DNA of 64,000 bases from positions 72,398 to 136,397 of the forward strand of contig CAKVLQ010000001.1 of assembly GCA_934757845.1 (NCBI GenBank), read 5' to 3'. The position numbers and the translations under genes were made by a program. Origin of the DNA: an uncultured Clostridia bacterium (GTDB lineage: Bacteria > Bacillota > Clostridia > Christensenellales > UBA1242). The notes below the pieces were generated by a model. The model saw only the letters and a list, made by a program, of their open reading frames with translations, searched no databases and had not been told where the DNA came from. This document shows positions 1-64,000 of the stretch, in pieces (within the stretch, counting starts at the first letter, position 1; the number at the start of each line of letters is the position of its first letter).

Positions 1-810
1 GAAGGAAATTACAAATTAAATAGTCCGCTTGAAATTCAAAATTCTAATATAGTTATAGGTGGCGAAGGAAAAGACAAAACTATTATTGATTCATTTGTTA
101 TTTTGGGTGGTTATTTAGATGCGGGAAGCATAAATTATTCAGGGACTATTGAAAATATCTCTTTTATTTCGGTTGGGTTTGAAACAAGAAACAGCACTGA
201 AAATAACATTATTAAGTTTGAAAATGAAAACCTTAATCAAGATTTTGCTTGCATAAATGCAAAAGATATTTCAAACTTAAATGTTTTATCTTGTGGTTTT
301 AAAGGCTATTCTTTGGCAATTAAAGCACAAAATTTGCAGAATGCTTTTATTTCTTCTAACACGATGAATTCGCTTTTGATTGGAGGAATTGAAACCACAA
401 ACAGTACTCAAAATGTTAGCATAAGCAAAAATATTATCAATATGATTGGAACAAATGTTGTTAATGTTTCAAAACAATCCTATCAAGACTATATTTTTGG
501 AATAAAACTTGCTCTTAACAGTGAAGATAATTTGGGAATATCAATTTATAAAAATTCTATTAGCAAAATTGCGGGAAAAACGGGCAGTTTAAAATATTTT
601 AATGAAAAAATTGAAGGCGATTTGAATGGCTTAAATTATATGAATAAAAGCGGTGCTATAATAATTTATAGCACTCTAAAAAACAATTTGCAAACCAAAG
701 GAGTTTCAATTTTCTTTAATTCGATTGGTGCAACTTTAAATAATATTTTGTATAACACAACAACTTCCAACAGAGTTAATTCAAGCAGTGTTATGTATAT
801 GTCTCTTTAA
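1..810 (+). CDS. Right-handed parallel beta-helix repeat protein, C-terminal part (5' end lies outside the window)
   Basis: Frame 1 is open from base 1, upstream of the listed ORF start at 103. The translation shows repetitive ~22-25 aa segments rich in N/I/G/S (NISFISVGF, NLNVLSCGF, NVSISKNIINMIG, ISIYKNSISKIAG) typical of pectate-lyase-like beta-helices. Confidence 0.5.
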   Translation, partial: EGNYKLNSPLEIQNSNIVIGGEGKDKTIIDSFVILGGYLDAGSINYSGTIENISFISVGFETRNSTENNIIKFENENLNQDFACINAKDISNLNVLSCGFKGYSLAIKAQNLQNAFISSNTMNSLLIGGIETTNSTQNVSISKNIINMIGTNVVNVSKQSYQDYIFGIKLALNSEDNLGISIYKNSISKIAGKTGSLKYFNEKIEGDLNGLNYMNKSGAIIIYSTLKNNLQTKGVSIFFNSIGATLNNILYNTTTSNRVNSSSVMYMSL

Positions 811-1310
811 CAAGCTTCAATTTTGCCACAAGCAATTTTTGTGCCACTATTTCCGCTTGGGTCGGTTCTAAAATCATCAGCAAGTTCATGAATCATAACT
901 GTTCTTCCAATAATGTCTTGAGCTTTAAATCGATTTGTTAGCACCACCATAAATGCTTTTCCATTGTTTGATAACAATACTGGAAGGTCGCCCGCATGAT
1001 TTGGGTGAGAATAAGATTGTGGATTATAGTGTGGTGTGTCGGCAAAATTACCATTTTCGTCTTGTCTGCAACTGTCACCGCTGTGAATATGCATTGCAAA
1101 AAAGTTTCCAGTTGCATTTGCTGGAAGATTATCAATTTCGGTTAAAACTAAAACTCCGTTACTTGTTTGAAAGAACTCAACTTTTCCGTTTATGCTTGCA
1201 TTTGCTGCGTTGCCGGAAATTTTTGCCACGGCAGATGGAAAGTGGTTTTGAATATAATTTAGATAACTATTAAATGAAAGTGTTTTTTTTGCACCAAATA
1301 TTTTTAACAT
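807..1310 (-). CDS. sodC: Cu/Zn superoxide dismutase family protein
   Basis: Metal-ligand motifs are present: FAMHIHSGDSC, PHYNP, SHPNHAGDLP, VMIHELADDF, GTKIACG. I chose the internal ATG at 1310 (MLKIFG...) because AGGAG lies 7 nt upstream. The long N-terminal extension in the ORF track overlaps the divergent promoter region. Confidence 0.8.
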   Translation of the reverse strand: MLKIFGAKKTLSFNSYLNYIQNHFPSAVAKISGNAANASINGKVEFFQTSNGVLVLTEIDNLPANATGNFFAMHIHSGDSCRQDENGNFADTPHYNPQSYSHPNHAGDLPVLLSNNGKAFMVVLTNRFKAQDIIGRTVMIHELADDFRTDPSGNSGTKIACGKIEAC

Positions 1311-1407
1311 ATAGACTCCTAAAATCAAAAATTTATAACATTTTATATGTTTTTTTGTTAAAAAATGTTTAAAGTCTTTACAAATTTTGTATTTTTTTGT
1401 AAAATAG

Positions 1408-2352
1408 TTGAATATGAAAAAGAATACTAAACTTCTTGTGTCTATAATTTCATCGTTAATATTTGTTATATTAGCATTCATTCCAATTTATTTTGTATGC
1501 TTTAAAAATAAAGAAACAGTTGTTGAAGATTTAATTTTGACAAGAAATAATTTAACATTAAATGTTGGCGACAAAGTTGAATTGAAAAATTTTTATAATT
1601 TAAAACCACTTGGCGCTAAAACTAATGTTTTGTGTTTAATTGAAAATTCAAATTTCGCAACAATAAGTGGTGATAATGTGTTAACAGCAAAAGGCGTTGG
1701 AAACACAAAAATATATTTTCGTGTAAGTGCGGGCGATGAGTTTATTGAAAAGAACATTGATTTGTCGGTTAATCAAAAACTTTCAATTCCAAGTTCAATT
1801 TCTTTTGAGTTTGATAGTGTTACTCTTGACATTTTTGAAACAAAAACAAACAAGTTAACAACCAGTCAAACAAATTGTGAAGCATCTATTACTTATTCTT
1901 CGCCAAATGTTTGCGAATATAACCATAAAACTGGTGTGATAACTCCAATAGGTGTTGGCTCAACCATTGTTACAATTAAGTTTTCCGACAAAGAAAATGA
2001 AATTTCAAAAAGTTTTGAAGTTTGCGTTGTGAAAAATATTACAAAAGAAATTGTGATAGAAAACTTGTCAAAAGAAAGCGATTTTTATGAATGTAGTGTT
2101 GAAGTGGGCAGAAGCAAAACTTTAAATTTGAATTATTATGAAGACGGCAATGTCGTTGATGCTTATGATTTTGAATATAAACTTTTAGATGAAAATTTGT
2201 TAGAAATTAATGCTACAAATTTAATCACAACTCCAACACTTGGTGCAAATAAACTTCAATTCAAAGCAAAAGCCACGGGCGAAATCTTTATTAAGATTTT
2301 TGTTAATAATTCTGTTAAAACTGAAATTATTTTGAAAGTAAAGGTGATATAA
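1408..2352 (+). CDS. Membrane-anchored protein with bacterial Ig-like (Big_2-type) domains
   Basis: N-terminal TM segment (LLVSIISSLIFVILAFIPIYFV). Repeated motifs LTLNVGDKVELK...TAKGVGNTKIYFRV and ITPIGVGSTIVTIKF are typical of Big_2. Confidence 0.6.
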   Translation: MNMKKNTKLLVSIISSLIFVILAFIPIYFVCFKNKETVVEDLILTRNNLTLNVGDKVELKNFYNLKPLGAKTNVLCLIENSNFATISGDNVLTAKGVGNTKIYFRVSAGDEFIEKNIDLSVNQKLSIPSSISFEFDSVTLDIFETKTNKLTTSQTNCEASITYSSPNVCEYNHKTGVITPIGVGSTIVTIKFSDKENEISKSFEVCVVKNITKEIVIENLSKESDFYECSVEVGRSKTLNLNYYEDGNVVDAYDFEYKLLDENLLEINATNLITTPTLGANKLQFKAKATGEIFIKIFVNNSVKTEIILKVKVI

Positions 2353-2693
2353 TGAACGATTGTATTTTTTGTAAAATAATAAAAGGCGAAATTAAAAGTG
2401 ATATTTTGTTTGAAACCGAAAATTTTGTTATTATAAATGATATTTCTCACATGGCAAAAAAACATTATTTAATTATTCCAAAAACTCATTTTGCCTATCT
2501 TAACCAAGTTGACAAACCAAAAGCCGAAATTTTAAGTGAAATTATGCTAAAAATGAAAGATATAGAAAAAGCATTGGGGCTTGAAGACGGTTATAGACTT
2601 GTTATTAACCAGCGAGAAATTGCAGGTCAAACAGTAAATCATTTGCATATCCACATTTTGGGTGGGGAAAAACTTGGTGATAAGTTTAATTAA
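2352..2693 (+). CDS. HIT (histidine triad) family protein
   Basis: CIFCKII N-terminus and the histidine triad HLHIHILGG. The start overlaps the upstream stop (ATAATG). Confidence 0.85.
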   Translation: MNDCIFCKIIKGEIKSDILFETENFVIINDISHMAKKHYLIIPKTHFAYLNQVDKPKAEILSEIMLKMKDIEKALGLEDGYRLVINQREIAGQTVNHLHIHILGGEKLGDKFN

Positions 2694-2790
2694 AATTAAC
2701 TTAGCAAAAAAATTTTGACATAAAAGTTATCAAACAAAAATTATTAAAAACAATAATTTTGCAAATATAATAAAATTTTTGTTTAAATCA

Positions 2791-2819
2791 TTGACTTTAA
2801 AAAAAATATGTGATATTAT
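2791..2819 (+). promoter_or_regulatory. Sigma-A type promoter for tRNA-Gly
   Basis: TTGACT (2791-2796), 17 nt spacer, TATTAT (2814-2819) preceded by TGA (TGn extended -10). It ends about 15 nt before the tRNA. Confidence 0.5.
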
Positions 2820-2834
2820 TTTAAAGTTAATTAT

Positions 2835-2908
<74 letters not shown>

Positions 2909-2920
2909 AAAAACACAAAG

Positions 2921-2946
2921 AAAAGCCTTATAAGGGCTTTTTTTAT
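2921..2946 (+). terminator. Rho-independent terminator after tRNA-Gly
   Basis: AAAAGCCTTATAAGGGCTTTT hairpin followed by a T-run. Confidence 0.7.
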
Positions 2947-3069
2947 AGTAAAATTGAACATCTTTGGAAATCGAACCATGGTTCGGTCCTGTCGGACCCA
3001 GACCGCAACAAGTTGCTCCCGGCTTTGGCTAAAAAAGCACATTTTGGTGCTTTTTCTTAACGCGTCGCC

Positions 3070-3088
3070 CCCATCACTCGCTCCAAAA
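3070..3088 (+). repeat. 19-bp exact duplicate of the tRNA-Gly 3' end (direct repeat of 2893-2911)
   Basis: CCCATCACTCGCTCCAAAA occurs at 2893-2911 (inside and just after the tRNA) and again at 3070-3088. Confidence 0.85.
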
Positions 3089-3278
3089 TACAATATGTTG
3101 TGGTGCAAAATCAATTAAAACACAATATCTAGTGTTAATTTAGGGTTTCCAGAGCGGAAATCTTTTTTTTATAATTTTTTTGTGTATACCTTTGTGTATA
3201 CTAATATAAATGATTTAAAAGTCTTTTTTGAAAGACTTTTTTTTATAAAATAAATTGTCAAATGTTTTTAAAAGGGTA

Positions 3279-3307
3279 TTGACAAAGTGGTTTTTTGTTG
3301 GTAAAAT
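3279..3307 (+). promoter_or_regulatory. Sigma-A type promoter placed for a leaderless MORN-gene transcript
   Basis: TTGACA (3279-3284), 17 nt, TAAAAT (3302-3307), then only 6 nt before ATG 3314. No Shine-Dalgarno. Confidence 0.5.
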
Positions 3308-3313
3308 TTTTGT

Positions 3314-3991
3314 ATGAAAAAAATATCAATAGATTTTGTTTCACCAAAATCACAAGAATCAGAAATTTATAAATTTTTAACAGGCAAACTTTCAAGCGAA
3401 ATTTGTTCGTTTGATGGCTTTGTAAATGACAATGGTTTGCCACAAGGCTCGTGTGCTATTGGGCTTGGAAAAACAAAAAATGGCTTTTTGATGTTTAATT
3501 TAAGTTTTAATGACGGCAAACTTAATGGGTATGGCTCACTTTTAGAACTGGCCGATGACGATACATCAAATGAAATTGCAGGCTACAATTTTTTAACCGA
3601 AAATTATGGCGAAATATACTTTCCAAATGGGAATGTCTATGAGGGCGAAATTGTAGGTGCAAGGCAAGAAGGCAAAGGAAAAATTACTGAACCAAATGGT
3701 GATTTTTCGATTGGATTTTATCAAAACGGAAAACGACATGGCTTGATGCTTCATTATGACAAAGACAGCAATTTGGTTTATAAAAGTGTTTATTATGATG
3801 GACAATTAATTATTTCTTCTGATGATGATAATGAGATTTTGAGTAGTTTGAAGAAATATGATTTTAATTATTCCGAAGTTTTAAATTCTTTAACAAAATT
3901 AAAAAAGCAAAATAAAGAAGATAACCTAAAAAACATAAAAAATGGGCTTAAAAACATTGAAAAAAACATGATTGGTCAAAAAAAGTTTTAA
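3314..3991 (+). CDS. MORN-repeat protein; probably the N-terminal part of a MORN-AAA+ fusion gene (see findings)
   Basis: YxGxxxxGxxxGxG-type MORN repeats (YGEIYFPNGNVYEGEIVGARQEGKGKITEPNGDFSIGFYQNGKRHG). The C-terminus ends ...LKNIEKNMIGQKKF*, which resembles the start of a Clp D2 module. Confidence 0.7.
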   Translation: MKKISIDFVSPKSQESEIYKFLTGKLSSEICSFDGFVNDNGLPQGSCAIGLGKTKNGFLMFNLSFNDGKLNGYGSLLELADDDTSNEIAGYNFLTENYGEIYFPNGNVYEGEIVGARQEGKGKITEPNGDFSIGFYQNGKRHGLMLHYDKDSNLVYKSVYYDGQLIISSDDDNEILSSLKKYDFNYSEVLNSLTKLKKQNKEDNLKNIKNGLKNIEKNMIGQKKF

Positions 3992-4023
3992 AGGTTGTTA
4001 ACAATCATCTTTTATTATCGCTT

Positions 4024-4872
4024 TTGTGCGCAAGAAAAGAAGACAAGCCAATCACTTCAATGGTTTTCACTGGTCCAACTGGTGTTGGAAAAACTGAACT
4101 TGCAAAACAAATTTCAATAAACTTATTTAATAAAAAACCTTTCACTGTTGATTTTGCAAATTTCCATGATGATTTTATGCTTTCAAGTTTAATAGGCTCT
4201 CCTGATGGATATGTTGGAAGTGATAAAGAACCTGAATTTTTAAAATATATTCGTGAAAATTCCGAAACCGGTGGAGTGCTATTATTTGAAGAAATTGATA
4301 AATGCGACCCAGATTGCTTGAATTTCTTTATGCGAATTCTTGACGAAGGTGAAGTTCTTGATTCGCACAATGTTGCTTATTCGGTTAAAAACTTTATTAT
4401 TGTTGCTACAACAAATTTCAGTGCAAACACAACACGAAAACTTGGTTTTTCTGGTGCTGATGACGATGTTAAAATGCAACTTGCAAAAACCGAAACCACA
4501 GGCATGAAACGAGAACAACTTGCTAGGTTTGGTCTTGTTATTGAATTTGAAAACTTTAACAAAGAAGAAAAACGAGAATTAACCTTGATGGCTTTAAATA
4601 AAGCGGTTGAAAGAATAAAAACTATTGACGGATTTAATTTTAAAATTAAATTTTCTGAAAATTTTATTGATGAACTAACTGATAAAATAAATGCTACATT
4701 TGGTGTTCGTGATATTCAAGCAAGGGCATCTAACACAATTAACGATAAACTTGCTGAATTTATTAGGCATCATGATTGCAAAAATATTTCGGTTAAATTT
4801 AATTCGCTTGATGATGTTATAATTAAAGAAATTAAAGCAAAAAAAATAGACGCTAACGAAAAAACACGATAA
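4024..4872 (+). CDS. Clp/Hsp100 D2-like AAA+ ATPase module; likely continuous with 3314-3991 through a -1 frame change
   Basis: Walker A GPTGVGKTELAK, Walker B LLFEEIDK, sensor-1 IIVATTN, sensor-2-like GVRDIQ. The only in-frame start upstream of the Walker A is TTG 4024. The frame is open back to 3961. Confidence 0.75.
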   Translation: MCARKEDKPITSMVFTGPTGVGKTELAKQISINLFNKKPFTVDFANFHDDFMLSSLIGSPDGYVGSDKEPEFLKYIRENSETGGVLLFEEIDKCDPDCLNFFMRILDEGEVLDSHNVAYSVKNFIIVATTNFSANTTRKLGFSGADDDVKMQLAKTETTGMKREQLARFGLVIEFENFNKEEKRELTLMALNKAVERIKTIDGFNFKIKFSENFIDELTDKINATFGVRDIQARASNTINDKLAEFIRHHDCKNISVKFNSLDDVIIKEIKAKKIDANEKTR

Positions 4873-4905
4873 TACAATATATAGTTTTTAAAGGAGGAGT
4901 TTGTT

Positions 4906-5034
4906 ATGAGTTATAATCTAGACGATATTAAGCCAATTATTGTAAGCATTGATGAACTTGTTGGAACAGAAGATGAATCTTATGACCCTTGGGACGAAAT
5001 TATTGACAAAATTGATAACGGCGAAGAACTTTAA
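4906..5034 (+). CDS. 42-aa highly acidic small protein (below the ORF-track cutoff)
   Basis: AAGGAGGAG lies 6 nt upstream of ATG 4906. Translation: MSYNLDDIKPIIVSIDELVGTEDESYDPWDEIIDKIDNGEEL*. A strong terminator follows immediately. Confidence 0.5.
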   Translation: MSYNLDDIKPIIVSIDELVGTEDESYDPWDEIIDKIDNGEEL

Positions 5035-5035
5035 T

Positions 5036-5062
5036 AAAAAACCACCATTTTGGTGGTTTTTT
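5036..5062 (+). terminator. Rho-independent terminator
   Basis: ACCACCA-TTT-TGGTGGT stem-loop flanked by an A-run and a T-run. Confidence 0.8.
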
Positions 5063-5137
5063 ATTGCAAAATGACTTAATATTAAATTTAATTTTTGCGA
5101 GCATAAAACTTTTATATAATTTTTTATGATTTAACAT

Positions 5138-6169
5138 TTAAGCACGCTGTGCATAATCATAAATTTTTGTGGTGTCTATAATTGGCAAAAGTTGCTTTCG
5201 ATATTTAAGCATTGTTCCACCGTCTAAAACATGGCGTTTAAGATAAAGCATATCACCAACAAACCATTCTTGTTTGCTTGTTCCAACACACAAAAAGATA
5301 GAAAATCCAGCAGATTTTAAAATATTTAGTTTTGCTTCATTTGTTGTAAATTTTCCACAAGGATAACTTAAAATGTTGGTTTCGCCAATGATTGGTATTA
5401 TTTCGTTTGAATATCTATCAGTATCTTTTTTCAAAGTGTTTATATCAACATTTCCAACTTGAATGTGTCCAAAAGTGTGGCTTGCAAACCTATAACCAAG
5501 ATTTTTTAGTTTTTCAACAAGTGGTTTTACTTTTTCAATTTCTGATTTATAGTTTGGATTATCATGATTAATTCTATAACCCAAAATTCCATTATAACCA
5601 GTTGGGCAAATTATTCCTCTTGCTCCATTAAAACTAAATTCTGGGTGAATAGTCAAAAAGTTTTCAAGAATAGGTATTGCTTCTTTGTTATATTCAATTT
5701 GAATTTCATTGTTTTGGGTAAAAGTTGCTATATTTCCGCTTTTATCCAAAATCAATTTATCACTCATACCTTTGTTTTTGGTGTCGAAACTCATGTCGTC
5801 AAAACTTAAAATAAATGGCTTTTTGCCTTTTGGAAGATATAAATCTTTTTTATAAACTTTTCCGTCAATAGTTTTGTAACAATCATAAATATCAACCAAA
5901 ACATAATTATTGTTATACATCTCGGTTAAAAATCTTTCAAATTCAGTGTAGGTTACGCAATCTCGATAAAAATTGAAACGATATTTGTTTTGTGCATTAA
6001 ATGCTAGGTCTGGGCGGTTGATAATTTGATGCGTAAAAAAATTTTCAATGTTGCCTTCAAACTTATAAAAATTAAAATCGCTTAATGGCAAATCGGTTTT
6101 TTTTGAAAACCCACTCAAAATGCAAAAAAATGTTAAAAAAAATAATAAAATTACTACGTTTTTTTTCAT
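5138..6169 (-). CDS. Polysaccharide deacetylase (NodB homology) family protein with N-terminal signal/anchor
   Basis: FILSFDDMSFD and ASHTFGH motifs. Hydrophobic N-terminus VVILLFFLTFFCILSGF. Confidence 0.75.
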   Translation of the reverse strand: MKKNVVILLFFLTFFCILSGFSKKTDLPLSDFNFYKFEGNIENFFTHQIINRPDLAFNAQNKYRFNFYRDCVTYTEFERFLTEMYNNNYVLVDIYDCYKTIDGKVYKKDLYLPKGKKPFILSFDDMSFDTKNKGMSDKLILDKSGNIATFTQNNEIQIEYNKEAIPILENFLTIHPEFSFNGARGIICPTGYNGILGYRINHDNPNYKSEIEKVKPLVEKLKNLGYRFASHTFGHIQVGNVDINTLKKDTDRYSNEIIPIIGETNILSYPCGKFTTNEAKLNILKSAGFSIFLCVGTSKQEWFVGDMLYLKRHVLDGGTMLKYRKQLLPIIDTTKIYDYAQRA

Positions 6170-6254
6170 AATTTTATTATTTCTTATTATTAATTATTTA
6201 TGTATTATTTTAGTTTAAAAACTATTTTTACAATTAAAAATTGAAATAGAATTT

Positions 6255-7103
6255 TTATTTTAAATTATCAAAATATTCTTCAATATTAAAATAACTAATT
6301 TCAAATGTTTTTCCATTCAAATATTGAAGACAATTCTCAAAGCCATTCAAACAAAGTTTATAACACATCAAAATTTGATTTTTTAAATTAAACTTTTTGT
6401 TTGTTTTAAAATCACCATATTTTTCATCTCCCAAAACGGGGAGATTGTGAAACGCAAGGTGAGCCCTTATTTGGTGCGTCCTTCCAGTTAGCAAATTAAC
6501 GGATAAAAGACAAAATCCGTTATGTTTTTTTAGGCACTTAATTTGAGTTTTGACAATTTTTGAACCATGCATTTGATTTGGATAGATTTTTACAATATTT
6601 TCATTTTTTACAAGATAGTCTTCAAAAGTCATTTCGTCTTTTGTTGGATAGTTTTTGCAAATGGTTATATAGGTTTTTTGAATTTTGGAGTTTTTAAAAC
6701 TATTGTCAAGTTCGGTTTTTGCCTGCAAATTTTTTGCCAAAACAACCAAACCTTCGGTGTTAAAATCAATTCGGTGAACAGCAAAATAATTTGGGTTTAT
6801 TAAATTTATTAAACTTATATTTTTTGTTTGGCTTATAACTTCAAGTTTTTTGGGTTTGAAAACAATAATAATATTTTCGTCTTCAAAAATAGTTTTAATA
6901 TTAAAAAAATAATCGTTTTTGCAATAAATTTCAATTTTATCGTTAATATCAAGTTCAAAGTTGTTATCAACTCTTTTTCCGTTAACTTTTATATCTTTTT
7001 TTCGAAATAAGGCTTGAATTTTGTTAAATCCAAGCCCTTCAAAGTTAGTTAAATATTTTTCTATATTTTGTTTTTTCTTTGAATAAATTGTTATCATTAC
7101 CAA
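6255..7103 (-). CDS. RluA-family 23S rRNA/tRNA pseudouridine synthase with S4-like N-terminal domain
   Basis: HRIDFNTEGLVVLAKN (catalytic Asp motif) and GRTHQIRAHLAFHNLPVLGDEKYG. Confidence 0.85.
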   Translation of the reverse strand: MVMITIYSKKKQNIEKYLTNFEGLGFNKIQALFRKKDIKVNGKRVDNNFELDINDKIEIYCKNDYFFNIKTIFEDENIIIVFKPKKLEVISQTKNISLINLINPNYFAVHRIDFNTEGLVVLAKNLQAKTELDNSFKNSKIQKTYITICKNYPTKDEMTFEDYLVKNENIVKIYPNQMHGSKIVKTQIKCLKKHNGFCLLSVNLLTGRTHQIRAHLAFHNLPVLGDEKYGDFKTNKKFNLKNQILMCYKLCLNGFENCLQYLNGKTFEISYFNIEEYFDNLK

Positions 7104-8086
7104 CCTTCTGGTGCAAAAGTAATTTCTTTGTCAATTCCGCTTATTGCATAAGTGAATGAATAGTTTGCTGGGGCAGTTAAAGAAACTGTGCCAGTAACAT
7201 CAATTTCCGCCGTGTCATTGCTTCTTAACCCAAACAAATTGCCTTGGGCATCAATCATTGCAGTTAGTGTGCATTTTGAATATCTTGGAACGCCAAAATT
7301 GAAAGTTGTTATTCTAAATGATGTTGCTTTTGCAAAGTTTATAGGTGCTTTTTGTGGGTCAAGTTCGGCTTGAACATAATAATATTTTGGTTTGCCGTTT
7401 TTATATTTAATTTCAAAATAAGAAATTTCTTTTATGGTTTCTTCATTAACAATCAAAAGATTGTTTGCAACCAAATTTTTTTCTTCGCCAGGAGTTTCAA
7501 TGTTGCCATATTCATAGCCAGTTAGTTTGCCACTTTCGTTCTTAACACGCAAGGTTTCACGATGTTTGATTTCGTTGTTTCTTAAAAAAATTTGTTCGCC
7601 ATATTGAACTTCTTTTTCCATCATGTCTTGCATAGAAGAAGCGTCAAGATATTTCACCAAAAGTTCGTTATAAACTTTTGAAGTGTTTTCATATCTAACG
7701 GCGGTGTCTTGAAAACTTATTTTAATGTTAATTCCCATTGCAACGGTGGTTATTGTGCCACTTGCTGAAATATAAAAACTATTAGCATTATAAAATTTAT
7801 CATAAGCAGTTAAAAGTGCAGTTTTGCCATCACTAAAAATAGGTTCAACTGGGTCGTCTTCTGCAGGAGTGTCATCTTTTCGAAATAAGTTTGAATTTTC
7901 AACCTGTTTGTTTAGTGCATTAATTCGGTCAAGAGTTTCATTCAAATACCTTTCTTGTTGCCTAGAATCCATTACGCTTGCAGTTGCAAACAAAAGTGCA
8001 AACAAAAAGTATATTCCACAAAACACATAGCAGAATATGTCAATAAACTTTTTGCTTTTTAAAAATTTCATCAAATTAAATCTCAT
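7097..8086 (-). CDS. Membrane-anchored hypothetical protein (single N-terminal TM, extracytoplasmic domain)
   Basis: TM segment IDIFCYVFCGIYFLFALLFATASV. Its stop overlaps the start of the downstream pseudouridine synthase gene (translational coupling). I recognise no family. Confidence 0.5.
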   Translation of the reverse strand: MRFNLMKFLKSKKFIDIFCYVFCGIYFLFALLFATASVMDSRQQERYLNETLDRINALNKQVENSNLFRKDDTPAEDDPVEPIFSDGKTALLTAYDKFYNANSFYISASGTITTVAMGINIKISFQDTAVRYENTSKVYNELLVKYLDASSMQDMMEKEVQYGEQIFLRNNEIKHRETLRVKNESGKLTGYEYGNIETPGEEKNLVANNLLIVNEETIKEISYFEIKYKNGKPKYYYVQAELDPQKAPINFAKATSFRITTFNFGVPRYSKCTLTAMIDAQGNLFGLRSNDTAEIDVTGTVSLTAPANYSFTYAISGIDKEITFAPEGW

Positions 8087-8119
8087 ACTTTAAAATTCTA
8101 CCAAATATTATATTTTTTG

Positions 8120-8899
8120 TCAATATACATTTTTTTGCAAAATGTCCAAAATGTGCGAACTTGCACCAATCAAATCTTTTCTTTCACATATTGACGATTG
8201 ATAACTCAAAAAGATTTCAAAAGTTTTTTCGTCCATTTTGTTTAAAGCGGGGCGGATATAATCAGTTGCTCCGTCAACGCCAATAATTTTTTTGCGTTTA
8301 AGCCCGGCTTTTTTGTTTAGTGCATTTATTTGTTTTATATTAGAATATGAATATAAATTTTTTATATTGTCTTTAATCAAAAAGTTTTTTGTAATTTCAC
8401 CATTTTTAATTGCACTGTTAATAAATCCGTCAACAAACCCATGTTTTATTATTGCATAATCGTTCAAAACATAAGCCACAAAAATATAACCACCATTTTT
8501 GCAAACTCGTTTTGCTTCCAAAAGTGCTTGAAGTTTGTCTTGATTGTTAAATAAATGATACATTGGTCCTAAAAGCAAAACAATATCAAAACTTTCATCT
8601 TCAAACTTTTTAAGGTTTAAAGCATTTCCCAAAAAGGCTTTAACATTCTTCCCATTTTGCTCCAAAACACGCAAATTGTGTTTTACAAGTTCAACTGCAC
8701 TCACATCATATCCCATATTTGCAAGTGGAATGCTATAAGCACCAGTGCCAGCACCAATATCCAAAACTTTTGGATTTTCAAAATCTTTCAAATATTTTGT
8801 TATATATTTATTAGTTATAAAAAATTCAACTTGACCATGACGGGTTTTTAACCTTTTGTCTTCATTAAATTTGTTATAATATTTTTCTATTTCATTCAT
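8120..8899 (-). CDS. Class I SAM-dependent methyltransferase
   Basis: Motif I VLDIGAGTGAYSIPLA and post-I acidic residue (DVSAVE). Confidence 0.75.
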   Translation of the reverse strand: MNEIEKYYNKFNEDKRLKTRHGQVEFFITNKYITKYLKDFENPKVLDIGAGTGAYSIPLANMGYDVSAVELVKHNLRVLEQNGKNVKAFLGNALNLKKFEDESFDIVLLLGPMYHLFNNQDKLQALLEAKRVCKNGGYIFVAYVLNDYAIIKHGFVDGFINSAIKNGEITKNFLIKDNIKNLYSYSNIKQINALNKKAGLKRKKIIGVDGATDYIRPALNKMDEKTFEIFLSYQSSICERKDLIGASSHILDILQKNVY

Positions 8900-9084
8900 G
8901 ATTATATTATATAAATAAAAAACATATCAAGCAAACAAAATTTGTAAATACAAAAAAATAATACAAAATTACAAATTAAAACCAATTTGATTGCAACCTT
9001 TTTTGGCAAATTTGTTGCGCAAAAATTCCTTGCAAAGGGCAAGGGGAACTTTATTAAATTTAATAATTTTGAAAAACGGAAAGG

Positions 9085-10176
9085 TTATAAAACAATCTTT
9101 CCGTTTTCAATTTTAATAATATTTGCACTTTGTTGTGGCATATCAAACTTTGTGGTTGTGATTATGGTTTGAATGTTTTGAACACGCTCAAAAAGTTTTT
9201 GTTTTCGGCTTTCGTCAAGTTCACTAAAAACATCATCTAAAAGCAAAATTGGATATTCACCAAAAACTTCTTTAAAAATTTCAAGTTCGGCAAGTTTTAT
9301 TGAAAGCAAACTTGTTCGTTGTTGACCTTGGCTTCCAAAGGCTTTAACTTCCATATTGTTCAAAAAAATTTTAATGTCATCACGATGCGGACCAACAGTG
9401 GTGTATTTAAGTTTCATATCCTTTTCATGATTTTTTGCAAGTTCTTCAAGCAAAATTTGCTCAATTTGGCTTGCATTTTTGTTTTTAAAGTTAAAGCAAG
9501 AAGAATATTCAAGTTCAAGGTTTTCTTTTCCGCCCGACAAATTAAAATGCTCGGGGCAGGCTTTTTTGCCCAAATTTTCAACAAATTCAAGCCTAAAACA
9601 AATAATTTGGCTTGCAGTGGTTGCCAGTTGATAGTCCCAAATAGGGAGTGTTTCTTTTATAGTTTCAGGGCTTCCACCTTCTTTCAAAAGTTTATTTCGC
9701 TGTTTCAAAATTTTGTTATATTTGATAAGGTGATTATAATATTCTTTGCTTAATTGTGAAATGTCAATGTCCAAAAATCGCCGTCTGTCTTCGGGGGCTT
9801 CTTTAACAAGTTTAAGTTCGCTTGGGGAAAAAAACACGCACGCCAAATTTCCAAGCATAGAACTTGTTTTTGTTATGTTAATTTCGTTAAGTTTAACAAA
9901 TTTTTGATTATCCACAAATTCAATCATAATTGAATTTGTGCCATTATTTTTTTCAAAATCAATCAAAATTTTTGCATTTTTGCTTTCGGTTTTTATCATT
10001 TCTTTTTCGTTTTTGGTTTTAAAACTCTTTCCAATGCACGAAAAATATATGCTCTCAAGTAAATTTGTTTTTCCTTGTGCGTTGTCGCCAAGCAAAATGT
10101 TAATATTTGGCGACAAAACAAATTTTTCAAAAGCATAATTTCGATAGTTTCTTAATTCCACAAATTTTATTTGCAT
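9085..10176 (-). CDS. recF: DNA replication/repair protein RecF
   Basis: N-terminal LLGDNAQGKTNLLESIYF (Walker A), signature GSQGQQRTSLLSIKLAELE, Walker B PILLLDDVFSELD. Confidence 0.92.
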   Translation of the reverse strand: MQIKFVELRNYRNYAFEKFVLSPNINILLGDNAQGKTNLLESIYFSCIGKSFKTKNEKEMIKTESKNAKILIDFEKNNGTNSIMIEFVDNQKFVKLNEINITKTSSMLGNLACVFFSPSELKLVKEAPEDRRRFLDIDISQLSKEYYNHLIKYNKILKQRNKLLKEGGSPETIKETLPIWDYQLATTASQIICFRLEFVENLGKKACPEHFNLSGGKENLELEYSSCFNFKNKNASQIEQILLEELAKNHEKDMKLKYTTVGPHRDDIKIFLNNMEVKAFGSQGQQRTSLLSIKLAELEIFKEVFGEYPILLLDDVFSELDESRKQKLFERVQNIQTIITTTKFDMPQQSANIIKIENGKIVL

Positions 10177-10324
10177 ATATATTTTATTATATCAAAATAA
10201 AAAGTTTTTTCAAATAATATTTAGTTTTAAATTTTGTTGTTTTAAATTGAAAAAAACTAAACTTTAATTTAATTGACAAAAGTTGTTTGTTGCGTTAAAA
10301 TAAAACTACTTAAAAGGACAAAAT

Positions 10325-11695
10325 ATGATAAAGTTATGTGAAAATTGGAACAATGTTTTAAGTTTGCTTGAAAAGGAAGTTACAGCAGTAAGTTTCGACC
10401 TTTGGCTTAAACCATTAAAACCTTTAGCAGTTAAAGATGATGAAATTATAATTTATGCTCAAAGCGAAGCGTGCAAAAATCAGTGTGAGCGTAATTTTTT
10501 GAGTTTAATTAGATTTGCATTAGATTCAACCTTTGGAAATGAGTATAAGGGCTTTAAAATAATCACTGGCGAAGAAGAAAAAAATAAATATGCTGAAAAT
10601 GAACTTGTTGGGGAAGTTCCCGAGGTTCAAAAAAAATCTTCAAATAATTTTAGAACAAACCTAAACAGCAAATATACATTTTCAAACTTTGTTGTTGGCA
10701 AAAGCAATCAAATTGTTTATGCCGCCGCAAAAAATGTGGCAGACTATCCAGCAGCAAGGTTCAATCCGCTTTTCATATACGGCGGAGTTGGTCTTGGCAA
10801 AACGCACTTGCTTCATGCCATTGGAAATCAAATAACTCAAGACAATCCAGACATGAAAGTTTTGTATGTTACTTGTGAACAATTTACAAACGATTATATT
10901 GACGCAATAAGAAGCAATTTCAAAGACAATGCAATTTCGGTGTTTAGGGATAAATATCGAAATGTTGATGTTTTGCTTATTGATGATATTCAATTTATTT
11001 CAAAAAAGATTGAAACGCAAGAAAATTTCTTTCACACATTTAATGATTTGTATGGACAAAACAAACAAATTGTTATTGCTTCCGACCGCCCACCCAAAGA
11101 AATTGAAACTTTAAGTGATAGGCTTCGAAGCAGGTTGCTTTCTGGCATGATTCAAGATATTGGTCAACCAGATTTTGAAACAAGAGTTGCTATTTTAATG
11201 AAAAAAGCACAACTTGAAAACCTTAATGTTCAAAGTGAAGTTATTGACTATCTTGCTGAAAAATATGACACAAATGTTAGAGAGTTAGAAGGTTGTTTGA
11301 GCAAGGTTGTGTTTTATGCAAACTTAATTGGTCATCATTTTGCGGGAATTGAAGATGCAAAAGTTGCTTTAAAAAACTTTGAAGAAGACAATTCACCAAA
11401 AATTACAATCGACCGAATTATTGATGTTTGTTGTGAATATTATGATGTTGACAAAGACGATTTAACGGGCAAAAAGAAAAGCAAAGAAATTGTTGACCCA
11501 AGGCAAATTTGTATGTATTTGATAACTGAAATTTTGAACACGCCACTAAAAACCATTGGCGGAGTGTTTGGGCGAGATCACACAACAGTTATGCACGCAA
11601 GGGATAAAGTTCAACGAATGATAAAAGATGACGCAAACCTTAAAAGTGAAATTAGTGAACTTAAAGAAATTATAAGGCAAAAAGAAAACAACTAG
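10325..11695 (+). CDS. dnaA: Chromosomal replication initiator DnaA
   Basis: NPLFIYGGVGLGKTHLLHAIGN, LLIDDIQF, RELEGCL, and C-terminal DNA-binding region GGVFGRDHTTVMHARDKV. Confidence 0.97.
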   Translation: MIKLCENWNNVLSLLEKEVTAVSFDLWLKPLKPLAVKDDEIIIYAQSEACKNQCERNFLSLIRFALDSTFGNEYKGFKIITGEEEKNKYAENELVGEVPEVQKKSSNNFRTNLNSKYTFSNFVVGKSNQIVYAAAKNVADYPAARFNPLFIYGGVGLGKTHLLHAIGNQITQDNPDMKVLYVTCEQFTNDYIDAIRSNFKDNAISVFRDKYRNVDVLLIDDIQFISKKIETQENFFHTFNDLYGQNKQIVIASDRPPKEIETLSDRLRSRLLSGMIQDIGQPDFETRVAILMKKAQLENLNVQSEVIDYLAEKYDTNVRELEGCLSKVVFYANLIGHHFAGIEDAKVALKNFEEDNSPKITIDRIIDVCCEYYDVDKDDLTGKKKSKEIVDPRQICMYLITEILNTPLKTIGGVFGRDHTTVMHARDKVQRMIKDDANLKSEISELKEIIRQKENN

Positions 11696-11795
11696 AAAAA
11701 TTGCGAAAAATATAATAAAAATGTTTATAAGTTGCTTTGACAAAACAAAAATAAATTTGATAAAATAAAGTATATAATTATTAAGGAGATAAAAT

Positions 11796-12920
11796 ATGGG
11801 ATTATTTAAAAAAATTAAACGACAACTTTTGGAAGTAATTGAATATAAAAATGAAGACCGAAACCAAATGGTTTGGCGTTATCCATTAACTGACAGAGAT
11901 GAAATTATGAATCAATCAACTTTGGTTGTTCGTGAAAGCCAAGTTGCAATTTTTGTTCATAAAGGAATTATTTGTGATGTTTTTGAAGCAGGAACTTACA
12001 AATTAACAACCGAGAATATTCCATTTTTAACAAAAGCATTAAGTTTGCCAACAGGTTTTAACAGCCCAATTAAGGCAGAAGTTTATTTTGTTAACACAAG
12101 ACAATTCACTGGTTTAAAATGGGGAACTCAAAATCCAGTTATGCTTCGTGATGCCGATTTTGGAAATGTTCGTGTTAGGGGATATGGTATTTATTCAATA
12201 AAAGTTGATGATGCAAAAACATTCTTAAAAGAAATGTTTGGCACTCATTCAAGTTTTTCTGTTGACGATGTTGCTGGGCAAATAAGACCTATGCTTCTTT
12301 CAAGTTTGACTGATGCGATTGGTGAAAGCAAAATTAGTGCCCTAGACCTTGCAAGCAAATATCAAGAACTTGGCGATTTGGTTAAAAACGCATCTACTGA
12401 TAGTTTTGCAAAACTAGGTTTAATGCTTTGCTCTTTTGTTATTGAAAACATTTCACTTCCAGAAGAAGTTGAAAAAGCCCTTGATGAACGAACAAAACTT
12501 GGCGTTATGGAAGACAAGATTGGAACATACACAAGATTAAAAGCGGCAGATGCTTTGAAAGACGCAGCAAACAATCCAAGTGGCAACAATTTGGCAGGGC
12601 TTGGCGTTGGTCTTTCTGCTGGGGCTTCTATGGGCAACATTTTTGCTCAAAATTTAAGTGGCGAAAATCCAACAAAAGAAAATGTTACAGTTTGCACAAA
12701 TTGTGGTGCTAAAATAAAAAAGGGTGCAAAATTTTGCAGTGAATGTGGTGAAAAACAAGGTTTTAGTTGCCCTAATTGCGGAACAGAAGTAAGAAAAAAT
12801 GCAAAATTCTGTCCAGAATGCGGAACAAAACTAACAAAAGATGAAAAAGTTTGCGAATGTGGCGAAAAACTTGGTGCTCAAGAAAAATTTTGTCCAAAAT
12901 GCGGAAAAGAAGTTAAATAA
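11796..12920 (+). CDS. SPFH/band-7 domain protein with C-terminal multiple zinc ribbons (YdjI/COG4260-like)
   Basis: The N-terminal body resembles the YdjI-type SPFH family. The C-terminus carries three CxxC-x(9-11)-CxxC double zinc-ribbon units (CTNCGAKIKKGAKFCSECG, and others). Confidence 0.8.
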   Translation: MGLFKKIKRQLLEVIEYKNEDRNQMVWRYPLTDRDEIMNQSTLVVRESQVAIFVHKGIICDVFEAGTYKLTTENIPFLTKALSLPTGFNSPIKAEVYFVNTRQFTGLKWGTQNPVMLRDADFGNVRVRGYGIYSIKVDDAKTFLKEMFGTHSSFSVDDVAGQIRPMLLSSLTDAIGESKISALDLASKYQELGDLVKNASTDSFAKLGLMLCSFVIENISLPEEVEKALDERTKLGVMEDKIGTYTRLKAADALKDAANNPSGNNLAGLGVGLSAGASMGNIFAQNLSGENPTKENVTVCTNCGAKIKKGAKFCSECGEKQGFSCPNCGTEVRKNAKFCPECGTKLTKDEKVCECGEKLGAQEKFCPKCGKEVK

Positions 12921-13975
12921 TGGGTGTTAAAAAAACAAATATAAAATGTTTAGGCTGTGGCGGAGAACTAAAATTTTCTCCGCAAAACCAGGCACTAATT
13001 TGTGCTAATTGTGGCAGAATTCATAAGTTTGAAACAAAAAACAATGTTTTAAAATTTGATTATAACAATGAAAATTTAAAGCAATCAAATCAATCAAAAG
13101 TTGCCAAAACCACAAATTGTTCAAATTGTGGAGCAAGCCTTAATGTTTTGGAAAAAGAAATAACCAAAACTTGTCCATATTGCAGTAGCAACTTTGTTTT
13201 GGATAAATCAGAAATTATTGGGCTTAAACCAAATAATATTATTCCATTTACTTTTTCAAAGGAAAAAGCGATTGAATATTACAAAAAAAATGTTAAGCAC
13301 AAATGGTTTTTGCCAAACAAATTCAAAAAAAATCCTAATGTAGATAATGTTACGGGAACATATATTTCGTGTTTTTCGTTTGATAGCAACACATTTTCTA
13401 ATTATAATGGCGCTTTGTCAATCGACCACACGCATTATCGTGATGGAAAATCTTACACAACAACCGAAACAAAATATATTCAAGGAACAAAAAGTCTTAA
13501 TTTTGAAGATTTTTTGGTTGAAAGCAGTAGTTTAACAAATCAAGGTTCGTTTGAAGAAATAAAACCGTATGTTGTTAGTCCTGACACTTGCTTTGAATAT
13601 GATGAAAACTTTTTGCGTGGTTATAGCGTTGAAAGTTATGATAATGATATTGAGAATTGCAAAAAAATAAGTGAAGAACTTATGAAAGTGCAAATAAAAA
13701 ATAATATTTTGTCGGGTTATCACTATTCTAGGGTGCAATATTTCAATTTAACAACAACATTTGATAACAACAAATATTCATATATTTTGCTTCCAATTTA
13801 TTTTATTAACTTTAATTATAAAAACAAAACTTACCGAACATATCTTAACGGGCAAACAGGAAAGATAGGAAACGACCTTCCAAAAAGCAAAGTTAAAATT
13901 GCTTTTGCTGTTTTGCTTGGAATTTTGTTCGTTATTGGAATGATTTTGCTGTTTATGTTTATGCCAGAAGGCTAA
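12920..13975 (+). CDS. Zinc-ribbon protein with C-terminal TM anchor (YdjG-like)
   Basis: CLGCGG...CANCG and CSNCGA...CPYCSS ribbons, C-terminal TM IAFAVLLGILFVIGMILLFMF. The start overlaps the upstream stop (TAATGG). Confidence 0.6.
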   Translation: MGVKKTNIKCLGCGGELKFSPQNQALICANCGRIHKFETKNNVLKFDYNNENLKQSNQSKVAKTTNCSNCGASLNVLEKEITKTCPYCSSNFVLDKSEIIGLKPNNIIPFTFSKEKAIEYYKKNVKHKWFLPNKFKKNPNVDNVTGTYISCFSFDSNTFSNYNGALSIDHTHYRDGKSYTTTETKYIQGTKSLNFEDFLVESSSLTNQGSFEEIKPYVVSPDTCFEYDENFLRGYSVESYDNDIENCKKISEELMKVQIKNNILSGYHYSRVQYFNLTTTFDNNKYSYILLPIYFINFNYKNKTYRTYLNGQTGKIGNDLPKSKVKIAFAVLLGILFVIGMILLFMFMPEG

Positions 13976-14020
13976 AATTAAATTTATTTTAAAATTGTAG
14001 TATTAAAAATAAAAAACAAA

Positions 14021-14048
14021 AAAAACTCTTAAAAAAGAGTTTTTTTTA
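14021..14048 (+). terminator. Rho-independent terminator
   Basis: AAAAACTCTT-AAAA-AAGAGTTTTT hairpin plus a T-run. Confidence 0.75.
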
Positions 14049-14196
14049 TTCATTATCACCAAAAATTGGCTGAATATAAGCATAAAAATTATATTATGAA
14101 ACGGTGAACAAAAATTTTTTGAGTATTTGAACGCCCAGCATAATATTAACTTAAATTCTATTATTGGAAGTTAAGGGTAATGTGAGCATTAATTTT

Positions 14197-14469
14197 TTAA
14201 TTTCTTTCTTCAAATTCTTTCATGCCTTTTTCAACTTGGGTTTTAAAATTTGGGTCTAGCATGAACAAAAGCGATAATAATTCGCCAACGTGCACTTCTT
14301 CTTCGTGTTTAATAGAAAGCCATGTGTTTTTTGCAGTTTGCGAAGTGGCTTCACGGGCGTGCTCGTCATATTGAATTATTGCTTCAAGTTCACCGGTTAA
14401 GTCAAGTGCTGCTTTGTTAAAATCATCACTCGTGTTAAGTTTAAAACTTTTATAAAACATTTTTTGCAT
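14197..14469 (-). CDS. Small ferritin-like protein resembling encapsulated-ferritin (EncFtn/Flp) family
   Basis: LTGELEAIIQYDEH ... HEEEVHVGELLSLL ... DPNF matches, from memory, the ELEAxxxY / EExxH di-iron pattern of EncFtn-type proteins. AAGGAG RBS present. Confidence 0.5.
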   Translation of the reverse strand: MQKMFYKSFKLNTSDDFNKAALDLTGELEAIIQYDEHAREATSQTAKNTWLSIKHEEEVHVGELLSLLFMLDPNFKTQVEKGMKEFEERN

Positions 14470-14596
14470 AATTTCTCCTTTTTAATCTATATGAAACAAT
14501 CTTTTTGTTTGACACAATAAAAAATTTATTTTTTAAATGTTTAAAACATTATTAAATTTATTTTTAAAAATGATAATAATTTAATATAATATAATT

Positions 14597-17203
14597 ATGA
14601 AAAACCAAAATAATAAAAAAGAAGAAAAATTGAAGAAAAAAAATATTCAAAAAAAAGAGGACAAAAAAGAAAATAAAAAAGTTTTGGAAAATGAAAGGGC
14701 ATTAGATGTTAATGCAAACCTTGAAAATGCACAAAATATTCAAGAACTAGCCTTTCAAGAGAGCAAAATTGAAGACACAAAAACTGATACAAAAAAAGAT
14801 AACAAAATTGTTGTTTGTTCAAAACTTTCAAAAGCCGATATAAAACGAATAAAAAAACTGAAAAAAAGCAAAAGTTATAACATATTGCACGCCGAAAGAT
14901 ATAATCCAAGTTTAAGTGAAGGGTTAACTCATGAGCAAGTTTGTGAAAGAATTGAAAACGGATATATTAATTATTACGAAACAAATAACACAAAAACATA
15001 CAGAAGTATATTCTTTTCAAACATTTTCACATTTTTCAATTTGTTATGCTTTTTAATTGCAACAGCATTAATTTTGGTTGGTTCGTTTAACAATTTGTTT
15101 TTTGCAATAATTTTTATTTGCAATATGTTTATTGGAATTATTCAAGAGATAAAAGCAAAAAAAACTGTTGAAAAAATAAGTTTGGTAACTTCACCCACTG
15201 CAAAAGTTATAAGAGAAGGGAAAAAGCAAGAGATAAAAACCAATGAAGTTGTGCTTGACGACATTTTAGTTTATGAATTTGGAAATCAAATTTGCACCGA
15301 CAGCATAGTTATGAAAGGTGAAATTGAAGTGAACGAAAGTTTGCTTACAGGCGAAAGTGATTCAATCAAAAAGAAAAAAGGCGATATGCTTTTGGCTGGA
15401 AGTTTTGTTACAAGTGGAAGTTGCATTGCAAAAGCCGAAAAAGTTGCCGAAGAAAACTTTACAAGCAAATTAACATTAAAAGCAAAAAAATATACAAAAC
15501 CAAAAAGTGAATTGTTGTCAAGTTTAAGGTTGATAATTAAAGTTGTTGGAGTTCTTATAATTCCACTAGGGGTGGCAATATTTTTTAACAACAAGGCTCT
15601 AATTGGAAATGACCTTAAACTTTTGGTTACAAAATCGGCAGGTTCGGTTATTGGAATGATTCCTGCGGGGTTATTCTTGCTTACAAGTTTGGCATTAGCG
15701 GTTGGAGTTATTAAACTTGCCAAAAAGAAAACTTTGGTGCAAGATTTGTATGGAATAGAAATGCTTTCAAGGGCAAGCGTTTTGTGTCTTGACAAAACTG
15801 GAACAATCACTGACGGAACAATGGTTGTTAAGCAAATAAAAATGCTTCAAAAGCAAGATGACCTTAAACAAATTTTAAGTTCACTTCTTGCCAGCATGAA
15901 AACACCAAATCAAACCTTTAATGCTTTAAAAAATTATTTTGGGGAAGAAAAAGTTTTTGAAAGCGACAAAGTTATTGAATTTAATTCGGCAAAAAAGTTT
16001 AGTGCTGTAAGTTTTAAAAACGAAAAAACTTATGTTTTGGGTGCGCCAGAATTTGTTTACAGAAACAAAGACAAAAAAGTTACAAATTATGTTAATGCTT
16101 ATGCAAAAGAAGGATATAGAGTTTTGATATTGTGTGAAACAAGTGAAAAACTTGACAAAAACCTTCCAAAAAACTTAACTCCAATTTGTTTGATTATGCT
16201 TGATGAAAAAATACGAAAAGAAGCAAAAGACACAATCGCTTGGTTTAATGCAAACGGAGTTCAAGTTAAAATTATAAGTGGAGATAATCCGCTAACTGTT
16301 AGCGAAATAAGCAAAAAAGTTGGTGTTGTTGGTGCTGATAAATATATAAGTTTGGAAGGCATGACAAATCAACAAGTTATGGAAATTGCAGGTGAATATA
16401 ACATTTTTGGCCGTGTAAGCCCTGAACAAAAACAAATTTTGGTTAAAGCCCTAAAAAATATGGGGCATAATGTTGCAATGACCGGCGATGGAGTTAACGA
16501 TATTTTGGCTTTAAAAGAAGCCGATTGTTCAATTTCGGTTGCGTCTGGAAGTGAAGCTGCCCGAAATGTTAGCCACCTAGTTTTGTTAGATTCTAACTTT
16601 TTAAATCTTCCTGCCGTTGTGGGTGAAGGAAGACGAGTGGTTAACAATATTGTTAATTCTGCAAGTTTGTTTTTGATGAAAACATTTTTCACTTTGGTTT
16701 TAACCATTTTCTGTTTAATTATAAACATAAACTATCCCTTCACGCCAAATCAAATTATTCTTCTAGAATTTTTCACAATAGGCGTTCCGTCATTTATGCT
16801 GGCACTTCAACCAAATCAAGACAAAATAAAAGGCAAATTCATCAACAAAGTTGCATTAAAAAGTGTTTGTTATGGTCTTGTTTTGTTCATAACTTTCATT
16901 GCGTGCTTCTTGTTTGACAAATATTTGGGAACAAATTGCTATGAAACATTAGCCTCACTATCAATAACTTTTGTTGGTCTTGTTATCTTGCTAAAAATTT
17001 GCACCCCACTTAATATGTATCGTGCAGTTTTGGTTGTTGGCATGATTGCCTTAACGGCTTTAGCACTTTTGATTTTGCCATACGAAAGTTTCTTTGGATA
17101 TGTCCCACTAACAATCACACACAAAATTTTTATTGCAATGCTAACATTTATTAGTTTTGCAGTGCTTTATAGTCCATTATTATTCAAACAAAAAAAATCT
17201 TAA
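14597..17203 (+). CDS. Cation-translocating P-type ATPase (E1-E2, HAD-IC) with Lys-rich N-terminal extension
   Basis: DKTGTITDG phosphorylation motif, TGES, MTGDGVNDILALKEADCSI, about 10 TM segments. The first ~100 aa are K/E/N-rich low-complexity sequence. Confidence 0.9.
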   Translation: MKNQNNKKEEKLKKKNIQKKEDKKENKKVLENERALDVNANLENAQNIQELAFQESKIEDTKTDTKKDNKIVVCSKLSKADIKRIKKLKKSKSYNILHAERYNPSLSEGLTHEQVCERIENGYINYYETNNTKTYRSIFFSNIFTFFNLLCFLIATALILVGSFNNLFFAIIFICNMFIGIIQEIKAKKTVEKISLVTSPTAKVIREGKKQEIKTNEVVLDDILVYEFGNQICTDSIVMKGEIEVNESLLTGESDSIKKKKGDMLLAGSFVTSGSCIAKAEKVAEENFTSKLTLKAKKYTKPKSELLSSLRLIIKVVGVLIIPLGVAIFFNNKALIGNDLKLLVTKSAGSVIGMIPAGLFLLTSLALAVGVIKLAKKKTLVQDLYGIEMLSRASVLCLDKTGTITDGTMVVKQIKMLQKQDDLKQILSSLLASMKTPNQTFNALKNYFGEEKVFESDKVIEFNSAKKFSAVSFKNEKTYVLGAPEFVYRNKDKKVTNYVNAYAKEGYRVLILCETSEKLDKNLPKNLTPICLIMLDEKIRKEAKDTIAWFNANGVQVKIISGDNPLTVSEISKKVGVVGADKYISLEGMTNQQVMEIAGEYNIFGRVSPEQKQILVKALKNMGHNVAMTGDGVNDILALKEADCSISVASGSEAARNVSHLVLLDSNFLNLPAVVGEGRRVVNNIVNSASLFLMKTFFTLVLTIFCLIININYPFTPNQIILLEFFTIGVPSFMLALQPNQDKIKGKFINKVALKSVCYGLVLFITFIACFLFDKYLGTNCYETLASLSITFVGLVILLKICTPLNMYRAVLVVGMIALTALALLILPYESFFGYVPLTITHKIFIAMLTFISFAVLYSPLLFKQKKS

Positions 17204-17266
17204 AAAACCCTTTATTTTTTCATTTTGTTGTGATATAATTTAAGGTTTTTAAAAGGAAGAAAAGAT

Positions 17267-19096
17267 ATGATAAACGAAAAATTAAGAAATGTTGCCATTA
17301 TTGCGCACGTTGACCACGGCAAAACAAGTTTGGTTAACGAAATGTTAAAGCAAGGTGGCGTTTTTAGAGAAAATCAAGAAGTTCAAGACAGAGTTATGGA
17401 TAGCAACGCATTAGAGCGAGAAAGGGGAATTACTATTCTTGCAAAAAATGCGGCTTGCAAATTTAGAGATTATAAAATTAACATAATTGACACCCCAGGG
17501 CACGCAGATTTTGGTGGCGAAGTTGAAAGAATTTTGAAAATGGTTGACGGCGTTTTGCTTGTTGTTGACAGTTTTGAAGGTCCAATGCCACAAACAAGAT
17601 TTGTGCTTCAAAAAGCACTTGAACTTAACCACAAAGTTATTGTTGTTATAAACAAAATTGACAGACCAGATGCAAGAGTGAAAGAAGTTATTGACGAAGT
17701 TTTGGAATTGCTTCTTGACCTTGATGCAAACGAAGAACAACTTGACAGTCCATTTGTTTTTTGCAGTGCAAGATATGGTTATGCAAGTTTGAACCCAGAC
17801 GAACAAGGCACAAACTTTTTGCCACTTCTTCAAAAAATTATTGACTATATTCCAGCACCTTCTGGTGATGCTGACAAACCTTTCCAAATGCTTGTTTCTT
17901 CAACCGAAAGTTCCGACTATGTTGGAAAAATGGCTATTGGAAAAGTAACAGCAGGAAGTGTTAAATTAAATCAAGCCATAACAATAACAAACTATCACAA
18001 TGAAAAACCAAACGAAAATGCAAAAGTAACTGCAATTTATCAGTTTGAAGGGCTAAAAAAAGTTCCAGTGCAAGAAGCAACTGTTGGTGATATCGTTTGT
18101 ATTGCAGGAAGTCCAAATGTCCGAATTGGCGACACTTTGTGCGATAGTTCACGAGTTGAAGCACTTCCATTTGTAAAAATTAGTGAACCAAGTGTTGAAA
18201 TGACTTTTTCTGTTAACGACAGTCCTTTTGCTGGACGAGAAGGCAAGTTTGTAACAAGCCGTCATTTGCGTGAAAGATTGTTTAAAGAAGCCGACCGTGA
18301 TTTGAGTTTGCGTGTTAAAGAAACAGCAACCACTGAAGCATTTGATGTTTGTGGTCGTGGCGAAATGCATCTTTCAATTTTGATTGAAAATATGCGTCGT
18401 GAAGGCTATGAATTTCAAGTTTCAATGCCAAAAGTTCTTTACAAAACTGGCGAAAACGGCGAAAAATTAGAGCCTATCGACAAACTAATTGTTGACGTGC
18501 CAGAAGAATGTATGGGCGTTGTTATGGAAAAAATGGGCAAACGAAAAGGCGAATTCGTTAATATGACAAGCCATAATTCACGAATTAAAATGGAATTTTT
18601 AATTCCTTCAAGGGGATTGTTTGGGTATAAAAGCGAATTTTTGACCGACACAAAAGGCGAAGGCGTTTTGAGCAGTATTTTTGAAAAATATGACACTTAT
18701 AAAGGCGATATTGATAGGCGTGATATGGGAAGTTTGATTGCGTTTGAATCTGGCGATAGCATTGTTTATGGACTTTATAACGCACAAGAACGAGGAACTT
18801 TGTTTATTGGGGCGGGTGTTCCAGTTTATGGCGGAATGGTTGTTGGTGAAAACCCTCGTGGGGGCGACCTTGTTGTTAATGTTTGCAAACGAAAAAACCT
18901 TACAAATGTTCGTTCAAGTGCAAGTGATGAAGCATTAAGACTAATTCCACCAAAAAATTTAAGTTTGGAAGAATGTCTTGAATTTTTGAATGATGATGAA
19001 CTTTTGGAAGTAACTCCAAAATCAATTCGAATAAGAAAGAAAATTCTTGACCACACAATTAGGGGACGAGTTAACTTCCATAACAAAAATGATTAA
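17267..19096 (+). CDS. typA: Translational GTPase TypA/BipA
   Basis: [32 protein letters not shown], and length and C-terminus typical of BipA. Confidence 0.95.
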
Positions 19097-19387
19097 TTAT
19101 TTTAATATTTTGAATGTAAATTTTTTAAAAATTAGTGGATTGCGATTTTTCAAAAAAGTTTATAATTGTGTTAATTAAATGCAAAAAGTGATAATATGCT
19201 CTTTGCAAAACTAGTGCCGTTAGGCACTTTGTAATTATAATTTAAAAAAGTATGCCAAAAATGTTTGAGTGCCGTTAGGCACTTTGCACTTATCATTTAT
19301 TTAAAAAATATAGAAAAATTTTAAAAATATGCCAGAAATGTTTGACACGAGATAACAAAATATGGCATATTTTTTAATGGATAAAAA

Positions 19388-19440
19388 GCATGGTTGACCG
19401 CATGGTTGACCGCATGGTTGACCGCATGGTTGACCGCATG
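19388..19440. repeat. Perfect tandem repeat, 12-nt unit GCATGGTTGACC x 4.4
   Basis: Read directly: gcatggttgacc repeated head-to-tail from 19388, ending in a partial gcatg. Confidence 0.95.
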
Positions 19441-19464
19441 ATTTAAGCAGAAGAATAAACTTTC

Positions 19465-19506
19465 AAAAAAAGGTCAACCTAATAAATAAGGGTTGACCTT
19501 TTTTAA
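19465..19506 (+). terminator. Terminator-like hairpin built from the same GGTTGACC motif
   Basis: AAAAAAAGGTCAACC-taataaataag-GGTTGACCTTTTTT. Confidence 0.6.
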
Positions 19507-19607
19507 TATAATTAAAAAGATTTGCCCAAAATAAAAAATAAAACACATCACTTAATTAAATTGCTTGCAAAAAAGTTTTAAAAAAACAAAAAATAAAGGA
19601 AAAATAT

Positions 19608-20681
19608 ATGGAAAAAAAGAAATTTAAAACAAAGGTAAGTTTTATAATTTTAATCTTATCATTAATAATATTTTCATGTTTGTCAGTAATCACCTTTGCG
19701 TGGTTCACCGACAAAGAAAGTTATTCAGGAACACTAGATTTTGGAACTATAGAACTTGATGTGAGCGGAACAGGCATAGATAACACAAACAAAACACTTA
19801 AATTTGATGTAACCCGAACAAATGGAACATACACCGCAGGTGGCAAGGTTATGCCAGGGGATACAGTAAATATTCCAATAAAAGTGAGTTTGACAAGTGA
19901 AAGTGAAGCAGCATACTATATGATATTTTTAAGTGATCCAAAAGGGATATTTGAAAGCGGGGCATATTTTAGTGATGACGGAACGAATGTTTATGTAAGT
20001 GATGGAACAAAGATATACAATCAAAGCACAAAAGCAACAGTTACCGATAAAATAGTAGGCAAACTATCAAAAGGGACAACAGGGCATGATATAACAATAA
20101 GCGCAACAATATCAACCGATTTTGAAGAGCAGAACGCAACCACTCAAATCAACTGCACAGTTTGTGCAATTCAACAAGCAAACCTTGATGAAAGCACAGC
20201 AAAAAATTTGCTTAACCAAGAATTTGGCTTTGATTTGTTTAATGTAGGTTCAAGAGCGGTTGCAAGCGTAACTTCAAGTGAAGGAGTTAACACTGCAACA
20301 AGAACAATCACAGGCAAGCAAATTATGGTTGGTATTACTGGAAGCAATTATTGGTATCCAAGCCAATTAAGTTCCGACTATGAAGTAACTGCTGATAAAA
20401 TAAGATTTACAACAAATTCTAACATTAACTATGGGCTTGGTTTAGATGCACTTTGCACTGCGGGCGATAAATATATTTTAACTTATGAAAGCACTCAAAA
20501 AACAAGTGTAACAGTAACATATTATAAAGCAGACGGTTCATCACTTTCGCAAGTAGCACCAGGTTCAGGAACAGTTTTCACAGTGCCAGCAAACGCAACA
20601 GGTATGATTGTTGTTTTCAAATCAACAACGGCTGGAACTGAAATGGTTTATACAAATTTTAGGCTTGTAAAAGTTTATTAA
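19608..20681 (+). CDS. Secreted protein with SipW-dependent-type signal peptide and TasA/camelysin-like N-domain plus a distinct C-terminal domain
   Basis: The N-terminus KKKFKTKVSFIILILSLIIFSCLSVITFAWFTDKESYSGTLDFGTIELDV matches the TasA/CalY signal-peptide and AxFTD pattern. Confidence 0.65.
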   Translation: MEKKKFKTKVSFIILILSLIIFSCLSVITFAWFTDKESYSGTLDFGTIELDVSGTGIDNTNKTLKFDVTRTNGTYTAGGKVMPGDTVNIPIKVSLTSESEAAYYMIFLSDPKGIFESGAYFSDDGTNVYVSDGTKIYNQSTKATVTDKIVGKLSKGTTGHDITISATISTDFEEQNATTQINCTVCAIQQANLDESTAKNLLNQEFGFDLFNVGSRAVASVTSSEGVNTATRTITGKQIMVGITGSNYWYPSQLSSDYEVTADKIRFTTNSNINYGLGLDALCTAGDKYILTYESTQKTSVTVTYYKADGSSLSQVAPGSGTVFTVPANATGMIVVFKSTTAGTEMVYTNFRLVKVY

Positions 20682-20685
20682 AAAC

Positions 20686-20712
20686 AAAACTCACTTTTTT
20701 GTGAGTTTTTTT
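20686..20712 (+). terminator. Rho-independent terminator
   Basis: AAAACTCAC-TTTTTT-GTGAGTTTT plus a T-run. Confidence 0.75.
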
Positions 20713-20906
20713 ATGCCCAATAATATAAACTATGTGATATAAAATTTTAAGCAAGTTAAAATTTTGATTTGCTAACGCAACTTCAGTGATAAACCAAGCC
20801 ATCATGGTTTGAATAAACATTAGTTGCTGGCAAATATACCTGCGGGCTGCTTGCCGACAACTTCAAATAATATAAATTTCATAATTTTAAAAAAATTGCT
20901 ATTCAC

Positions 20907-20935
20907 TTGAAAAACTAAAAAAATATTGATATAAT
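20907..20935 (+). promoter_or_regulatory. Sigma-A type promoter of the small-membrane-protein/dnaB operon (leaderless geometry)
   Basis: TTGAAA (20907-20912), 17 nt, TATAAT (20930-20935), 6 nt, ATG 20942. Confidence 0.55.
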
Positions 20936-20941
20936 AGATTT

Positions 20942-21169
20942 ATGACTCAAAAAGAAGTTATAAAATTATTTAAAAGATTTTTAATTATATTTTTAATAGT
21001 TGGCGTGCCATGTGTGTGTGTTTTCACACTTGCCGTAAAATTAAAATCTATTTTTGTTATTTTGATAACAGTTGGTATTGTTGGAATTGTATTTTTAATT
21101 GAAGAATACATTTTGGCAAAACGAAACAAAAAACGACAAGAGAGAAGAAAAAAAGAAGGTAGAGAATAA
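20942..21169 (+). CDS. Small two-TM membrane protein with basic C-terminal tail, translationally coupled to dnaB
   Basis: Two hydrophobic segments, tail KRNKKRQERRKKEGRE. Its stop overlaps the dnaB ATG (TAATGG). Confidence 0.5.
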   Translation: MTQKEVIKLFKRFLIIFLIVGVPCVCVFTLAVKLKSIFVILITVGIVGIVFLIEEYILAKRNKKRQERRKKEGRE

Positions 21170-22629
21170 TGGAAGCAAAAATGTTGCCACATAATTTAGA
21201 TGCAGAACAAGCTTTGCTTGGGTGTATGCTTATTGACGAAAAAGTTCCACTAACAGTTTTTAGCGAAATTCACAGTGAAGATTTTTATTCAAATGCTCAC
21301 AAGCAAATTTTTGATGCAATGCTTGATATTTACAAAAAAAATATGCCCATTGATTTTGTAACAATAACTGACGAACTTGATAATCTTGGAATATTGAACG
21401 AAGTTGGTGGTGTAACATATATAACAAGTTTAACAAACAGCGTTCCAAGTGCGGCAAATTTCAAACATTATGAAGAACTAATTAAGCGTGATGCTATGCT
21501 TCGAAAATTAATTTCTTCTGGACAAAGTATCGTTGAACACACTTTTAATAGTTCCGACCAAACCGAAGCACTAACTTTTGCCGAAAAAACTATTTTTGAT
21601 TTGAGCCAAAAGAAAGAAAGTTCTCATTTGGTTTCGGCTGAAACGGCAATTAATGAAGTTATTGCAAAACTTGAACTTATTGAAAAAGACAAAACAGCGC
21701 TTGCCGGCTTAAAAACTGGTTTTTATGGGCTTGATTTGTTAACAAATGGCTTTCAAAAATCTGACCTTATTTTGCTTGCTGCTCGTCCAGGTGTTGGAAA
21801 AACATCTTTTGCAATGAATGTAATAAACAATATTGCACTAAATGGCGGAAGTTGTGCTGTTTTTTCACTTGAAATGAGTGCTGCTCAACTTATGCAAAGG
21901 GCAATATTTTCAACCGCAATGGTTTCTATGAGCAAAGGTCTTAAAGGTGAACTTTCAACCAAAGATTGGAAACTTTTGCTTGAAGCAAAAGAAAAACTTT
22001 CAAAAGCAAAAATTTTTATTGACGACAGTGCGCTAAACACCCCAGTTGATATTTTAAGCAAATGCAGAAGAATTCAACGAGAGCATGGTCTTGATATTGT
22101 TATGGTCGACTATTTGCAACTTATGAGCAGTGGCAAGAAAACCGACAATCGTCAAACCGAAGTTAGCGAAATTTCCCGAAGTTTAAAAATTGCCGCCAAA
22201 GAACTTAATGTTCCAATTTTGTGCTTGTCGCAATTATCTCGTGCCGTAGAAGGCAGAAAAGGCAACAAGCCAGTGCTATCCGATTTGCGTGAAAGTGGTG
22301 CGATTGAACAAGACGCAGATATTGTTATGTTTATTCACAATCCAGATATGTATTTGCAAGATGACGGGGCTATAAAACAAGGAATTGTTGACCTAATTTT
22401 AGCAAAACACCGAAATGGTGCTCTTGACACAATAAAACTTAAATTTATTTCTGAACACACAACTTTTGTTAATCTTGACAAAGATAGCAATGCTCAAAGT
22501 TTAGAAAGTCAAATTCCACCAGAAAGAAAATCAAACAAAACCGAAGTTAGAAATGAAGAAGCAAGTGTTCAACTTGAAAAGTTTGAACCAACAGAAGAAG
22601 AACTTAACGGTCTTGATGATATATTTTAA
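21169..22629 (+). CDS. dnaB: Replicative DNA helicase (DnaB family; DnaC in B. subtilis nomenclature)
   Basis: LPHNLDAEQALLGCML N-terminus, Walker A ARPGVGKTSFAMN, IVMVDYLQLM, SQLSRAVE, DADIVMFIH. Confidence 0.95.
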   Translation: MEAKMLPHNLDAEQALLGCMLIDEKVPLTVFSEIHSEDFYSNAHKQIFDAMLDIYKKNMPIDFVTITDELDNLGILNEVGGVTYITSLTNSVPSAANFKHYEELIKRDAMLRKLISSGQSIVEHTFNSSDQTEALTFAEKTIFDLSQKKESSHLVSAETAINEVIAKLELIEKDKTALAGLKTGFYGLDLLTNGFQKSDLILLAARPGVGKTSFAMNVINNIALNGGSCAVFSLEMSAAQLMQRAIFSTAMVSMSKGLKGELSTKDWKLLLEAKEKLSKAKIFIDDSALNTPVDILSKCRRIQREHGLDIVMVDYLQLMSSGKKTDNRQTEVSEISRSLKIAAKELNVPILCLSQLSRAVEGRKGNKPVLSDLRESGAIEQDADIVMFIHNPDMYLQDDGAIKQGIVDLILAKHRNGALDTIKLKFISEHTTFVNLDKDSNAQSLESQIPPERKSNKTEVRNEEASVQLEKFEPTEEELNGLDDIF

Positions 22630-22631
22630 AC

Positions 22632-22658
22632 AAAAACAGCCATATTCGGCTGTTTTTT
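22632..22658 (+). terminator. Rho-independent terminator after dnaB
   Basis: ACAGCC-atattc-GGCTGT plus TTTTT. Confidence 0.8.
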
Positions 22659-22684
22659 ATATAAAAATTTTTTGACATAATTTG

Positions 22685-22714
22685 TTGACATTGTGTATAT
22701 ATTGTGTTACAATA
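22685..22714 (+). promoter_or_regulatory. Promoter with overlapping inverted repeat (candidate RelB/YafQ operator)
   Basis: TTGACA (22685-22690), 17 nt, TACAAT (22708-22713). The inverted repeat TATTGT-gtt-ACAATA (22700-22714) overlaps the -10. Confidence 0.5.
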
Positions 22715-22744
22715 CATATAATAATTAAAAAGGAGATATAGAAA

Positions 22745-23011
22745 ATGGCTAGTATTAATATTAGAACAGAAGAATCAACCAAGATTGAAGCGGATGAACT
22801 ATTTAATAAATTGGGTCTTAATATGTCAACAGCAATAAATATGTTTTTGATTAAGGCAATAAATGTTCAAGGGCTTCCTTTTGATGTTAAACTTGATACG
22901 CCAAACAAAGAAACTCTTCAAGCAATTGAAGAAGGTGATAAAATTGCAAAAGATAAAACAAAAAGGGGATATAGGGACATAAAAAGTCTTAAAGATGCAC
23001 TTGAAGTATGA
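22745..23011 (+). CDS. Type II antitoxin, RelB/DinJ family
   Basis: INIRTEESTKIEADELFNKLGLNMSTAINMFLIKAINVQGLPFDV is a ribbon-helix-helix DinJ-like N-terminus. The gene overlaps the toxin gene by 4 nt. Confidence 0.8.
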   Translation: MASINIRTEESTKIEADELFNKLGLNMSTAINMFLIKAINVQGLPFDVKLDTPNKETLQAIEEGDKIAKDKTKRGYRDIKSLKDALEV

Positions 23012-23283
23012 AATTTGAAATAAAATTTACAAATCAATTTAAAAAAGACATTAAACTTGCAAAAAAACAAGGGAAAAATTTGGATAAATTATTTAAGGTT
23101 GTAGAAAAATTGGCAAATAATGTTGCACTTGATGCCAAATATCGTGATCATAATTTGTCGGGTAATTTTGAAAATTTGCGAGAATGTCATATAGAGCCAG
23201 ATTGGCTTTTAATTTATAAAGTTCATGAAGATATTTTGGTTTTAATGCTTTATAGGCTTGGAAGCCATGCAAATTTATATTAA
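23008..23283 (+). CDS. yafQ: Type II toxin, YafQ/RelE family mRNA interferase
   Basis: KKDIKLAKKQGKNL...YRDHNLSGNFENLRECHIEPDWLLIYKV...LYRLGSHANLY matches the YafQ signature. Confidence 0.85.
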   Translation: MKFEIKFTNQFKKDIKLAKKQGKNLDKLFKVVEKLANNVALDAKYRDHNLSGNFENLRECHIEPDWLLIYKVHEDILVLMLYRLGSHANLY

Positions 23284-23326
23284 AAAAGCAAAATTTATTT
23301 TGCTTTTTTGTGTTATAGGAGAAAAA

Positions 23327-24082
23327 ATGGAAAATAAAATTATTTTAAATGTTCCGCATTCATCTACAAAATTAACAAAAGAATTTAAAAAGCAAAAAAA
23401 ATTTTTAACTATGCAAGAAATTAATTCTTTTAATTTGCAAATGACGGATTTGTTCACAAAGCAATTATTTTCAGCATCAAAATTTAATCATGTTTGTGCC
23501 AAATATTCAAGAATTTGTTGTGATGCGGAAAAATTTGCTGATGACGAAATTGAAATTATGGCAAAGTATGGACTTGGAGTAATTTATAAAAATGATATTG
23601 ATGGTAAAAAACTTTTAGATGATGACGAGAATTATAGGCAAAAAGTTTTAAAAAAATATTATTATCCTTATCACAAAAAGTTAGATAAAATTTCCACTAA
23701 ACTTTTAAAAAATAACAAAGTTATTTTGGTTGATTGCCATTCTTTTTCAAAAGATATTATAAAAACAGAACTTTCAAAACCTTTGCCAGATATTTGCATA
23801 GGTGTTGAACAAAATTTGTATAGCAACAAAAAACTTGAAGATTTTTTGGTCAATTACTTTCAAAGTTTAGGGCTTAAAGTGGAAATAAATTATCCTTATC
23901 AAGGCACAATGATTCCAAACATTTTGTTTAAAAAAAATAACAAAAACTTTTTAAGTTTTATGATAGAAGTTAACAGAGAGTTATATTTAACAAACAACAA
24001 AAAATCATCAAATTTTAAAAATCTTCAAAAACAAATTTTGGGGTTATTAACAAAGTTAAAAACATTAAACTTATTTGATTAA
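23327..24082 (+). CDS. N-formylglutamate amidohydrolase (FGase) family protein
   Basis: NVPHSST and VILVDCHSF motifs. I chose the ATG at 23327 because it follows the yafQ terminator (23283-23310) and a GGAG RBS. Confidence 0.7.
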   Translation: MENKIILNVPHSSTKLTKEFKKQKKFLTMQEINSFNLQMTDLFTKQLFSASKFNHVCAKYSRICCDAEKFADDEIEIMAKYGLGVIYKNDIDGKKLLDDDENYRQKVLKKYYYPYHKKLDKISTKLLKNNKVILVDCHSFSKDIIKTELSKPLPDICIGVEQNLYSNKKLEDFLVNYFQSLGLKVEINYPYQGTMIPNILFKKNNKNFLSFMIEVNRELYLTNNKKSSNFKNLQKQILGLLTKLKTLNLFD

Positions 24083-24113
24083 AAAAAAGCAAATTAATTT
24101 TTGCTTTTTTTAA

Positions 24114-24326
24114 TTAATTTTCTAGCCCCACCAAATAATCTATGGAAACTTTAAAAAAGTTGGCAAGAGCAATTAATCCAAACATATTAGGAGTTCTTTC
24201 GCCAGTTTCATATCTTGTGATTGTTGATTGATTAAGATTTGTAAGTTTTGCAAGTTCGCCTTGAGATAAATTTTGTTCAATTCTTAATTCTTTAAGTCTT
24301 TCTTTAAATATTTTTTCATTAACCAT
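24114..24326 (-). CDS. XRE-family helix-turn-helix transcriptional regulator (70 aa)
   Basis: LKELRIEQNLSQGELAKLTNLNQSTITRYETGERTP is a classic Cro/C1 HTH. Confidence 0.8.
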   Translation of the reverse strand: MVNEKIFKERLKELRIEQNLSQGELAKLTNLNQSTITRYETGERTPNMFGLIALANFFKVSIDYLVGLEN

Positions 24327-24491
24327 AAAAATATTTTATGACATTTGCCATTAATTTCTCTTATTAATGACGATTGGCATTGTAAAAAATGAGACATACA
24401 AATTAAAGAAATATTTAAAAAATAACAAATTTTAACAATTTTTGAATATAAAAATTTTATTTTCTTATAATAAAACTAATTGGAGAAGGAA

Positions 24492-25037
24492 ATGAAAGCA
24501 ACAGGAATTGTTAGAAGAATTGATGAACTTGGAAGAATTGTTATTCCAAAAGAAATAAGGCGAACACATAAAATTAGGGAAGGAACTCCGCTGGAAATTT
24601 TTTCAGGGGAAAATGGTGAACTTGTTTTGAAAAAATATTCGCCAGTTTTGGAACTTGAAGACATTGCACAAGACTGCACAAAAAGCGTGTTTGAAGTGCT
24701 TGAACTTGACACATTTGTTTGCGACAAAGATTCAATTATAAGTGTTGAAGGCAATTCTAATTTTAAAAAATCTTATTTACATAAATTTATAACTCTAGAC
24801 CTTGAAAAAACGATTGAAAATCGAAAACCTGTTATGTTAAATTCACAAAATGGTGCAAACCTAATTTGTCTTGTTAAAGATGAAAAACCATTGTTTACTT
24901 CGCTTGCCATTGTTCCCATTTTGTCTCAAGGCGACACTTATGGGGCGATTGGAATAGTTTCAAACAACTTGCTTACAAACAACGAAATAAAAATTCTTCA
25001 AACCTTTGCAAATTTTATGTCGCTTCAAATTGGATAA
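24492..25037 (+). CDS. spoVT: Stage V sporulation protein T (AbrB-type N-domain plus GAF-like C-domain)
   Basis: MKATGIVRRIDELGRIVIPKEIRRTHKIREGTPLEIF...LKKYSP is near-identical in pattern to B. subtilis SpoVT. GGAGAAGG RBS before ATG 24492. Confidence 0.85.
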   Translation: MKATGIVRRIDELGRIVIPKEIRRTHKIREGTPLEIFSGENGELVLKKYSPVLELEDIAQDCTKSVFEVLELDTFVCDKDSIISVEGNSNFKKSYLHKFITLDLEKTIENRKPVMLNSQNGANLICLVKDEKPLFTSLAIVPILSQGDTYGAIGIVSNNLLTNNEIKILQTFANFMSLQIG

Positions 25038-25124
25038 AATATAGATAATTTAAATTTTATTTTAAAAAGGCAAATATATTGCCTTTTTTTTGATAAAAAA
25101 AGTTTTAAAACACAAACTAATTTT

Positions 25125-26711
25125 GTGAAGAAAAAATCATTTGTGCATGGAGCAATAATTTTAGGGCTGGCATCAATTATTTGCAAAATTTTGGGTGCTA
25201 TTTTTCGTATTCCTTTAACAAGTTTGCTTGGAGCGGAAGGTGTTGGATTATATCAACTTGTTTATCCAATTTTTGCGCTATGTTTGGTGGCAAGTTCAAG
25301 TGGTATTCCTATTGCAATTTCAAAAATTATAAGCCGAGAATATTCAAACAAAAATTATAAAAATATTAAAAAAATATTTAATAATTCAATAAAAATAATG
25401 CTAATTTTGGGCATATTTTTTGCTTTGATTGTGGTTGTTTTGTGTGTTCAAATTGCAAAAGTGCAAAATAATGAAAGTTTGTGGATATGTTATGTTTGTT
25501 TATCGCCATCAATTTTGTTGGGAGCAATAATTTCGTGTTATAGGGGATATTTTCAAGGCTTTCAAATTATGAAGCATTCGGCAATAAGCCAAGTTATTGA
25601 GCAACTTTTTAAACTTTTGTTTGGCTTGTTGTTTGCATTTTTGTTTTTAAAATATGGTTTAGTTTATGGCGTTTTGGGTGCGTTTGTTGGAATTTTTATC
25701 AGTGAATTTTTTGCTTTTTTATATTTGTTTATTGTTTATAAATCTCGAAAAATTAAAATAGATTTTAATTTTAATAGTAGTGAAGAATATACAAACAAAC
25801 AAGCACTAAATATTGTTATAAAAGAGTCTGTTCCAATCACATTTGCGTCAATTATAATTCCTATAACTGGTGTTATTGACAGTTTGATTATAGTAAAACT
25901 TTTAAGTCTAAATGGCTTTGATGCTTCAATTTCAACAAGTTTGTATGGTCTTGATAGCGGTGTTTGTGCAAGTTTAATAAATTTGCCAAGTGTTGTGGCA
26001 GTTTCGATTGGGGCAAGTTTGATGCCGTCAATCAGTTCAAGTTTTGCACTAAAAAAAGACGATGAAATTTCTTTTAAAAGCAAACTGGCCATAAAAATTG
26101 TGTGGTATTTCACAATTCCTTGCGTAATTTTGTTTTTCTTTTTAAGCAAAGAAATATGTTTCTTTTTGTATGGAAACCTTAATTCCACTTTGTTTGATCA
26201 ATTAAGTGTTGTGTCGACAATGTTAAAATTAAGTAGTTTTTCAATCATTTATATTGCTCTAAATCAAATTTTAACCACAATTTTGCAAGCGGTTAATGAA
26301 AGTTATTATGCGTTTTTTTCTCTTTTGCTTGCAAGCGTTATAAAAATTGTGTTAACTATAATTTTGGTTTCAAACCCAAATCTTAATGTTTATGGCTTGG
26401 TTATTAGTGATGTTGTAAGTTTTGCACTCGCTTGCATAATTAATATGATAAAAGTTAAAGACAAAATTAAAATTAAATTCAATTTTTATGAAATTTTGTT
26501 TGTTCCACTTGCAGGCACTATTGTTATGACGGGCTCAATTTTGCTTTTCAAACTTTTAATTTTTTCTAGTTTAAACAGACTTTTGATTATGCTTTGCGTT
26601 CTTTCAAGTTTTGTTTTATATGTGCTTTGTATTTTGCTTTTGAAAGGTTTTAATAGCAAAGAAATTAAAAACACAAAGTTTTTAAATTTTGTAAAGAATA
26701 AAAAATATTAA
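25125..26711 (+). CDS. MOP-superfamily flippase (SpoVB/YabM-like polysaccharide or lipid II flippase)
   Basis: About 14 TM segments, N-terminal GAIILGLASIICKILGAIFRIPLTSLLGAEGVGLYQLVYPIF. Its position after spoVT mirrors B. subtilis spoVT-yabM. GTG start. Confidence 0.75.
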   Translation: MKKKSFVHGAIILGLASIICKILGAIFRIPLTSLLGAEGVGLYQLVYPIFALCLVASSSGIPIAISKIISREYSNKNYKNIKKIFNNSIKIMLILGIFFALIVVVLCVQIAKVQNNESLWICYVCLSPSILLGAIISCYRGYFQGFQIMKHSAISQVIEQLFKLLFGLLFAFLFLKYGLVYGVLGAFVGIFISEFFAFLYLFIVYKSRKIKIDFNFNSSEEYTNKQALNIVIKESVPITFASIIIPITGVIDSLIIVKLLSLNGFDASISTSLYGLDSGVCASLINLPSVVAVSIGASLMPSISSSFALKKDDEISFKSKLAIKIVWYFTIPCVILFFFLSKEICFFLYGNLNSTLFDQLSVVSTMLKLSSFSIIYIALNQILTTILQAVNESYYAFFSLLLASVIKIVLTIILVSNPNLNVYGLVISDVVSFALACIINMIKVKDKIKIKFNFYEILFVPLAGTIVMTGSILLFKLLIFSSLNRLLIMLCVLSSFVLYVLCILLLKGFNSKEIKNTKFLNFVKNKKY

Positions 26712-26753
26712 AATTTTGTTTACAAAATTATAAAAAAAATATATATTTTTATT

Positions 26754-27677
26754 GTGATTAAACTTGAAAACGATTTAATTTTAGCCCCGATGGCAGGGTA
26801 TAGCGACCTTGCTTTTAGGTGTTTGTGTGAAAAATATGGCGTGGGGCTTACAGTTAGCGAAATGATAAGTGCGAAGGCTCTTTTTTATGGAAGCGAAAAA
26901 ACTGAAAATATGCTAAAAACAAATGGGCTTAATAAACAAAAATCAGTTCAACTTTTTGGAAATGAACCAAAAATTTTTGAAAGCGTTATTAAAAGTGGCA
27001 AACTTGATGATTTTGATATAATTGATATTAACATGGGTTGCCCAGCACCCAAAATTATAAAAAACAAAGAAGGCTCATATCTTTTGAAAGATATAGTTTT
27101 GGCAAGCAAAATTGTATCCTCTTGTGTAAAAAGCACAAATAAGCCAGTTTCAGTAAAATTTAGGGCGGGTTTTGATAGTGAACATATTTGTGCAAAAGAA
27201 TTTGCAAAAATGTGTGAAGATAATGGGGCAAGTTTTGTTACAATCCACGCCCGAACAACCCAGCAAAAATATTCTGGCAAAGCAAATCTCGATATAATTA
27301 ACCAAGTGAAAAACAGCGTTAAAATTCCTGTTTGTGGAAATGGTGATGTTTGCGACAAACAAAGTTATGATGTTATGAAACAAACAGGTGTTGACTTTGT
27401 TATGATTGGAAGGGGAGCGATTGGAAATCCTTATGTTTTTGCGGACATTTTGGGAAAAGATTATCAAAAAAATTTGTTTGAAGACATAAAATTCCACTAT
27501 CAAAAAATGCGAGAAATTTATTCTGAACACATTGTTGTTAACAACATGAAAAAACATTTGGCATTTTATTTGAAGGGAATAAGTGGCTATAAAGAGTTTT
27601 TTAAAGAAATTTGTGCTGTTACCACAATAAATAAGGCTTTAAAACTGCTTGATGAATTTTTGAAAATAAAAAGTTAA
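26754..27677 (+). CDS. dusB: tRNA-dihydrouridine synthase
   Basis: LAPMAGYSDLAFRCLC, INMGCPAPKI, VSVKFR, HARTTQQKYSG. Confidence 0.85.
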   Translation: MIKLENDLILAPMAGYSDLAFRCLCEKYGVGLTVSEMISAKALFYGSEKTENMLKTNGLNKQKSVQLFGNEPKIFESVIKSGKLDDFDIIDINMGCPAPKIIKNKEGSYLLKDIVLASKIVSSCVKSTNKPVSVKFRAGFDSEHICAKEFAKMCEDNGASFVTIHARTTQQKYSGKANLDIINQVKNSVKIPVCGNGDVCDKQSYDVMKQTGVDFVMIGRGAIGNPYVFADILGKDYQKNLFEDIKFHYQKMREIYSEHIVVNNMKKHLAFYLKGISGYKEFFKEICAVTTINKALKLLDEFLKIKS

Positions 27678-27829
27678 TAAAAAATTAATAATCAACAAAA
27701 AAATTAATATTTTTTATGGTAAAACCTTTAAAATGTTTTTAAATTGAAATATTTTATATTATAATTGTTATATAAAAATAAGTATATAACAATTTTTTTG
27801 CAAAATTTTTGTTTGCAAAGGGAGATTTT

Positions 27830-29014
27830 ATGAAGAAAAATATCAACGATTTTAATTTTTTTGACAAAAAGGTTCTTTTAAGGCTTGACCTTAATGTTCC
27901 GCTATCAGATAATGGAGAAATTGAAAGCACCAAACGAATTGATGAAGCAATTCCAACAATAAAAGCACTAATTGACAAAAACGCACGAATAGTTATTGTT
28001 TCTCATCTTGGAAAACCAGACGGAAAGTTTGACGAAAAATTGAGTTTGAAACCTGTTTATGAATATCTTAAACAAAAACTTCCAACAAAAGTTTATTTTT
28101 CAACCAATGTTGCAAATCAAAAAATGAACAAAGAAATTAATGCTTTAAAAAATAGTGAAGTTTTGTTGCTTGAAAACATAAGATTTTTTAAGGAAGAAGA
28201 AGCGTGCGATGATGATTTTTCAAAAAGGCTTGCATCTCCTTTTGATATTTTTATTTTAGATGCCTTTGGCACAAGCCATCGAAAACACGCCTCAACTTTT
28301 GGCGTTGCAAAATATTTGGATAGCGGAATTGGAATGCTTATAGAAAAAGAACTTGCGTTTTTAGAAAATATTTTTGATAACGGCAAGCATCCAATAGTTG
28401 CAATTTTGGGCGGGGCTAAAATTAAAGATAAACTTAAAGTTATTGACAATCTTCTTGAAAAAGTTGATGTTATGCTTATTGGTGGCGGAATGAGTTATAC
28501 ATTTTTGAAAGCTTTAAACGCCGAAGTTGGAAAATCTATTGTTGATGACGAGCAAATTGAATATTGCTATAAGATGATAAAAAAAGCCGTTGATAAAAAA
28601 GTTAAACTATTGCTTCCAACCGATAATGTTTGTGCAAAGAGTTTGAATGATAACAACATAAAAAATTTTGTTATAACAAAAATGGATAAAGATTATGGTG
28701 CGTTTGATATTGGACCAAAAACTATAAAACAATATAAAAAGCAAATTAAAAGAGCAAAAACAATTATAATAAACGGACCAATGGGCGTGTTTGAAAACTC
28801 TAACTTTGAAAATGGAACAAAAGAAATTTTAAAGGCTATTGCAAAAAACAAAAAAGCAACAAAAGTTGCTGGCGGTGGAGATACAATTTTTGCTATTGAA
28901 AAATTTGGGCTTGAAAGCGGATTTTCACATCTGTCAACAGGTGGCGGAGCAAGTTTGAAACTTTTGGAAGGAAATGGACTTGTTGCAATTAACAACATTA
29001 AAGATAAAGAATAA
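27830..29014 (+). CDS. pgk: Phosphoglycerate kinase
   Basis: KKVLLRLDLNVPL, SHLGKP, FGTSHRKHAS, GGGDT, STGGGASL. ATG 27830 follows a GGGAG RBS. Confidence 0.95.
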   Translation: MKKNINDFNFFDKKVLLRLDLNVPLSDNGEIESTKRIDEAIPTIKALIDKNARIVIVSHLGKPDGKFDEKLSLKPVYEYLKQKLPTKVYFSTNVANQKMNKEINALKNSEVLLLENIRFFKEEEACDDDFSKRLASPFDIFILDAFGTSHRKHASTFGVAKYLDSGIGMLIEKELAFLENIFDNGKHPIVAILGGAKIKDKLKVIDNLLEKVDVMLIGGGMSYTFLKALNAEVGKSIVDDEQIEYCYKMIKKAVDKKVKLLLPTDNVCAKSLNDNNIKNFVITKMDKDYGAFDIGPKTIKQYKKQIKRAKTIIINGPMGVFENSNFENGTKEILKAIAKNKKATKVAGGGDTIFAIEKFGLESGFSHLSTGGGASLKLLEGNGLVAINNIKDKE

Positions 29015-29100
29015 AAAATGTTTTAAAGATATTAAATTTTGTTATGCAAATGAATTTTAATTTGATATACTTATAAAAGTTAGAGAAACAGGAGAAAAAA

Positions 29101-29826
29101 ATGAAACTTATTGTTGCAAATTTTAAGATGAACAAAAACTCAATAGAAATGAGTGAATATTTAAAAAGGGTTACAAGCGAAGAATATTCAAACCAAATTG
29201 TTTTGCTTCCAAGCATACCAAATTTGTTTTTGGGAACAATTTATGAAAACAAAAACATAAGTTATGGCGTGCAAAATTTCTTTTTTAAAGAAGAAGGAAG
29301 TTATACTGGCGAATATAATCTTTCAATGCTTGACGGTATGAATGTTAAATATGCTTTGGTTGGGCACAGTGAAAGACGAAAACAATTTAAAGAAAGCAAT
29401 GCTCAAATAAACAAAAAAATTTTGTATGCATTAGAGCAAGGCGTAACACCAATATTGTGCATTGGTGAAAGTTTGGGTCAAACCAAAAACAATCTTTTTA
29501 AAGCACATTTAAAAAGACAATTAAGTTTGGCACTAAAAGGCGTTAAAATTGCTGACCTTGAAAAAGTTATAATTGCCTATGAACCTACTTTTGCAGTTGG
29601 GCAAGATAACCCTGCTGATTTGTTGTATGTTGAAAGCAATATTGCATTAATTAAACAAATAATCAATGCAAAAAGTGCAAAAACAGAAATTAATCCAACA
29701 GTTTTGTATGGCGGAAGCATTAATGTTAACAATTATCAACAATATCTTAACAGTGAATATATTGACGGTTTGTTAATTGGAAGAACAATTTTGGACGCCG
29801 AAAATTTAATAGAAATAGGAAAGTAA
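29101..29826 (+). CDS. tpiA: Triose-phosphate isomerase
   Basis: IVANFKMN, VGHSERR, IAYEPTFAVG, YGGS. Confidence 0.93.
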   Translation: MKLIVANFKMNKNSIEMSEYLKRVTSEEYSNQIVLLPSIPNLFLGTIYENKNISYGVQNFFFKEEGSYTGEYNLSMLDGMNVKYALVGHSERRKQFKESNAQINKKILYALEQGVTPILCIGESLGQTKNNLFKAHLKRQLSLALKGVKIADLEKVIIAYEPTFAVGQDNPADLLYVESNIALIKQIINAKSAKTEINPTVLYGGSINVNNYQQYLNSEYIDGLLIGRTILDAENLIEIGK

Positions 29827-29827
29827 A

Positions 29828-31333
29828 ATGGAAATAAAAACAGCATTAATTATTTTAGATGGTTTTGGAATTAGAAACAATAGTTATTTTAATGCCGTTA
29901 AAAATGCAAAAACACCATATTTTGATTATTTGTGGAAAAACTATTCTCACACCAAAATAAAAACCTGCGGGCAATATGTGGGGCTCAAAAAAGGGCAGTT
30001 TGGCAACTCGGAAGTTGGGCATTTGAATTTGGGAAGTGGAAGAATTGTTAAACAAAACAGCACTAAAATTTGGGATAGCATTTTGTGTGGGGAATTTTTT
30101 GAAAACAAAAAACTAATATCGCTTTTAAATAACCTTAAAAAAACAAATAATGCACTTCATTTGTTTGGGCTTTGCTCAAACGGCGGAGTGCACAGCGAAA
30201 TTGAACATTTGTTTAGTGTTTTAACACTTTGCAAAAATCAAAATTTTGATAATGTATTTATTCACTTTGTGTCGGACGGGCGAGATACTGATGTTCATAG
30301 TGGAATTAAATTTTTGCAAAAATTAAATAATTTTGTCAAAAAAGTTGGTGTTGGAAAAGTTGTTTCGGTTTGTGGAAGATATTATGCTATGGACCGAGAA
30401 AAAAATTATGACCGAACAAATGAGTTTTTAAAAGTTATTACAAATTATGAAAGCGATAATAAGTTTAATTCTATTAAAGAGGCATTTGAAAAAAGTTATG
30501 AAGCGGGCATAACTGACGAATTTATTAAACCAAGCATTTTAAATTCGGGCAAGTTTTGTGTGAATAAAAATGATGCAATTTTGTGTTTTAATTTTAGAAG
30601 TGATAGAGCAAGACAAATTTTTGAAAAATTAATTGAAAGTGGTTATAAAAATTTATATTCGTTTATTTGTTATGACGAAAAATTTGGTTCAAAAGTGAAC
30701 GTTATTTTTGAAGAAGATGAAGGAAAAAATTGTTTGAGCGAAGTTTTGTCAAAAAACAAAAAAACGCAATTAAGAATAAGCGAAACAACAAAATATGCTC
30801 ATGTAACTTATTTTTTTAATCTTTTAAACGAAATTCCTTTTGCGGGTGAAAACCGAATTATTATTGAAGGTGATAAAGTTGCAAATTTTGCACAAAAGCC
30901 TTTGATGAAAACAAAAGAAATCACGCAAACAGTAATTGGTGAAACAAACAAAACAAAATATGATTTTGTGCTTGTAAACTTTCCAAATGCTGATATGCTG
31001 GGTCATACTGGAAATTATGAACAAACAATAAAAAGTTTAGAGTTTTTGGACAAAAATCTTAAAATTTTGGTTGAAGATTTAAGACAAAAAGATTATATTG
31101 TTTTGATAACTGCTGATCATGGGAATGCTGATATAATGAAATATCCGTCAGGCGAAATTTGCACCACCCACACAACCAGTGATGCACCATTTATTATTGT
31201 TGATAGCAAAAAATATAAACTTTCCAAAAATGGAAAACTTGCAAATGTTAGCCCAACTATTCTTGATTTGATGAAAATAAAACCACCGAAAGAATTTTTG
31301 GAAAAAAGCCTGATTGAGCATAATGAATATTAA
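29828..31333 (+). CDS. gpmI: 2,3-bisphosphoglycerate-independent phosphoglycerate mutase
   Basis: LIILDGFG, GNSEVGHLNLGSGR, DGRDT, NADMLGHTG, TADHGNA. Confidence 0.93.
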   Translation: MEIKTALIILDGFGIRNNSYFNAVKNAKTPYFDYLWKNYSHTKIKTCGQYVGLKKGQFGNSEVGHLNLGSGRIVKQNSTKIWDSILCGEFFENKKLISLLNNLKKTNNALHLFGLCSNGGVHSEIEHLFSVLTLCKNQNFDNVFIHFVSDGRDTDVHSGIKFLQKLNNFVKKVGVGKVVSVCGRYYAMDREKNYDRTNEFLKVITNYESDNKFNSIKEAFEKSYEAGITDEFIKPSILNSGKFCVNKNDAILCFNFRSDRARQIFEKLIESGYKNLYSFICYDEKFGSKVNVIFEEDEGKNCLSEVLSKNKKTQLRISETTKYAHVTYFFNLLNEIPFAGENRIIIEGDKVANFAQKPLMKTKEITQTVIGETNKTKYDFVLVNFPNADMLGHTGNYEQTIKSLEFLDKNLKILVEDLRQKDYIVLITADHGNADIMKYPSGEICTTHTTSDAPFIIVDSKKYKLSKNGKLANVSPTILDLMKIKPPKEFLEKSLIEHNEY

Positions 31334-31388
31334 AATATATTGACAAAAATTTAATTTTAGTTTAAAATATATTTTGTTAGGGGGCTGT

Positions 31389-31613
31389 ATGCTAATTTTA
31401 GGCACTTTTATAAACAATATTGTTAACAAACTGATAAGAAACCTTGACTATGGCGTTAGAATCACAATTTCGGTAATTTTTATTTGCATAACAATAGGTT
31501 CACTATATTTTGCAATCAAAAATCAACCAAAAGACAAACCTGGCTTTAAAGTTGGCTGGTTTATTTTAATGATTGTGTCAGCAATAATATCAGTTTTATA
31601 CTTAACACTATAA
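31389..31613 (+). CDS. Small two-TM membrane protein
   Basis: ATG 31389 follows GGGGG. Promoter TTGACA-17-TAAAAT at about 31341-31369. Function unknown. Confidence 0.4.
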   Translation: MLILGTFINNIVNKLIRNLDYGVRITISVIFICITIGSLYFAIKNQPKDKPGFKVGWFILMIVSAIISVLYLTL

Positions 31614-31662
31614 AGAAATAAGACCAAACAAAAGTTTGGTGAAAAATTTAAGGAGAAAAATT

Positions 31663-31977
31663 ATGTTAAAATTATTATTAGACGGCGAAACAATAGCACC
31701 TTGGATAACAACCACAATGCCAATTTTAAGAAGCATTTTTGTTATTTTAATGCTTGTGTGTGCAATAACAGTTATTATTATTTGCATGGCAACTGAAAGC
31801 AACCCAGAAGGAGGCTCAAATGTTATTACAGGAAATTCTTATGAAAGTTTTTATTCACAAAACAAAGGTTCAACTCGTGAAGGCAGATTAAAACGACTTT
31901 TGATAATTTCTTCAATTATAACTGGTGTTTGTGCTGTTTTATATTTTGTTACAATTTTGCTATATTCAGGCAATTAG
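31663..31977 (+). CDS. secG: Preprotein translocase subunit SecG-like protein
   Basis: Two TM segments separated by a G/S/N-rich loop (ESNPEGGSNVITGNS...FYSQNKG), and it sits immediately upstream of rnr-smpB as in B. subtilis secG-(est)-rnr-smpB. AAGGAG RBS. Confidence 0.6.
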   Translation: MLKLLLDGETIAPWITTTMPILRSIFVILMLVCAITVIIICMATESNPEGGSNVITGNSYESFYSQNKGSTREGRLKRLLIISSIITGVCAVLYFVTILLYSGN

Positions 31978-31992
31978 TATTTTGGAGAAAAA

Positions 31993-34131
31993 ATGGATTT
32001 ATTAAATCAAATTGACAAAAATAACTTTAATTTTTTAAGTTACAATCAAGTTATAAAAGCATTGAGTGAACTTAACGGAGAAAGCGTTAATAAAATTAAA
32101 AACGAAATTGATAATCTTCTTGCAAGTGGAAAGTTAGTTAACACAAGCAAAAAGAAGATTGCAACCAGCAAAAAAGTTGGAATTTTAGAAGGAAAAATCA
32201 CCATAACCAAAGCAGGTTATGGCTTTTTCATTCCTAACGATAGTGATGAAAAAGATATTTTTATACCCGTTTCGCATTTGAATGGTGCAATGCAAAACGA
32301 CAAAGTTTGGGTTCAAAAAAATTTTAATTCTTCACCTGAAAAACCAGATGGAAAAGTTGTTAAGATTTTAGAGCGAGGACTAAATGTTGTTGTTGGAAAA
32401 GTTACAAGTTTAACCAAAAATTTTGCAATGGTTAGCCCAGACAGCAAAAGAACAAATAATATAACTATAAAGCGAACAACTGAAAATAGTTTGCTTGGTG
32501 CAAAAAAAGGCGACAAAGTTGTTGTTAAACTTACAAAACATGATAACAAACGCCCAGAAGGAAAAATTATTGAAGTTTTGCTTTCTGACAACCCTGTGAA
32601 TATTGATGTTTTGTCTATTGTTCGAGATTTTGAACTTTATGAAGAATTCCCAAAAGAAGTTTTAATTTCTGCTGATAAAGTTAAAGATAAAATTGATGAA
32701 GAAGATTTGAAAAACCGAACCGATTTAAGACACTTAAACACTTTCACAATAGACGGTGAAGATGCTCGTGATTTTGATGATGCAATTTCTATTGAGACGC
32801 TCGGCGGTGGCGAAGTTTTGCTTGGTGTGCATATTGCCGATGTTGGTCAATATGTCCCTTACGGAAGCGTTCTTGATGCCGAGGCATATAAGCGTGGAAC
32901 TAGCACTTATTTCCCAAATGCTGTTTTCCCAATGCTTCCAAAACAACTTTCAAACGAAATTTGTTCGCTAAAAGAAGGTGTAGACCGTTTAACACTATCT
33001 TGTTTAATGAAAATTAACAAAGACGGAATTGTTGTTTCACACAAGATTTGTGAAAGCGTTATAAAAAGCAAAGCAAGAATGACCTATAAAAAAGTTGCAA
33101 AAATGCTTGATGGCGACAAAGAACTTTGCAAGCAATATAACTTTTTGGTTGATGACCTTTTAAAAATGAAAGATTTGGCACTTAAACTTGAAAAAGTTCG
33201 TGAAAAACGGGGAAGTCTTAATTTTGAAATTCCTGAACCAAAAATTATTTTGAACGACAAACTTGAAATTGAAAGATTTGAAAAACGACCAAACACTATG
33301 GCAGACAGAATTATAGAGAGTTTTATGCTTATTGCCAATGAAACTGTTGCAAAAGAATTTGAAACAAAACATCTTCCATTTGTTTATCGTGTGCATGAAA
33401 AACCTGATGTTGAAAAACTTGAAGGTTTCAAAGAATTTGCACAAAGTTTGGGATTTAATTTGAGTGGAGATTTGGAAAACTTATCTCCAAAAAAACTTCA
33501 ACAATTTATCGAGTCAGTTCCTGAAGACAAACGGCTTGCAATAAACAAAGTTTTGCTTCGTTCAATGCAAAAAGCAAAATACAGTTCAGTTTGTATGGGG
33601 CATTATGGATTGGGTGCACAATATTATTGTCATTTCACTTCGCCAATTCGAAGATATCCTGACCTTACAATTCATCGAATAATAAAAGAGAGTTTGCACA
33701 AAAACTTAACACCTGAAAAACTTAAAGAACTTAAAGTTTTTGTTAACAAAAGTGCACAACAATCAAGTGAACGAGAAACTATAAGCGACAAAGCCGAAAT
33801 TCAAGTTGACGAATATTTTAAGGCACGATTTATGAAACAGCATGAAGGTGAAATTTTTGACGGAGTGGTATCGGGTGTTACTGAACGGGGAATTTATGTT
33901 GAACTTGACAACACTTGCGAAGGATTTATTTTTGCCGAAAATCTTCCAGACAAATTTTATAACTTTATTGACAAAAAATTGTGTTTGGTTGGTTCTTCAA
34001 CCAAGTTTACGATTGGCGATAGCATAAAAATTAAGGTTGCAAGCGTTGATGTGGAAGACCGAAAAGTTAACTTTAATTTTGTTAGTTGCAAAAATTGTAA
34101 AAATACATTATCAAAGGAAGAAACTTTGTAA
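31993..34131 (+). CDS. rnr: Ribonuclease R
   Basis: RNB catalytic motifs TIDGEDARDFDDAIS, HYGLGAQYYCHFTSPIRRYPDL, and a C-terminal S1 domain. Confidence 0.93.
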   Translation: MDLLNQIDKNNFNFLSYNQVIKALSELNGESVNKIKNEIDNLLASGKLVNTSKKKIATSKKVGILEGKITITKAGYGFFIPNDSDEKDIFIPVSHLNGAMQNDKVWVQKNFNSSPEKPDGKVVKILERGLNVVVGKVTSLTKNFAMVSPDSKRTNNITIKRTTENSLLGAKKGDKVVVKLTKHDNKRPEGKIIEVLLSDNPVNIDVLSIVRDFELYEEFPKEVLISADKVKDKIDEEDLKNRTDLRHLNTFTIDGEDARDFDDAISIETLGGGEVLLGVHIADVGQYVPYGSVLDAEAYKRGTSTYFPNAVFPMLPKQLSNEICSLKEGVDRLTLSCLMKINKDGIVVSHKICESVIKSKARMTYKKVAKMLDGDKELCKQYNFLVDDLLKMKDLALKLEKVREKRGSLNFEIPEPKIILNDKLEIERFEKRPNTMADRIIESFMLIANETVAKEFETKHLPFVYRVHEKPDVEKLEGFKEFAQSLGFNLSGDLENLSPKKLQQFIESVPEDKRLAINKVLLRSMQKAKYSSVCMGHYGLGAQYYCHFTSPIRRYPDLTIHRIIKESLHKNLTPEKLKELKVFVNKSAQQSSERETISDKAEIQVDEYFKARFMKQHEGEIFDGVVSGVTERGIYVELDNTCEGFIFAENLPDKFYNFIDKKLCLVGSSTKFTIGDSIKIKVASVDVEDRKVNFNFVSCKNCKNTLSKEETL

Positions 34132-34568
34132 TGGAACTAATTGTGGCAAACAAAAAAGCAAGATTTGAATATTTTGTTGAAGACACTTTTGAAGCGGGAA
34201 TTGTTTTGCAAGGCTGTGAAGCAAAATCGGCAAAAAGCGGACACATAAGCATAGCAGAGAGTTTTGTTTCGCTTAAAAACAACGAATTATTTTTGAAAAA
34301 TTGCTATATAAAAAGTTATGAAAAGGCAAGTTCGGCATTAAGCCCAGATGAACGGCGAACTCGAAAACTTTTATTGAACAAAACCGAAATTGAAAAAATC
34401 CGAAAAAAAACTGAAGTAAAAGGCTACACAATTATTCCATTGAAAGTTTATGAAAAAAATAATCTTATAAAACTTGAAATTGGCATTTGTAAAGGCAAAA
34501 AACTTTATGACAAACGAGAAACAATAAAAAATCGGGAAATTTCACGCAAAATAAAAGAAGATTATTAA
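34131..34568 (+). CDS. smpB: SsrA-binding protein SmpB
   Basis: IVANKKARFEYFVEDTFEAGIVLQG.EAKS, RTRKLLL, and size typical of SmpB. Confidence 0.95.
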   Translation: MELIVANKKARFEYFVEDTFEAGIVLQGCEAKSAKSGHISIAESFVSLKNNELFLKNCYIKSYEKASSALSPDERRTRKLLLNKTEIEKIRKKTEVKGYTIIPLKVYEKNNLIKLEIGICKGKKLYDKRETIKNREISRKIKEDY

Positions 34569-34742
34569 TAAAATTTATTATTTTTTAACAAACAATAAAA
34601 AATTAAAAAAAACACTTGCAAAAGGTGTTTTTTTTGTGTATAATATATTCGTTTAAAATAAAAGTCATAATCTAGGAACCAAAAGATTTATTTTAAACTT
34701 ATCATCAAACTTTTAGTGGCGAATAATCGCCCAAAAATATTT

Positions 34743-34830
34743 GCGGAGTTGGCTGAGTGGTCGAAAGCGGCGGTCTTGAAAACCGTTATAGTGAGAGCTA
34801 TCTGGGGTTCGAATCCCTAACTCCGCGCCA
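34743..34830 (+). tRNA. tRNA-Ser (anticodon UGA), long variable arm
   Basis: Acceptor GCGGAGT/ACTCCGC, anticodon loop CUUGAAA, T-loop GGTTCGAATCC, encoded CCA. Confidence 0.93.
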
Positions 34831-35070
34831 CAAGAGAACTGTACGCACCCTCGTGAAAATGAGAAAGGCGTGCAGTTTTTTATTTTACATGACTGTTTTG
34901 GAATAGTTATCCCTTTTGAAGTTCCTAAGATAGATAATCCATCACATCTAAACTGGTTAAAGCAAAAAAGGGATGAGTTTGGAAACTTTTGTAAATAGCA
35001 AAAATTATTAAAGTGGAGATTTCCACTTTTTTTATTTTAATAATTTCATAGTTACTCCTTATCTATTTGA

Positions 35071-35916
35071 TTATGTTTTATCAGACATATCTTCAAGTTT
35101 TTTTGCCAGTTCATAAGCCTTTGCATAAAATTCATCTATTGTCATATTTAAATATGGCTTATCATAATGCAACTCAAGAGTTACTGGACCTTGATAGTTG
35201 CAATTTTTCAAATTTTTTAATATATTATTCCAATCTACATTTCCATCAAACGGAAACAAATGTTCATCTCTATCTTCGCCATTTGGACCATTTTCAAATT
35301 TGCCATGATTATCATGTAAATGTACCGCAAGGATTTTGTCTTTAAACAATGAAAAATTCATTTTTGTGCCATAAGGATTACAATTGGCATGGCCAGAGTC
35401 ATAACAAATTCCAAAGTTTTTGCATGTCAAATTAGTTATTGCACTTTCTAAATATCCACCAGGTAATGAGTTAGCGTTTTCCATTGCAATGGTAATGCCT
35501 TTATTGTTCGCATAATATATCATATCTTGTAATCTATTTAATCCCACATCGGTAATATGTGATTCTGTTTCCCAACCACCATTAATATGCATGACAGCAA
35601 GATGTATTCCACATCTTTGACAATCGTCTATATCCTTTTTGAAAACTTCAAATTTTTTATCAAATTCTAATGTTGTATTCTCATCCCATACTTCAAACAT
35701 TCTGGGACAAAGTAAATGTACAAAAATTACATTTAGCCCCTTGTTTTTTGCATACATAAATTGTTCTTCACCAGTTATTATAGTTCCGTCTTTTCCAACA
35801 TAATTTTTCCAGTTAATAAAAATATTGGTAAATCCAGCTTTTTTTATAGAGTTTATTGTATCAAATGGTGAAGTATTGTAATTGTTTATGTTCACATTTA
35901 TTGCAACATTTTTCAT
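35071..35916 (-). CDS. Sugar phosphate isomerase/epimerase (xylose isomerase-like TIM barrel) family protein
   Basis: The pattern of conserved H/D/E residues (VHLL, HLAVMHINGG, AMEN, DSGHAN, HLHDN) is typical of AP-endonuclease-2/xylose-isomerase-like TIM barrels. Confidence 0.7.
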   Translation of the reverse strand: MKNVAINVNINNYNTSPFDTINSIKKAGFTNIFINWKNYVGKDGTIITGEEQFMYAKNKGLNVIFVHLLCPRMFEVWDENTTLEFDKKFEVFKKDIDDCQRCGIHLAVMHINGGWETESHITDVGLNRLQDMIYYANNKGITIAMENANSLPGGYLESAITNLTCKNFGICYDSGHANCNPYGTKMNFSLFKDKILAVHLHDNHGKFENGPNGEDRDEHLFPFDGNVDWNNILKNLKNCNYQGPVTLELHYDKPYLNMTIDEFYAKAYELAKKLEDMSDKT

Positions 35917-36476
35917 AATTAAATCGCCCTCCTCAATTAAACAAATATTTTTTTATTGTCTATATCGTATCACAATTAAATATGTTTCGTCAACACAAAA
36001 CAAAATATTGCTGTTTGATGGGAGTAAAAGAAAGAACATAAAAATTTTTTAAAAACTTTTCTAAAACTTATAATAAAAATCCACCAGTGTACCTGGTGGT
36101 TTTCTTATACAACTAAAAATCATCTAAGGAATTATAATCTTTAGATGATTTTTTTATAAAATTGTTTTAGTTAATTCATTATTATATATCCCTATTCTTC
36201 ATATACTCCTTATCTATCCTTATCTATTTGCTTTTGTTGTGTTATTCTATCACAGTTTTCGTAGGAGTAAACGGAAGAAAATATCGCTTATACAATTAAA
36301 TATAAATATTTTTATTTTACAAGACTGGGTTTAGATTCCCGGTCTTTTTTTGTAGTCTAAAACCACCAGATAGTCTGGTGGTTCGGTTTAGGTTTACCGA
36401 TGAGCAGAAAAAATCCCCCTTTGTGATATAATTGTTTTTGTAGTCTAACAAAGTATATCAAAGGGGGATTTTTGTC

Positions 36477-36584
36477 ATGAAAAACGACATAAGTAGTTTA
36501 GCACATACTTCGTGGAATTGCAAGTATCATATAGTTTTTGCACCGAAGTACAGAAGAAAAATATTTTACGGAGAAAAGAGATTA
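36477..36584 (+). pseudogene. tnpA: N-terminal 36 codons of an IS200/IS605-family TnpA (Y1 transposase), truncated by the tRNA-Ser repeat
   Basis: MKNDISSLAHTSWNCKYHIVFAPKYRRKIFYGEKR is the canonical IS200 TnpA N-terminus. From codon 37 the ORF reads through the duplicated tRNA sequence. Two stem-loops lie upstream (36361-36383, 36411-36470); the second buries the RBS, as in IS200. Confidence 0.75.
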
Positions 36585-36604
36585 GAATCCCTAACTCCGC
36601 GCCA
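36585..36604 (+). repeat. 20-bp exact duplicate of the tRNA-Ser 3' end (att-like)
   Basis: Identical to 34811-34830. A terminator hairpin AAAACACCATGTTTGGTGTTTT follows. Confidence 0.9.
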
Positions 36605-36881
36605 AAAACACCATGTTTGGTGTTTTTTTTATTGCTCCGTTAGGTATTCTCACCCCTTGGGGTTTGGGTCTCGCTAGTTATAGAAATTAATCAAAAAGAG
36701 TTGGATAGTTTTTTATAAAAAAAGAACGATAATATTAAGACAAATTGTTAAAATAAAATTTTGTCGAATTTTTGAAAGATATGAAATTTGATAAAAAAGT
36801 TAGGACGAAAACATTTATATTTATTTGACTTGCTTCCTGCGTTGTGTATATAATATATTTTGAAAATTAAAAGGAGAAAAT

Positions 36882-39089
36882 ATGAAAAAATTAAAAATTG
36901 TTTTATGTGGAATTTTGCTATCATTTGCTAGTCTTGCATTTTTTGCTTGTGGTCCACAAGATTTTAAAGAAGAAGACCTTGTGTTTAGTCAAACCACATT
37001 CACTTATGACGGAAATTCTCATATCTTTAACATTTCTTATAAAGATGTAGAATTAACAACTGAATATTCTCTTGACGGAGAAATTTTTGTTGACAAGGAT
37101 AGCATAACTATTAGAGATGCTGGAAATTACACAGTTTATTTCAAAATTAATGCAGACGGCTTTAACGAATATGTTGGGCAAAAAGAAGTTGTGATTAATA
37201 ATGCAAATTTTGATGCCGATATGTTTGTTATTAGCAATCAAACTGTAACTTATAACGGCTATGTAAATATATTTAGTGTTACTTATCCAAATATTGAAAT
37301 TAATAATGTTTTGTATTCTTGCGACCAAGGTGCAGACAAAACTTGGAAAACAAAACAAGAATTAAATTTGATAAATCCAGGCGAATATCAAGTTTACTTT
37401 AAAGTTAGTTTTGCAAATTATAACGATTATATCAGTGAAAATCCTGTTACTTTAACAATAAATTCACTTGAATGGGGTGATAAGGTTGAAGCCTTTAATA
37501 CAGATCCTGTAACTTATGACGGGAAAAGTCATATGTTCAATTTAAGAGTAAATGGAACATCAAATTTTAATGCAAAATATCGTTTGAAAGGCGAAGAAAA
37601 TTGGAGAGATAAAACTGAACTAAATCTTGTTGATGCTGGCACATATCAAGTTGAATATAAAGTTAGTGCTAAAGGCTATTCACAAGATTTTGTTGGAGAA
37701 CAAACTTTTGTTATTAACAAAGCAACTTTGCAATCAAAATATGTTTCTTTAACAAATTCAAACACGGTTTCTTTTGACGCAAACGCACATATGTTTAATG
37801 TTAATGTTGATCCTTCTATTGCAGGAGCAAAGGTTTTATATTCAATCGATAATGGTGCAACATGGAAAGAAAGAAATCAAATTAGTTTTGTTGATGCTGG
37901 AAGCTATGTTGTTAAATTTAAAATTCAATCAAAAAACTATCAAGATTTTGAAGCGCAACAAACATACACTATTGCTCCAATTTCTTTTGATCTATTAAAA
38001 ATACAAGCAACAAATCCAATTTTTACTTATGACGGAAATGCAAAAACGTTTACTGCAAACTACACAGGTAATATTCTTGGTGGGGCAACTGTTAAAGTTG
38101 AATATCAAGTTGATAATGGGGCTTGGCAAGAAGAACCAATCTCAAGAACAGATGTTTGTGAGATTAGTGTAAAATATAGGTTAAGTGCAAAAAATTATAT
38201 AACTGAAACTAGCAATGCAATAACTTTTGTTATTCAAGAAGCATCTTTTGAAGGGCTTGTTGAAACAACTAACTTAAATGATGTTGTATATAAAGATGCA
38301 AGAAGTGCTTATATTGCTACTTATGATGGTAATGCCAAAATGTTTGGAATTAGCGTTATGAAAGATGAAACACCTATTGAAGGAGTAACAATAAAATATT
38401 CACTTGATAACCAAACTTGGACTGATGCATCAGAATTTTCTATAACTGAAATTGGAGAATATAAAGTTCATTATCAAATTTCAAAACCAAACTATAAAAC
38501 TTTTACAGGCTCTGCAAACTTGGTAATAGACCCTGCAAAATTTGACGAAAGCAAAATTTTAATAAATGGAATAGTAACCCCAAATCTTCAATTAACTTTT
38601 AATGGAACAGAACAAAAACCAGTTGTAACTTATGATGATAATATCAATTATACAGTTCAATATTCGCTAGACAACAAAACTTGGCAAGATGACCCACTAG
38701 GTTATAAAGATGTGGGCATGAATTATCAAATTTATTTTAAATTATCAGAAGAAAAACATGTTGATTATAAAGGCTTTTTCTACTTCTGCATAAACAAAGC
38801 ACAATTTGATATAGAAAAAATTTCAAGGAGTGCAAAAATAGTTTTTGACGGAGAAGCCCATTCATTTGTAGTTTCTTATGACAAAGATGCTTCTTTTGGT
38901 GAAGAAATTACGGTTGAATACAAAATATCGGGTGGAGATTGGACAACTGAAGCACCAACGGGAACTGAAGTTGGCGAATATAATGTTATTTATAGATTAA
39001 AAGCAAACAACTTTGAAACATTTGAAAGTGCATATTATTCTGAAACAGATAACACAAATGGAACATTTATTATTTATAAAGACGAATAG
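36882..39089 (+). CDS. Surface lipoprotein with eight tandem ~90-aa MBG-like (..TYDG..) repeat domains
   Basis: Signal peptide ending LAFFAC. Eight repeats each begin [FV]T[YF][DN]G..[HK].F and contain AG.Y.V.[FY]K. Confidence 0.6.
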   Translation: MKKLKIVLCGILLSFASLAFFACGPQDFKEEDLVFSQTTFTYDGNSHIFNISYKDVELTTEYSLDGEIFVDKDSITIRDAGNYTVYFKINADGFNEYVGQKEVVINNANFDADMFVISNQTVTYNGYVNIFSVTYPNIEINNVLYSCDQGADKTWKTKQELNLINPGEYQVYFKVSFANYNDYISENPVTLTINSLEWGDKVEAFNTDPVTYDGKSHMFNLRVNGTSNFNAKYRLKGEENWRDKTELNLVDAGTYQVEYKVSAKGYSQDFVGEQTFVINKATLQSKYVSLTNSNTVSFDANAHMFNVNVDPSIAGAKVLYSIDNGATWKERNQISFVDAGSYVVKFKIQSKNYQDFEAQQTYTIAPISFDLLKIQATNPIFTYDGNAKTFTANYTGNILGGATVKVEYQVDNGAWQEEPISRTDVCEISVKYRLSAKNYITETSNAITFVIQEASFEGLVETTNLNDVVYKDARSAYIATYDGNAKMFGISVMKDETPIEGVTIKYSLDNQTWTDASEFSITEIGEYKVHYQISKPNYKTFTGSANLVIDPAKFDESKILINGIVTPNLQLTFNGTEQKPVVTYDDNINYTVQYSLDNKTWQDDPLGYKDVGMNYQIYFKLSEEKHVDYKGFFYFCINKAQFDIEKISRSAKIVFDGEAHSFVVSYDKDASFGEEITVEYKISGGDWTTEAPTGTEVGEYNVIYRLKANNFETFESAYYSETDNTNGTFIIYKDE

Positions 39090-39105
39090 TTAATTAAACT
39101 TAAAC

Positions 39106-39135
39106 AAAAACTCACTAAAATAGTGAGTTTTTTTA
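39106..39135. terminator. Bidirectional terminator between convergent genes
   Basis: AAAAACTCACTA-aaa-TAGTGAGTTTTT. Confidence 0.75.
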
Positions 39136-39148
39136 ATATATCTTTAAT

Positions 39149-40300
39149 TTAATCAACATTTTTGTTTTTGTGATTTGTTATAACTTCTTTCATCATCGCT
39201 TCCATTTGTTTCATGCACTCGGCTTGATTGAAAACTTTGCTTGATTCCAAATATTTTTGTTCATACTCTTTTTTCTCTTGTGGGTGTTCAATCCAATAAT
39301 CAATAACACGAGCCAAATCTTTTGGATTTCGTTTTTTAAAAATGCATTTGTTGTCAATAGCAAATTCTTTTGTTGCTGAAAGGGTAGAGTCGGACACAAT
39401 AGTTAGTTTTCCGCACATAATTGCTTCCAAGCACGCAATGCCTTCAAGTTCAACTTCGGCTGGGTGAACATACATATCACAATAATTTAAAACATCAATA
39501 ATTTCGGTTCGAGAATAAAATTTGAAAATAGGTGTAAGTGGAAGATGTTTTGCAAGTTTTTTATACAATTTTTCTTTTGGACCTTGCCCACCCAAAATTA
39601 ATTGAATTTTATCTTTATATTTTGAATATTTTATTGCTTTAATCAAAGTGTCTTGCGATTTTTCCCTAGCATATCTTCCTGTTGAAAGCAAAACAATTTT
39701 GTTTTCAAATTCGCTTGGGCGAGGGGTTTCTCGTTTTTGCACATAATCATGCACACCATTTGATATAACATAACCAGGAGTTTGGCGTTTTATATTTTTT
39801 TCAAAAACACCTCTTATAAAATTTGTAGGGTAGTGAATTCCGTCAACATATTGATAAGTGTGTTTCCAAATATAGTTATAAACAAATTTGTTTAGTGGTT
39901 TCACTTTGTTAAGTTTAACATATGAAGTTAAATTTTCGGCTTGCATATGAAATCCGCTAGTCATTGGAATATCAAGTTCGGTTGCAATTTTAACAGCGCA
40001 CATTCCAAGGCTTAAAGGAATCATAATATGCACAATATCGCTTCCAATAATTGCACTTTTAACAATGTCAATATCGGGCTTTGCGATTGTAACGCCAACT
40101 TTGTCAACATAAGAATTGAAAATTCCAAAGTTTCGGTTTGGAACAACAAAATAATTTTCTTCACCTTTTTTGTCTTGGTCGGCACAAACAATTCTTACAG
40201 TGTGCCCCTGTTGTTTTAAAAACCTTATCAAATTCATTGCTGCAATGGTTGTTCCGTTATTCTCTTTTCCAAGCACATCGCAAACTACTGTAACTATCAT
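39149..40300 (-). CDS. Glycosyltransferase family 4 (GT-B, group 1) protein
   Basis: The N-terminal MIVTVVCDVLGKENNGTTIAAMNLIRFLKQQGHTVRIV and the C-terminal E..G....EA motif (VELEGIACLEAIMCG) are typical of GT4. Confidence 0.75.
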   Translation of the reverse strand: MIVTVVCDVLGKENNGTTIAAMNLIRFLKQQGHTVRIVCADQDKKGEENYFVVPNRNFGIFNSYVDKVGVTIAKPDIDIVKSAIIGSDIVHIMIPLSLGMCAVKIATELDIPMTSGFHMQAENLTSYVKLNKVKPLNKFVYNYIWKHTYQYVDGIHYPTNFIRGVFEKNIKRQTPGYVISNGVHDYVQKRETPRPSEFENKIVLLSTGRYAREKSQDTLIKAIKYSKYKDKIQLILGGQGPKEKLYKKLAKHLPLTPIFKFYSRTEIIDVLNYCDMYVHPAEVELEGIACLEAIMCGKLTIVSDSTLSATKEFAIDNKCIFKKRNPKDLARVIDYWIEHPQEKKEYEQKYLESSKVFNQAECMKQMEAMMKEVITNHKNKNVD

Positions 40301-40452
40301 AAATTATTCCTTTATATTATTTTATGGAGATAATAATAACATTATAATACAAAAATCGTCATTTTGTAAAACAATTTAACAAATATTATGGCTTTTTGAT
40401 AGTTTTTAGAGTTTTTTGTGTTATAATAAAAAAGATTTAATAGGAGAAATTT

Positions 40453-41277
40453 ATGAATTGGTTTGAAAAATTTATTTATGCGCTTTCTGGTGAAATGCCA
40501 ACCCCATCAAATTATGGCTGGTTTCATCTTATGTTTATTGCAATTTTTATTGGGCTAAGTGTTGCAATAGTTTTTGTAACAAAAAAACATAAATCTGAAA
40601 AATCTTTTAAAATTATTGTTTGGACAAGTTGGGCTATTATGTTTTTGCTTGAAATTTATAAACAACTTGTTTTCAGTTTAAGTGTTGCAGACGGGGTTGC
40701 AACTTGGAAATATCATTGGTATTCTTTTCCTTATCAACTTTGTTCAACGCCACTTTATGTTTTGCCAATAATTGGTTGCTTAAAAGAAAGTAAATTTCGT
40801 GATGCACTTATGAGTTTTATTTCTACCTTTGCATTTTTTGGTGGATTGGTTGTTTTTATTTACCCAGGCAATGTTTTTGTTGAAACTATTGGTATAAATT
40901 TGCAAACTATGATTCATCATGGTCTTCAAATATTTATTGGGGTTTATTTTATTTGTTATAATAAGCAAAAAATTGATTTTAAATATTTTTTAAAGGCAAT
41001 TTATGTGTTTTTAGTTTCTCTTTCGCTAGCAATGATTTTGAATTTGCTTGCTCCAACTTTCACAAATCAAACTTTTAATATGTTTTATATAAGTCCTTAT
41101 TTCCCAAGTGTTTTGCCACTTTTAGATGTTATTTATGCAAATGTGCCTTATATTTGCTATCTTTTAATTTATATTTTTGGATTTGTGCTTGCTGCATTTA
41201 TCGTTCAAGTTGTAACAATGCTTTGCACCGGCAAATTCAAAAAAAAGGAACAAACAAATGAAAAGTCTCAAAATTAG
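40453..41277 (+). CDS. Polytopic integral membrane protein (family not confidently recognised)
   Basis: About 7-8 hydrophobic segments. No diagnostic motif recognised. Confidence 0.45.
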   Translation: MNWFEKFIYALSGEMPTPSNYGWFHLMFIAIFIGLSVAIVFVTKKHKSEKSFKIIVWTSWAIMFLLEIYKQLVFSLSVADGVATWKYHWYSFPYQLCSTPLYVLPIIGCLKESKFRDALMSFISTFAFFGGLVVFIYPGNVFVETIGINLQTMIHHGLQIFIGVYFICYNKQKIDFKYFLKAIYVFLVSLSLAMILNLLAPTFTNQTFNMFYISPYFPSVLPLLDVIYANVPYICYLLIYIFGFVLAAFIVQVVTMLCTGKFKKKEQTNEKSQN

Positions 41278-41947
41278 TTTTTTTGTTTTGTTTGCTATAA
41301 TTGAAATTGTTTTTTTGGTTTTGGTTCAAGTTTTAAGGGGAGAGATTATTCCAATAATTGAATATATCAGCATTGCACTTTGTTTTGCGTATAGTTTGAT
41401 ATTTATAAAATCAAAAAAGTTAAATTTTATAATTTCAATTGCATTAGCCTTCTCGCTTTGTGCAGATGCTTGCCTTGTGCTTGCAAATCCAATAAAACAA
41501 CTTTTGGGAACAAGTTTCTTTTTGGTTGCACAAATTGTATATTGTGTTTATATAATTTTAAAAACTCAAAACAAAAAAATAAATGTGGCAAATATTATAG
41601 CAAGAGTTTGTGGCTCGGGATTAATAATTTTGATAACTTATCTTGTGTTAAAACAAAATTTTGACGCATTAAGTGCTGTTTCAATAATATATATCTTTAA
41701 TTTGCTATTAAATATTATATTTTCTTTTTTCACTTTTGGTCAAAACAAATGTTTTTCTATTGGGCTTATTTTGTTTTTTGTTTGCGACATTTTTATTGGG
41801 CTTTCTGCCGCAAATGGTGCTTACTTCACAATTTCAAATCAAGCGATAAGTTCTTTTATTAACGGACCGATTGCATGGTTATTTTATATCCCATCACAAA
41901 CGCTTTTGGCTTTTGAAACAAGTTGTGATTATAGCAAAAAGTTATAA
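41258..41947 (+). CDS. YhhN-like (lysoplasmalogenase family) integral membrane protein
   Basis: About 8 TM segments. LCADACLVL and FFVCDIFIGL resemble the paired F..(S/C)D..(L/I) motifs of YhhN/TMEM86. Confidence 0.5.
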   Translation: MKSLKISFFVLFAIIEIVFLVLVQVLRGEIIPIIEYISIALCFAYSLIFIKSKKLNFIISIALAFSLCADACLVLANPIKQLLGTSFFLVAQIVYCVYIILKTQNKKINVANIIARVCGSGLIILITYLVLKQNFDALSAVSIIYIFNLLLNIIFSFFTFGQNKCFSIGLILFFVCDIFIGLSAANGAYFTISNQAISSFINGPIAWLFYIPSQTLLAFETSCDYSKKL

Positions 41948-41967
41948 AAAAACAAAAATTGTAAAAT

Positions 41968-41999
41968 AAAAAAGAAAGTCTAACTTGACTTTCTTTTTT
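41968..41999. terminator. Bidirectional terminator shared by the YhhN-like gene and ssrA
   Basis: AAAAAAGAAAGTC-taactt-GACTTTCTTTTTT. Confidence 0.8.
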
Positions 42000-42002
42000 A
42001 TT

Positions 42003-42344
42003 TGGTGGAGACGACGGGAGTTGAACCCGTGTCCGAACAAACGATATAAAATATTTCTACATACTTATAAAATTTTTGTTTTTGTTGTGTTTGATAAATT
42101 TTCAAAAACAAACATAACTTGCCAAAAGTGAAGAAAACAAACTTGGCAATTTGTTTAATTTACCACAATAAATTGAAACTTTATTAAACTTTTGTGGGAA
42201 ATTTAATAAAATTACTGCTTAAAATTAGCAAGCAGCGGCTTTTAAATTATTATTTGCGTTTATTTTTTTTGCCTTATTTGTGTGAACTGCCTCACAGTAT
42301 GCTTAACTTTACTCTGCTTTGTCCGTCGAAACCAAATCGTCCCC
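42003..42344 (-). ncRNA. ssrA: tmRNA (SsrA), one-piece
   Basis: The reverse complement starts GGGGACGATTTGGTTTCGACGG and ends GGACACGGGTTCAACTCCCGTCGTCTCCACCA. The acceptor stem has the G3:U pair. The internal tag frame is GCA AAA AAA ATA AAC GCA AAT AAT AAT TTA AAA GCC GCT GCT TGC TAA. Confidence 0.88.
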
Positions 42345-42355
42345 AAAACAAAATA

Positions 42356-42384
42356 ATTATATGACTTATTTTTAAAAAAGTCAA
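42356..42384 (-). promoter_or_regulatory. Sigma-A type promoter of ssrA
   Basis: On the minus strand: TTGACT, 17 nt, TATAAT, then 11 nt to the GGGG 5' end. Confidence 0.6.
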
Positions 42385-42410
42385 CATAATTATTTTGTTA
42401 TACTTTAATT

Positions 42411-43175
42411 TTAATCAACTTTAACTTTAAATTCAACTTCTATTGTGTCGCCAGCGTTAAGGTTGTTAAGTTCAAAACCTGTTTCAGGATTATAACCATC
42501 TTTTTCTACGCCATCAATTTTAACACTATTTTCAACAAATGTAGTGCCTGTTGGGATTGCGTCTTTAAACATAACATTTGTGTTAACAACTGTTCCTTGA
42601 TTAGAAACCGAAATTGTATAAGTTATTTCATCTCCAGTTTTAACGGCAGTTGTGTTTGCTGTTTTTGTTAAAGTTATTTCATTATCCAAAATTTGCACAC
42701 TTGCTTCGTTTGATTGAATATCAAAGTTTTTTGAATCGGCAGAAAGCGTAACCATTGTGTTTGAAGTTATATCATTTTGATTTGGATATTTGTTTACTAA
42801 AATATCATAAGTCATGTCAAATTCACCACCCATAGGACCTATTGTTGTTTCAAAGTCGAAACCTGTTATTGGATTATAATCAGGATAAGATTGAGAACCA
42901 ATTTTTAAAGTTTCTTCAACAAAAGTTGCATCTTCACTTAAAGTGTCTTTTATGTGAATATCAGATATGCTAATGTTTGTGTTATTTGTTACAGTTGTGG
43001 TTACTGTTATTGTTTCGCTGGCAATAACCCAATTTTTTGGAAAAGTTTTTTTAACCACAAAGTCGGTGTCCATATTATTTATCACAAAAGTGTTACTTTT
43101 TGTTGAAACATCAACTTGTTGACCGCCATCATCTGACACTTTTGAAGTTAACTCTGCTGTGTTATAAATTGCCAT
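42411..43175 (-). CDS. DUF11 (conserved repeat domain) protein without signal peptide
   Basis: Two DUF11-type repeats (TKTANTTAVKTGDEITYTISVSNQGTVVNTNVMFKDAIPTGTTFVENSVKIDG, and an N-terminal copy). ATG 43175 is preceded by GGAGGA. Confidence 0.65.
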   Translation of the reverse strand: MAIYNTAELTSKVSDDGGQQVDVSTKSNTFVINNMDTDFVVKKTFPKNWVIASETITVTTTVTNNTNISISDIHIKDTLSEDATFVEETLKIGSQSYPDYNPITGFDFETTIGPMGGEFDMTYDILVNKYPNQNDITSNTMVTLSADSKNFDIQSNEASVQILDNEITLTKTANTTAVKTGDEITYTISVSNQGTVVNTNVMFKDAIPTGTTFVENSVKIDGVEKDGYNPETGFELNNLNAGDTIEVEFKVKVD

Positions 43176-43365
43176 AATGTCCTCCACAAGCAGTTTATTC
43201 AAAAAAATAAAAATGCGTTAATTTTTTTAGTTTTTTTTACTTTTTTTTGATAAAATTTTTAAATTTTTGTTAAAAATTAAATTAAATTTAAAAATTAAAC
43301 AAAAAAGAGTTATATTGTTGACAAAACAAATTTTATAACCTATAATTAAAAATAAGGAGAATATT

Positions 43366-44208
43366 ATGAAAGCAGGAAAATATATTGCATTATTTATGTG
43401 CTGTTTGGTTTTGTTCCTTGGTTGTGCCTATATTTTTGTGTGGAGCAAAAACGATGGCGACAATGGAAACGGAAACACTCAATCAGCAAATTGGTATGAT
43501 TTGCAAACTTGTGAAGTATCAGACCCACAAACAACAAGTGATTATTCATCAATTCTATCATTCGTTAATAGTTTAAAATATACTAATAACACAGTTTACA
43601 AATACACAGAAAGATATGTGTCTTATTCAAACAACAAAGTTAACACATTAAGCGTTTTGTTCAAAACAAACGATGATGAACAACAAATCAAAAATTCAAT
43701 TTTGGCACGAATTGAACAAACAAAAATTGGTGTAACAAATCCAGTTGCAGCAAACAGAACATCTATTGTTATTAACACACAAGTTATCAACAATCAACGA
43801 AATGTTCTAATTTCAAAAAATGGAGTTTCAACTTATTTTGCAACAGAAGCAGAATTTAAGAGTTCAGAAAATGGAAGCGATGGAAATATTTCATCATTAT
43901 TCCGTTCAGTGGCAGAAGATTTTGAAGGCTTGAATAATAGTAGTGCATGCTATGACAAATTTATAATTGTTGCATGTCTTGATGAATATTTTAATAATTC
44001 ATCAGCAACAACATATAAATATGCTGAAGCCAATGGAACTGTTAAAGCACTTGTATACACTGAAAATGAATATATGTTTATTGAATCAATAAACGGCGAA
44101 ATTTCAAAACTTGTTCTTGACACAAAAGATAACTACGTGTGCGTTGCGAAATATGCAGAAAGCATTCCTTATGCAAGTGATGTTGAAGCATTCAAAAAAG
44201 CAAAATAA
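43366..44208 (+). CDS. Secreted or lipid-anchored hypothetical protein
   Basis: N-terminal hydrophobic segment ending FLGC, AAGGAG RBS, terminator at 44212-44240. Confidence 0.45.
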   Translation: MKAGKYIALFMCCLVLFLGCAYIFVWSKNDGDNGNGNTQSANWYDLQTCEVSDPQTTSDYSSILSFVNSLKYTNNTVYKYTERYVSYSNNKVNTLSVLFKTNDDEQQIKNSILARIEQTKIGVTNPVAANRTSIVINTQVINNQRNVLISKNGVSTYFATEAEFKSSENGSDGNISSLFRSVAEDFEGLNNSSACYDKFIIVACLDEYFNNSSATTYKYAEANGTVKALVYTENEYMFIESINGEISKLVLDTKDNYVCVAKYAESIPYASDVEAFKKAK

Positions 44209-44311
44209 AATAAAAGCCTTTCTTAAAGAAAGGTTTTTTTATGCAAAAAATTTGCTTTTGCTATTCAAAATCACTTATTTTTATGATATAATAAAAAAAT
44301 AAGGAGAAAAA

Positions 44312-45202
44312 ATGAAAACAAAAAGAAATTCGGTTTTGGAAATTTTAAGACTGTTGGCATCTTTGTGGGTTATGAATTATCATGGCATAAGTTTGCTATC
44401 AAACACCGATTTATTTTCTAATGGAAGAATTGCTGTTGATTTCTTTTTTGTTTTAAGTGGTTTTTTCTTTTTAAATGGTATTTTAAAAGAAATAAAAACA
44501 AACAATTTGTTTAAAGACACTGCCAAATTTGTTTGGAAAAGATTTAAGCCTTTAATGTTCACTTTTTGTTTTTGTATGATTTTTTCTTTAATTTATTTTA
44601 TTGCAAATTATAAAGGCTTTTTAATTGATGATTTGTGGGGATATTTGTGGTATGTTCCTCATTTGATGTTGGTTTTTGCAGTTTATTATATTCTTAACAG
44701 AGCAATTAAAAACAAAAAAATTTTTAATATTATAACATTTGTGATTGTTTTAATCTGTTACACATTAATTTTAACAAATGTTACAAATTTTGGACTTTAT
44801 CGTGGTTTTGCGGGTGTTGGAATGGGCATTTTGATTTCACAAATTCCAACTTTAAAAAATGAAAACACAAAAAAAGTTATTCCAAGTGTTATGTTTTCTT
44901 TGATATTTATTAGCATAATAAGCCTTGTTATGTTTTGCCCAATAGCAATTCAAGACCCACTTTGCTTAATCATTTTATTTCCAGCATTAATTTATTTTGC
45001 AAATCAAATTAATTTTTCAAATTATTATATTAACAAAATTTGTTCAATAAGTTTTGGACTTTATTGCTATCAAACGGTAACAAGAGTTTTGGTTAATTTT
45101 AATTTGGTAACAAATAAATGTCAACTATTTTTTATAGTTGTGATTTTGGCAATTTTGGATAGATTTTTGGTTAAATTTGTTTATAAAAAAAAGAGCGCTT
45201 AA
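44312..45202 (+). CDS. Acyltransferase family 3 (OafA/YrhL-like) membrane protein
   Basis: LRLLASLWVMNYHG and VDFFFVLSGFF motifs, with multiple TM segments. Confidence 0.75.
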   Translation: MKTKRNSVLEILRLLASLWVMNYHGISLLSNTDLFSNGRIAVDFFFVLSGFFFLNGILKEIKTNNLFKDTAKFVWKRFKPLMFTFCFCMIFSLIYFIANYKGFLIDDLWGYLWYVPHLMLVFAVYYILNRAIKNKKIFNIITFVIVLICYTLILTNVTNFGLYRGFAGVGMGILISQIPTLKNENTKKVIPSVMFSLIFISIISLVMFCPIAIQDPLCLIILFPALIYFANQINFSNYYINKICSISFGLYCYQTVTRVLVNFNLVTNKCQLFFIVVILAILDRFLVKFVYKKKSA

Positions 45203-45280
45203 AAATGCGGTAAAATTGTTATTATTTTGATTTAATTATGCTATAATATTTTTAGAAAAACTATTTAAAGGTGGAATTTT

Positions 45281-47569
45281 ATGATAAAAAACAAAACGAA
45301 ATTTTTATTTATTTTTATGCTTTTGTTAATTCTTCCAATATGTTTTATTTTTTCGGCGTGCAAAGAAGATAAAACAGTTGAAAGATTATATGCAGAATTT
45401 AATCCAGACCTTGAAGTTCAAGAATTGGAAAACACAGTTTTAATAAACAAAACTTATGGCAACACAGAATATCTTGCAAGTTTAAAAGTGTTTGCAAGAT
45501 ATACAGACAGCACTTCTAAAGAATTAAGCCAAGAAGAGTATAGTTTAGACATTACATATATGCCACTAGACTATAATGAACCAAGCAGTCAAAAAACTTA
45601 TGCGGAATATTGTGAAAAGGTTGAAGATTCAAATTTAGATGCGGGAACTTGGGAACTTGATTTTGAATTTTCACAACACTTATTAAAAATTTCAATCTAT
45701 GTTGAAAGAGTAGATAGTCAAGAAATCTATTTTGTGGACATAACAGACAAAACAAATCATAACTTGTTTGTTAACACGCTTTATTATGGAGCAAAATCAG
45801 AAAATGCTTATGAAATTAAAGTTGTTGATTATGAAATGAATGAACTTTCAGAAAATTTGTATGATAAAACACTTTATGTTTTAACCGATAGCGAAACTTA
45901 TGACCCTAACATAACTCCAAAACAATATTACGATATGGGAAAATTAAGTTACTTTCATTTGACAAGCAATGAAACAAAGCCGGGGAATTATTGGGTTTGT
46001 TTGAAGGTGAATGCGTTTGGAAATTACAATCAAAAATTCACTTGTTTTACTTATCTTAAAGTTTTAAAATCAAAATTTGAAATTGATTCACAAAATCTAA
46101 CTTTAAATTATTCTTTTGACACTTCAAACAAAAAAATTGAAAATCTAACTTTTGAAGATATGCAAACGAACAATGGTTTTGGCAGTTCAGTTAGTTTTTC
46201 TGGCGGAAAATTAATTTTGAATAGTGATGGCGACCAAACTAATAATAATATTTTGGATAGTTCAAACAAATTAACAAGTGAAGAAATAATATCAAACTTT
46301 TCTAATCTTGGAAGTTTTGTTCCCGTAAATGCTAACGCACAATATAATGCAATCGATAATAATGCAAAAGTAATGTTTAAGTTTGTGCCTTCAAATGAAG
46401 AATATTTTTTAGGAAAGCCTTATTCATTTTTCTTTGATGAATCAGAACCTTTTGAAGTAACACTCAACATTTCAAAAGGAAAAGTTTATGTTCCTTATGT
46501 TGGAAATGGTTTTGGAGTTTATGATGCTAATAATGAAACTTATTTAAACCACAAAGTTGGGTTATATAATCAATTTATTGATATAAGATATTTTGCAAGC
46601 GAAAATAATGTTTATGATATTCAAACAAATGCAACAAAACAAAATTCAAGCGAACAAGGCGAAATAACAAATTCGTTTTTCACAAATTCAGCAGGCAATT
46701 TTTATGCAAAATTTGTTTTAAAAAATGCAAATTTTGAATGGTTAACAACCGAAGCAAAAACTGATAATTATGCCTATACTCGTCAAATTGTGCAAACTGA
46801 CCAAACTCAAAACGGATATGTTTTGTTTAATTGGACAATAGAAAAAGCGGATATTCAAGATTTGTTTTCTGCTTCTTATGAAAAAATTCAAAATGCAAAT
46901 TTCGATAATCAAACAAATGTTTGTTTTGATAGTAGTGGCGTTGCTAATTTAAGATTTGGAAATTATGATTGTGATAATCTTTTAAGTGGAATTAATTTGA
47001 ATTGGGAAGTTTTGCCACAAAATTATAATATTGAAAATGTTGGTCAAAGCACGGCAACAGGGGCAATAGAAACCCTTGACGGAAAAGAAAATAATTCAAG
47101 ATTTAAAAAATTTGTTTTGAATTGTGAAGGTGTTGATAAAGATTTATCAATTTTCATTGCTTTTCATATTTCTTCAAACGGAAATGAAAATCTAAACGCT
47201 TTTGATGAATATATTTTATTGCAATTTGATAAATTTGATTGCAGCACAGAAGATGATGTTGTTCAAACTATGAAAATTGATACCGAAAACGGAACTTTTG
47301 TGTTTTATTATAAGGTTATAGATAGTGGCACAACGATTGAAGAAGTTATAAATAATCTTCCACAAAATCTTGGAACTTTTGAACTTAAAAATCATGATAA
47401 CACCGAAATTGAAGATATGTCTAAACCTATTTCAAACAAAGATTCGTTTGTTTTATATTTCAATTCAAACACTTGTTATGCAAAAAGTTTAACAGATTCA
47501 AATGCAATTTATTTAACTTTTTTCTTCCAAACTCCATCGCAAAGCGATTTTAATGTTCCAAGTTTTTAA
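45281..47569 (+). CDS. Large surface lipoprotein, function unknown
   Basis: Signal peptide with lipobox-like FIFSAC. N/D/E/Y-rich extracytoplasmic body with no recognised domain. Confidence 0.5.
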   Translation: MIKNKTKFLFIFMLLLILPICFIFSACKEDKTVERLYAEFNPDLEVQELENTVLINKTYGNTEYLASLKVFARYTDSTSKELSQEEYSLDITYMPLDYNEPSSQKTYAEYCEKVEDSNLDAGTWELDFEFSQHLLKISIYVERVDSQEIYFVDITDKTNHNLFVNTLYYGAKSENAYEIKVVDYEMNELSENLYDKTLYVLTDSETYDPNITPKQYYDMGKLSYFHLTSNETKPGNYWVCLKVNAFGNYNQKFTCFTYLKVLKSKFEIDSQNLTLNYSFDTSNKKIENLTFEDMQTNNGFGSSVSFSGGKLILNSDGDQTNNNILDSSNKLTSEEIISNFSNLGSFVPVNANAQYNAIDNNAKVMFKFVPSNEEYFLGKPYSFFFDESEPFEVTLNISKGKVYVPYVGNGFGVYDANNETYLNHKVGLYNQFIDIRYFASENNVYDIQTNATKQNSSEQGEITNSFFTNSAGNFYAKFVLKNANFEWLTTEAKTDNYAYTRQIVQTDQTQNGYVLFNWTIEKADIQDLFSASYEKIQNANFDNQTNVCFDSSGVANLRFGNYDCDNLLSGINLNWEVLPQNYNIENVGQSTATGAIETLDGKENNSRFKKFVLNCEGVDKDLSIFIAFHISSNGNENLNAFDEYILLQFDKFDCSTEDDVVQTMKIDTENGTFVFYYKVIDSGTTIEEVINNLPQNLGTFELKNHDNTEIEDMSKPISNKDSFVLYFNSNTCYAKSLTDSNAIYLTFFFQTPSQSDFNVPSF

Positions 47570-47595
47570 TAATAATTAAAAAAAAGAGATGAATT

Positions 47596-48144
47596 TCATC
47601 TCTTTTTTATTTCAATAGTTCGCTTGTCTGAAACTATATAGTTCATATTAATATCAAAACTTTCGGTTTTAATAAAATCAACAATTTGATTGTCAAAACA
47701 TATTGCAACTTTTTTTGCAATTTTGCTTTTTAAAAATTTGTCATAATATCCACCACCATAGCCAAGTCGTTCGCCATTCAAACTTACGGCAAGGCAAGGA
47801 ATAATGGCAACAAAATTGTCTATTTCTTCACTTTTGCCAATAGGCTCAAAAATTCCAAACTTGCTTTTTTGAAATTTTGAATTTTTGTTAATTTCTATTG
47901 CCACCATTTCACTTTGTTCAACTTTTGGGACATATACTTGTTTTCCACATTCTAGCAAAAAGTCAATTATTTTTTGAGTTTTAACTTCACTTGAAAAACT
48001 TAAATAAACAAAATAAATTTTTTCTTTAAAACTCTTAATCAAATTTTGAAGATTAAAAAATATTTCATCACTTTTTTCGTCAATTTCAATCAAAGAAAGG
48101 GAATTTCGGTATTCCTTCATTTTTTGTCTTAAAAGTTGTTTCAT
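47596..48144 (-). CDS. 5-formyltetrahydrofolate cyclo-ligase
   Basis: Family size and the GYGGGYYDKFL motif. Confidence 0.8.
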   Translation of the reverse strand: MKQLLRQKMKEYRNSLSLIEIDEKSDEIFFNLQNLIKSFKEKIYFVYLSFSSEVKTQKIIDFLLECGKQVYVPKVEQSEMVAIEINKNSKFQKSKFGIFEPIGKSEEIDNFVAIIPCLAVSLNGERLGYGGGYYDKFLKSKIAKKVAICFDNQIVDFIKTESFDINMNYIVSDKRTIEIKKR

Positions 48145-48269
48145 ATAAAAATAATAATAGAAAAATAAAAAAAATCAAAGCAAAATAGCAAAAAGTTTTT
48201 AGAAGTCAAATTTTTTTAATTAACAAAAAAACCTTAAAAAACATAATAATGTTTTGTAGGAGTGAAACT

Positions 48270-49211
48270 ATGATAAACAGAAAAAGATGCGGAATTGAAA
48301 ATCAAAAAAATATTTGCAAAACAAATTTGCAACCTTTTGGTTGCGGTGGCAGGCAAAAACAGATTATAATTACTGGTCCAACAGGTCCAAGGGGATTTAG
48401 GGGAATAACTGGCCCAACAGGTCCAGCCAACGGCGAAGTTATTGCTAGGCAAACAATTACGGTTACAGAAAATGAGCCAGCAAATGTTGTTTCAACCACT
48501 GTTGGAAACAAAACTTATCTTGATTTTTATATTCCAAAAGGAAAAGATGGAACAACAGATACTATAAAGGCAGGGAATGTTGAAACAATTAATGCAACTG
48601 AAAAAGCCGAAGTTAATGACAGGATTGAAAACAACACTCATTATTTTGATTTTAAGTTGCCAAGGGGTTTTGATGGCGAAAAAGGCGAAGGTGAACAAAT
48701 TTCAATAGATTGTGTAACCACAGTTGATTTCAATGAGCCAGCCCGAGTTGAAGACAATTTTGAAAATAATGTTCACAATTTGTCTTTCTTTATTCCAAGG
48801 GGAGCACCTTATCTTAACAGCAAAACGATTGTGAGTATGAATAAAAACTCAAATCAAATTATTGACACCGTGAACACACTAATTGAATTTGAAGATTCAA
48901 AAAATATTGAAAACGCAAATGTATCAAACACTTCTTGCGAAGTTTTGGTGCAAGGACTTTATAAAGTTGATGTTGGTGTGATGCTAAAAGTTAATCAACC
49001 AGTTCAAATTTCACTTTGCAATAATGATGAACCTATTGCTTATGGAACTTTGCATTTTGATGCAAACACTTCTTATGTGGGTAAATCATTTGTCTTGAAT
49101 TTGCAGGTTAATGATAAGATTAGTTTAAAAGTAACAAGTTTAACGGCGGGATTTAATTTTGCAAAAGATATATCGTTTGCTTATTTTAATATAACTCCAA
49201 TACCTTACTAA
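48270..49211 (+). CDS. Collagen-like (GXY) protein with Cys-rich basic N-terminus, three short beta-modules and a BclA-C/C1q-like C-terminal domain
   Basis: GPTGPRGFRGITGPTGPANG, then three modules ending [YF][FL]DF.[IL]P.G. ATG 48270 follows AGGAG. Confidence 0.75.
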   Translation: MINRKRCGIENQKNICKTNLQPFGCGGRQKQIIITGPTGPRGFRGITGPTGPANGEVIARQTITVTENEPANVVSTTVGNKTYLDFYIPKGKDGTTDTIKAGNVETINATEKAEVNDRIENNTHYFDFKLPRGFDGEKGEGEQISIDCVTTVDFNEPARVEDNFENNVHNLSFFIPRGAPYLNSKTIVSMNKNSNQIIDTVNTLIEFEDSKNIENANVSNTSCEVLVQGLYKVDVGVMLKVNQPVQISLCNNDEPIAYGTLHFDANTSYVGKSFVLNLQVNDKISLKVTSLTAGFNFAKDISFAYFNITPIPY

Positions 49212-49377
49212 AAAAAATTTAACAAAAAAACTTTAAAGAACTCTTAATTATAAGGGTTCTTTTATTAAATTAAAATATTACTTTTTATGGTAAAAGTAAA
49301 TTTTTGTGGTTATTTTAACATAATTTTTTATAAAAAAATATAATAAATTAGAGATTTATCTTTTTTAGGAGAAAATT

Positions 49378-50871
<1,494 letters not shown>

Positions 50872-51019
50872 AATTTATTTTAATTGTTTTAACAAAAAAG
50901 AGCAAAAAATTGCTCTTTTTTATAGATTTTTATTTAATTTTTATAATTAAACGATTTATAAATATATTAAATTAGTTTTTTGATATGCTTTTTTAACAAT
51001 TTTTTATCATATCAATTTT

Positions 51020-51772
51020 TTACATATCAAGGTTTTCATTATTGCTGTTTTGCATTCCTTTGATTTTATATTTTTTAAAGCACAATGCTTCAACATAAAA
51101 CAGTCCAGTTATTATTGGAAGCAATGGAAGGAGATAAACAAACGGCAAAGGAATAAGTTTATATAAAGGTTTTAAAATCATAATATCTCCACCATTTTGA
51201 GTGTAAGAATGATTATGTGGTCCTTCCATTTGCCAGCCATTGAAAGCAAAATTTGCAAAGAAACAAACTAAAAAATATGCCAAAACACAAAGAACAACCC
51301 AAGGAACATATTTTGTTTGTGGTTTATACCATTTTGCTGAAATCATAAGTAACGCAACCAAAATAACAATTAAGTGGTCAAGCCAAAAGTTTAGTGTAAC
51401 AACCGAATACCACATTGAATTTGCCACATCAGAAGGATAGGCAACAAAAGTTGACGCCGCAGATGGCATTGAAAAAAAGAAAAGATATTGCCTTGCAAGT
51501 TCATTCTTTTTGATTAAACAAAGCGGAAGAAGAATGAAATTAAAATTGCATACTTGAAACATTTGCTCAAAAAAGTTTTTAAAATCTAATGTTGTTCCAT
51601 AATGCGTAAGATGCAAAAAAGCAATTCCAAACATTCCAAGCAAAACAAGTGAATGAATTATTACGCATTGCCATTTGTAACTTATGCGAGAAACTAAAAA
51701 CATTAAACCTATAACTATTATTAAAGAAGCAATAAGCATTAATATGTGGGCAGTGCCACCAATATTCATCAT
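51020..51772 (-). CDS. Polytopic integral membrane protein
   Basis: About 7 TM segments. I prefer ATG 51772 over the TTG at 51808, because that TTG is part of a TTGACA -35-like hexamer. Confidence 0.45.
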   Translation of the reverse strand: MMNIGGTAHILMLIASLIIVIGLMFLVSRISYKWQCVIIHSLVLLGMFGIAFLHLTHYGTTLDFKNFFEQMFQVCNFNFILLPLCLIKKNELARQYLFFFSMPSAASTFVAYPSDVANSMWYSVVTLNFWLDHLIVILVALLMISAKWYKPQTKYVPWVVLCVLAYFLVCFFANFAFNGWQMEGPHNHSYTQNGGDIMILKPLYKLIPLPFVYLLPLLPIITGLFYVEALCFKKYKIKGMQNSNNENLDM

Positions 51773-51922
51773 AAAAATAATATAGCATATTATAGCATAA
51801 AATGTCAATTTATGTTTTTATATGTTTTAATATAATAATTTATTATTTAATATATTTTTTTTATAATCTTATTAAAAATTAAAATGAAATAAAAAAAGAC
51901 TTGAAAAAAATCAAGCCTTTAT

Positions 51923-52000
51923 TGGGGTGAAATATCGGATTCGAACCGATGACCTCTGGTGCCACAAACCAGCGCTCTAACCAACTGAGCTAATCCCACC
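51923..52000 (-). tRNA. tRNA-His (anticodon GUG) with encoded G-1
   Basis: The reverse complement G-GTGGGAT...CTGGT-TTGTGGC-ACCAG...ATCGGTTCGAATCCGAT-ATTTCAC-C-CCA has the extra 5' G opposite discriminator C. Confidence 0.92.
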
Positions 52001-52136
52001 AAGATTAAACTATTTTACACAAAACTTTTTTTTTTGTCAAGGCTTTTAAATAAATTGTTAAATTAATAGAAAATTAAGTTAAAAAACAGCCCAAAAAAAT
52101 TAAAATAAAAAAAATTAAAAAATTTGTAAAAAATTA

Positions 52137-52165
52137 TTGACATTTTTTTTGAATTGTTTTATACT
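52137..52165 (+). promoter_or_regulatory. Sigma-A type promoter of the tRNA-Val/Leu/Lys cluster
   Basis: TTGACA (52137-52142), 17 nt, TATACT (52160-52165). Confidence 0.6.
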
Positions 52166-52193
52166 ATCAAAGTCGTTGAAAAACAAAAAGCGT

Positions 52194-52269
52194 GGAAGCT
52201 TAGCTCAGTTGGTAGAGCATCTGCCTTACAAGCAGGCGGTCATAGGTTCGAGTCCTATAGTTTCCACCA
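52194..52269 (+). tRNA. tRNA-Val (anticodon UAC)
   Basis: Acceptor GGAAGCT/AGTTTCC, anticodon loop CTTACAA, T-loop GGTTCGAGTCC, CCA. Confidence 0.92.
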
Positions 52270-52280
52270 CTATTTTTTAA

Positions 52281-52363
52281 GCGGGCATGGCGGAATTGGC
52301 AGACGCGCTAGACTTAGGATCTAGTTCGAGAGAGTGGGGGTTCAAGTCCCTTTGCCCGCACCA
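52281..52363 (+). tRNA. tRNA-Leu (anticodon UAG), long variable arm
   Basis: Acceptor GCGGGCA/TGCCCGC, anticodon arm CTAGA-CTTAGGA-TCTAG, CCA. Confidence 0.92.
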
Positions 52364-52384
52364 AAAAAATAAAACAAAAGATAA

Positions 52385-52568
52385 CTTAATCGGAAATATG
52401 ACTCATTAGCTCAGTTGGAACAGAACAAAAGCGCATCCAGTGGATGAAACAGCTTTTGTGGCAGTTCTTGGCTTTAACAAGCACTAAACCTTTATGGTTG
52501 CGGTGCGAAGATTAAAACAAGAGGAAGAGCTCGCTCTAACAACTGGGAAAATGAAAATCTTAATCGTT
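52385..52568 (+). pseudogene. Decayed upstream copy of tRNA-Lys: perfect 34-nt duplicate of leader plus tRNA 5' part, followed by 150 nt of structured, tRNA-arm-like debris
   Basis: CTTAATCGGAAATATGACTCATTAGCTCAGTTGG at 52385-52418 is identical to 52569-52602. Downstream, CTTGGCTTTAACAAG resembles a damaged Lys anticodon arm. Confidence 0.6.
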
Positions 52569-52583
52569 CTTAATCGGAAATAT

Positions 52584-52659
52584 GACTCATTAGCTCAGTT
52601 GGTAGAGCACCTGACTTTTAATCCGGTTGTCCCGAGTTCGAGTCTCGGATGAGTCACCA
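52584..52659 (+). tRNA. tRNA-Lys (anticodon UUU)
   Basis: Acceptor GACTCAT/ATGAGTC, anticodon loop CTTTTAA, T-arm CCGAG-TTCGAGT-CTCGG, CCA. There is one U:C mismatch (29:41) in the anticodon stem. Confidence 0.88.
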
Positions 52660-52853
52660 ATCAAAAATAGAAAGTCTTTAATAAGACTTTTTTTTAATTA
52701 AATTAATTTTAATCTTGATGCTTGAGATATTACTTTGAATGAAATTTCTAATGTAAATGATATTTTTGTTTTCCAAAAATTGAGATTAAACAAGTTTATT
52801 AAATAATTTTTTTTAAAATTAAATTATTTTTTGTTTTTGTAATATATATTTAT

Positions 52854-53321
52854 ATGTATAACCGAACAAAAGCGATTGAATATGCAAAAAAATATGCGTT
52901 TGAATATAACAAAAAATTTTATGATTTTAGTTTAATTGGTGGCGATTGCACTAATTTTGTTTCACAATGTTTAAATGCTGGTGGGATTTTGATGGATTTT
53001 TCTTTTGATGGGTGGTTTTATACAGATGCACAAAATCGAAGCCCAGCATGGACATCGGTTGAAGATTTTTGGAAATATGGGCTTAAAAATAAAAATTTGA
53101 AACTAAAAAAAGTGAACATTGAGCAAGTTGAAGTTGGCGATATTGTTCAATTTTTTGATATTAATCAAAACCGATATTATCATTGCGTGATTATAACAAA
53201 AATAATAAAACCAATATCAAAACAAAATATTTTTGTTGCAAGCCATGATAATAATGCTTTCAATAAAAGTTTGGCTCTTTATAATGTAAGCAATTTTAGG
53301 TTTGGGAAAATCATGAATTAA
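52854..53321 (+). CDS. Putative amidase-domain protein (Amidase_6 / NlpC-P60-like Cys-His fold)
   Basis: AIEYAKKYA...YNKKFYDF...GGDCTNFVSQCLNAGG...GWFY...SPAWTSV..FW...GDIVQF...HCVIIT follows the pattern of the putative amidase domain family. Confidence 0.65.
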   Translation: MYNRTKAIEYAKKYAFEYNKKFYDFSLIGGDCTNFVSQCLNAGGILMDFSFDGWFYTDAQNRSPAWTSVEDFWKYGLKNKNLKLKKVNIEQVEVGDIVQFFDINQNRYYHCVIITKIIKPISKQNIFVASHDNNAFNKSLALYNVSNFRFGKIMN

Positions 53322-53721
53322 AGAAAAATTTAATAAAAACACAATAAAAAAAAGAGCATATTAGTCAATACTGTTTGAAACTAGCAAAATATAAACACTT
53401 TAATTTATAAAAGATTAAGGTGTTTTTTTCACTCTCTTAACTGAAAACGAAACAAATACTTCTGGCGTTGTCAAGGATTGTCGCCAATAGCGACATGCAC
53501 TTTAACCTTGACAACAAAGAATATTTGTTTACCATAATAAAAAAGAGAAGAAAAATAATAGAAAAAGCGAAAGTGTGTTATGTTTACCAACACTTTCGCT
53601 TTTTGTCTGGTTTAATTTAGTTTATTAGTGTGTGCTTGTCTTCGGTGGAGCTTTAGCGTTCACCGACTTGTATCAAGACAAGCACACGTTTAAATGCCAA
53701 AATGAAATATTTTTTAAATTG

Positions 53722-53750
53722 TTGACTTTTTGCGAAATTTTGCATATAAT
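53722..53750 (+). promoter_or_regulatory. Near-consensus sigma-A promoter of the trpS leader
   Basis: TTGACT (53722-53727), 17 nt, TATAAT (53745-53750). Confidence 0.65.
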
Positions 53751-53778
53751 TATTACATCTTAAACAAAGGAGAAAAAT

Positions 53779-53811
53779 ATGTTAAATTCATTTATTTGGT
53801 GGCGTAAATAA
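53779..53811 (+). CDS. Candidate trpS leader peptide MLNSFIWWRK (tandem Trp codons)
   Basis: AAGGAG (53767-53772) lies 6 nt before ATG 53779. TGG TGG occupies 53797-53802 and the TAA stop 53809-53811, directly abutting the first hairpin arm. Confidence 0.6.
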   Translation: MLNSFIWWRK

Positions 53812-53907
53812 ATTAGCGTTCGCAAAAACACTATGTTTTGTGAATGCTTTTTCGTATGTCACAAAACATATAAATGGATTAAATATTCAATATATAAAAT
53901 CTACTAT

Positions 53908-53954
53908 AACCCGTTGGTATGTTTTGATTGTCAAAATAATCAACGGGTTTTTTA
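53908..53954 (+). terminator. Intrinsic terminator (attenuator) in the trpS leader
   Basis: AACCCGTTG ... CAACGGGTT stem with an internal TTTTGA/TCAAAA extension, followed by TTTTTT. It lies 26 nt upstream of the trpS ATG. Confidence 0.7.
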
Positions 53955-53979
53955 TTTTAAATTATGGAGATTTTATATT

Positions 53980-54969
53980 ATGAAAAAAACAATGTTAACA
54001 GGAGTTAGACCTAGCGGTAATCTAACATTAGGAAATTATTTGGGGGCAATTAAAAATTTTGTAGATAGACAAGAACAATACAATAGTTACATTTTTCTTG
54101 CAGATTTACACGCAATAACAAGCTATATAGAACCATGTAAATTGAAAAGTGCGGTTATGGATGCTGTAGCAATGTATTTGGCTTGTGGAGTTAATCCGGA
54201 CATTACAACTATATTTAAACAAAGTGATGTATTGGAGCATGGGACACTCGGATTTATAATGACATTCCAAACAAAAATGGGTGAATTATCACGTATGACG
54301 CAATTTAAGTATAAATCTCAGCAAAAATCAAAAGAAGGAGTTGATACAGGTTTATTTATTTATCCAACACTTATGGTCGCAGATATTTTGCTTTATAATA
54401 CTGCGATAGTCCCCGTTGGCAAAGACCAACAGCAACACGTTGAACTTACTCGCGATTTGGCTGAAAGATTTAACAAAAGATATGGTAAAACCTTTGAAAT
54501 GCCAGATGTATATGTAGCACCTGTTGGAAATAAAATATTAAATTTACAAAACCCATTAGAAAAAATGAATAAGTCTGACAGCGGTGAAAATAAGGGAACG
54601 ATTTTTCTTATGGACGATATTGAAGTTGCAAAAAAGAAAATAATGTCAGCTAAAACAGACAACTTAAATAAAGTTCACTTTGATGAAGATAATCAACCGG
54701 GCATTTCAAATCTTATGAGTATAATGAGCAAGATTACAAACGAAAGTTTTGAAAGTATTGAAAAAAGATATAACGGCAAAGGATATGGAGAATTCAAAAA
54801 AGAAGTTGCTAATATTGTTGCTGAATTATTGACAGATATACAAACGAAATATAAACATTATAACAATGAAGAATGTTTGAAAAAAATATTAACAAATGGG
54901 GCAAAACATGCTCAAATTGTTGCAAAAGAAACCTTGAAACGTGCAACTATATCGCTAGGATTAAATTAA
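53980..54969 (+). CDS. trpS: Tryptophan--tRNA ligase
   Basis: GVRPSGNLTLGNYLG (HIGH-region variant), DQQQHVELTRD, KMNKS (KMSKS). ATG 53980 follows a GGAGA RBS. The longer ORF-track start at 53833 lies inside the leader hairpins. Confidence 0.95.
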   Translation: MKKTMLTGVRPSGNLTLGNYLGAIKNFVDRQEQYNSYIFLADLHAITSYIEPCKLKSAVMDAVAMYLACGVNPDITTIFKQSDVLEHGTLGFIMTFQTKMGELSRMTQFKYKSQQKSKEGVDTGLFIYPTLMVADILLYNTAIVPVGKDQQQHVELTRDLAERFNKRYGKTFEMPDVYVAPVGNKILNLQNPLEKMNKSDSGENKGTIFLMDDIEVAKKKIMSAKTDNLNKVHFDEDNQPGISNLMSIMSKITNESFESIEKRYNGKGYGEFKKEVANIVAELLTDIQTKYKHYNNEECLKKILTNGAKHAQIVAKETLKRATISLGLN

Positions 54970-54971
54970 AT

Positions 54972-55006
54972 AAAAAGACATAAGAATTAATCTTCTTATG
55001 TCTTTT
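54972..55006. terminator. Bidirectional terminator between convergent trpS and lysK
   Basis: AAAAAGACATAAGAA-ttaatc-TTCTTATGTCTTTTT. Confidence 0.75.
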
Positions 55007-55096
55007 TCGCTAGTTTCAATTATCTTAGCCCTTAGGTTTGCTCTTTTTTATTAGTGAAATAAAATTTTCATTTTTTTAATATAATTAATTTATAAA

Positions 55097-56662
55097 TTAA
55101 ACATTCAAGAGTTTCAAATAATCTTCTTTGTTTGCTGCGCTAAAGAACAAATAAAGTCTTGGTCCGTCATCTCTACCAAACAATAGGTTATAGAATATTT
55201 TAAAATAAGATTGTTGAAGAGCCATGTTTTCTTTTTTAGACAATTCTGGATTGTTGATTATGTCATAAAGATATTGTTGAACTTCTTTTTCTTTAACTTC
55301 ATTTTGAGTTAAATAGTTATAAAGTTTTTTAACAACTTCTTTTTGCGTTTCTGTTAATGAACTTGCAAAATCAGCATTAAAACTATCCAAAAGTTTATAC
55401 ATTTTTTGTGGCATATAAGTTTTAATCCAATATTCCGCACGGGTTAGCCTATCAAAACTATCTTCTTCAAACTCTACACCTGCTTTATTAAGACAATATT
55501 TAACTTTGTCAAGTTTAAAATCAACAATAGGGGCGATTGAAGCAATCGTTCCAAATGGGGTTTTTACTTTGTTTTCATTTTTAATCAAAACAAGGTCAAA
55601 CAGGTCTTTAACAAATTCATCACAAGTTCCGTCAAGATATTGAGCAAGGTTTTTATCAAATTCAGAATAGTGTCTAATAATTGTTTCGTCAAAATAAAAA
55701 TTATAAGCATCTTTTGGTTCATATTTGCAAAACAACCATCTCAAAATTTCTGGTTCATAAAGTTTTAGGGCATTATTTGGTGTTATATTAATTCCGCTTG
55801 AACTATGCATAGAACTTACGCCTTGAAAGCCAAGCCAACCATATCCTTGAAAAACTGGGGCAGGATAAGACCAAATTTGTGGGCTTAAAACTGTGTCAAC
55901 ATCATAACTTCCACCGCTTGCTGCGTGGTCAATTCCACCTGCTTCAAAGTCAACATTTTCCATTTTCCAACGCATTGGCCAGTCAACTTTCCAAATAAGT
56001 TTTATTCTGTAATATTCCAAAACATTAACAGTTTCTTCTTTTCCGCATTCACGGCAATAATAAGTAAGTTCATGAGTTTGTGGGTTATAATTTGTAACTT
56101 TTGTTGCGTCTTTAAAACAACCACTGCAATAAACACTAACAGGATAATAATTTTCACGGTCTTGATTGTTGGCTTCTTGTGTTTTAAAACTCATCAAAAT
56201 GTCATAAATATCTTTTCGTTTTTCAAGAGCATAAGCAACATTTTTTGCGTATCTTCCGCTTAAATATTCTTTGGTTTGATATCTAACTTCATAATCAATT
56301 CCCAAAACTTTAAGTGCTTGTTCAAATTCTTTTTCAAAATAACTTGCATAAGTTTCATTTTCGTCAAAAGGGCAAGGAATTTGAGAATAAGGCATTCCAA
56401 TATATTTTTCAAATCCACTAACAAAATTGCTAACATTAACAGGAACTTTTCTTAACCTATCAAAATCGTCCCACGAAAACAAAAGTTTTGCTTTCTTGCC
56501 AAGTTTTTTAAGAGCTTTGCACACAAAATAAGGTATTGCAATATCCCTAAAATTGCCAACATGCACACTTCCTGATGGACTTATACCTGCTGCACAAACA
56601 TATTCTTCTTTATTTGGATTTCTTTCAATCACTTTTAATGCTATTTTTTCACTCCAATGCAT
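55097..56662 (-). CDS. lysK: Lysine--tRNA ligase, class I (LysK-type)
   Basis: About 520 aa. GISPSGSVHVGNFRD (HIGH-like), the Cys cluster CSGC...CRECG, and the SSMHSSSG (KMSKS-equivalent) region are typical of class I LysRS rather than class II LysS. Confidence 0.8.
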   Translation of the reverse strand: MHWSEKIALKVIERNPNKEEYVCAAGISPSGSVHVGNFRDIAIPYFVCKALKKLGKKAKLLFSWDDFDRLRKVPVNVSNFVSGFEKYIGMPYSQIPCPFDENETYASYFEKEFEQALKVLGIDYEVRYQTKEYLSGRYAKNVAYALEKRKDIYDILMSFKTQEANNQDRENYYPVSVYCSGCFKDATKVTNYNPQTHELTYYCRECGKEETVNVLEYYRIKLIWKVDWPMRWKMENVDFEAGGIDHAASGGSYDVDTVLSPQIWSYPAPVFQGYGWLGFQGVSSMHSSSGINITPNNALKLYEPEILRWLFCKYEPKDAYNFYFDETIIRHYSEFDKNLAQYLDGTCDEFVKDLFDLVLIKNENKVKTPFGTIASIAPIVDFKLDKVKYCLNKAGVEFEEDSFDRLTRAEYWIKTYMPQKMYKLLDSFNADFASSLTETQKEVVKKLYNYLTQNEVKEKEVQQYLYDIINNPELSKKENMALQQSYFKIFYNLLFGRDDGPRLYLFFSAANKEDYLKLLNV

Positions 56663-56835
56663 AATTTTCTCCTTAAAATAATCACAATTATAGCATAAAA
56701 ATCATTAATTTCCAAAAGAAAATTACTTATTGTTAGAATTTTAACTTATTTCTTGTTTCTTTAAAATGAAATATTGTTTAAATTAAATGCAAATTTTATA
56801 AGCTTATGATATAATCAAACCATAGGAGATAACTT

Positions 56836-57849
56836 ATGGCAAATGAAATTATAGAAAGCAAAAATTCTTTTATTATGTATACAACCGTTGATGGAAAAAC
56901 AAAAATTGATGTCAAATTAGAAAATGATACCGTATGGCTAACTCAAGCACAAATGGCAGAGTTGTTTGATAAAGCAAAATCAACTATAAATGAGCATATT
57001 AATAATATTTATGAAGAAGGGGAGCTGATTGAAGGCGATACTATGAGAAAATTCGGAAATCCCGAATTTTCTACCAAACCAACAAATTATTATAACCTTG
57101 ATGTTATCATTTCTGTTGGTTACAGAGTTAAATCTCTTCGAGGCACACAATTTAGAATTTGGGCAAATAAAGTGCTTAAAGAATATTTGCTCAAAGGTTT
57201 TGCAATGAATGACGACTTGCTAAAACAAACTGGCGGTGGCAATTATTTCAAAGAATTATTAGATAGAATTAGAGATATTCGTTCTTCCGAAAAAGTTATG
57301 TATAGGCAAGTTTTGGATTTGTTTGCAACAAGCATAGATTATGATGGAAAAAGCGAAACAGCACAAAAATTTTTTAAGGCTATGCAAAACAAATTTCATT
57401 ATGCTACTCATGGAAATACTGCTAGCGAGCTAATTGAAATAAGAGCTAATGCTGAACTTCCTTTTATGGGACTAACAAATTTTAAAGGAACAAGACCCAC
57501 AAAAGATGAAGTATTGGTTGCCAAAAATTATTTGAGCGAAAAAGAACTGGCTGTGCTTAATCGTTTGGTTTCTGCATATTTTGACATTGCTGAAATTCAA
57601 GCTATTGAAGAAAAACCAATGTATATGAAAGATTGGATGAAACAACTTGATGATTTTATTTCAATAAATCATAGAACCTTATTAAATGATGCTGGAAAAG
57701 TTAGCCAAATTGAAGCTAAAGCAAAGGCTTTGCGAGAATATGAAAAGTATAGGGAAAAAGGATTTGAAGAATTAACACAAGTTGAGAAAGATTTTTTACT
57801 TTCTATTAAACAAACCGAAAAATTATTAACTAACAAAACAAAGAAATAA
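56836..57849 (+). CDS. RhuM-family (virulence protein RhuM-like) DNA-binding protein
   Basis: DGKTKIDVKLENDTVWLTQAQMAELF...STINEHINNIYEEGEL...YYNLDVIISVGYRVKSLRGTQFRIWANKVLKEYLLKGF. Confidence 0.8.
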   Translation: MANEIIESKNSFIMYTTVDGKTKIDVKLENDTVWLTQAQMAELFDKAKSTINEHINNIYEEGELIEGDTMRKFGNPEFSTKPTNYYNLDVIISVGYRVKSLRGTQFRIWANKVLKEYLLKGFAMNDDLLKQTGGGNYFKELLDRIRDIRSSEKVMYRQVLDLFATSIDYDGKSETAQKFFKAMQNKFHYATHGNTASELIEIRANAELPFMGLTNFKGTRPTKDEVLVAKNYLSEKELAVLNRLVSAYFDIAEIQAIEEKPMYMKDWMKQLDDFISINHRTLLNDAGKVSQIEAKAKALREYEKYREKGFEELTQVEKDFLLSIKQTEKLLTNKTKK

Positions 57850-58011
57850 ATTTTCAAAATTGTACTTGCAAAAGCCATTTTTGTCTTAACGATAAATGGG
57901 CAAATTTATTATGAATTTTGTAAATATTTTGCACTAAATTTTTTTAGTGCTTTTTTTTGCTTTACTTTTTTGTTTTATTTTAGTATATTTTTATCTAGGA
58001 GATTATTATAA

Positions 58012-60729
58012 ATGGGACTATTTTCTTACATTTTTGCATCAGACAATTCAAGAAATATTAAAAAATTAAAAGTTATTGCCAACAAAGTTGTGGCTCTTGA
58101 CGAAGAATATTCAAAATTAACTGACGAACAATTAAAACACAAAACCGTTGAATTTAAAGAAAGGTTAAAGAACGGCGAAACATTGAACGATATTTTGCCA
58201 GAAGCTTTTGCAACGGTAAGAGAAACAAGTTATCGTGTTTTGAAAATGAAACACTTTTATGTTCAAATTTTGGGTGGAATTGCACTTCATCAAGGGCGTA
58301 TTGCCGAAATGAAAACCGGTGAAGGAAAAACTTTGGTTGAAACATTGCCAGCATATCTAAATGCTTTAACTGGTGATGGCGTGCATATTATAACCGTTAA
58401 CGAATATTTGGCTGCTCGTGATAGCGAATGGATGGGCAAAATATTCAACTTTTTGGGAATTTCAGTTGGTATAACATTATCTGGAATGAGTCAAGATGAA
58501 AAGAAATATGCTTATGCACAAGATATAACTTATGGAACAAATAGTGAAATGGGTTTTGACTATTTGCGTGATAATATGCTTCAACGAAAAGAAGATTTTT
58601 GTCAACGAGGGCTTAATTTTGCCATTGTCGACGAAGTTGACTCTATTTTGATTGATGAAGCACGAACTCCATTGATTATTAGTGGTGGGCAAGGAATTAA
58701 AGGCGGAGAAATATATTATACTTGCCAAAAATTTGTTAGAACTCTTATTAAAGACACAGATTTTGAAGTTGACGAAGAACACAAAATAACAAGGCTTACT
58801 GAAAGAGGAATTGACAAAGCCGAAAAATATTTTAAAATTGAAAATTTATCAAGTTCTGAAAATATGGAACTTAACCACTATATTTTAAACGCATTAAAAG
58901 CAAATTATTTGTTTGAAAAAGATAGCCAATATATTGTTGACGAAGGTCAAATTTTGATTGTTGACGAATTTACTGGTCGTGTTTTGAAAGGAAGGCGTTA
59001 TTCTGATGGGCTTCATCAAGCAATAGAAGCAAAAGAAGGCGTTGAAATTAATGAAGATAATTTGACTGTTGCAACAATCACTTATCAAAATTATTTTAGA
59101 TTATACAAAAAATTGAGCGGTATGACCGGAACGGCAAAAACTGAAGAAACCGAATTTAACAAAATTTATGACCTAGACGTTGTAACAATTCCAACAAACA
59201 ATCCAATTCAACGAAAAGATAATAATGATGTTGTTTTTGCAAATGTTCAAGCAAAATTTAATGCTGTTGTTAATGAAATTATTGAAAGAAACAAAAAAGG
59301 TCAACCAGTGCTTGTTGGCACAACAACAGTTGATAAAAGTGAATTAATCAGCAATTTACTAACAAAAAACGGCATAAAACACAATGTTTTGAACGCAAAG
59401 AACCACGGCAAAGAAAGTGAAATTATTGCACAAGCCGGAAAACTTGGTGCTGTTACAATAGCAACCAACATGGCTGGTCGTGGAACAGATATTTTGCTTG
59501 GTGGAAACGCTGAATTTTTGGCAAAACAAAAAATGCGAAACGAAGGTTTTAGTGAAGAACTTATCAATTTAAGCACTTCTTTTGCCGAAACGGATAATGA
59601 CGAAGTTAACAATGCAAAACAAACTTATCAAAAATTTTATGCACAATTTAAAGAGCAAACTGACGCTGAAAAAGAAGAAGTTATTAAGGCGGGCGGATTG
59701 TTCGTTTTGGGAACAGAAAGACACGAATCAAGACGTATTGACAATCAGTTAAGGGGAAGAAGTGGCCGTCAAGGCGACAAAGGTGAAAGCACTTTCTTTG
59801 TTTCTCTTGAAGATGATTTGGTTAGAATTTTTGGCGGGGATAGACTAAAAAGCATTGTTAGATTTTTTAAACTTGACGAAAATGAACCAATAATGAGCAT
59901 GAAATTAATTTCAAAACAAATTGAAATGGCTCAAAAGCGTGTTGAAGCAGCAAACTTTGCAATAAGACGAAATTTGATTGGCTATGACGATGTTTTGAAC
60001 GCACAACGAACAATTATTTATAACGAAAGAAACAAAGTTATTAATGGTGCTGATGTCCATGATGAAGTTTTGGACATGATTGACGAATATATTTCAAATC
60101 TTGTTAATGAAGTTATTTCTGATGACATTCCACAAGAAAAATGGGATATTGAAAAACTAAACAGAATATTAGAACAAGAAGGCATTTTTGCCCAAGGAAC
60201 AAATTTTGTTACACAACAAATGTGTGATGAACTTGAAGTTAATGAAATTATTGAGAAATTGTTAAAACAAATTCACAAACAATATGAAATTAAAATTGAA
60301 GGTTTTAAACAAAACTTTGATATTGATTTTGCAAGCATTGAGCGTAATTTGATGCTTAATAATGTTGATAGGGCTTGGGTTGAACATATTGACAGCATGA
60401 GTATGTTAAGAAAAGAAATTTCAACAAGACAAGACCCACTTATTGCCTACAAAAACGAAGGATATGATATGTTTGAAAACATGATTAAATCTATTCGTGA
60501 AAACACTGCAAAATTCTTGGTTAAAAATGAACTTAATATTCCTCTTGGTTTGATGAGTAGGGAAGATTCACAAAAAATCTTGTCAAAAGTTCAAATTGCT
60601 GTTGAGCAAAAAGAAAGAGAACGAAAAGCAAAACCTGTTGTTCACAAACAAGAAGTTGGAAGAAATGAACTTTGCCCTTGCGGAAGTGGCAAAAAATACA
60701 AAAACTGCTGTTTGAACAAAAACAAATAA
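58012..60729 (+). CDS. secA: Preprotein translocase ATPase SecA
   Basis: AEMKTGEGKTLV, DEVDSILIDEARTPLIISG, TNMAGRGTDI, and the C-terminal zinc motif CPCGSGKKYKNCC. Confidence 0.97.
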   Translation: MGLFSYIFASDNSRNIKKLKVIANKVVALDEEYSKLTDEQLKHKTVEFKERLKNGETLNDILPEAFATVRETSYRVLKMKHFYVQILGGIALHQGRIAEMKTGEGKTLVETLPAYLNALTGDGVHIITVNEYLAARDSEWMGKIFNFLGISVGITLSGMSQDEKKYAYAQDITYGTNSEMGFDYLRDNMLQRKEDFCQRGLNFAIVDEVDSILIDEARTPLIISGGQGIKGGEIYYTCQKFVRTLIKDTDFEVDEEHKITRLTERGIDKAEKYFKIENLSSSENMELNHYILNALKANYLFEKDSQYIVDEGQILIVDEFTGRVLKGRRYSDGLHQAIEAKEGVEINEDNLTVATITYQNYFRLYKKLSGMTGTAKTEETEFNKIYDLDVVTIPTNNPIQRKDNNDVVFANVQAKFNAVVNEIIERNKKGQPVLVGTTTVDKSELISNLLTKNGIKHNVLNAKNHGKESEIIAQAGKLGAVTIATNMAGRGTDILLGGNAEFLAKQKMRNEGFSEELINLSTSFAETDNDEVNNAKQTYQKFYAQFKEQTDAEKEEVIKAGGLFVLGTERHESRRIDNQLRGRSGRQGDKGESTFFVSLEDDLVRIFGGDRLKSIVRFFKLDENEPIMSMKLISKQIEMAQKRVEAANFAIRRNLIGYDDVLNAQRTIIYNERNKVINGADVHDEVLDMIDEYISNLVNEVISDDIPQEKWDIEKLNRILEQEGIFAQGTNFVTQQMCDELEVNEIIEKLLKQIHKQYEIKIEGFKQNFDIDFASIERNLMLNNVDRAWVEHIDSMSMLRKEISTRQDPLIAYKNEGYDMFENMIKSIRENTAKFLVKNELNIPLGLMSREDSQKILSKVQIAVEQKERERKAKPVVHKQEVGRNELCPCGSGKKYKNCCLNKNK

Positions 60730-60785
60730 GAATACTTTTAAACTTTTAAAATTAGGTTTTTGCATAGCGGAAAATGGTTATGGTT

Positions 60786-60825
60786 AAAAAAGCAAAGCAT
60801 CTATAATGACGCTTTGCTTTTTTTT
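60786..60825 (+). terminator. Rho-independent terminator after secA
   Basis: AAGCAAAGC-atctataatgac-GCTTTGCTT plus a T-run. Confidence 0.8.
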
Positions 60826-60959
60826 GTAATGTTAATAAACTATATAAAAATGAAAACAAAAAAAGAAATGCAAAAATTTGATTTTAAATTAATATAATTT
60901 TGTGATATAATAGAATAAATAAATATCAAAATAAATATCAAACAATAGGAGAAAATTTT

Positions 60960-61493
60960 ATGAATTTACACAACACAAAAACCGAAAAAAATTTGCAAGC
61001 AGCATTTGCGGGGGAAAGTCAAGCACGGAATAAATATACATATTTTGCATCAGTTGCAAAAAAAGAAGGCTTTGAACAAATTGCCGAAATATTTTTAAAA
61101 ACCGCAGAAAATGAAAAAGAACACGCAAAAATGTGGTTTAAAGCCCTTGGCGAACTTGGTTCAACTGCTGAAAATTTGGCAAAAGCCGCAAATGGTGAAA
61201 ATTTTGAGTGGACTGATATGTATGAAAAATTTGCCAAAGACGCTGAAGAAGAAGGGTTTAACGAATTGGCAGAAAAATTCCGTGCCGTTGCACAAATTGA
61301 AAAAGCACATGAAGAAAGATATCTAAAACTTCTAAAAAACATTGAAATGCAAAAAGTTTTTGAAAAAAGCGAAATAACAATGTGGGAATGCCGAAATTGT
61401 GGACACCTTGTTATTGGCAAAAAAGCACCAGAAGTTTGCCCAGTTTGCAATCACCCACAATCATACTTTGAAGTTAGAAAAGAAAATTATTAA
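60960..61493 (+). CDS. rbr: Rubrerythrin
   Basis: Di-iron ExxH motifs ([19 protein letters not shown]) and the C-terminal rubredoxin-like CRNCGH...CPVCNHP. Confidence 0.9.
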
Positions 61494-61611
61494 GATAAAG
61501 AATAAGAGCAAAATTAGATTCTGCTCTTATTTTTTCAATTATCAGTGAAAATTAAAAAAAGACATATTTTTTTGAAAAATATGTCTTTTTAAATTTGTGT
61601 TAAGTTAAATA

Positions 61612-64000
61612 TTAAGCAATAACTGAAATGGTTAATTTATAATCTTCACCATCAGTTTTGTTTAGATAAACACTCCAATCGCTATCATTTTGATATTCTG
61701 TAGCTAATGAACTATTAACAATACAAAGTTGTTGCAAGCCTTTAAATTTTTCTGTTCCATTTTCAACATATCTTCCTGTATATTGAAGCAGATTTCCAGA
61801 TGTCATATAACCTTGAGTATTGCTTAAAGTTAGTTTTGTTGTTGAGTAGGTGGTTAGTTTGGTAATTCCTGAATACCTAAAAGCACCACTTTCTATTGTA
61901 TTACAAGAAGCAGGAAGTATCATTTCTTTAAGTTCATAGCAATATTCAAAACTTTTATATCCAATTTTTGTTATATTAAGACCAGATAAGTCGAATACAC
62001 CATCAATATTTGAATTAATTGTTTTAAGCTTCTCGGCATCTTGAAAACAACATCCAGGGATAGTTGTCATAGTTGTGCTGGTTGGAATTGTTAGATGTTC
62101 AAGTTTTGGTGCACTAAATAAATAAATTCCTGAAATACCTTCTTTCATTGTGTATGAAGTGAATGTTGCACCAGTAGGGCATGATAATAACATATTTTTT
62201 GTGAAAGTTCTGCCGTCATAAGATGTTTCTTTTTTAACATAAATAACCCCATAAGAATCGTTTTCAAAATATTCGTTATTTTCATCAACAATAAATCGTT
62301 CCACATTAAAAGAATTATCTAGTTCAAACCTTCTAAATTCTGTAACATTTGCGCCAATTTTGAATTCTTTGCTTGTATATCCACTAGGGAATAACTCAAG
62401 TCTAATATTGTTCCCGTCTAATTTTTTATACAAGCAACCATCACCATTGGTAAAATAAGTTATTTCACCATTTTCACCAGTAAATGTAGTTTCGGTTATT
62501 ATGTTGTTGTTTGCGTCTTTAATATAAAAGGAAGTTAAATTTTCAATTCCCAAAAATGGACTATTTGAATTTTTTAAAATTTCACATTGATAAGGTATTC
62601 CAATTGCGCCTGTTAAATTTGTTTTGTTAAAAGCGTTCAAGCCAATTGATTTTAAAGAAATTGGGAAGTCAACATATTTTAAATTTGAACATCCGTAAAA
62701 AGCTTGTTGGTCTATTAATTGAAGATTAGTATTAAAATTAATATTTGTTAAGTTAGTGCATTGTGCAAAGGCCTGTGCTCCAATTGTTTTAATTGTATTA
62801 GGTAAAGTTATGTTATTTAATTTAAAACAGCCTCTAAAAGAAGCATAATCAACTGACTCCATATTTTCGCCCCAAATAACAAATTCTAGGTTGGAACAAG
62901 AATAAAAAGCTATAGAACTATTTGAACAATTTTTTGGAAGTCTTGCTGATTTTAAACTTGTGCAAGCGGCAAATGCTCCTGGTTTATCGGTTGTATTATT
63001 TAATGCTGTGATGCAATCAGGCAAATAGATTTCTTCAATGCCGGATCTAGAAAATGCTTGTCTAGCTAAAGTTGTTAAGTTTGAAGTTGGCAAGGTAACA
63101 TACTTTAAATTTGAACAAGAATCAAAAGTTCCAGTATTTATTGTTGAAAAAGTGTTTGGAATAATAACTGCTTTAAGATTTGTATGGGCTTGAAATTCGC
63201 CTAAATTAGTGGTTGATTTGTCTTTGCTTATAATAAGATAAGGAGTTGTTCCCTTAACATAGGTATTTTTTGTTGTATCAGTGTTGCCATAGTTTGGTGA
63301 TAAGAAAACGGGATAAAGACTTAAGCCATAATCAGGAGTGTCATAAATAATTTTGTTATTCAAATCATAAGTTAAATCAAAATTTTGAGCTTTTGATAAT
63401 TTAGCAAGATATGAAGTGGTTGCTGTGTCGGTTTTACTTAAAAGTGAAGTATTCATCAATGCAATATTGCTTTGTGGAGAATCTTCAATATATTTGCTTG
63501 TTGATGTCGTTGAATTATATGATGCGGTGCTGTAAAAATATAATTGTTCGCCTGCCGAGTTTGTTAAATTTGAACTTATTTTGCTTGCATCAATATAAAA
63601 TTGTTTTTTTGTAGAATCTGTGTAGGCAATTTCAACACGTGAAGTTATAGAATTGCTTCCTGCTGATGGAGTGCCATCTTCATTATAAAGATTCATAACG
63701 ATAGAAGTTGGGTATTGAGCACTTTTCATTTTTTGAATTTCAATATAAGCATTACTTTCAGATAAATTTGCTTGTTGAATTGCATAAATTGTGCAATTTA
63801 TTTCGGTTGATTGGTTTGCACCAGTTTCTAAATTTGGACTAATTTCTAATTTTACTGAAACGGTTTGATTTTCTCTGGTGTTAAGTTTTCCAAGTTTTTG
63901 AGTTGTGTTATTGCTTGATTCAGTGTCTAGATTTGTTGTGTTGTAATAATAATCTTTATTAAAACTTGATGATAAAACCGCATTATCATTTACAAAACAA
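61612..64000 (-). CDS. Large surface protein: TasA/camelysin-like region followed by BspA-type leucine-rich repeats (LRR_5); the 5' end lies beyond the window
   Basis: The minus-strand frame stays open upstream of the listed Met at 63729 to the window edge. LRR_5 units are present (FDSCSNLKYVTLP, FAACTSLKSARLP, FRGCFKLNNITLP, FAQCTNLTNINF, FYGCSNLKYVDFP). The upstream part contains INCTIYAIQQANL, shared with 19608-20681. Confidence 0.7.
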   Translation of the reverse strand, partial: CFVNDNAVLSSSFNKDYYYNTTNLDTESSNNTTQKLGKLNTRENQTVSVKLEISPNLETGANQSTEINCTIYAIQQANLSESNAYIEIQKMKSAQYPTSIVMNLYNEDGTPSAGSNSITSRVEIAYTDSTKKQFYIDASKISSNLTNSAGEQLYFYSTASYNSTTSTSKYIEDSPQSNIALMNTSLLSKTDTATTSYLAKLSKAQNFDLTYDLNNKIIYDTPDYGLSLYPVFLSPNYGNTDTTKNTYVKGTTPYLIISKDKSTTNLGEFQAHTNLKAVIIPNTFSTINTGTFDSCSNLKYVTLPTSNLTTLARQAFSRSGIEEIYLPDCITALNNTTDKPGAFAACTSLKSARLPKNCSNSSIAFYSCSNLEFVIWGENMESVDYASFRGCFKLNNITLPNTIKTIGAQAFAQCTNLTNINFNTNLQLIDQQAFYGCSNLKYVDFPISLKSIGLNAFNKTNLTGAIGIPYQCEILKNSNSPFLGIENLTSFYIKDANNNIITETTFTGENGEITYFTNGDGCLYKKLDGNNIRLELFPSGYTSKEFKIGANVTEFRRFELDNSFNVERFIVDENNEYFENDSYGVIYVKKETSYDGRTFTKNMLLSCPTGATFTSYTMKEGISGIYLFSAPKLEHLTIPTSTTMTTIPGCCFQDAEKLKTINSNIDGVFDLSGLNITKIGYKSFEYCYELKEMILPASCNTIESGAFRYSGITKLTTYSTTKLTLSNTQGYMTSGNLLQYTGRYVENGTEKFKGLQQLCIVNSSLATEYQNDSDWSVYLNKTDGEDYKLTISVIA

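Follow-up and report, generated by a model that had tools for sequence, protein, structure and literature searches.

Does the frame break between a MORN-repeat ORF and an AAA+ ORF at this locus mark programmed frameshifting, or is it the trace of an ordinary mutation in a single gene? In the window, by which we mean the whole 64-kb stretch of DNA analysed here, the first ORF (3314-3991; all features of the locus lie on the + strand) encodes 225 aa in the zero frame: a MORN-repeat N-domain (~residues 1-170) and a helical linker, ending through the frame break as ...NMIGQKKF before the stop. Read from the sequence, the -1 frame is open from 3961 and ends with its stop at 4872. The junction (3978-3991) contains an A7 tract at 3978-3984, and the zero-frame codons across it are CAA (3977), AAA, AAG, TTT and TAA (3989-3991). 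The heptamer A_AAA_AAG at 3979-3985 lies in X_XXY_YYZ phase at the ORF overlap, with one sense codon (TTT) between it and TAA. Joining of both ORFs at CA-A_AAA_AAG produces a protein of 519 aa, which after the AAG reads ...NMIGQKK/VLKVV...GPTGVGKT; the -1-frame continuation (3985-4872; 295 codons and a stop) contributes a ClpC/ClpE-type AAA-2 (D2) module with a small C-terminal subdomain. The original prediction had given the same junction coordinates, A7 tract, heptamer phase, opening of the -1 frame at 3961 and 519-aa fusion, all of which we confirmed from the sequence.

The earlier claim of a single ancestral gene, divided into both ORFs where a -1 frame change falls on the in-phase A_AAA_AAG, was upheld: we observed 18 homologues that align over the junction without interruption, with G221 and Q222 invariant. 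A resemblance of the junction region to Clp D2 had also been proposed, and profile searches agree, as the PADLOC and PDB profile alignments run through residue 224, i.e. across the junction. In the AlphaFold model, confident helices at residues 201-218 and 223-238 flank the join. Since homologues, profile alignments and helices all cross or flank it, the join is real homology and chance is excluded. One detail had to be corrected: the spacing from IGQ to GPTGVGKT, predicted as 29 residues, was counted as 31 here and likewise in Staphylococcus aureus ClpC.

The AAA+ ORF had been described as having neither an ATG nor a ribosome binding site of its own before the Walker A motif. There is in fact an ATG at 4060-4062, four codons ahead of GPTGVGKT, at which gene callers start a 270-aa product (equivalent of 4060-4872); the second part of the statement stands, as this ATG has no Shine-Dalgarno (SD) sequence and no GGAGG-like element upstream. 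It is unlikely that translation of the AAA+ half starts separately at TTG 4024 or ATG 4060, because neither codon has an SD, no orthologue (0) is organised in this way and the product would be deprived of the first AAA+ helix.

Comparison with orthologues, suggested earlier as a check, revealed a conserved fused gene, which speaks against a programmed frameshift. All 18 relatives (P0001-P0018; 515-651 aa overall, 26-75% identity) carry one unbroken ORF and 0/18 are split. Another fused homologue, P0123, is ~92% identical in the AAA+ half (C-part dN 0.036) and 72% identical in the N-part. The nearest relative, L086, is a syntenic contig from a Hadza gut sample, with 97% identity in the flank and ~91% nucleotide identity in the gene. 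At the junction it reads GGT CAA AAG AAA GTT TTA AAG versus GGT CAA AA- AAA GTT TTA AAG in the window, where one base is missing; among the relatives compared, this loss was seen in the window strain only. The codons at the junction differ among intact orthologues (AAA AAG GTG, AAA AAT GCT, AAG AAG GCT, AGA AAT GCC, GAT ATT GCT, AAA AAG GCA), and GQ is followed in the family by KK, KN, KE, RN, RH, RK, DI, TK or KQ; Lys-Lys is not conserved. Family-wide production of two isoforms by frameshifting at QKK was rejected, given that residues and codons at this place vary. A profile search of genome contigs with the family alignment returned ordinary ClpB/ClpC genes, with no orthologue among the matches listed, and searches of metagenome contigs found no close relative.

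The heptamer itself is a poor witness. The window has a GC content of 30%, and its 46 long ORFs, with 18,094 codons in total, contain 12 in-phase copies of A_AAA_AAG, so the occurrence of one at the overlap carries little weight. A second in-phase copy is situated within the MORN ORF, at 3901; two intact orthologues also contain the heptamer, and the slip site is missing from L086. Moreover, the heptamer arises automatically, because any one-base loss in the Gln-Lys-Lys-Val codons produces it in phase: the deletion sits in CAA AAR AAA GTT, and CA-A_AAA_AAG is therefore necessarily in the slippery phase. In AT-rich genomes Gln/Lys-Lys codons routinely give in-phase A_AAA_AAG, and a one-base deletion within such codons always mimics a dnaX-type site.

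Stimulatory elements, which at dnaX-type sites would be an internal SD-like sequence ~10 nt upstream, a stable stem-loop or pseudoknot 5-8 nt downstream, or both, are absent as well. The 60 nt downstream fold with -10 kcal/mol (z = -1.1), 28 of 200 shuffled sequences fold equally well, and the same fold is present, identical, in the intact L086. An Rfam search at the junction returned no DnaX element and no other match, and inspection of the sequence upstream of the heptamer revealed no SD-like or GGAGG-like stimulator. The site resembles that of Escherichia coli dnaX in the heptamer, its phase, decoding by tRNA-Lys(UUU) and a zero-frame stop soon after. However, at dnaX an SD-like element precedes the heptamer and a stem-loop follows it, neither of which is found here; the dnaX arrangement is conserved in relatives, whereas this one occurs in one strain; and the polarity is reversed, since a shift here would yield the long product. 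With no split relative, no slip site in L086 and no stimulators, programmed -1 frameshifting is unsupported. In all likelihood the dnaX-like site arose incidentally, through an ordinary frameshift mutation, rather than as an evolved programmed signal. Conservation alone tells programmed frameshifts from fresh mutations; as a recoding candidate the locus is of little weight, while it makes a useful negative example.

We consider it probable that the window strain has undergone a recent and genuine one-base frameshift deletion in a single MORN-Clp gene, maybe leaky via -1 slippage. The original prediction had offered three readings (programmed frameshifting, phase variation and a sequencing indel) and had omitted this plain strain-specific frameshift mutation, which fits best. 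The ancestral gene would have encoded a MORN-domain, single-ring Clp/Hsp100-type AAA+ ATPase on a leaderless mRNA shared with a small acidic ORF. One base would then have been lost within the Gln-Lys-Lys-Val codons, where the linker meets the AAA+ module, and as a result of this one-base deletion standard decoding would yield a 225-aa MORN-only fragment. A -1 slip of tRNA-Lys at the heptamer would recreate exactly the ancestral QKKV, so that some full-length protein may persist. Judging by E. coli reporter data, where heptamers without stimulators worked 2-10x above a background of 0.055% (PMC4066793), such a leak would be expected to stay well below 1%, depending on context. Along the branch leading to the window, 13 synonymous and 5 non-synonymous changes have accumulated in the AAA+ half, with no further lesion, which suggests that either the event is recent or the AAA+ half is still constrained; continued expression of the gene by way of frameshifting would account for such purifying selection just as well.

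Functional use of the slip was weighed as an alternative: compensatory ('corrective') frameshifting, a concept reviewed in PMC5009743, or nascent programmed -1 frameshifting, would supply useful amounts of both the 225-aa MORN protein and the full-length ATPase and be kept by selection. The exact phase of the dnaX heptamer with the stop one sense codon on, the return of the ancestral QKKV and the intact, constrained AAA+ half all agree with it. Codon usage does too: Lys is seldom encoded by AAG here (44 AAG versus 384 AAA) and the sole tRNA-Lys within the window has anticodon UUU, a combination that is the basis of shifty AAG in E. coli (PMC4066793). In addition, Belfield et al. observed that -1 slippage on C-AAA-AAA could rescue one-base deletions with 25-60% efficiency (PMC1851650). 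Their pDEST17 case is similar to ours in that a one-base deletion falls at or in the A-run of Lys codons and a -1 slip would restore the protein; it differs in context and organism, and in having been shown experimentally under E. coli overexpression. Thus a substantial leak could occur at this site also. Still, we regard functional frameshifting as unlikely: the split occurs in a single strain, as against 18/18 fused relatives, SD-like and structural stimulators are missing, the heptamer is an automatic consequence of the deletion and common in the window, and the efficiency expected without stimulators is below ~1%.

A bolder proposal, which we hold to be quite unlikely, joins two independent ideas. 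The first is the birth of a recoding site, in which the loss of a base from a run of Lys codons would have created A_AAA_AAG and slippage would now deliver free MORN protein and full-length ATPase in a set ratio; if true, this would make the gene a functional 'pseudo-pseudogene'. The second is an undescribed single-ring unfoldase partnering ClpP, in which the MORN domain would select substrates or location and the 42-aa protein encoded downstream would act as adaptor or regulator.

Phase variation, in which slipped-strand mispairing turns the ATPase module on (A8) and off (A7), would suit a split that falls in a homopolymer of seven, where one extra A restores both the frame and the ancestral protein. 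It nevertheless appears improbable. Two alleles are known in all, A7 here and, in L086, the interrupted tract AAAAGAAA, so that the sole other allele is not A8. There are 155 A/T runs of 7-8 in the 64 kb, and with A7/A8 tracts everywhere in the genome this one is not marked as a contingency locus. Also, A7 is short for efficient switching, and the gene, syntenic and chromosomal at ~6 kb from dnaA, is neither a surface nor a restriction-modification gene.

Homopolymers are the classic place for length errors, and one base could have been dropped in sequencing or assembly from a gene that is in truth intact (A8 or AAAAGAAA). Over 4-6.7 kb the A7 contigs match each other at 100%, and they possibly come from one sample; the A7-carrying assemblies may derive from the same sample of the Hadza study. 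However, the identical A7 is present in an ENA/SPIRE-style scaffold and in a Logan contig, made by different pipelines, and also on the NCBI record. The 43 A8/T8 runs elsewhere leave genes unbroken, and six housekeeping genes (DnaA, RecF, TypA, RNase R, SecA and DnaB) are full length. We saw no other homopolymer-linked split gene in the window despite its 155 A/T runs of 7-8. Such an error is thus distinctly improbable, and the deletion is presumably real.

In the same scan, a second candidate at 41239-41246 was dismissed as two genuine overlapping genes, the second with its own SD and ATG at 41258. For both the split and the intact allele, record names point to the Hadza deep-sequencing study.

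Transcriptional slippage, by which RNA polymerase would add one A on the A7 template so that some mRNAs regain the frame and encode the full-length protein, is extremely improbable: A/T runs become abruptly scarce beyond 8 nt (43 of 8, none of 9 and one of 10), which suggests that slippage-prone tracts are counter-selected and that the polymerase is able to slip on long runs, but A7 is far below the runs of 9 A or T at which efficient slippage was reported in bacteria (PMC5009743), and the arrangement is not conserved.

The novelty of the locus rests with the gene family and not with the frameshift. The C-terminal half is a Hsp100/Clp D2-type AAA+ module, as had been predicted: it has the Walker A motif GPTGVGKT (4072-4095; G254-T261 invariant in the family alignment), the Walker B region VLLFEEID (4276-4299; F325, E327 and D329 invariant), a sensor-1 TTN with T366 and N368 invariant and T367 nearly so, and a pore loop GYVG (4207-4218; G299, Y300 and G302 invariant) that aligns with GYVG of ClpC and ClpE. 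These assignments, read from motifs and profiles, are accompanied by a Pfam AAA_2 match (E = 7.5e-25), by PDB profile matches to ClpC (2.8e-54) and ClpE (5e-53), and by a top Foldseek match to S. aureus ClpC in its ClpP complex (E = 1.6e-21); TM-scores to ClpB NBD2 are 0.7-0.8.

A tripeptide L-G-F (4441-4449; residues 377-379) is located in a disordered loop (residues 372-381, AlphaFold pLDDT < 50), in the place that ClpP-partner ATPases use for the PhiGF docking motif. In the family G378 and F379 are invariant, and L, V and I all occur at residue 377. In the alignment with S. aureus ClpC the counterpart of the tripeptide is A671-G672-F673, the motif that docks into the H-site of ClpP (PMC12521514). 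By this [L/V/I]-G-F on the loop after sensor-1, the family may be a putative partner of ClpP; no clpP gene was found within the 64-kb window. If the family does dock ClpP, it would represent a new architecture among bacterial Clp unfoldases.

The protein has one AAA+ module only (residues 225-519), and class I Clp ATPases (ClpA/B/C/E/L) are defined by two in tandem, AAA-1 plus AAA-2. With the D2 ring of ClpC, ClpE and ClpA it shares the top sequence and fold matches, Walker A and B, GYVG, the 31-residue spacing from IGQ to the P-loop and the PhiGF position; it is unlike them in being single-ring, without Clp_N, AAA-1 or M-domain, and in having a MORN beta domain at the N-terminus. A repeat domain followed by a single Hsp100 D2-type module is also the layout of Skd3/human CLPB (family profile match E = 1e-37), a mitochondrial disaggregase that is not known to have a ClpP-docking loop. 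Skd3 has ankyrin repeats where this family has MORN, and the invariant GF is kept here.

The MORN assignment is weak on the single protein and well backed by the family. Taken singly, the window protein reaches 21 bits in Pfam, below the gathering cut-off of 22.5, while the family profile matches solved MORN1 structures with E = 2.6e-14 to 5.6e-12. PF02493 is recorded for longer orthologues, with 26.4 bits in P0126, and AlphaFold models residues 1-170 as an all-beta repeat domain with pLDDT ~90. The family is small, unnamed and uncharacterised, from gut Clostridia; in a set of 1.84 billion representatives it accounts for only ~5-8 clusters at the 50% identity level. NCBIfam holds no model for it, and a literature search for the combination of MORN with Clp/Hsp100 returned nothing relevant.

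A role in defence was also considered, as PADLOC HMMs match the linker and AAA+ core (PDC-M37B, E = 8e-37; Dodola DolB, E = 8e-25). Both are single ClpB-like ATPases similar to ours by HMM; the partner genes of those systems, however, are absent next to the ATPase here. The neighbours, near dnaA, are housekeeping genes with conserved synteny (HIT, Cu/Zn-SOD, polysaccharide deacetylase, pseudouridine synthase), and the sole co-conserved partner is a 42-aa ORF without PADLOC match. On this context we rejected a DolB or PDC-M37B defence system.

In this family a MORN domain is thus joined to one ClpC/E-type ring, which has an intact pore loop and a putative ClpP-docking motif, and the gene is accompanied by a strictly conserved promoter of predicted leaderless type and by a conserved acidic micro-protein. 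The promoter (3279-3307) consists of a -35 box TTGACA (3279-3284), a 17-nt spacer with TG and a -10 box TAAAAT (3302-3307), matching the consensus at 11/12 positions. The arrangement TTGACA-17-TGnTAAAAT-6 nt-ATG has no SD, and the hexamers and the ATG spacing are identical in 8/8 loci examined, including orthologues of 41-46% identity. Because the ATG is only 6 nt past the -10 box, the mRNA of the MORN-Clp gene is predicted to be leaderless; the conserved spacing in eight loci agrees with the earlier impression of a leaderless gene.

The other earlier suggestion for this unit, that a small acidic ORF follows the gene and belongs with it, also found support: the ORF is present immediately 3' of the ATPase gene in six loci. 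In the window it spans 4906-5034 (42 aa, pI ~4), is preceded by the SD AAAGGAGGAG at 4890-4899 (the whole feature occupying 4890-5034) and has no match in Pfam, PADLOC or NCBIfam. Its conserved tail, YDPWDEIIDKIDNGEEL, is invariant or nearly so, with nucleotide differences mainly at synonymous third positions, apart from a single I-to-V change (L089) and a divergent tail in L088. The two-gene unit ends with a terminator-like hairpin at 5036-5063, AAAAAACCACC-ATTTT-GGTGGTTTTTT, recognised by eye and unreported by a consensus scan. In L086 the loop of this hairpin is AAAAT in place of ATTTT, with the stem and the T-run unchanged.

The junction agreed with the original prediction in its main sequence features: the 225-aa MORN-repeat ORF (ORF1, 3314-3991, plus strand) ends in NMIGQKKF followed by a stop, the A7 tract occupies 3978-3984 and the -1 frame stays open over 3961-4872, all on the plus strand. 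As the zero-frame codons read CAA AAA AAG TTT TAA, the plus-strand heptamer A_AAA_AAG (3979-3985) lies in the X_XXY_YYZ phase; joining the frames after AAG gives a 519-aa protein in which NMIGQKK is continued by VLKVVNNHLLLSLLCARKEDKPITSMVFTGPTGVGKT. Two details had to be amended. The spacing from IGQ to the P-loop, given as x29, is 31 residues, as in S. aureus ClpC, and an ATG said to be missing upstream of Walker A is present at 4060; gene callers use it, without a Shine-Dalgarno (SD) sequence, as the start of a 270-aa product.

The proposal that the two ORFs are one gene was borne out, since profiles, the family alignment and 18 relatives all span the junction. The Pfam AAA_2 model matched with E = 7.5e-25, and PADLOC profile alignments ran from residue 190 to 375, unbroken over residue 224. 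The relatives (P0001-P0018, 26-75% identity, from a search among ~5.8 billion proteins) are single ORFs of 515-651 aa, the sole exception being a partial protein of 438 aa that is truncated by its contig; alignments of the closer relatives extend over 97-100% of the conceptual fusion. Invariant in the family alignment are G221 and Q222, immediately ahead of the junction, and L233 and the P-loop shortly beyond it. In an AlphaFold model computed from this alignment of relatives (mean pLDDT 80), confident helices 201-218 and 223-238 flank the junction, and residues 1-170 form a beta-rich N-domain (pLDDT ~90).

We characterized the locus as one gene with a one-base deletion specific to this strain. 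The nearest relative, the syntenic Hadza gut contig L086, encodes an intact 520-aa protein (P0123), which falls in the same 90%-identity cluster as the AAA+ half. It shares with the window the order Big_3, Cu/Zn-SOD, 312-aa ORF, HIT, ATPase gene, 42-aa ORF, polysaccharide deacetylase, pseudouridine synthase, with identity of 97% in the upstream flank and 91% in the gene region. At the junction a single base differs: GGT CAA AAG AAA GTT TTA AAG in L086 versus GGT CAA AA- AAA GTT TTA AAG in the window. Contigs with other intact orthologues read CAA AAA AAG GTG (L001), CAA AAA AAT GCT (L002), CAA AAG AAG GCT (L088), CAA AGA AAT GCC (L089), CAA GAT ATT GCT (L092) and CAA AAA AAG GCA (L093 and L094); across the family the two residues following GQ differ (KK, KN, KE, RN, RH, RK, DI, TK, KQ).

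With changes in the AAA+ half polarised by L001 as outgroup, the window branch showed 13 synonymous and 5 non-synonymous changes (at ~3.8 non-synonymous sites per synonymous site) and no second lesion; pairwise dN/dS between the window and L086 was 0.18. The AAA+ half has therefore not been drifting neutrally for most of the branch, which leaves a recent deletion or continued expression of this half. The branch changes fit equally well a strain-specific deletion and a rival reading, in which compensatory frameshifting keeps the AAA+ half expressed. Some full-length protein may be leaked by a low-level -1 slip. In E. coli reporters stimulator-free heptamers reached only 2-10-fold over a 0.055% background (PMC4066793), but frameshift efficiency can depend greatly on context: one-base deletions at C-AAA-AAA in pDEST17 were rescued at 25-60% (PMC1851650).

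Whether the A7 is a sequencing or assembly artefact was judged from assemblies rather than from reads. The exact 225-aa ORF1 is present on an ENA scaffold (ERZ28614050, 553 kb) and a Logan contig (ERR7738630), each matching the window at 100% identity along 4-6.7 kb. That two pipelines give the A7, and that the sequence is also on record at NCBI, argues against an artefact, although these assemblies may share one sample and so may be dependent; going by record names, the likely source of the split allele as well as of the intact one is the Hadza deep-sequencing study. Also against an error, DnaA, RecF, TypA, RNase R, SecA and DnaB all match full-length models, and in the window, with its 155 A/T runs of 7 or 8 nt (112 and 43, respectively), this locus is the only ORF pair merged by a one-base homopolymer change, bar one false positive. 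The latter, at 41239-41246, was rejected as a second homopolymer-split gene because its second gene starts from an SD and ATG of its own; the two membrane-protein genes in this region (41239-41277), at 40453-41277 and 41258-41947, share an ordinary 20-nt overlap at an A8 run, with no frameshift.

Programmed -1 frameshifting, which had been put forward for this site, found no support. A one-base loss anywhere in CAA AAR AAA GTT leaves CA-A AAA AAG TT in the old frame, so that the exact heptamer phase is automatic. The heptamer is common, with 12 in-phase copies in 18,094 codons (46 long ORFs of this 30% GC window), among them a second one within ORF1 at 3901; it is also in phase in two intact orthologues (L001, L093), there as plain Gln-Lys-Lys codons. 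As to a stimulator, the sequence upstream of the heptamer holds nothing SD-like, an Rfam search at the junction gave no match, and folding 60 nt of downstream sequence gives -10 kcal/mol (z = -1.1, matched by 28 of 200 shuffles) and the structure also seen in L086, where the gene is intact. The split itself occurs in one strain. We read the dnaX-like site as most likely a by-product of the deletion and saw nothing to indicate that a recoding signal has evolved here. Transcriptional slippage at the A7 tract is opposed by its length, 7 rather than the 9 A or T on which slippage is efficient (PMC5009743).

The AAA+ half is a ClpC/ClpE/ClpA-type AAA-2 module. PDB profile searches gave ClpC (2.8e-54), ClpE (5e-53), ClpB D2 (5e-47) and Skd3 (1e-37), and the top Foldseek matches were ClpC chains from ClpC-ClpP complexes (1.6e-21). 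Walker A, Walker B, sensor-1 and the GYVG pore loop are invariant across the family alignment, as are G378 and F379 of an [L/V/I]-G-F tripeptide in a disordered loop past sensor-1. This tripeptide aligns with the PhiGF motif of S. aureus ClpC, A671-G672-F673, which docks into ClpP H-sites; G672D/F673D abolishes binding (PMC12521514). No clpP was found in the 64-kb window. Given that ClpB is not known to have a ClpP-docking loop, we infer from the conserved tripeptide a putative single-ring unfoldase handing substrates to ClpP.

The N-domain is, by profile comparison, MORN-like (family profile versus MORN1 structures, E = 2.6e-14), and longer orthologues have extra MORN repeats inserted. Between the window (3314-3823) and L086 (8001-8510) this domain is far more diverged than either the AAA+ half or the flanking sequence: dS is 0.70 and dN 0.23 over residues 1-170 (with 72% identity over the 225-aa N-part), compared with dS 0.20 and dN 0.036 in the AAA+ half and 97% nucleotide identity in the upstream flank. 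The presumed recognition domain may thus have undergone recombination or diversifying selection.

NCBIfam had no model at or above cut-off for the MORN-ATPase protein. A profile searched exhaustively against 1.84 billion representatives found only ~5-8 clusters covering both domains and many 540-590-aa proteins with the linker and AAA+ module but other N-domains; the PADLOC likeness to PDC-M37B and DolB reflects this shared module. The family, an uncharacterised Clp unfoldase variant, is the part worth follow-up. A defence island was rejected, as the conserved housekeeping synteny ~6 kb from recF and dnaA opposes it. The window lies in the chromosomal origin region: at 9085-11695, recF on the minus strand and dnaA on the plus strand are divergent, with dnaB, typA, rnr and secA further on; dnaA also adjoins the more distant orthologue in L092.

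Upstream of the ATPase gene, a plus-strand promoter (3279-3316) consists of TATTGACA (TTGACA), 17 nt with TG, TAAAAT and 6 nt to the ATG. Its hexamers and spacing are identical in 8 of 8 loci (window, L086, L001, L002, L088, L089, L092, L093), down to 41% protein identity, and none of the eight has an SD before the gene. As the spacing to the ATG is conserved throughout, the prediction of a leaderless ATPase mRNA is well supported. The gene contrasts in this with the host's usual strong SDs, e.g. AAAGGAGG before the small ORF.

This 42-aa acidic ORF (4906-5034, plus strand; pI ~4, strong SD) is a real gene, followed directly on its 3' side by a hairpin and T-run. An acidic micro-protein of 36-42 aa is encoded directly downstream of the ATPase gene in six loci (L086 9597-9725, L001 1982-2110, L002 1787-1903, L088 2078-2188 and L089 4149-4268, besides the window). 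Its tail, YDPWDEIIDKIDNGEEL, is nearly invariant, with an I-to-V change in L089 and a divergent tail in L088, and nucleotide differences are mostly synonymous. It had no match to known families, and a role as adaptor or regulator of the ATPase is possible. Beside the more distant orthologues its place is taken by a different ORF of 108-113 aa, or by none.

Elsewhere, a 92-nt 'tRNA-Asp' (anticodon ATC) called by ARAGORN at 31143-31234 on the minus strand overlaps a long plus-strand ORF (29828-31333) and is probably a false positive. Over the whole window, A/T homopolymers of lengths 4-8 number 1465, 628, 273, 112 and 43, a ~2.4-fold drop per added base; length 9 is absent (~17 expected) and length 10 is represented by one T10 (52026-52035; ~7 expected). 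Slippage by bacterial RNA polymerase becomes efficient at the same run length.

Follow-up and report, generated by a model that had tools for sequence, protein, structure and literature searches.

A leader-peptide attenuator with an inserted relay hairpin as the probable control of trpS in an uncultured Clostridia lineage

In Firmicutes, the tryptophanyl-tRNA synthetase (TrpRS) gene trpS is usually controlled by a T-box. The trpS gene lying in the 64-kb stretch of DNA analysed here (the window; GC content 30%), from an uncultured Clostridia bacterium, raises the question of how its expression is regulated, as an initial annotation of the sequence proposed a leader-peptide attenuator with Trp codons instead of a T-box. 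The identity of the gene is given by a match of 331.8 bits to the equivalog family TIGR00233, whose cut-off is 176.75, and its start is at 53980, not 53981. Rfam searches gave no T-box (RF00230), whether the whole window was scanned at the gathering score or the region 53400–54100 at E ≤ 10, in keeping with the proposal. The tryptophan leader family (Trp_leader, RF00513) was absent among the 23 Rfam matches at E ≤ 10 in this region, and in both searches the only matches were to microRNAs and sRNAs at the level of chance. The same search recovered T-boxes of 102–105 bits immediately upstream of the TrpRS genes of the nearest outgroup (L040 and L041, 53% identity), and was therefore sensitive enough to find one. 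A TRAP-regulated leader, which has 9–11 (G/U)AG triplets spaced by 2–3 nt, was also considered and is ruled out by the presence of only 3 GAG/TAG triplets, far apart, in 53751–53980.

The elements of the leader are listed in Table 1, where each helix is named by the two segments that form it. The promoter, the leader ORF with its Shine–Dalgarno (SD) sequence and adjacent Trp codons, and the intrinsic terminator ahead of trpS are all present as the initial annotation described them. Two adjacent Trp codons (WW) are found in just one of the 20 SD-led mini-ORFs of 5–20 codons in the whole window, the trpS leader ORF. Hairpin 1:2 folds within 1–2 nt of the positions first suggested, and the perfect pairing proposed between segments 2 and 3 holds, ATGTTTTGTGA (53833–53843) and TCACAAAACAT (53859–53869) being exact reverse complements of 11 nt. 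The 9-nt pairing proposed between segments 3 and 4 is also exact (CAAAACATA, 53862–53870, with TATGTTTTG, 53918–53926), but the antiterminator is longer than this, adding AAUGG:CCGUU in the stalled state and so sequestering both halves of the terminator 5′ arm. This extension, which reaches the terminator's CCCGUU arm, is one of two features absent from the initial annotation. The other is helix 0:3, in which the leader coding region itself takes part and which, enclosing hairpin 1:2, is the minimum-energy fold (MFE) of the leader. The leader folds at −70.2 kcal/mol compared with −34.6 ± 3.7 kcal/mol for shuffled sequences (z = −9.7).

Table 1 Elements of the trpS leader, in window coordinates
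Feature	Position	Strand	Basis or remark
Sigma-70-type promoter TTGACT-17-TATAAT	53722..53750	+	11/12 consensus matches
Leader ORF SD AAAGGAGA, including GGAG 53769-53772	53766..53773	+	sequence; 6 nt 5′ of ATG
Leader ORF MLNSFIWWRK plus stop, 10 codons	53779..53811	+	TGG TGG at 53797-53802; stop at 53809-53811
Segment 0, leader coding region; partner 53855-53886 (helix 0:3)	53779..53806	+	MFE, RNAalifold, covariation
Hairpin 1:2, 13 bp: 53815-27/53836-48	53815..53848	+	folding, covariation
U-run, starting on the last paired base of hairpin 1:2	53848..53852	+	sequence
Helix 2:3: 53832-43/53859-70 plus 53844-47/53854-57	53832..53870	+	complementarity, folding, conservation
Antiterminator 3:4: 53862-71/53917-26, 53873-77/53911-15, 53879-81/53907-09	53862..53926	+	stalled-ribosome fold
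Small local hairpin 53875-80/53898-903 inside antiterminator loop	53875..53903	+	constrained folds
Intrinsic terminator, 19-bp stem: 53908-18/53939-49 plus 53920-27/53931-38; T6 at 53948-53953, further T	53908..53958	+	folding
trpS SD GGAG	53966..53969	+	nearly invariant in alignments
trpS, tryptophan--tRNA ligase, 329 aa	53980..54969	+	NCBIfam TIGR00233, Pfam tRNA-synt_1b

Searching one genome per species, we recovered about 45 TrpRS genes with identities of 69–99%. Their hosts are uncultured low-GC gut bacteria represented by metagenome-assembled genomes (MAGs) labelled Clostridia, Bacilli, Ca. Caccovivens or Christensenella sp. In 36 of the ~40 closest TrpRS loci the leader is found directly 5′ of trpS and encodes a peptide of the form M-F-[NS]-S-F-I-W-W-R-x. 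The exceptions have trpS behind trpB; in two of them the leader precedes trpB, and a third ends at the contig edge. One of the recovered TrpRS proteins (L023) is 99% identical to that of the window and an identical leader peptide is found at L237; judged by sequence, the window and MAG CAKVHY01 appear to come from the same species.

To collect further leaders, we scanned with a pattern built on the three complementary elements and then applied nhmmer, bringing the total to 73 distinct full-length leaders, all of the homologues coming from MAGs; as these are related by descent, counts of leaders overstate the number of independent events. A looser pattern of 23 specified bases yielded mostly chance matches in unrelated phyla, among the matches listed, and the tighter pattern with nhmmer was the one used. 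Peptides were called from the aligned leader ATG, which is invariant (73/73). It is preceded at 4–18 nt by an SD 4-mer in 72 of the 73 leaders, and a promoter-like motif of the form TTGnnn-16..18-TAnnnT is found upstream of 67 out of 69, with a median of 28 nt between the end of the −10 element and the ATG. The distances between the ORF and the first hairpin are also closely kept: in each of the 32 WW leaders (32/32), 12–15 nt separate the last base of the second Trp codon from the base of hairpin 1:2, and the end of the stop codon is 0–4 nt from the hairpin. The U-run following the hairpin is more than 90% conserved. The related trpS genes do have a conserved WW mini-ORF accompanied by covarying hairpins, as would be anticipated from the initial annotation.

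The conservation of each helix was counted in an alignment (A2) of the 73 sequences. Helix 0:3 is paired in 83–88% and has 15 pairs with compensatory changes, for example, G-C to A-U at columns 40/109 in 11 sequences. Hairpin 1:2 is 95.6% paired with five compensatory pairs, and the terminator 84% paired with eight, these being in the outer stem. RNAalifold, run on an alignment of 33 sequences, independently gives helix 0:3, hairpin 1:2 and the terminator. The core of helix 2:3 is ~100% paired with compensatory changes at two core pairs, and the 10-bp core of 3:4, CAAAACAUAU:GUAUGUUUUG, is paired in 73/73 with one pair changing from C-G to U-A in three sequences (probably a single event); covariation support for both cores is weak because they are nearly invariant, and shuffle controls for the two are marginal. 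Sliding the partners by 1–3 columns reduces the pairing to 25–70%. Near-invariance is what is expected of strands under a three-way constraint. The inner 5′ arm of the terminator, UAUGUUUU, is itself invariant, whilst its 3′ partner in the stem is unpaired in 27–29 of the 73 sequences, which points to a constraint on this arm other than the terminator.

The logic originally suggested for the switch was that a ribosome stalled at the Trp codons leaves hairpin 1:2 intact and allows read-through, whereas one that reaches the stop codon disrupts it and allows termination. We modelled this by folding nascent transcripts cut just after segment 4, masking the footprint of a ribosome assumed, by the toeprinting convention, to extend from −12 to +15 relative to the P site, and likewise assuming the co-transcriptional order of events. 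On this footprint, a stall at a Trp codon spares hairpin 1:2 and a ribosome at the stop codon unwinds 4–9 bp of it. The antiterminator 3:4 is predicted with a probability above 0.5 in 71 of the 73 leaders when the ribosome is at the regulatory codons (codon 8), but in only 4/73 when it is at the stop codon and 7/73 when there is no ribosome. Helix 2:3 exceeds the same probability in 69/73 once the ribosome has reached the stop codon. The outcome does not depend on where the footprint edge is placed between +11 and +17, and masked nascent folding of the window's own leader gives the same switch. The suggested logic is therefore reproduced in the model for the window and the 73 leaders, and is further backed by the conservation of the helices, by their compensatory changes and by codons that change with the regulated gene (see below). 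Constrained folding, which had been put forward as a check, separates the states when the transcripts are truncated but not at full length, where the terminator is present in the MFE whatever is masked. As the terminator always wins in the complete leader, the decision must be a kinetic one, as in other attenuators; kinetic trapping is represented in our modelling through truncation of the transcript.

From these data, we consider it very probable that trpS is controlled by a ribosome-mediated transcription attenuator which senses charged tRNA-Trp by means of a leader peptide. In the proposed scheme, transcription would start at ~53757 and the 10-codon leader would be translated. When Trp-tRNA is scarce, the ribosome would stall with a TGG codon in its A site, covering segment 0, with its front edge 3–5 nt short of hairpin 1:2, which would stay folded. 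Segment 3 (53862–53881), deprived of both of its decoys, segments 0 and 2, would then be able to pair with the 5′ arm of the terminator once this is made, and the RNA polymerase would read through into trpS. When Trp-tRNA is plentiful, the ribosome would proceed to the stop codon and unwind the lower half of hairpin 1:2. From there it cannot reach segment 3, so that it is segment 2, when released, that would capture segment 3; the terminator stem (53908–53949) would fold and transcription would stop at the T-run. Without a ribosome, segment 0 would pair with segment 3 and the terminator would fold too, so that an untranslated leader would also terminate. In design this is the classical trp attenuator of four segments, into which hairpin 1:2 has been inserted to act as a relay. 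The ribosome footprint, the kinetic competition during transcription, the pausing role of hairpin 1:2 with its U-run and the response to tRNA charging are those parts of the scheme that we infer. For the U-run we suggest a hairpin-stabilised pause, letting the ribosome catch up with the polymerase. It counts against the scheme that hairpin 1:2 with its U-run resembles a terminator, since efficient termination there would fall in the starved state and oppose induction. Transcription and translation are reportedly poorly coupled in Bacillus subtilis and, if the same is true here, a pause would be needed.

The regulatory codons occupy positions 7–10 of the mini-ORF, and it is these that differ between copies of the leader according to the gene that follows, the RNA scaffold being unchanged. 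All 54 leaders found before trpS (35), an interrupted trpS (2), a divergent second TrpRS (2) or trpB (15) have at least two Trp codons, in the form WW in 51 and W-x-W in three. The 17 leaders preceding a gene for an M20 ArgE/DapE-like deacylase all have His codons (17/17), with 1–3 His and 0–2 Trp in combinations such as WHWH, WHH, LHH and WHHH. A single leader in front of a CysK-like gene encodes MFNSFICCCC, and a single one before a SLOG-family gene encodes MVYSFVLLHHHR. No other evidence speaks as strongly as this correspondence between codons and gene for translation of the mini-ORF and for its codons acting as the sensor. Extending this, we put forward as a tentative idea, possible but somewhat short of probable, that the leader is a plug-and-play amino-acid sensor specific to the lineage. 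Its conserved six-segment relay would take its specificity from the two to four codons at positions 7–10, with copies for Trp (trpS and trpB), His with or without Trp (the M20 deacylase and SLOG protein) and Cys (the CysK-like gene), and the hairpin with its U-run would provide a built-in pause, bringing ribosome and polymerase back into step in a host of Firmicute type.

Three other explanations of the leader were weighed against the attenuator. The one that survives best, although we think it very unlikely, is that the mini-ORF encodes a nascent arrest peptide, which would stall the ribosome through its sequence within the exit tunnel and not through a shortage of charged tRNA-Trp, as TnaC does with free tryptophan and the Erm leaders do with drugs, and would operate the same downstream RNA switch. 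For a classical leader peptide, the N-terminal sequence M-F-[NS]-S-F-[IM] shows unusually high conservation, and the residue following WW is usually Arg, both of which could be read in this way. The nucleotides that encode the N-terminal residues are, however, the same ones that form helix 0:3, and changes in them are compensated on the partner strand, so that a constraint at the level of the RNA accounts for the conservation. Residues 2–6 do vary (F/L/V/I, N/S/T/I/H/Y/R, S/L/R/T/P, F/L/N/Y and I/M/A/T/S/V/N/G/K, respectively), and it is at W, H and C that the peptide changes along with the downstream gene, as is predicted for the sensing of hungry codons. A TnaC-type peptide in particular was rejected, as the leader peptides are 10–12 aa long and lack a conserved Asp or Pro; the 10 residues of the window's peptide are far fewer than the 24 of TnaC, and MLNSFIWWRK does not have the W12/D16/P24 spacing of the latter.

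A second explanation is that hairpin 1:2 and its U-run act mainly as an initial terminator, or a strong pause, which a translating ribosome has to relieve, so that the leader would report general translation capacity and not tryptophan in particular, with the second terminator serving as a constitutive control of leakage. The hairpin followed by TTTTT (U5 in the RNA) does score as terminator-like and, as noted above, the U-run is well conserved. This explanation gives no reason for the complementarity shared three ways by segments 2, 3 and 4, which is invariant, for the specificity for Trp, His or Cys codons, or for the opposite outcomes for 3:4 with the ribosome stalled and at the stop codon, whilst a role of the hairpin in pausing is compatible with the attenuator; we consider the explanation even less probable than an arrest peptide. 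The least probable of the three is a riboswitch or protein-binding leader (T-box, TRAP-like or for an unknown ligand) with an incidental mini-ORF, which would suit the highly structured RNA and the T-box control usual for trpS in Firmicutes and present in the nearest outgroup, but not the lack of a T-box or any other Rfam match at E ≤ 10 and of a TRAP site (3 triplets in 230 nt), nor the retention of SD, ATG, in-frame stop and fixed spacing to hairpin 1:2 in 72–73 of the 73 leaders, nor the switching of codons with the regulated gene on a constant scaffold, which is a pattern not expected of a ligand-binding RNA.

The attenuator thus remains the preferred reading and can be compared with known systems. 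Leader-peptide attenuation is a textbook mechanism and, because it is classical, the conceptual advance here is modest. A close parallel in design is the E. coli trpL leader (RF00513). Its short ORF, likewise SD-led, contains two Trp codons side by side, its coding segment pairs downstream, the partner of that segment can instead pair with the terminator's 5′ arm to give the antiterminator, and it terminates when untranslated. Our segments 0, 3, 4 and 5 are the counterparts of segments 1, 2, 3 and 4, respectively, in E. coli trp. In contrast to trpL, the present leader shows no similarity to that family in sequence or by covariance model (no match at E ≤ 10), has the extra hairpin 1:2 within the loop of 0:3, and precedes an aminoacyl-tRNA synthetase gene in a low-GC Firmicute-type gut lineage. 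Further, a ribosome at the stop codon here would melt 1:2 and release the decoy segment 2 without reaching the antiterminator strand.

The initial annotation knew of no precedent for the control of trpS by a leader peptide, but leader-peptide attenuation had been predicted earlier for a Streptomyces gene, trpS2 of S. avermitilis (PMC1262725). Ribosome-mediated attenuation of an auxiliary tryptophanyl-tRNA synthetase gene is also named in the title of Vecchione & Sello (2010, J Bacteriol 192:3565; cited in PMC4787780). In common with the leader described here, the Streptomyces attenuators place a TrpRS gene under a leader peptide with Trp codons and a terminator/antiterminator switch. The gene in the second of these studies is said to be trpRS1 of S. 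coelicolor. The Streptomyces attenuators differ in belonging to high-GC Actinobacteria and in controlling an auxiliary, antibiotic-resistant second TrpRS, whereas the gene here is the TrpRS of the clade; given the difference in composition, relatedness in sequence to the Streptomyces leader is unlikely. Some of the relatives of the window also carry a divergent second TrpRS.

E. coli pheST is a further aminoacyl-tRNA synthetase operon under leader-peptide attenuation (PMC1262725). It differs in its Phe codons, its gamma-proteobacterial host and its classical four-segment layout. T-box leaders respond to the same signal, the charging of tRNA-Trp, and have the same output, read-through of a terminator before trpS, but they bind the uncharged tRNA directly with no need of translation, and there is none in this leader. 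A survey in 2005 knew of no Firmicute aminoacyl-tRNA synthetase gene that used classical attenuation (PMC1262725). Attenuators of his operons with His leader peptides have been predicted in the Bacillus cereus group, Peptostreptococcaceae and Erysipelotrichales (PMC9413887). These are similar in that leader peptides replace T-box or repressor control in certain lineages, although they regulate biosynthetic operons and not, as here, a synthetase gene. We found nothing in the literature on the present leader scaffold, and no Rfam family matched it. What is new is the unrelated sequence family, the relay architecture, the Firmicute-type aminoacyl-tRNA synthetase as the target and the natural swaps of specificity.

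If the attenuator operates as proposed, the near-universal T-box control of trpS would have been replaced by translation-coupled attenuation in a Firmicute-type lineage. The natural swaps between Trp, His and Cys on one scaffold offer a ready test of the hungry-codon model, and the scaffold itself could serve as a compact basis for building synthetic amino-acid sensors. The family also gives a regulatory handle for annotating the stand-alone trpB, the M20 deacylase and the SLOG protein in uncultured gut bacteria. Should the more tentative idea of a plug-and-play sensor be true, these genes would form a small regulon for amino-acid starvation in uncultured gut bacteria that are probably auxotrophic, and the lone trpB (converting indole to Trp) and the M20 enzyme (freeing His or Trp that is acylated or held in peptides) would serve salvage.

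Two minor observations concern the region between segment 3 and trpS. When the leader is folded at full length, AAAAUCU is the partner of the trpS SD, but this pairing was set aside as a candidate element, the motif not being conserved before the other regulated genes. In the small local hairpin within the antiterminator loop, changes that preserve the pairing can be seen by eye in three of the related leaders (L012, L019 and L021).

We have found that trpB is preceded by a leader copy whose peptide carries WW or WWW at a number of loci in related MAGs (L132, L142, L031, L024, L107, L182, L228-L230, L221, L212, L208, L217, L233 and L207), and in two of these, L031 and L024, the gene order is leader-trpB-trpS. 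The profile match identifies this trpB as the TIGR00263 equivalog (536 bits). When trpA was sought among the genes after trpB it was found in 0 of 6 sampled, a count covering the genes that follow trpB, and because of this the trpB behind the leader may be a stand-alone indole-salvage enzyme.

The scaffold is also found upstream of an M20 ArgE/DapE-like deacylase of 357-368 aa, in 17 copies (L097, L201, L125, L168, L209, L234, L138, L135, L231, L232, L086, L093, L213, L215, L110, L236 and L204). The deacylase scores under every NCBIfam cut-off. All 17 leader peptides contain His codons, and the number of Trp codons beside them ranges from 0 to 2, as in MFNSFNLWHWHK and MFNSVMFLHHKN, which suggests, judging by these codons, that the enzyme supplies His and/or Trp. 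At one of these loci, L204, a tandem pair of copies lies ahead of a single M20 gene, encoding the peptides MKNLVILWHRDRRI and MKILFATWHRR; the first copy has a terminator of its own.

Two further copies precede other genes. The cysteine-synthase-like gene of L227 matches cysKM with a score of 293 bits where the cut-off is 344, and its leader is a natural specificity swap to cysteine. In L030 a second copy, divergent from the trpS leader of the same locus, encodes the peptide MVYSFVLLHHHR and is followed by a gene whose 182-aa product belongs to the SLOG cluster-4 family.

Positions of features in the window and in homologous loci of related MAGs
Feature	Location	Strand	Remarks
tmRNA gene	window 42003-42344	-	
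Four-tRNA gene cluster	window 51926-52656		~1-2 kb upstream of leader
First upstream hairpin	window 53556-53606		
Second upstream hairpin	window 53624-53693		
Terminator-like hairpin after trpS	window 54972-55007		
Class I (archaeal-type) lysyl-tRNA synthetase	window 55097-56662	-	TIGR00467, 354 bits
Leader copy, peptide MFNSFICCCC	L227:2214-2426	-	upstream of cysteine-synthase-like gene
Second leader copy	L030:987-1173	-	back-to-back with trpS leader
trpS leader	L030:1310-1501		
Tandem leader copies	L204:2625-2792, 2913-3074		
Interrupted trpS	L043:229-2118		
Insertion in trpS leader	L036:1348-1424		

Within the window copy, a U-run at 53848-53852 starts on the base that closes the pairing of hairpin 1:2 at its 3' end; in the alignments this run is >90% conserved across the leader family. 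The hairpin and U-run together scored as terminator-like, and a putative pause role is proposed for them.

Variant trpS loci were also observed. In the trpS leader of L036, ~80 extra nt separate segment 3 from the terminator and divide the HMM match in two parts; with this insertion the antiterminator would need to bridge a much larger loop. In two MAGs (L043 and L076) the leader is followed by a trpS whose reading frame breaks off after ~70 residues, and L137 and L194 show the same arrangement. The interrupting stretch of ~0.9 kb carries a 244-aa lipoprotein-like ORF, with TrpRS residues 125-329 picking up again at 1501; a pseudogene, an insertion and a mis-assembly are all possible explanations.

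In the window, the trpS promoter is preceded by two strong hairpins, which follow an ORF that ends at 53321 and a long non-coding stretch. The first resembles a terminator, its stem (GCGAAAGTGTGT...ACACTTTCGCTTTTT) being accompanied by a T-run, and its BTnc060 match is weak and at chance level; the second has a stem richer in G+C (GTGTGCTTGTC...GACAAGCACAC). On the other side, trpS is convergent with the lysyl-tRNA synthetase gene, of a class unusual in a Firmicute-type genome, and the two share a terminator-like hairpin.
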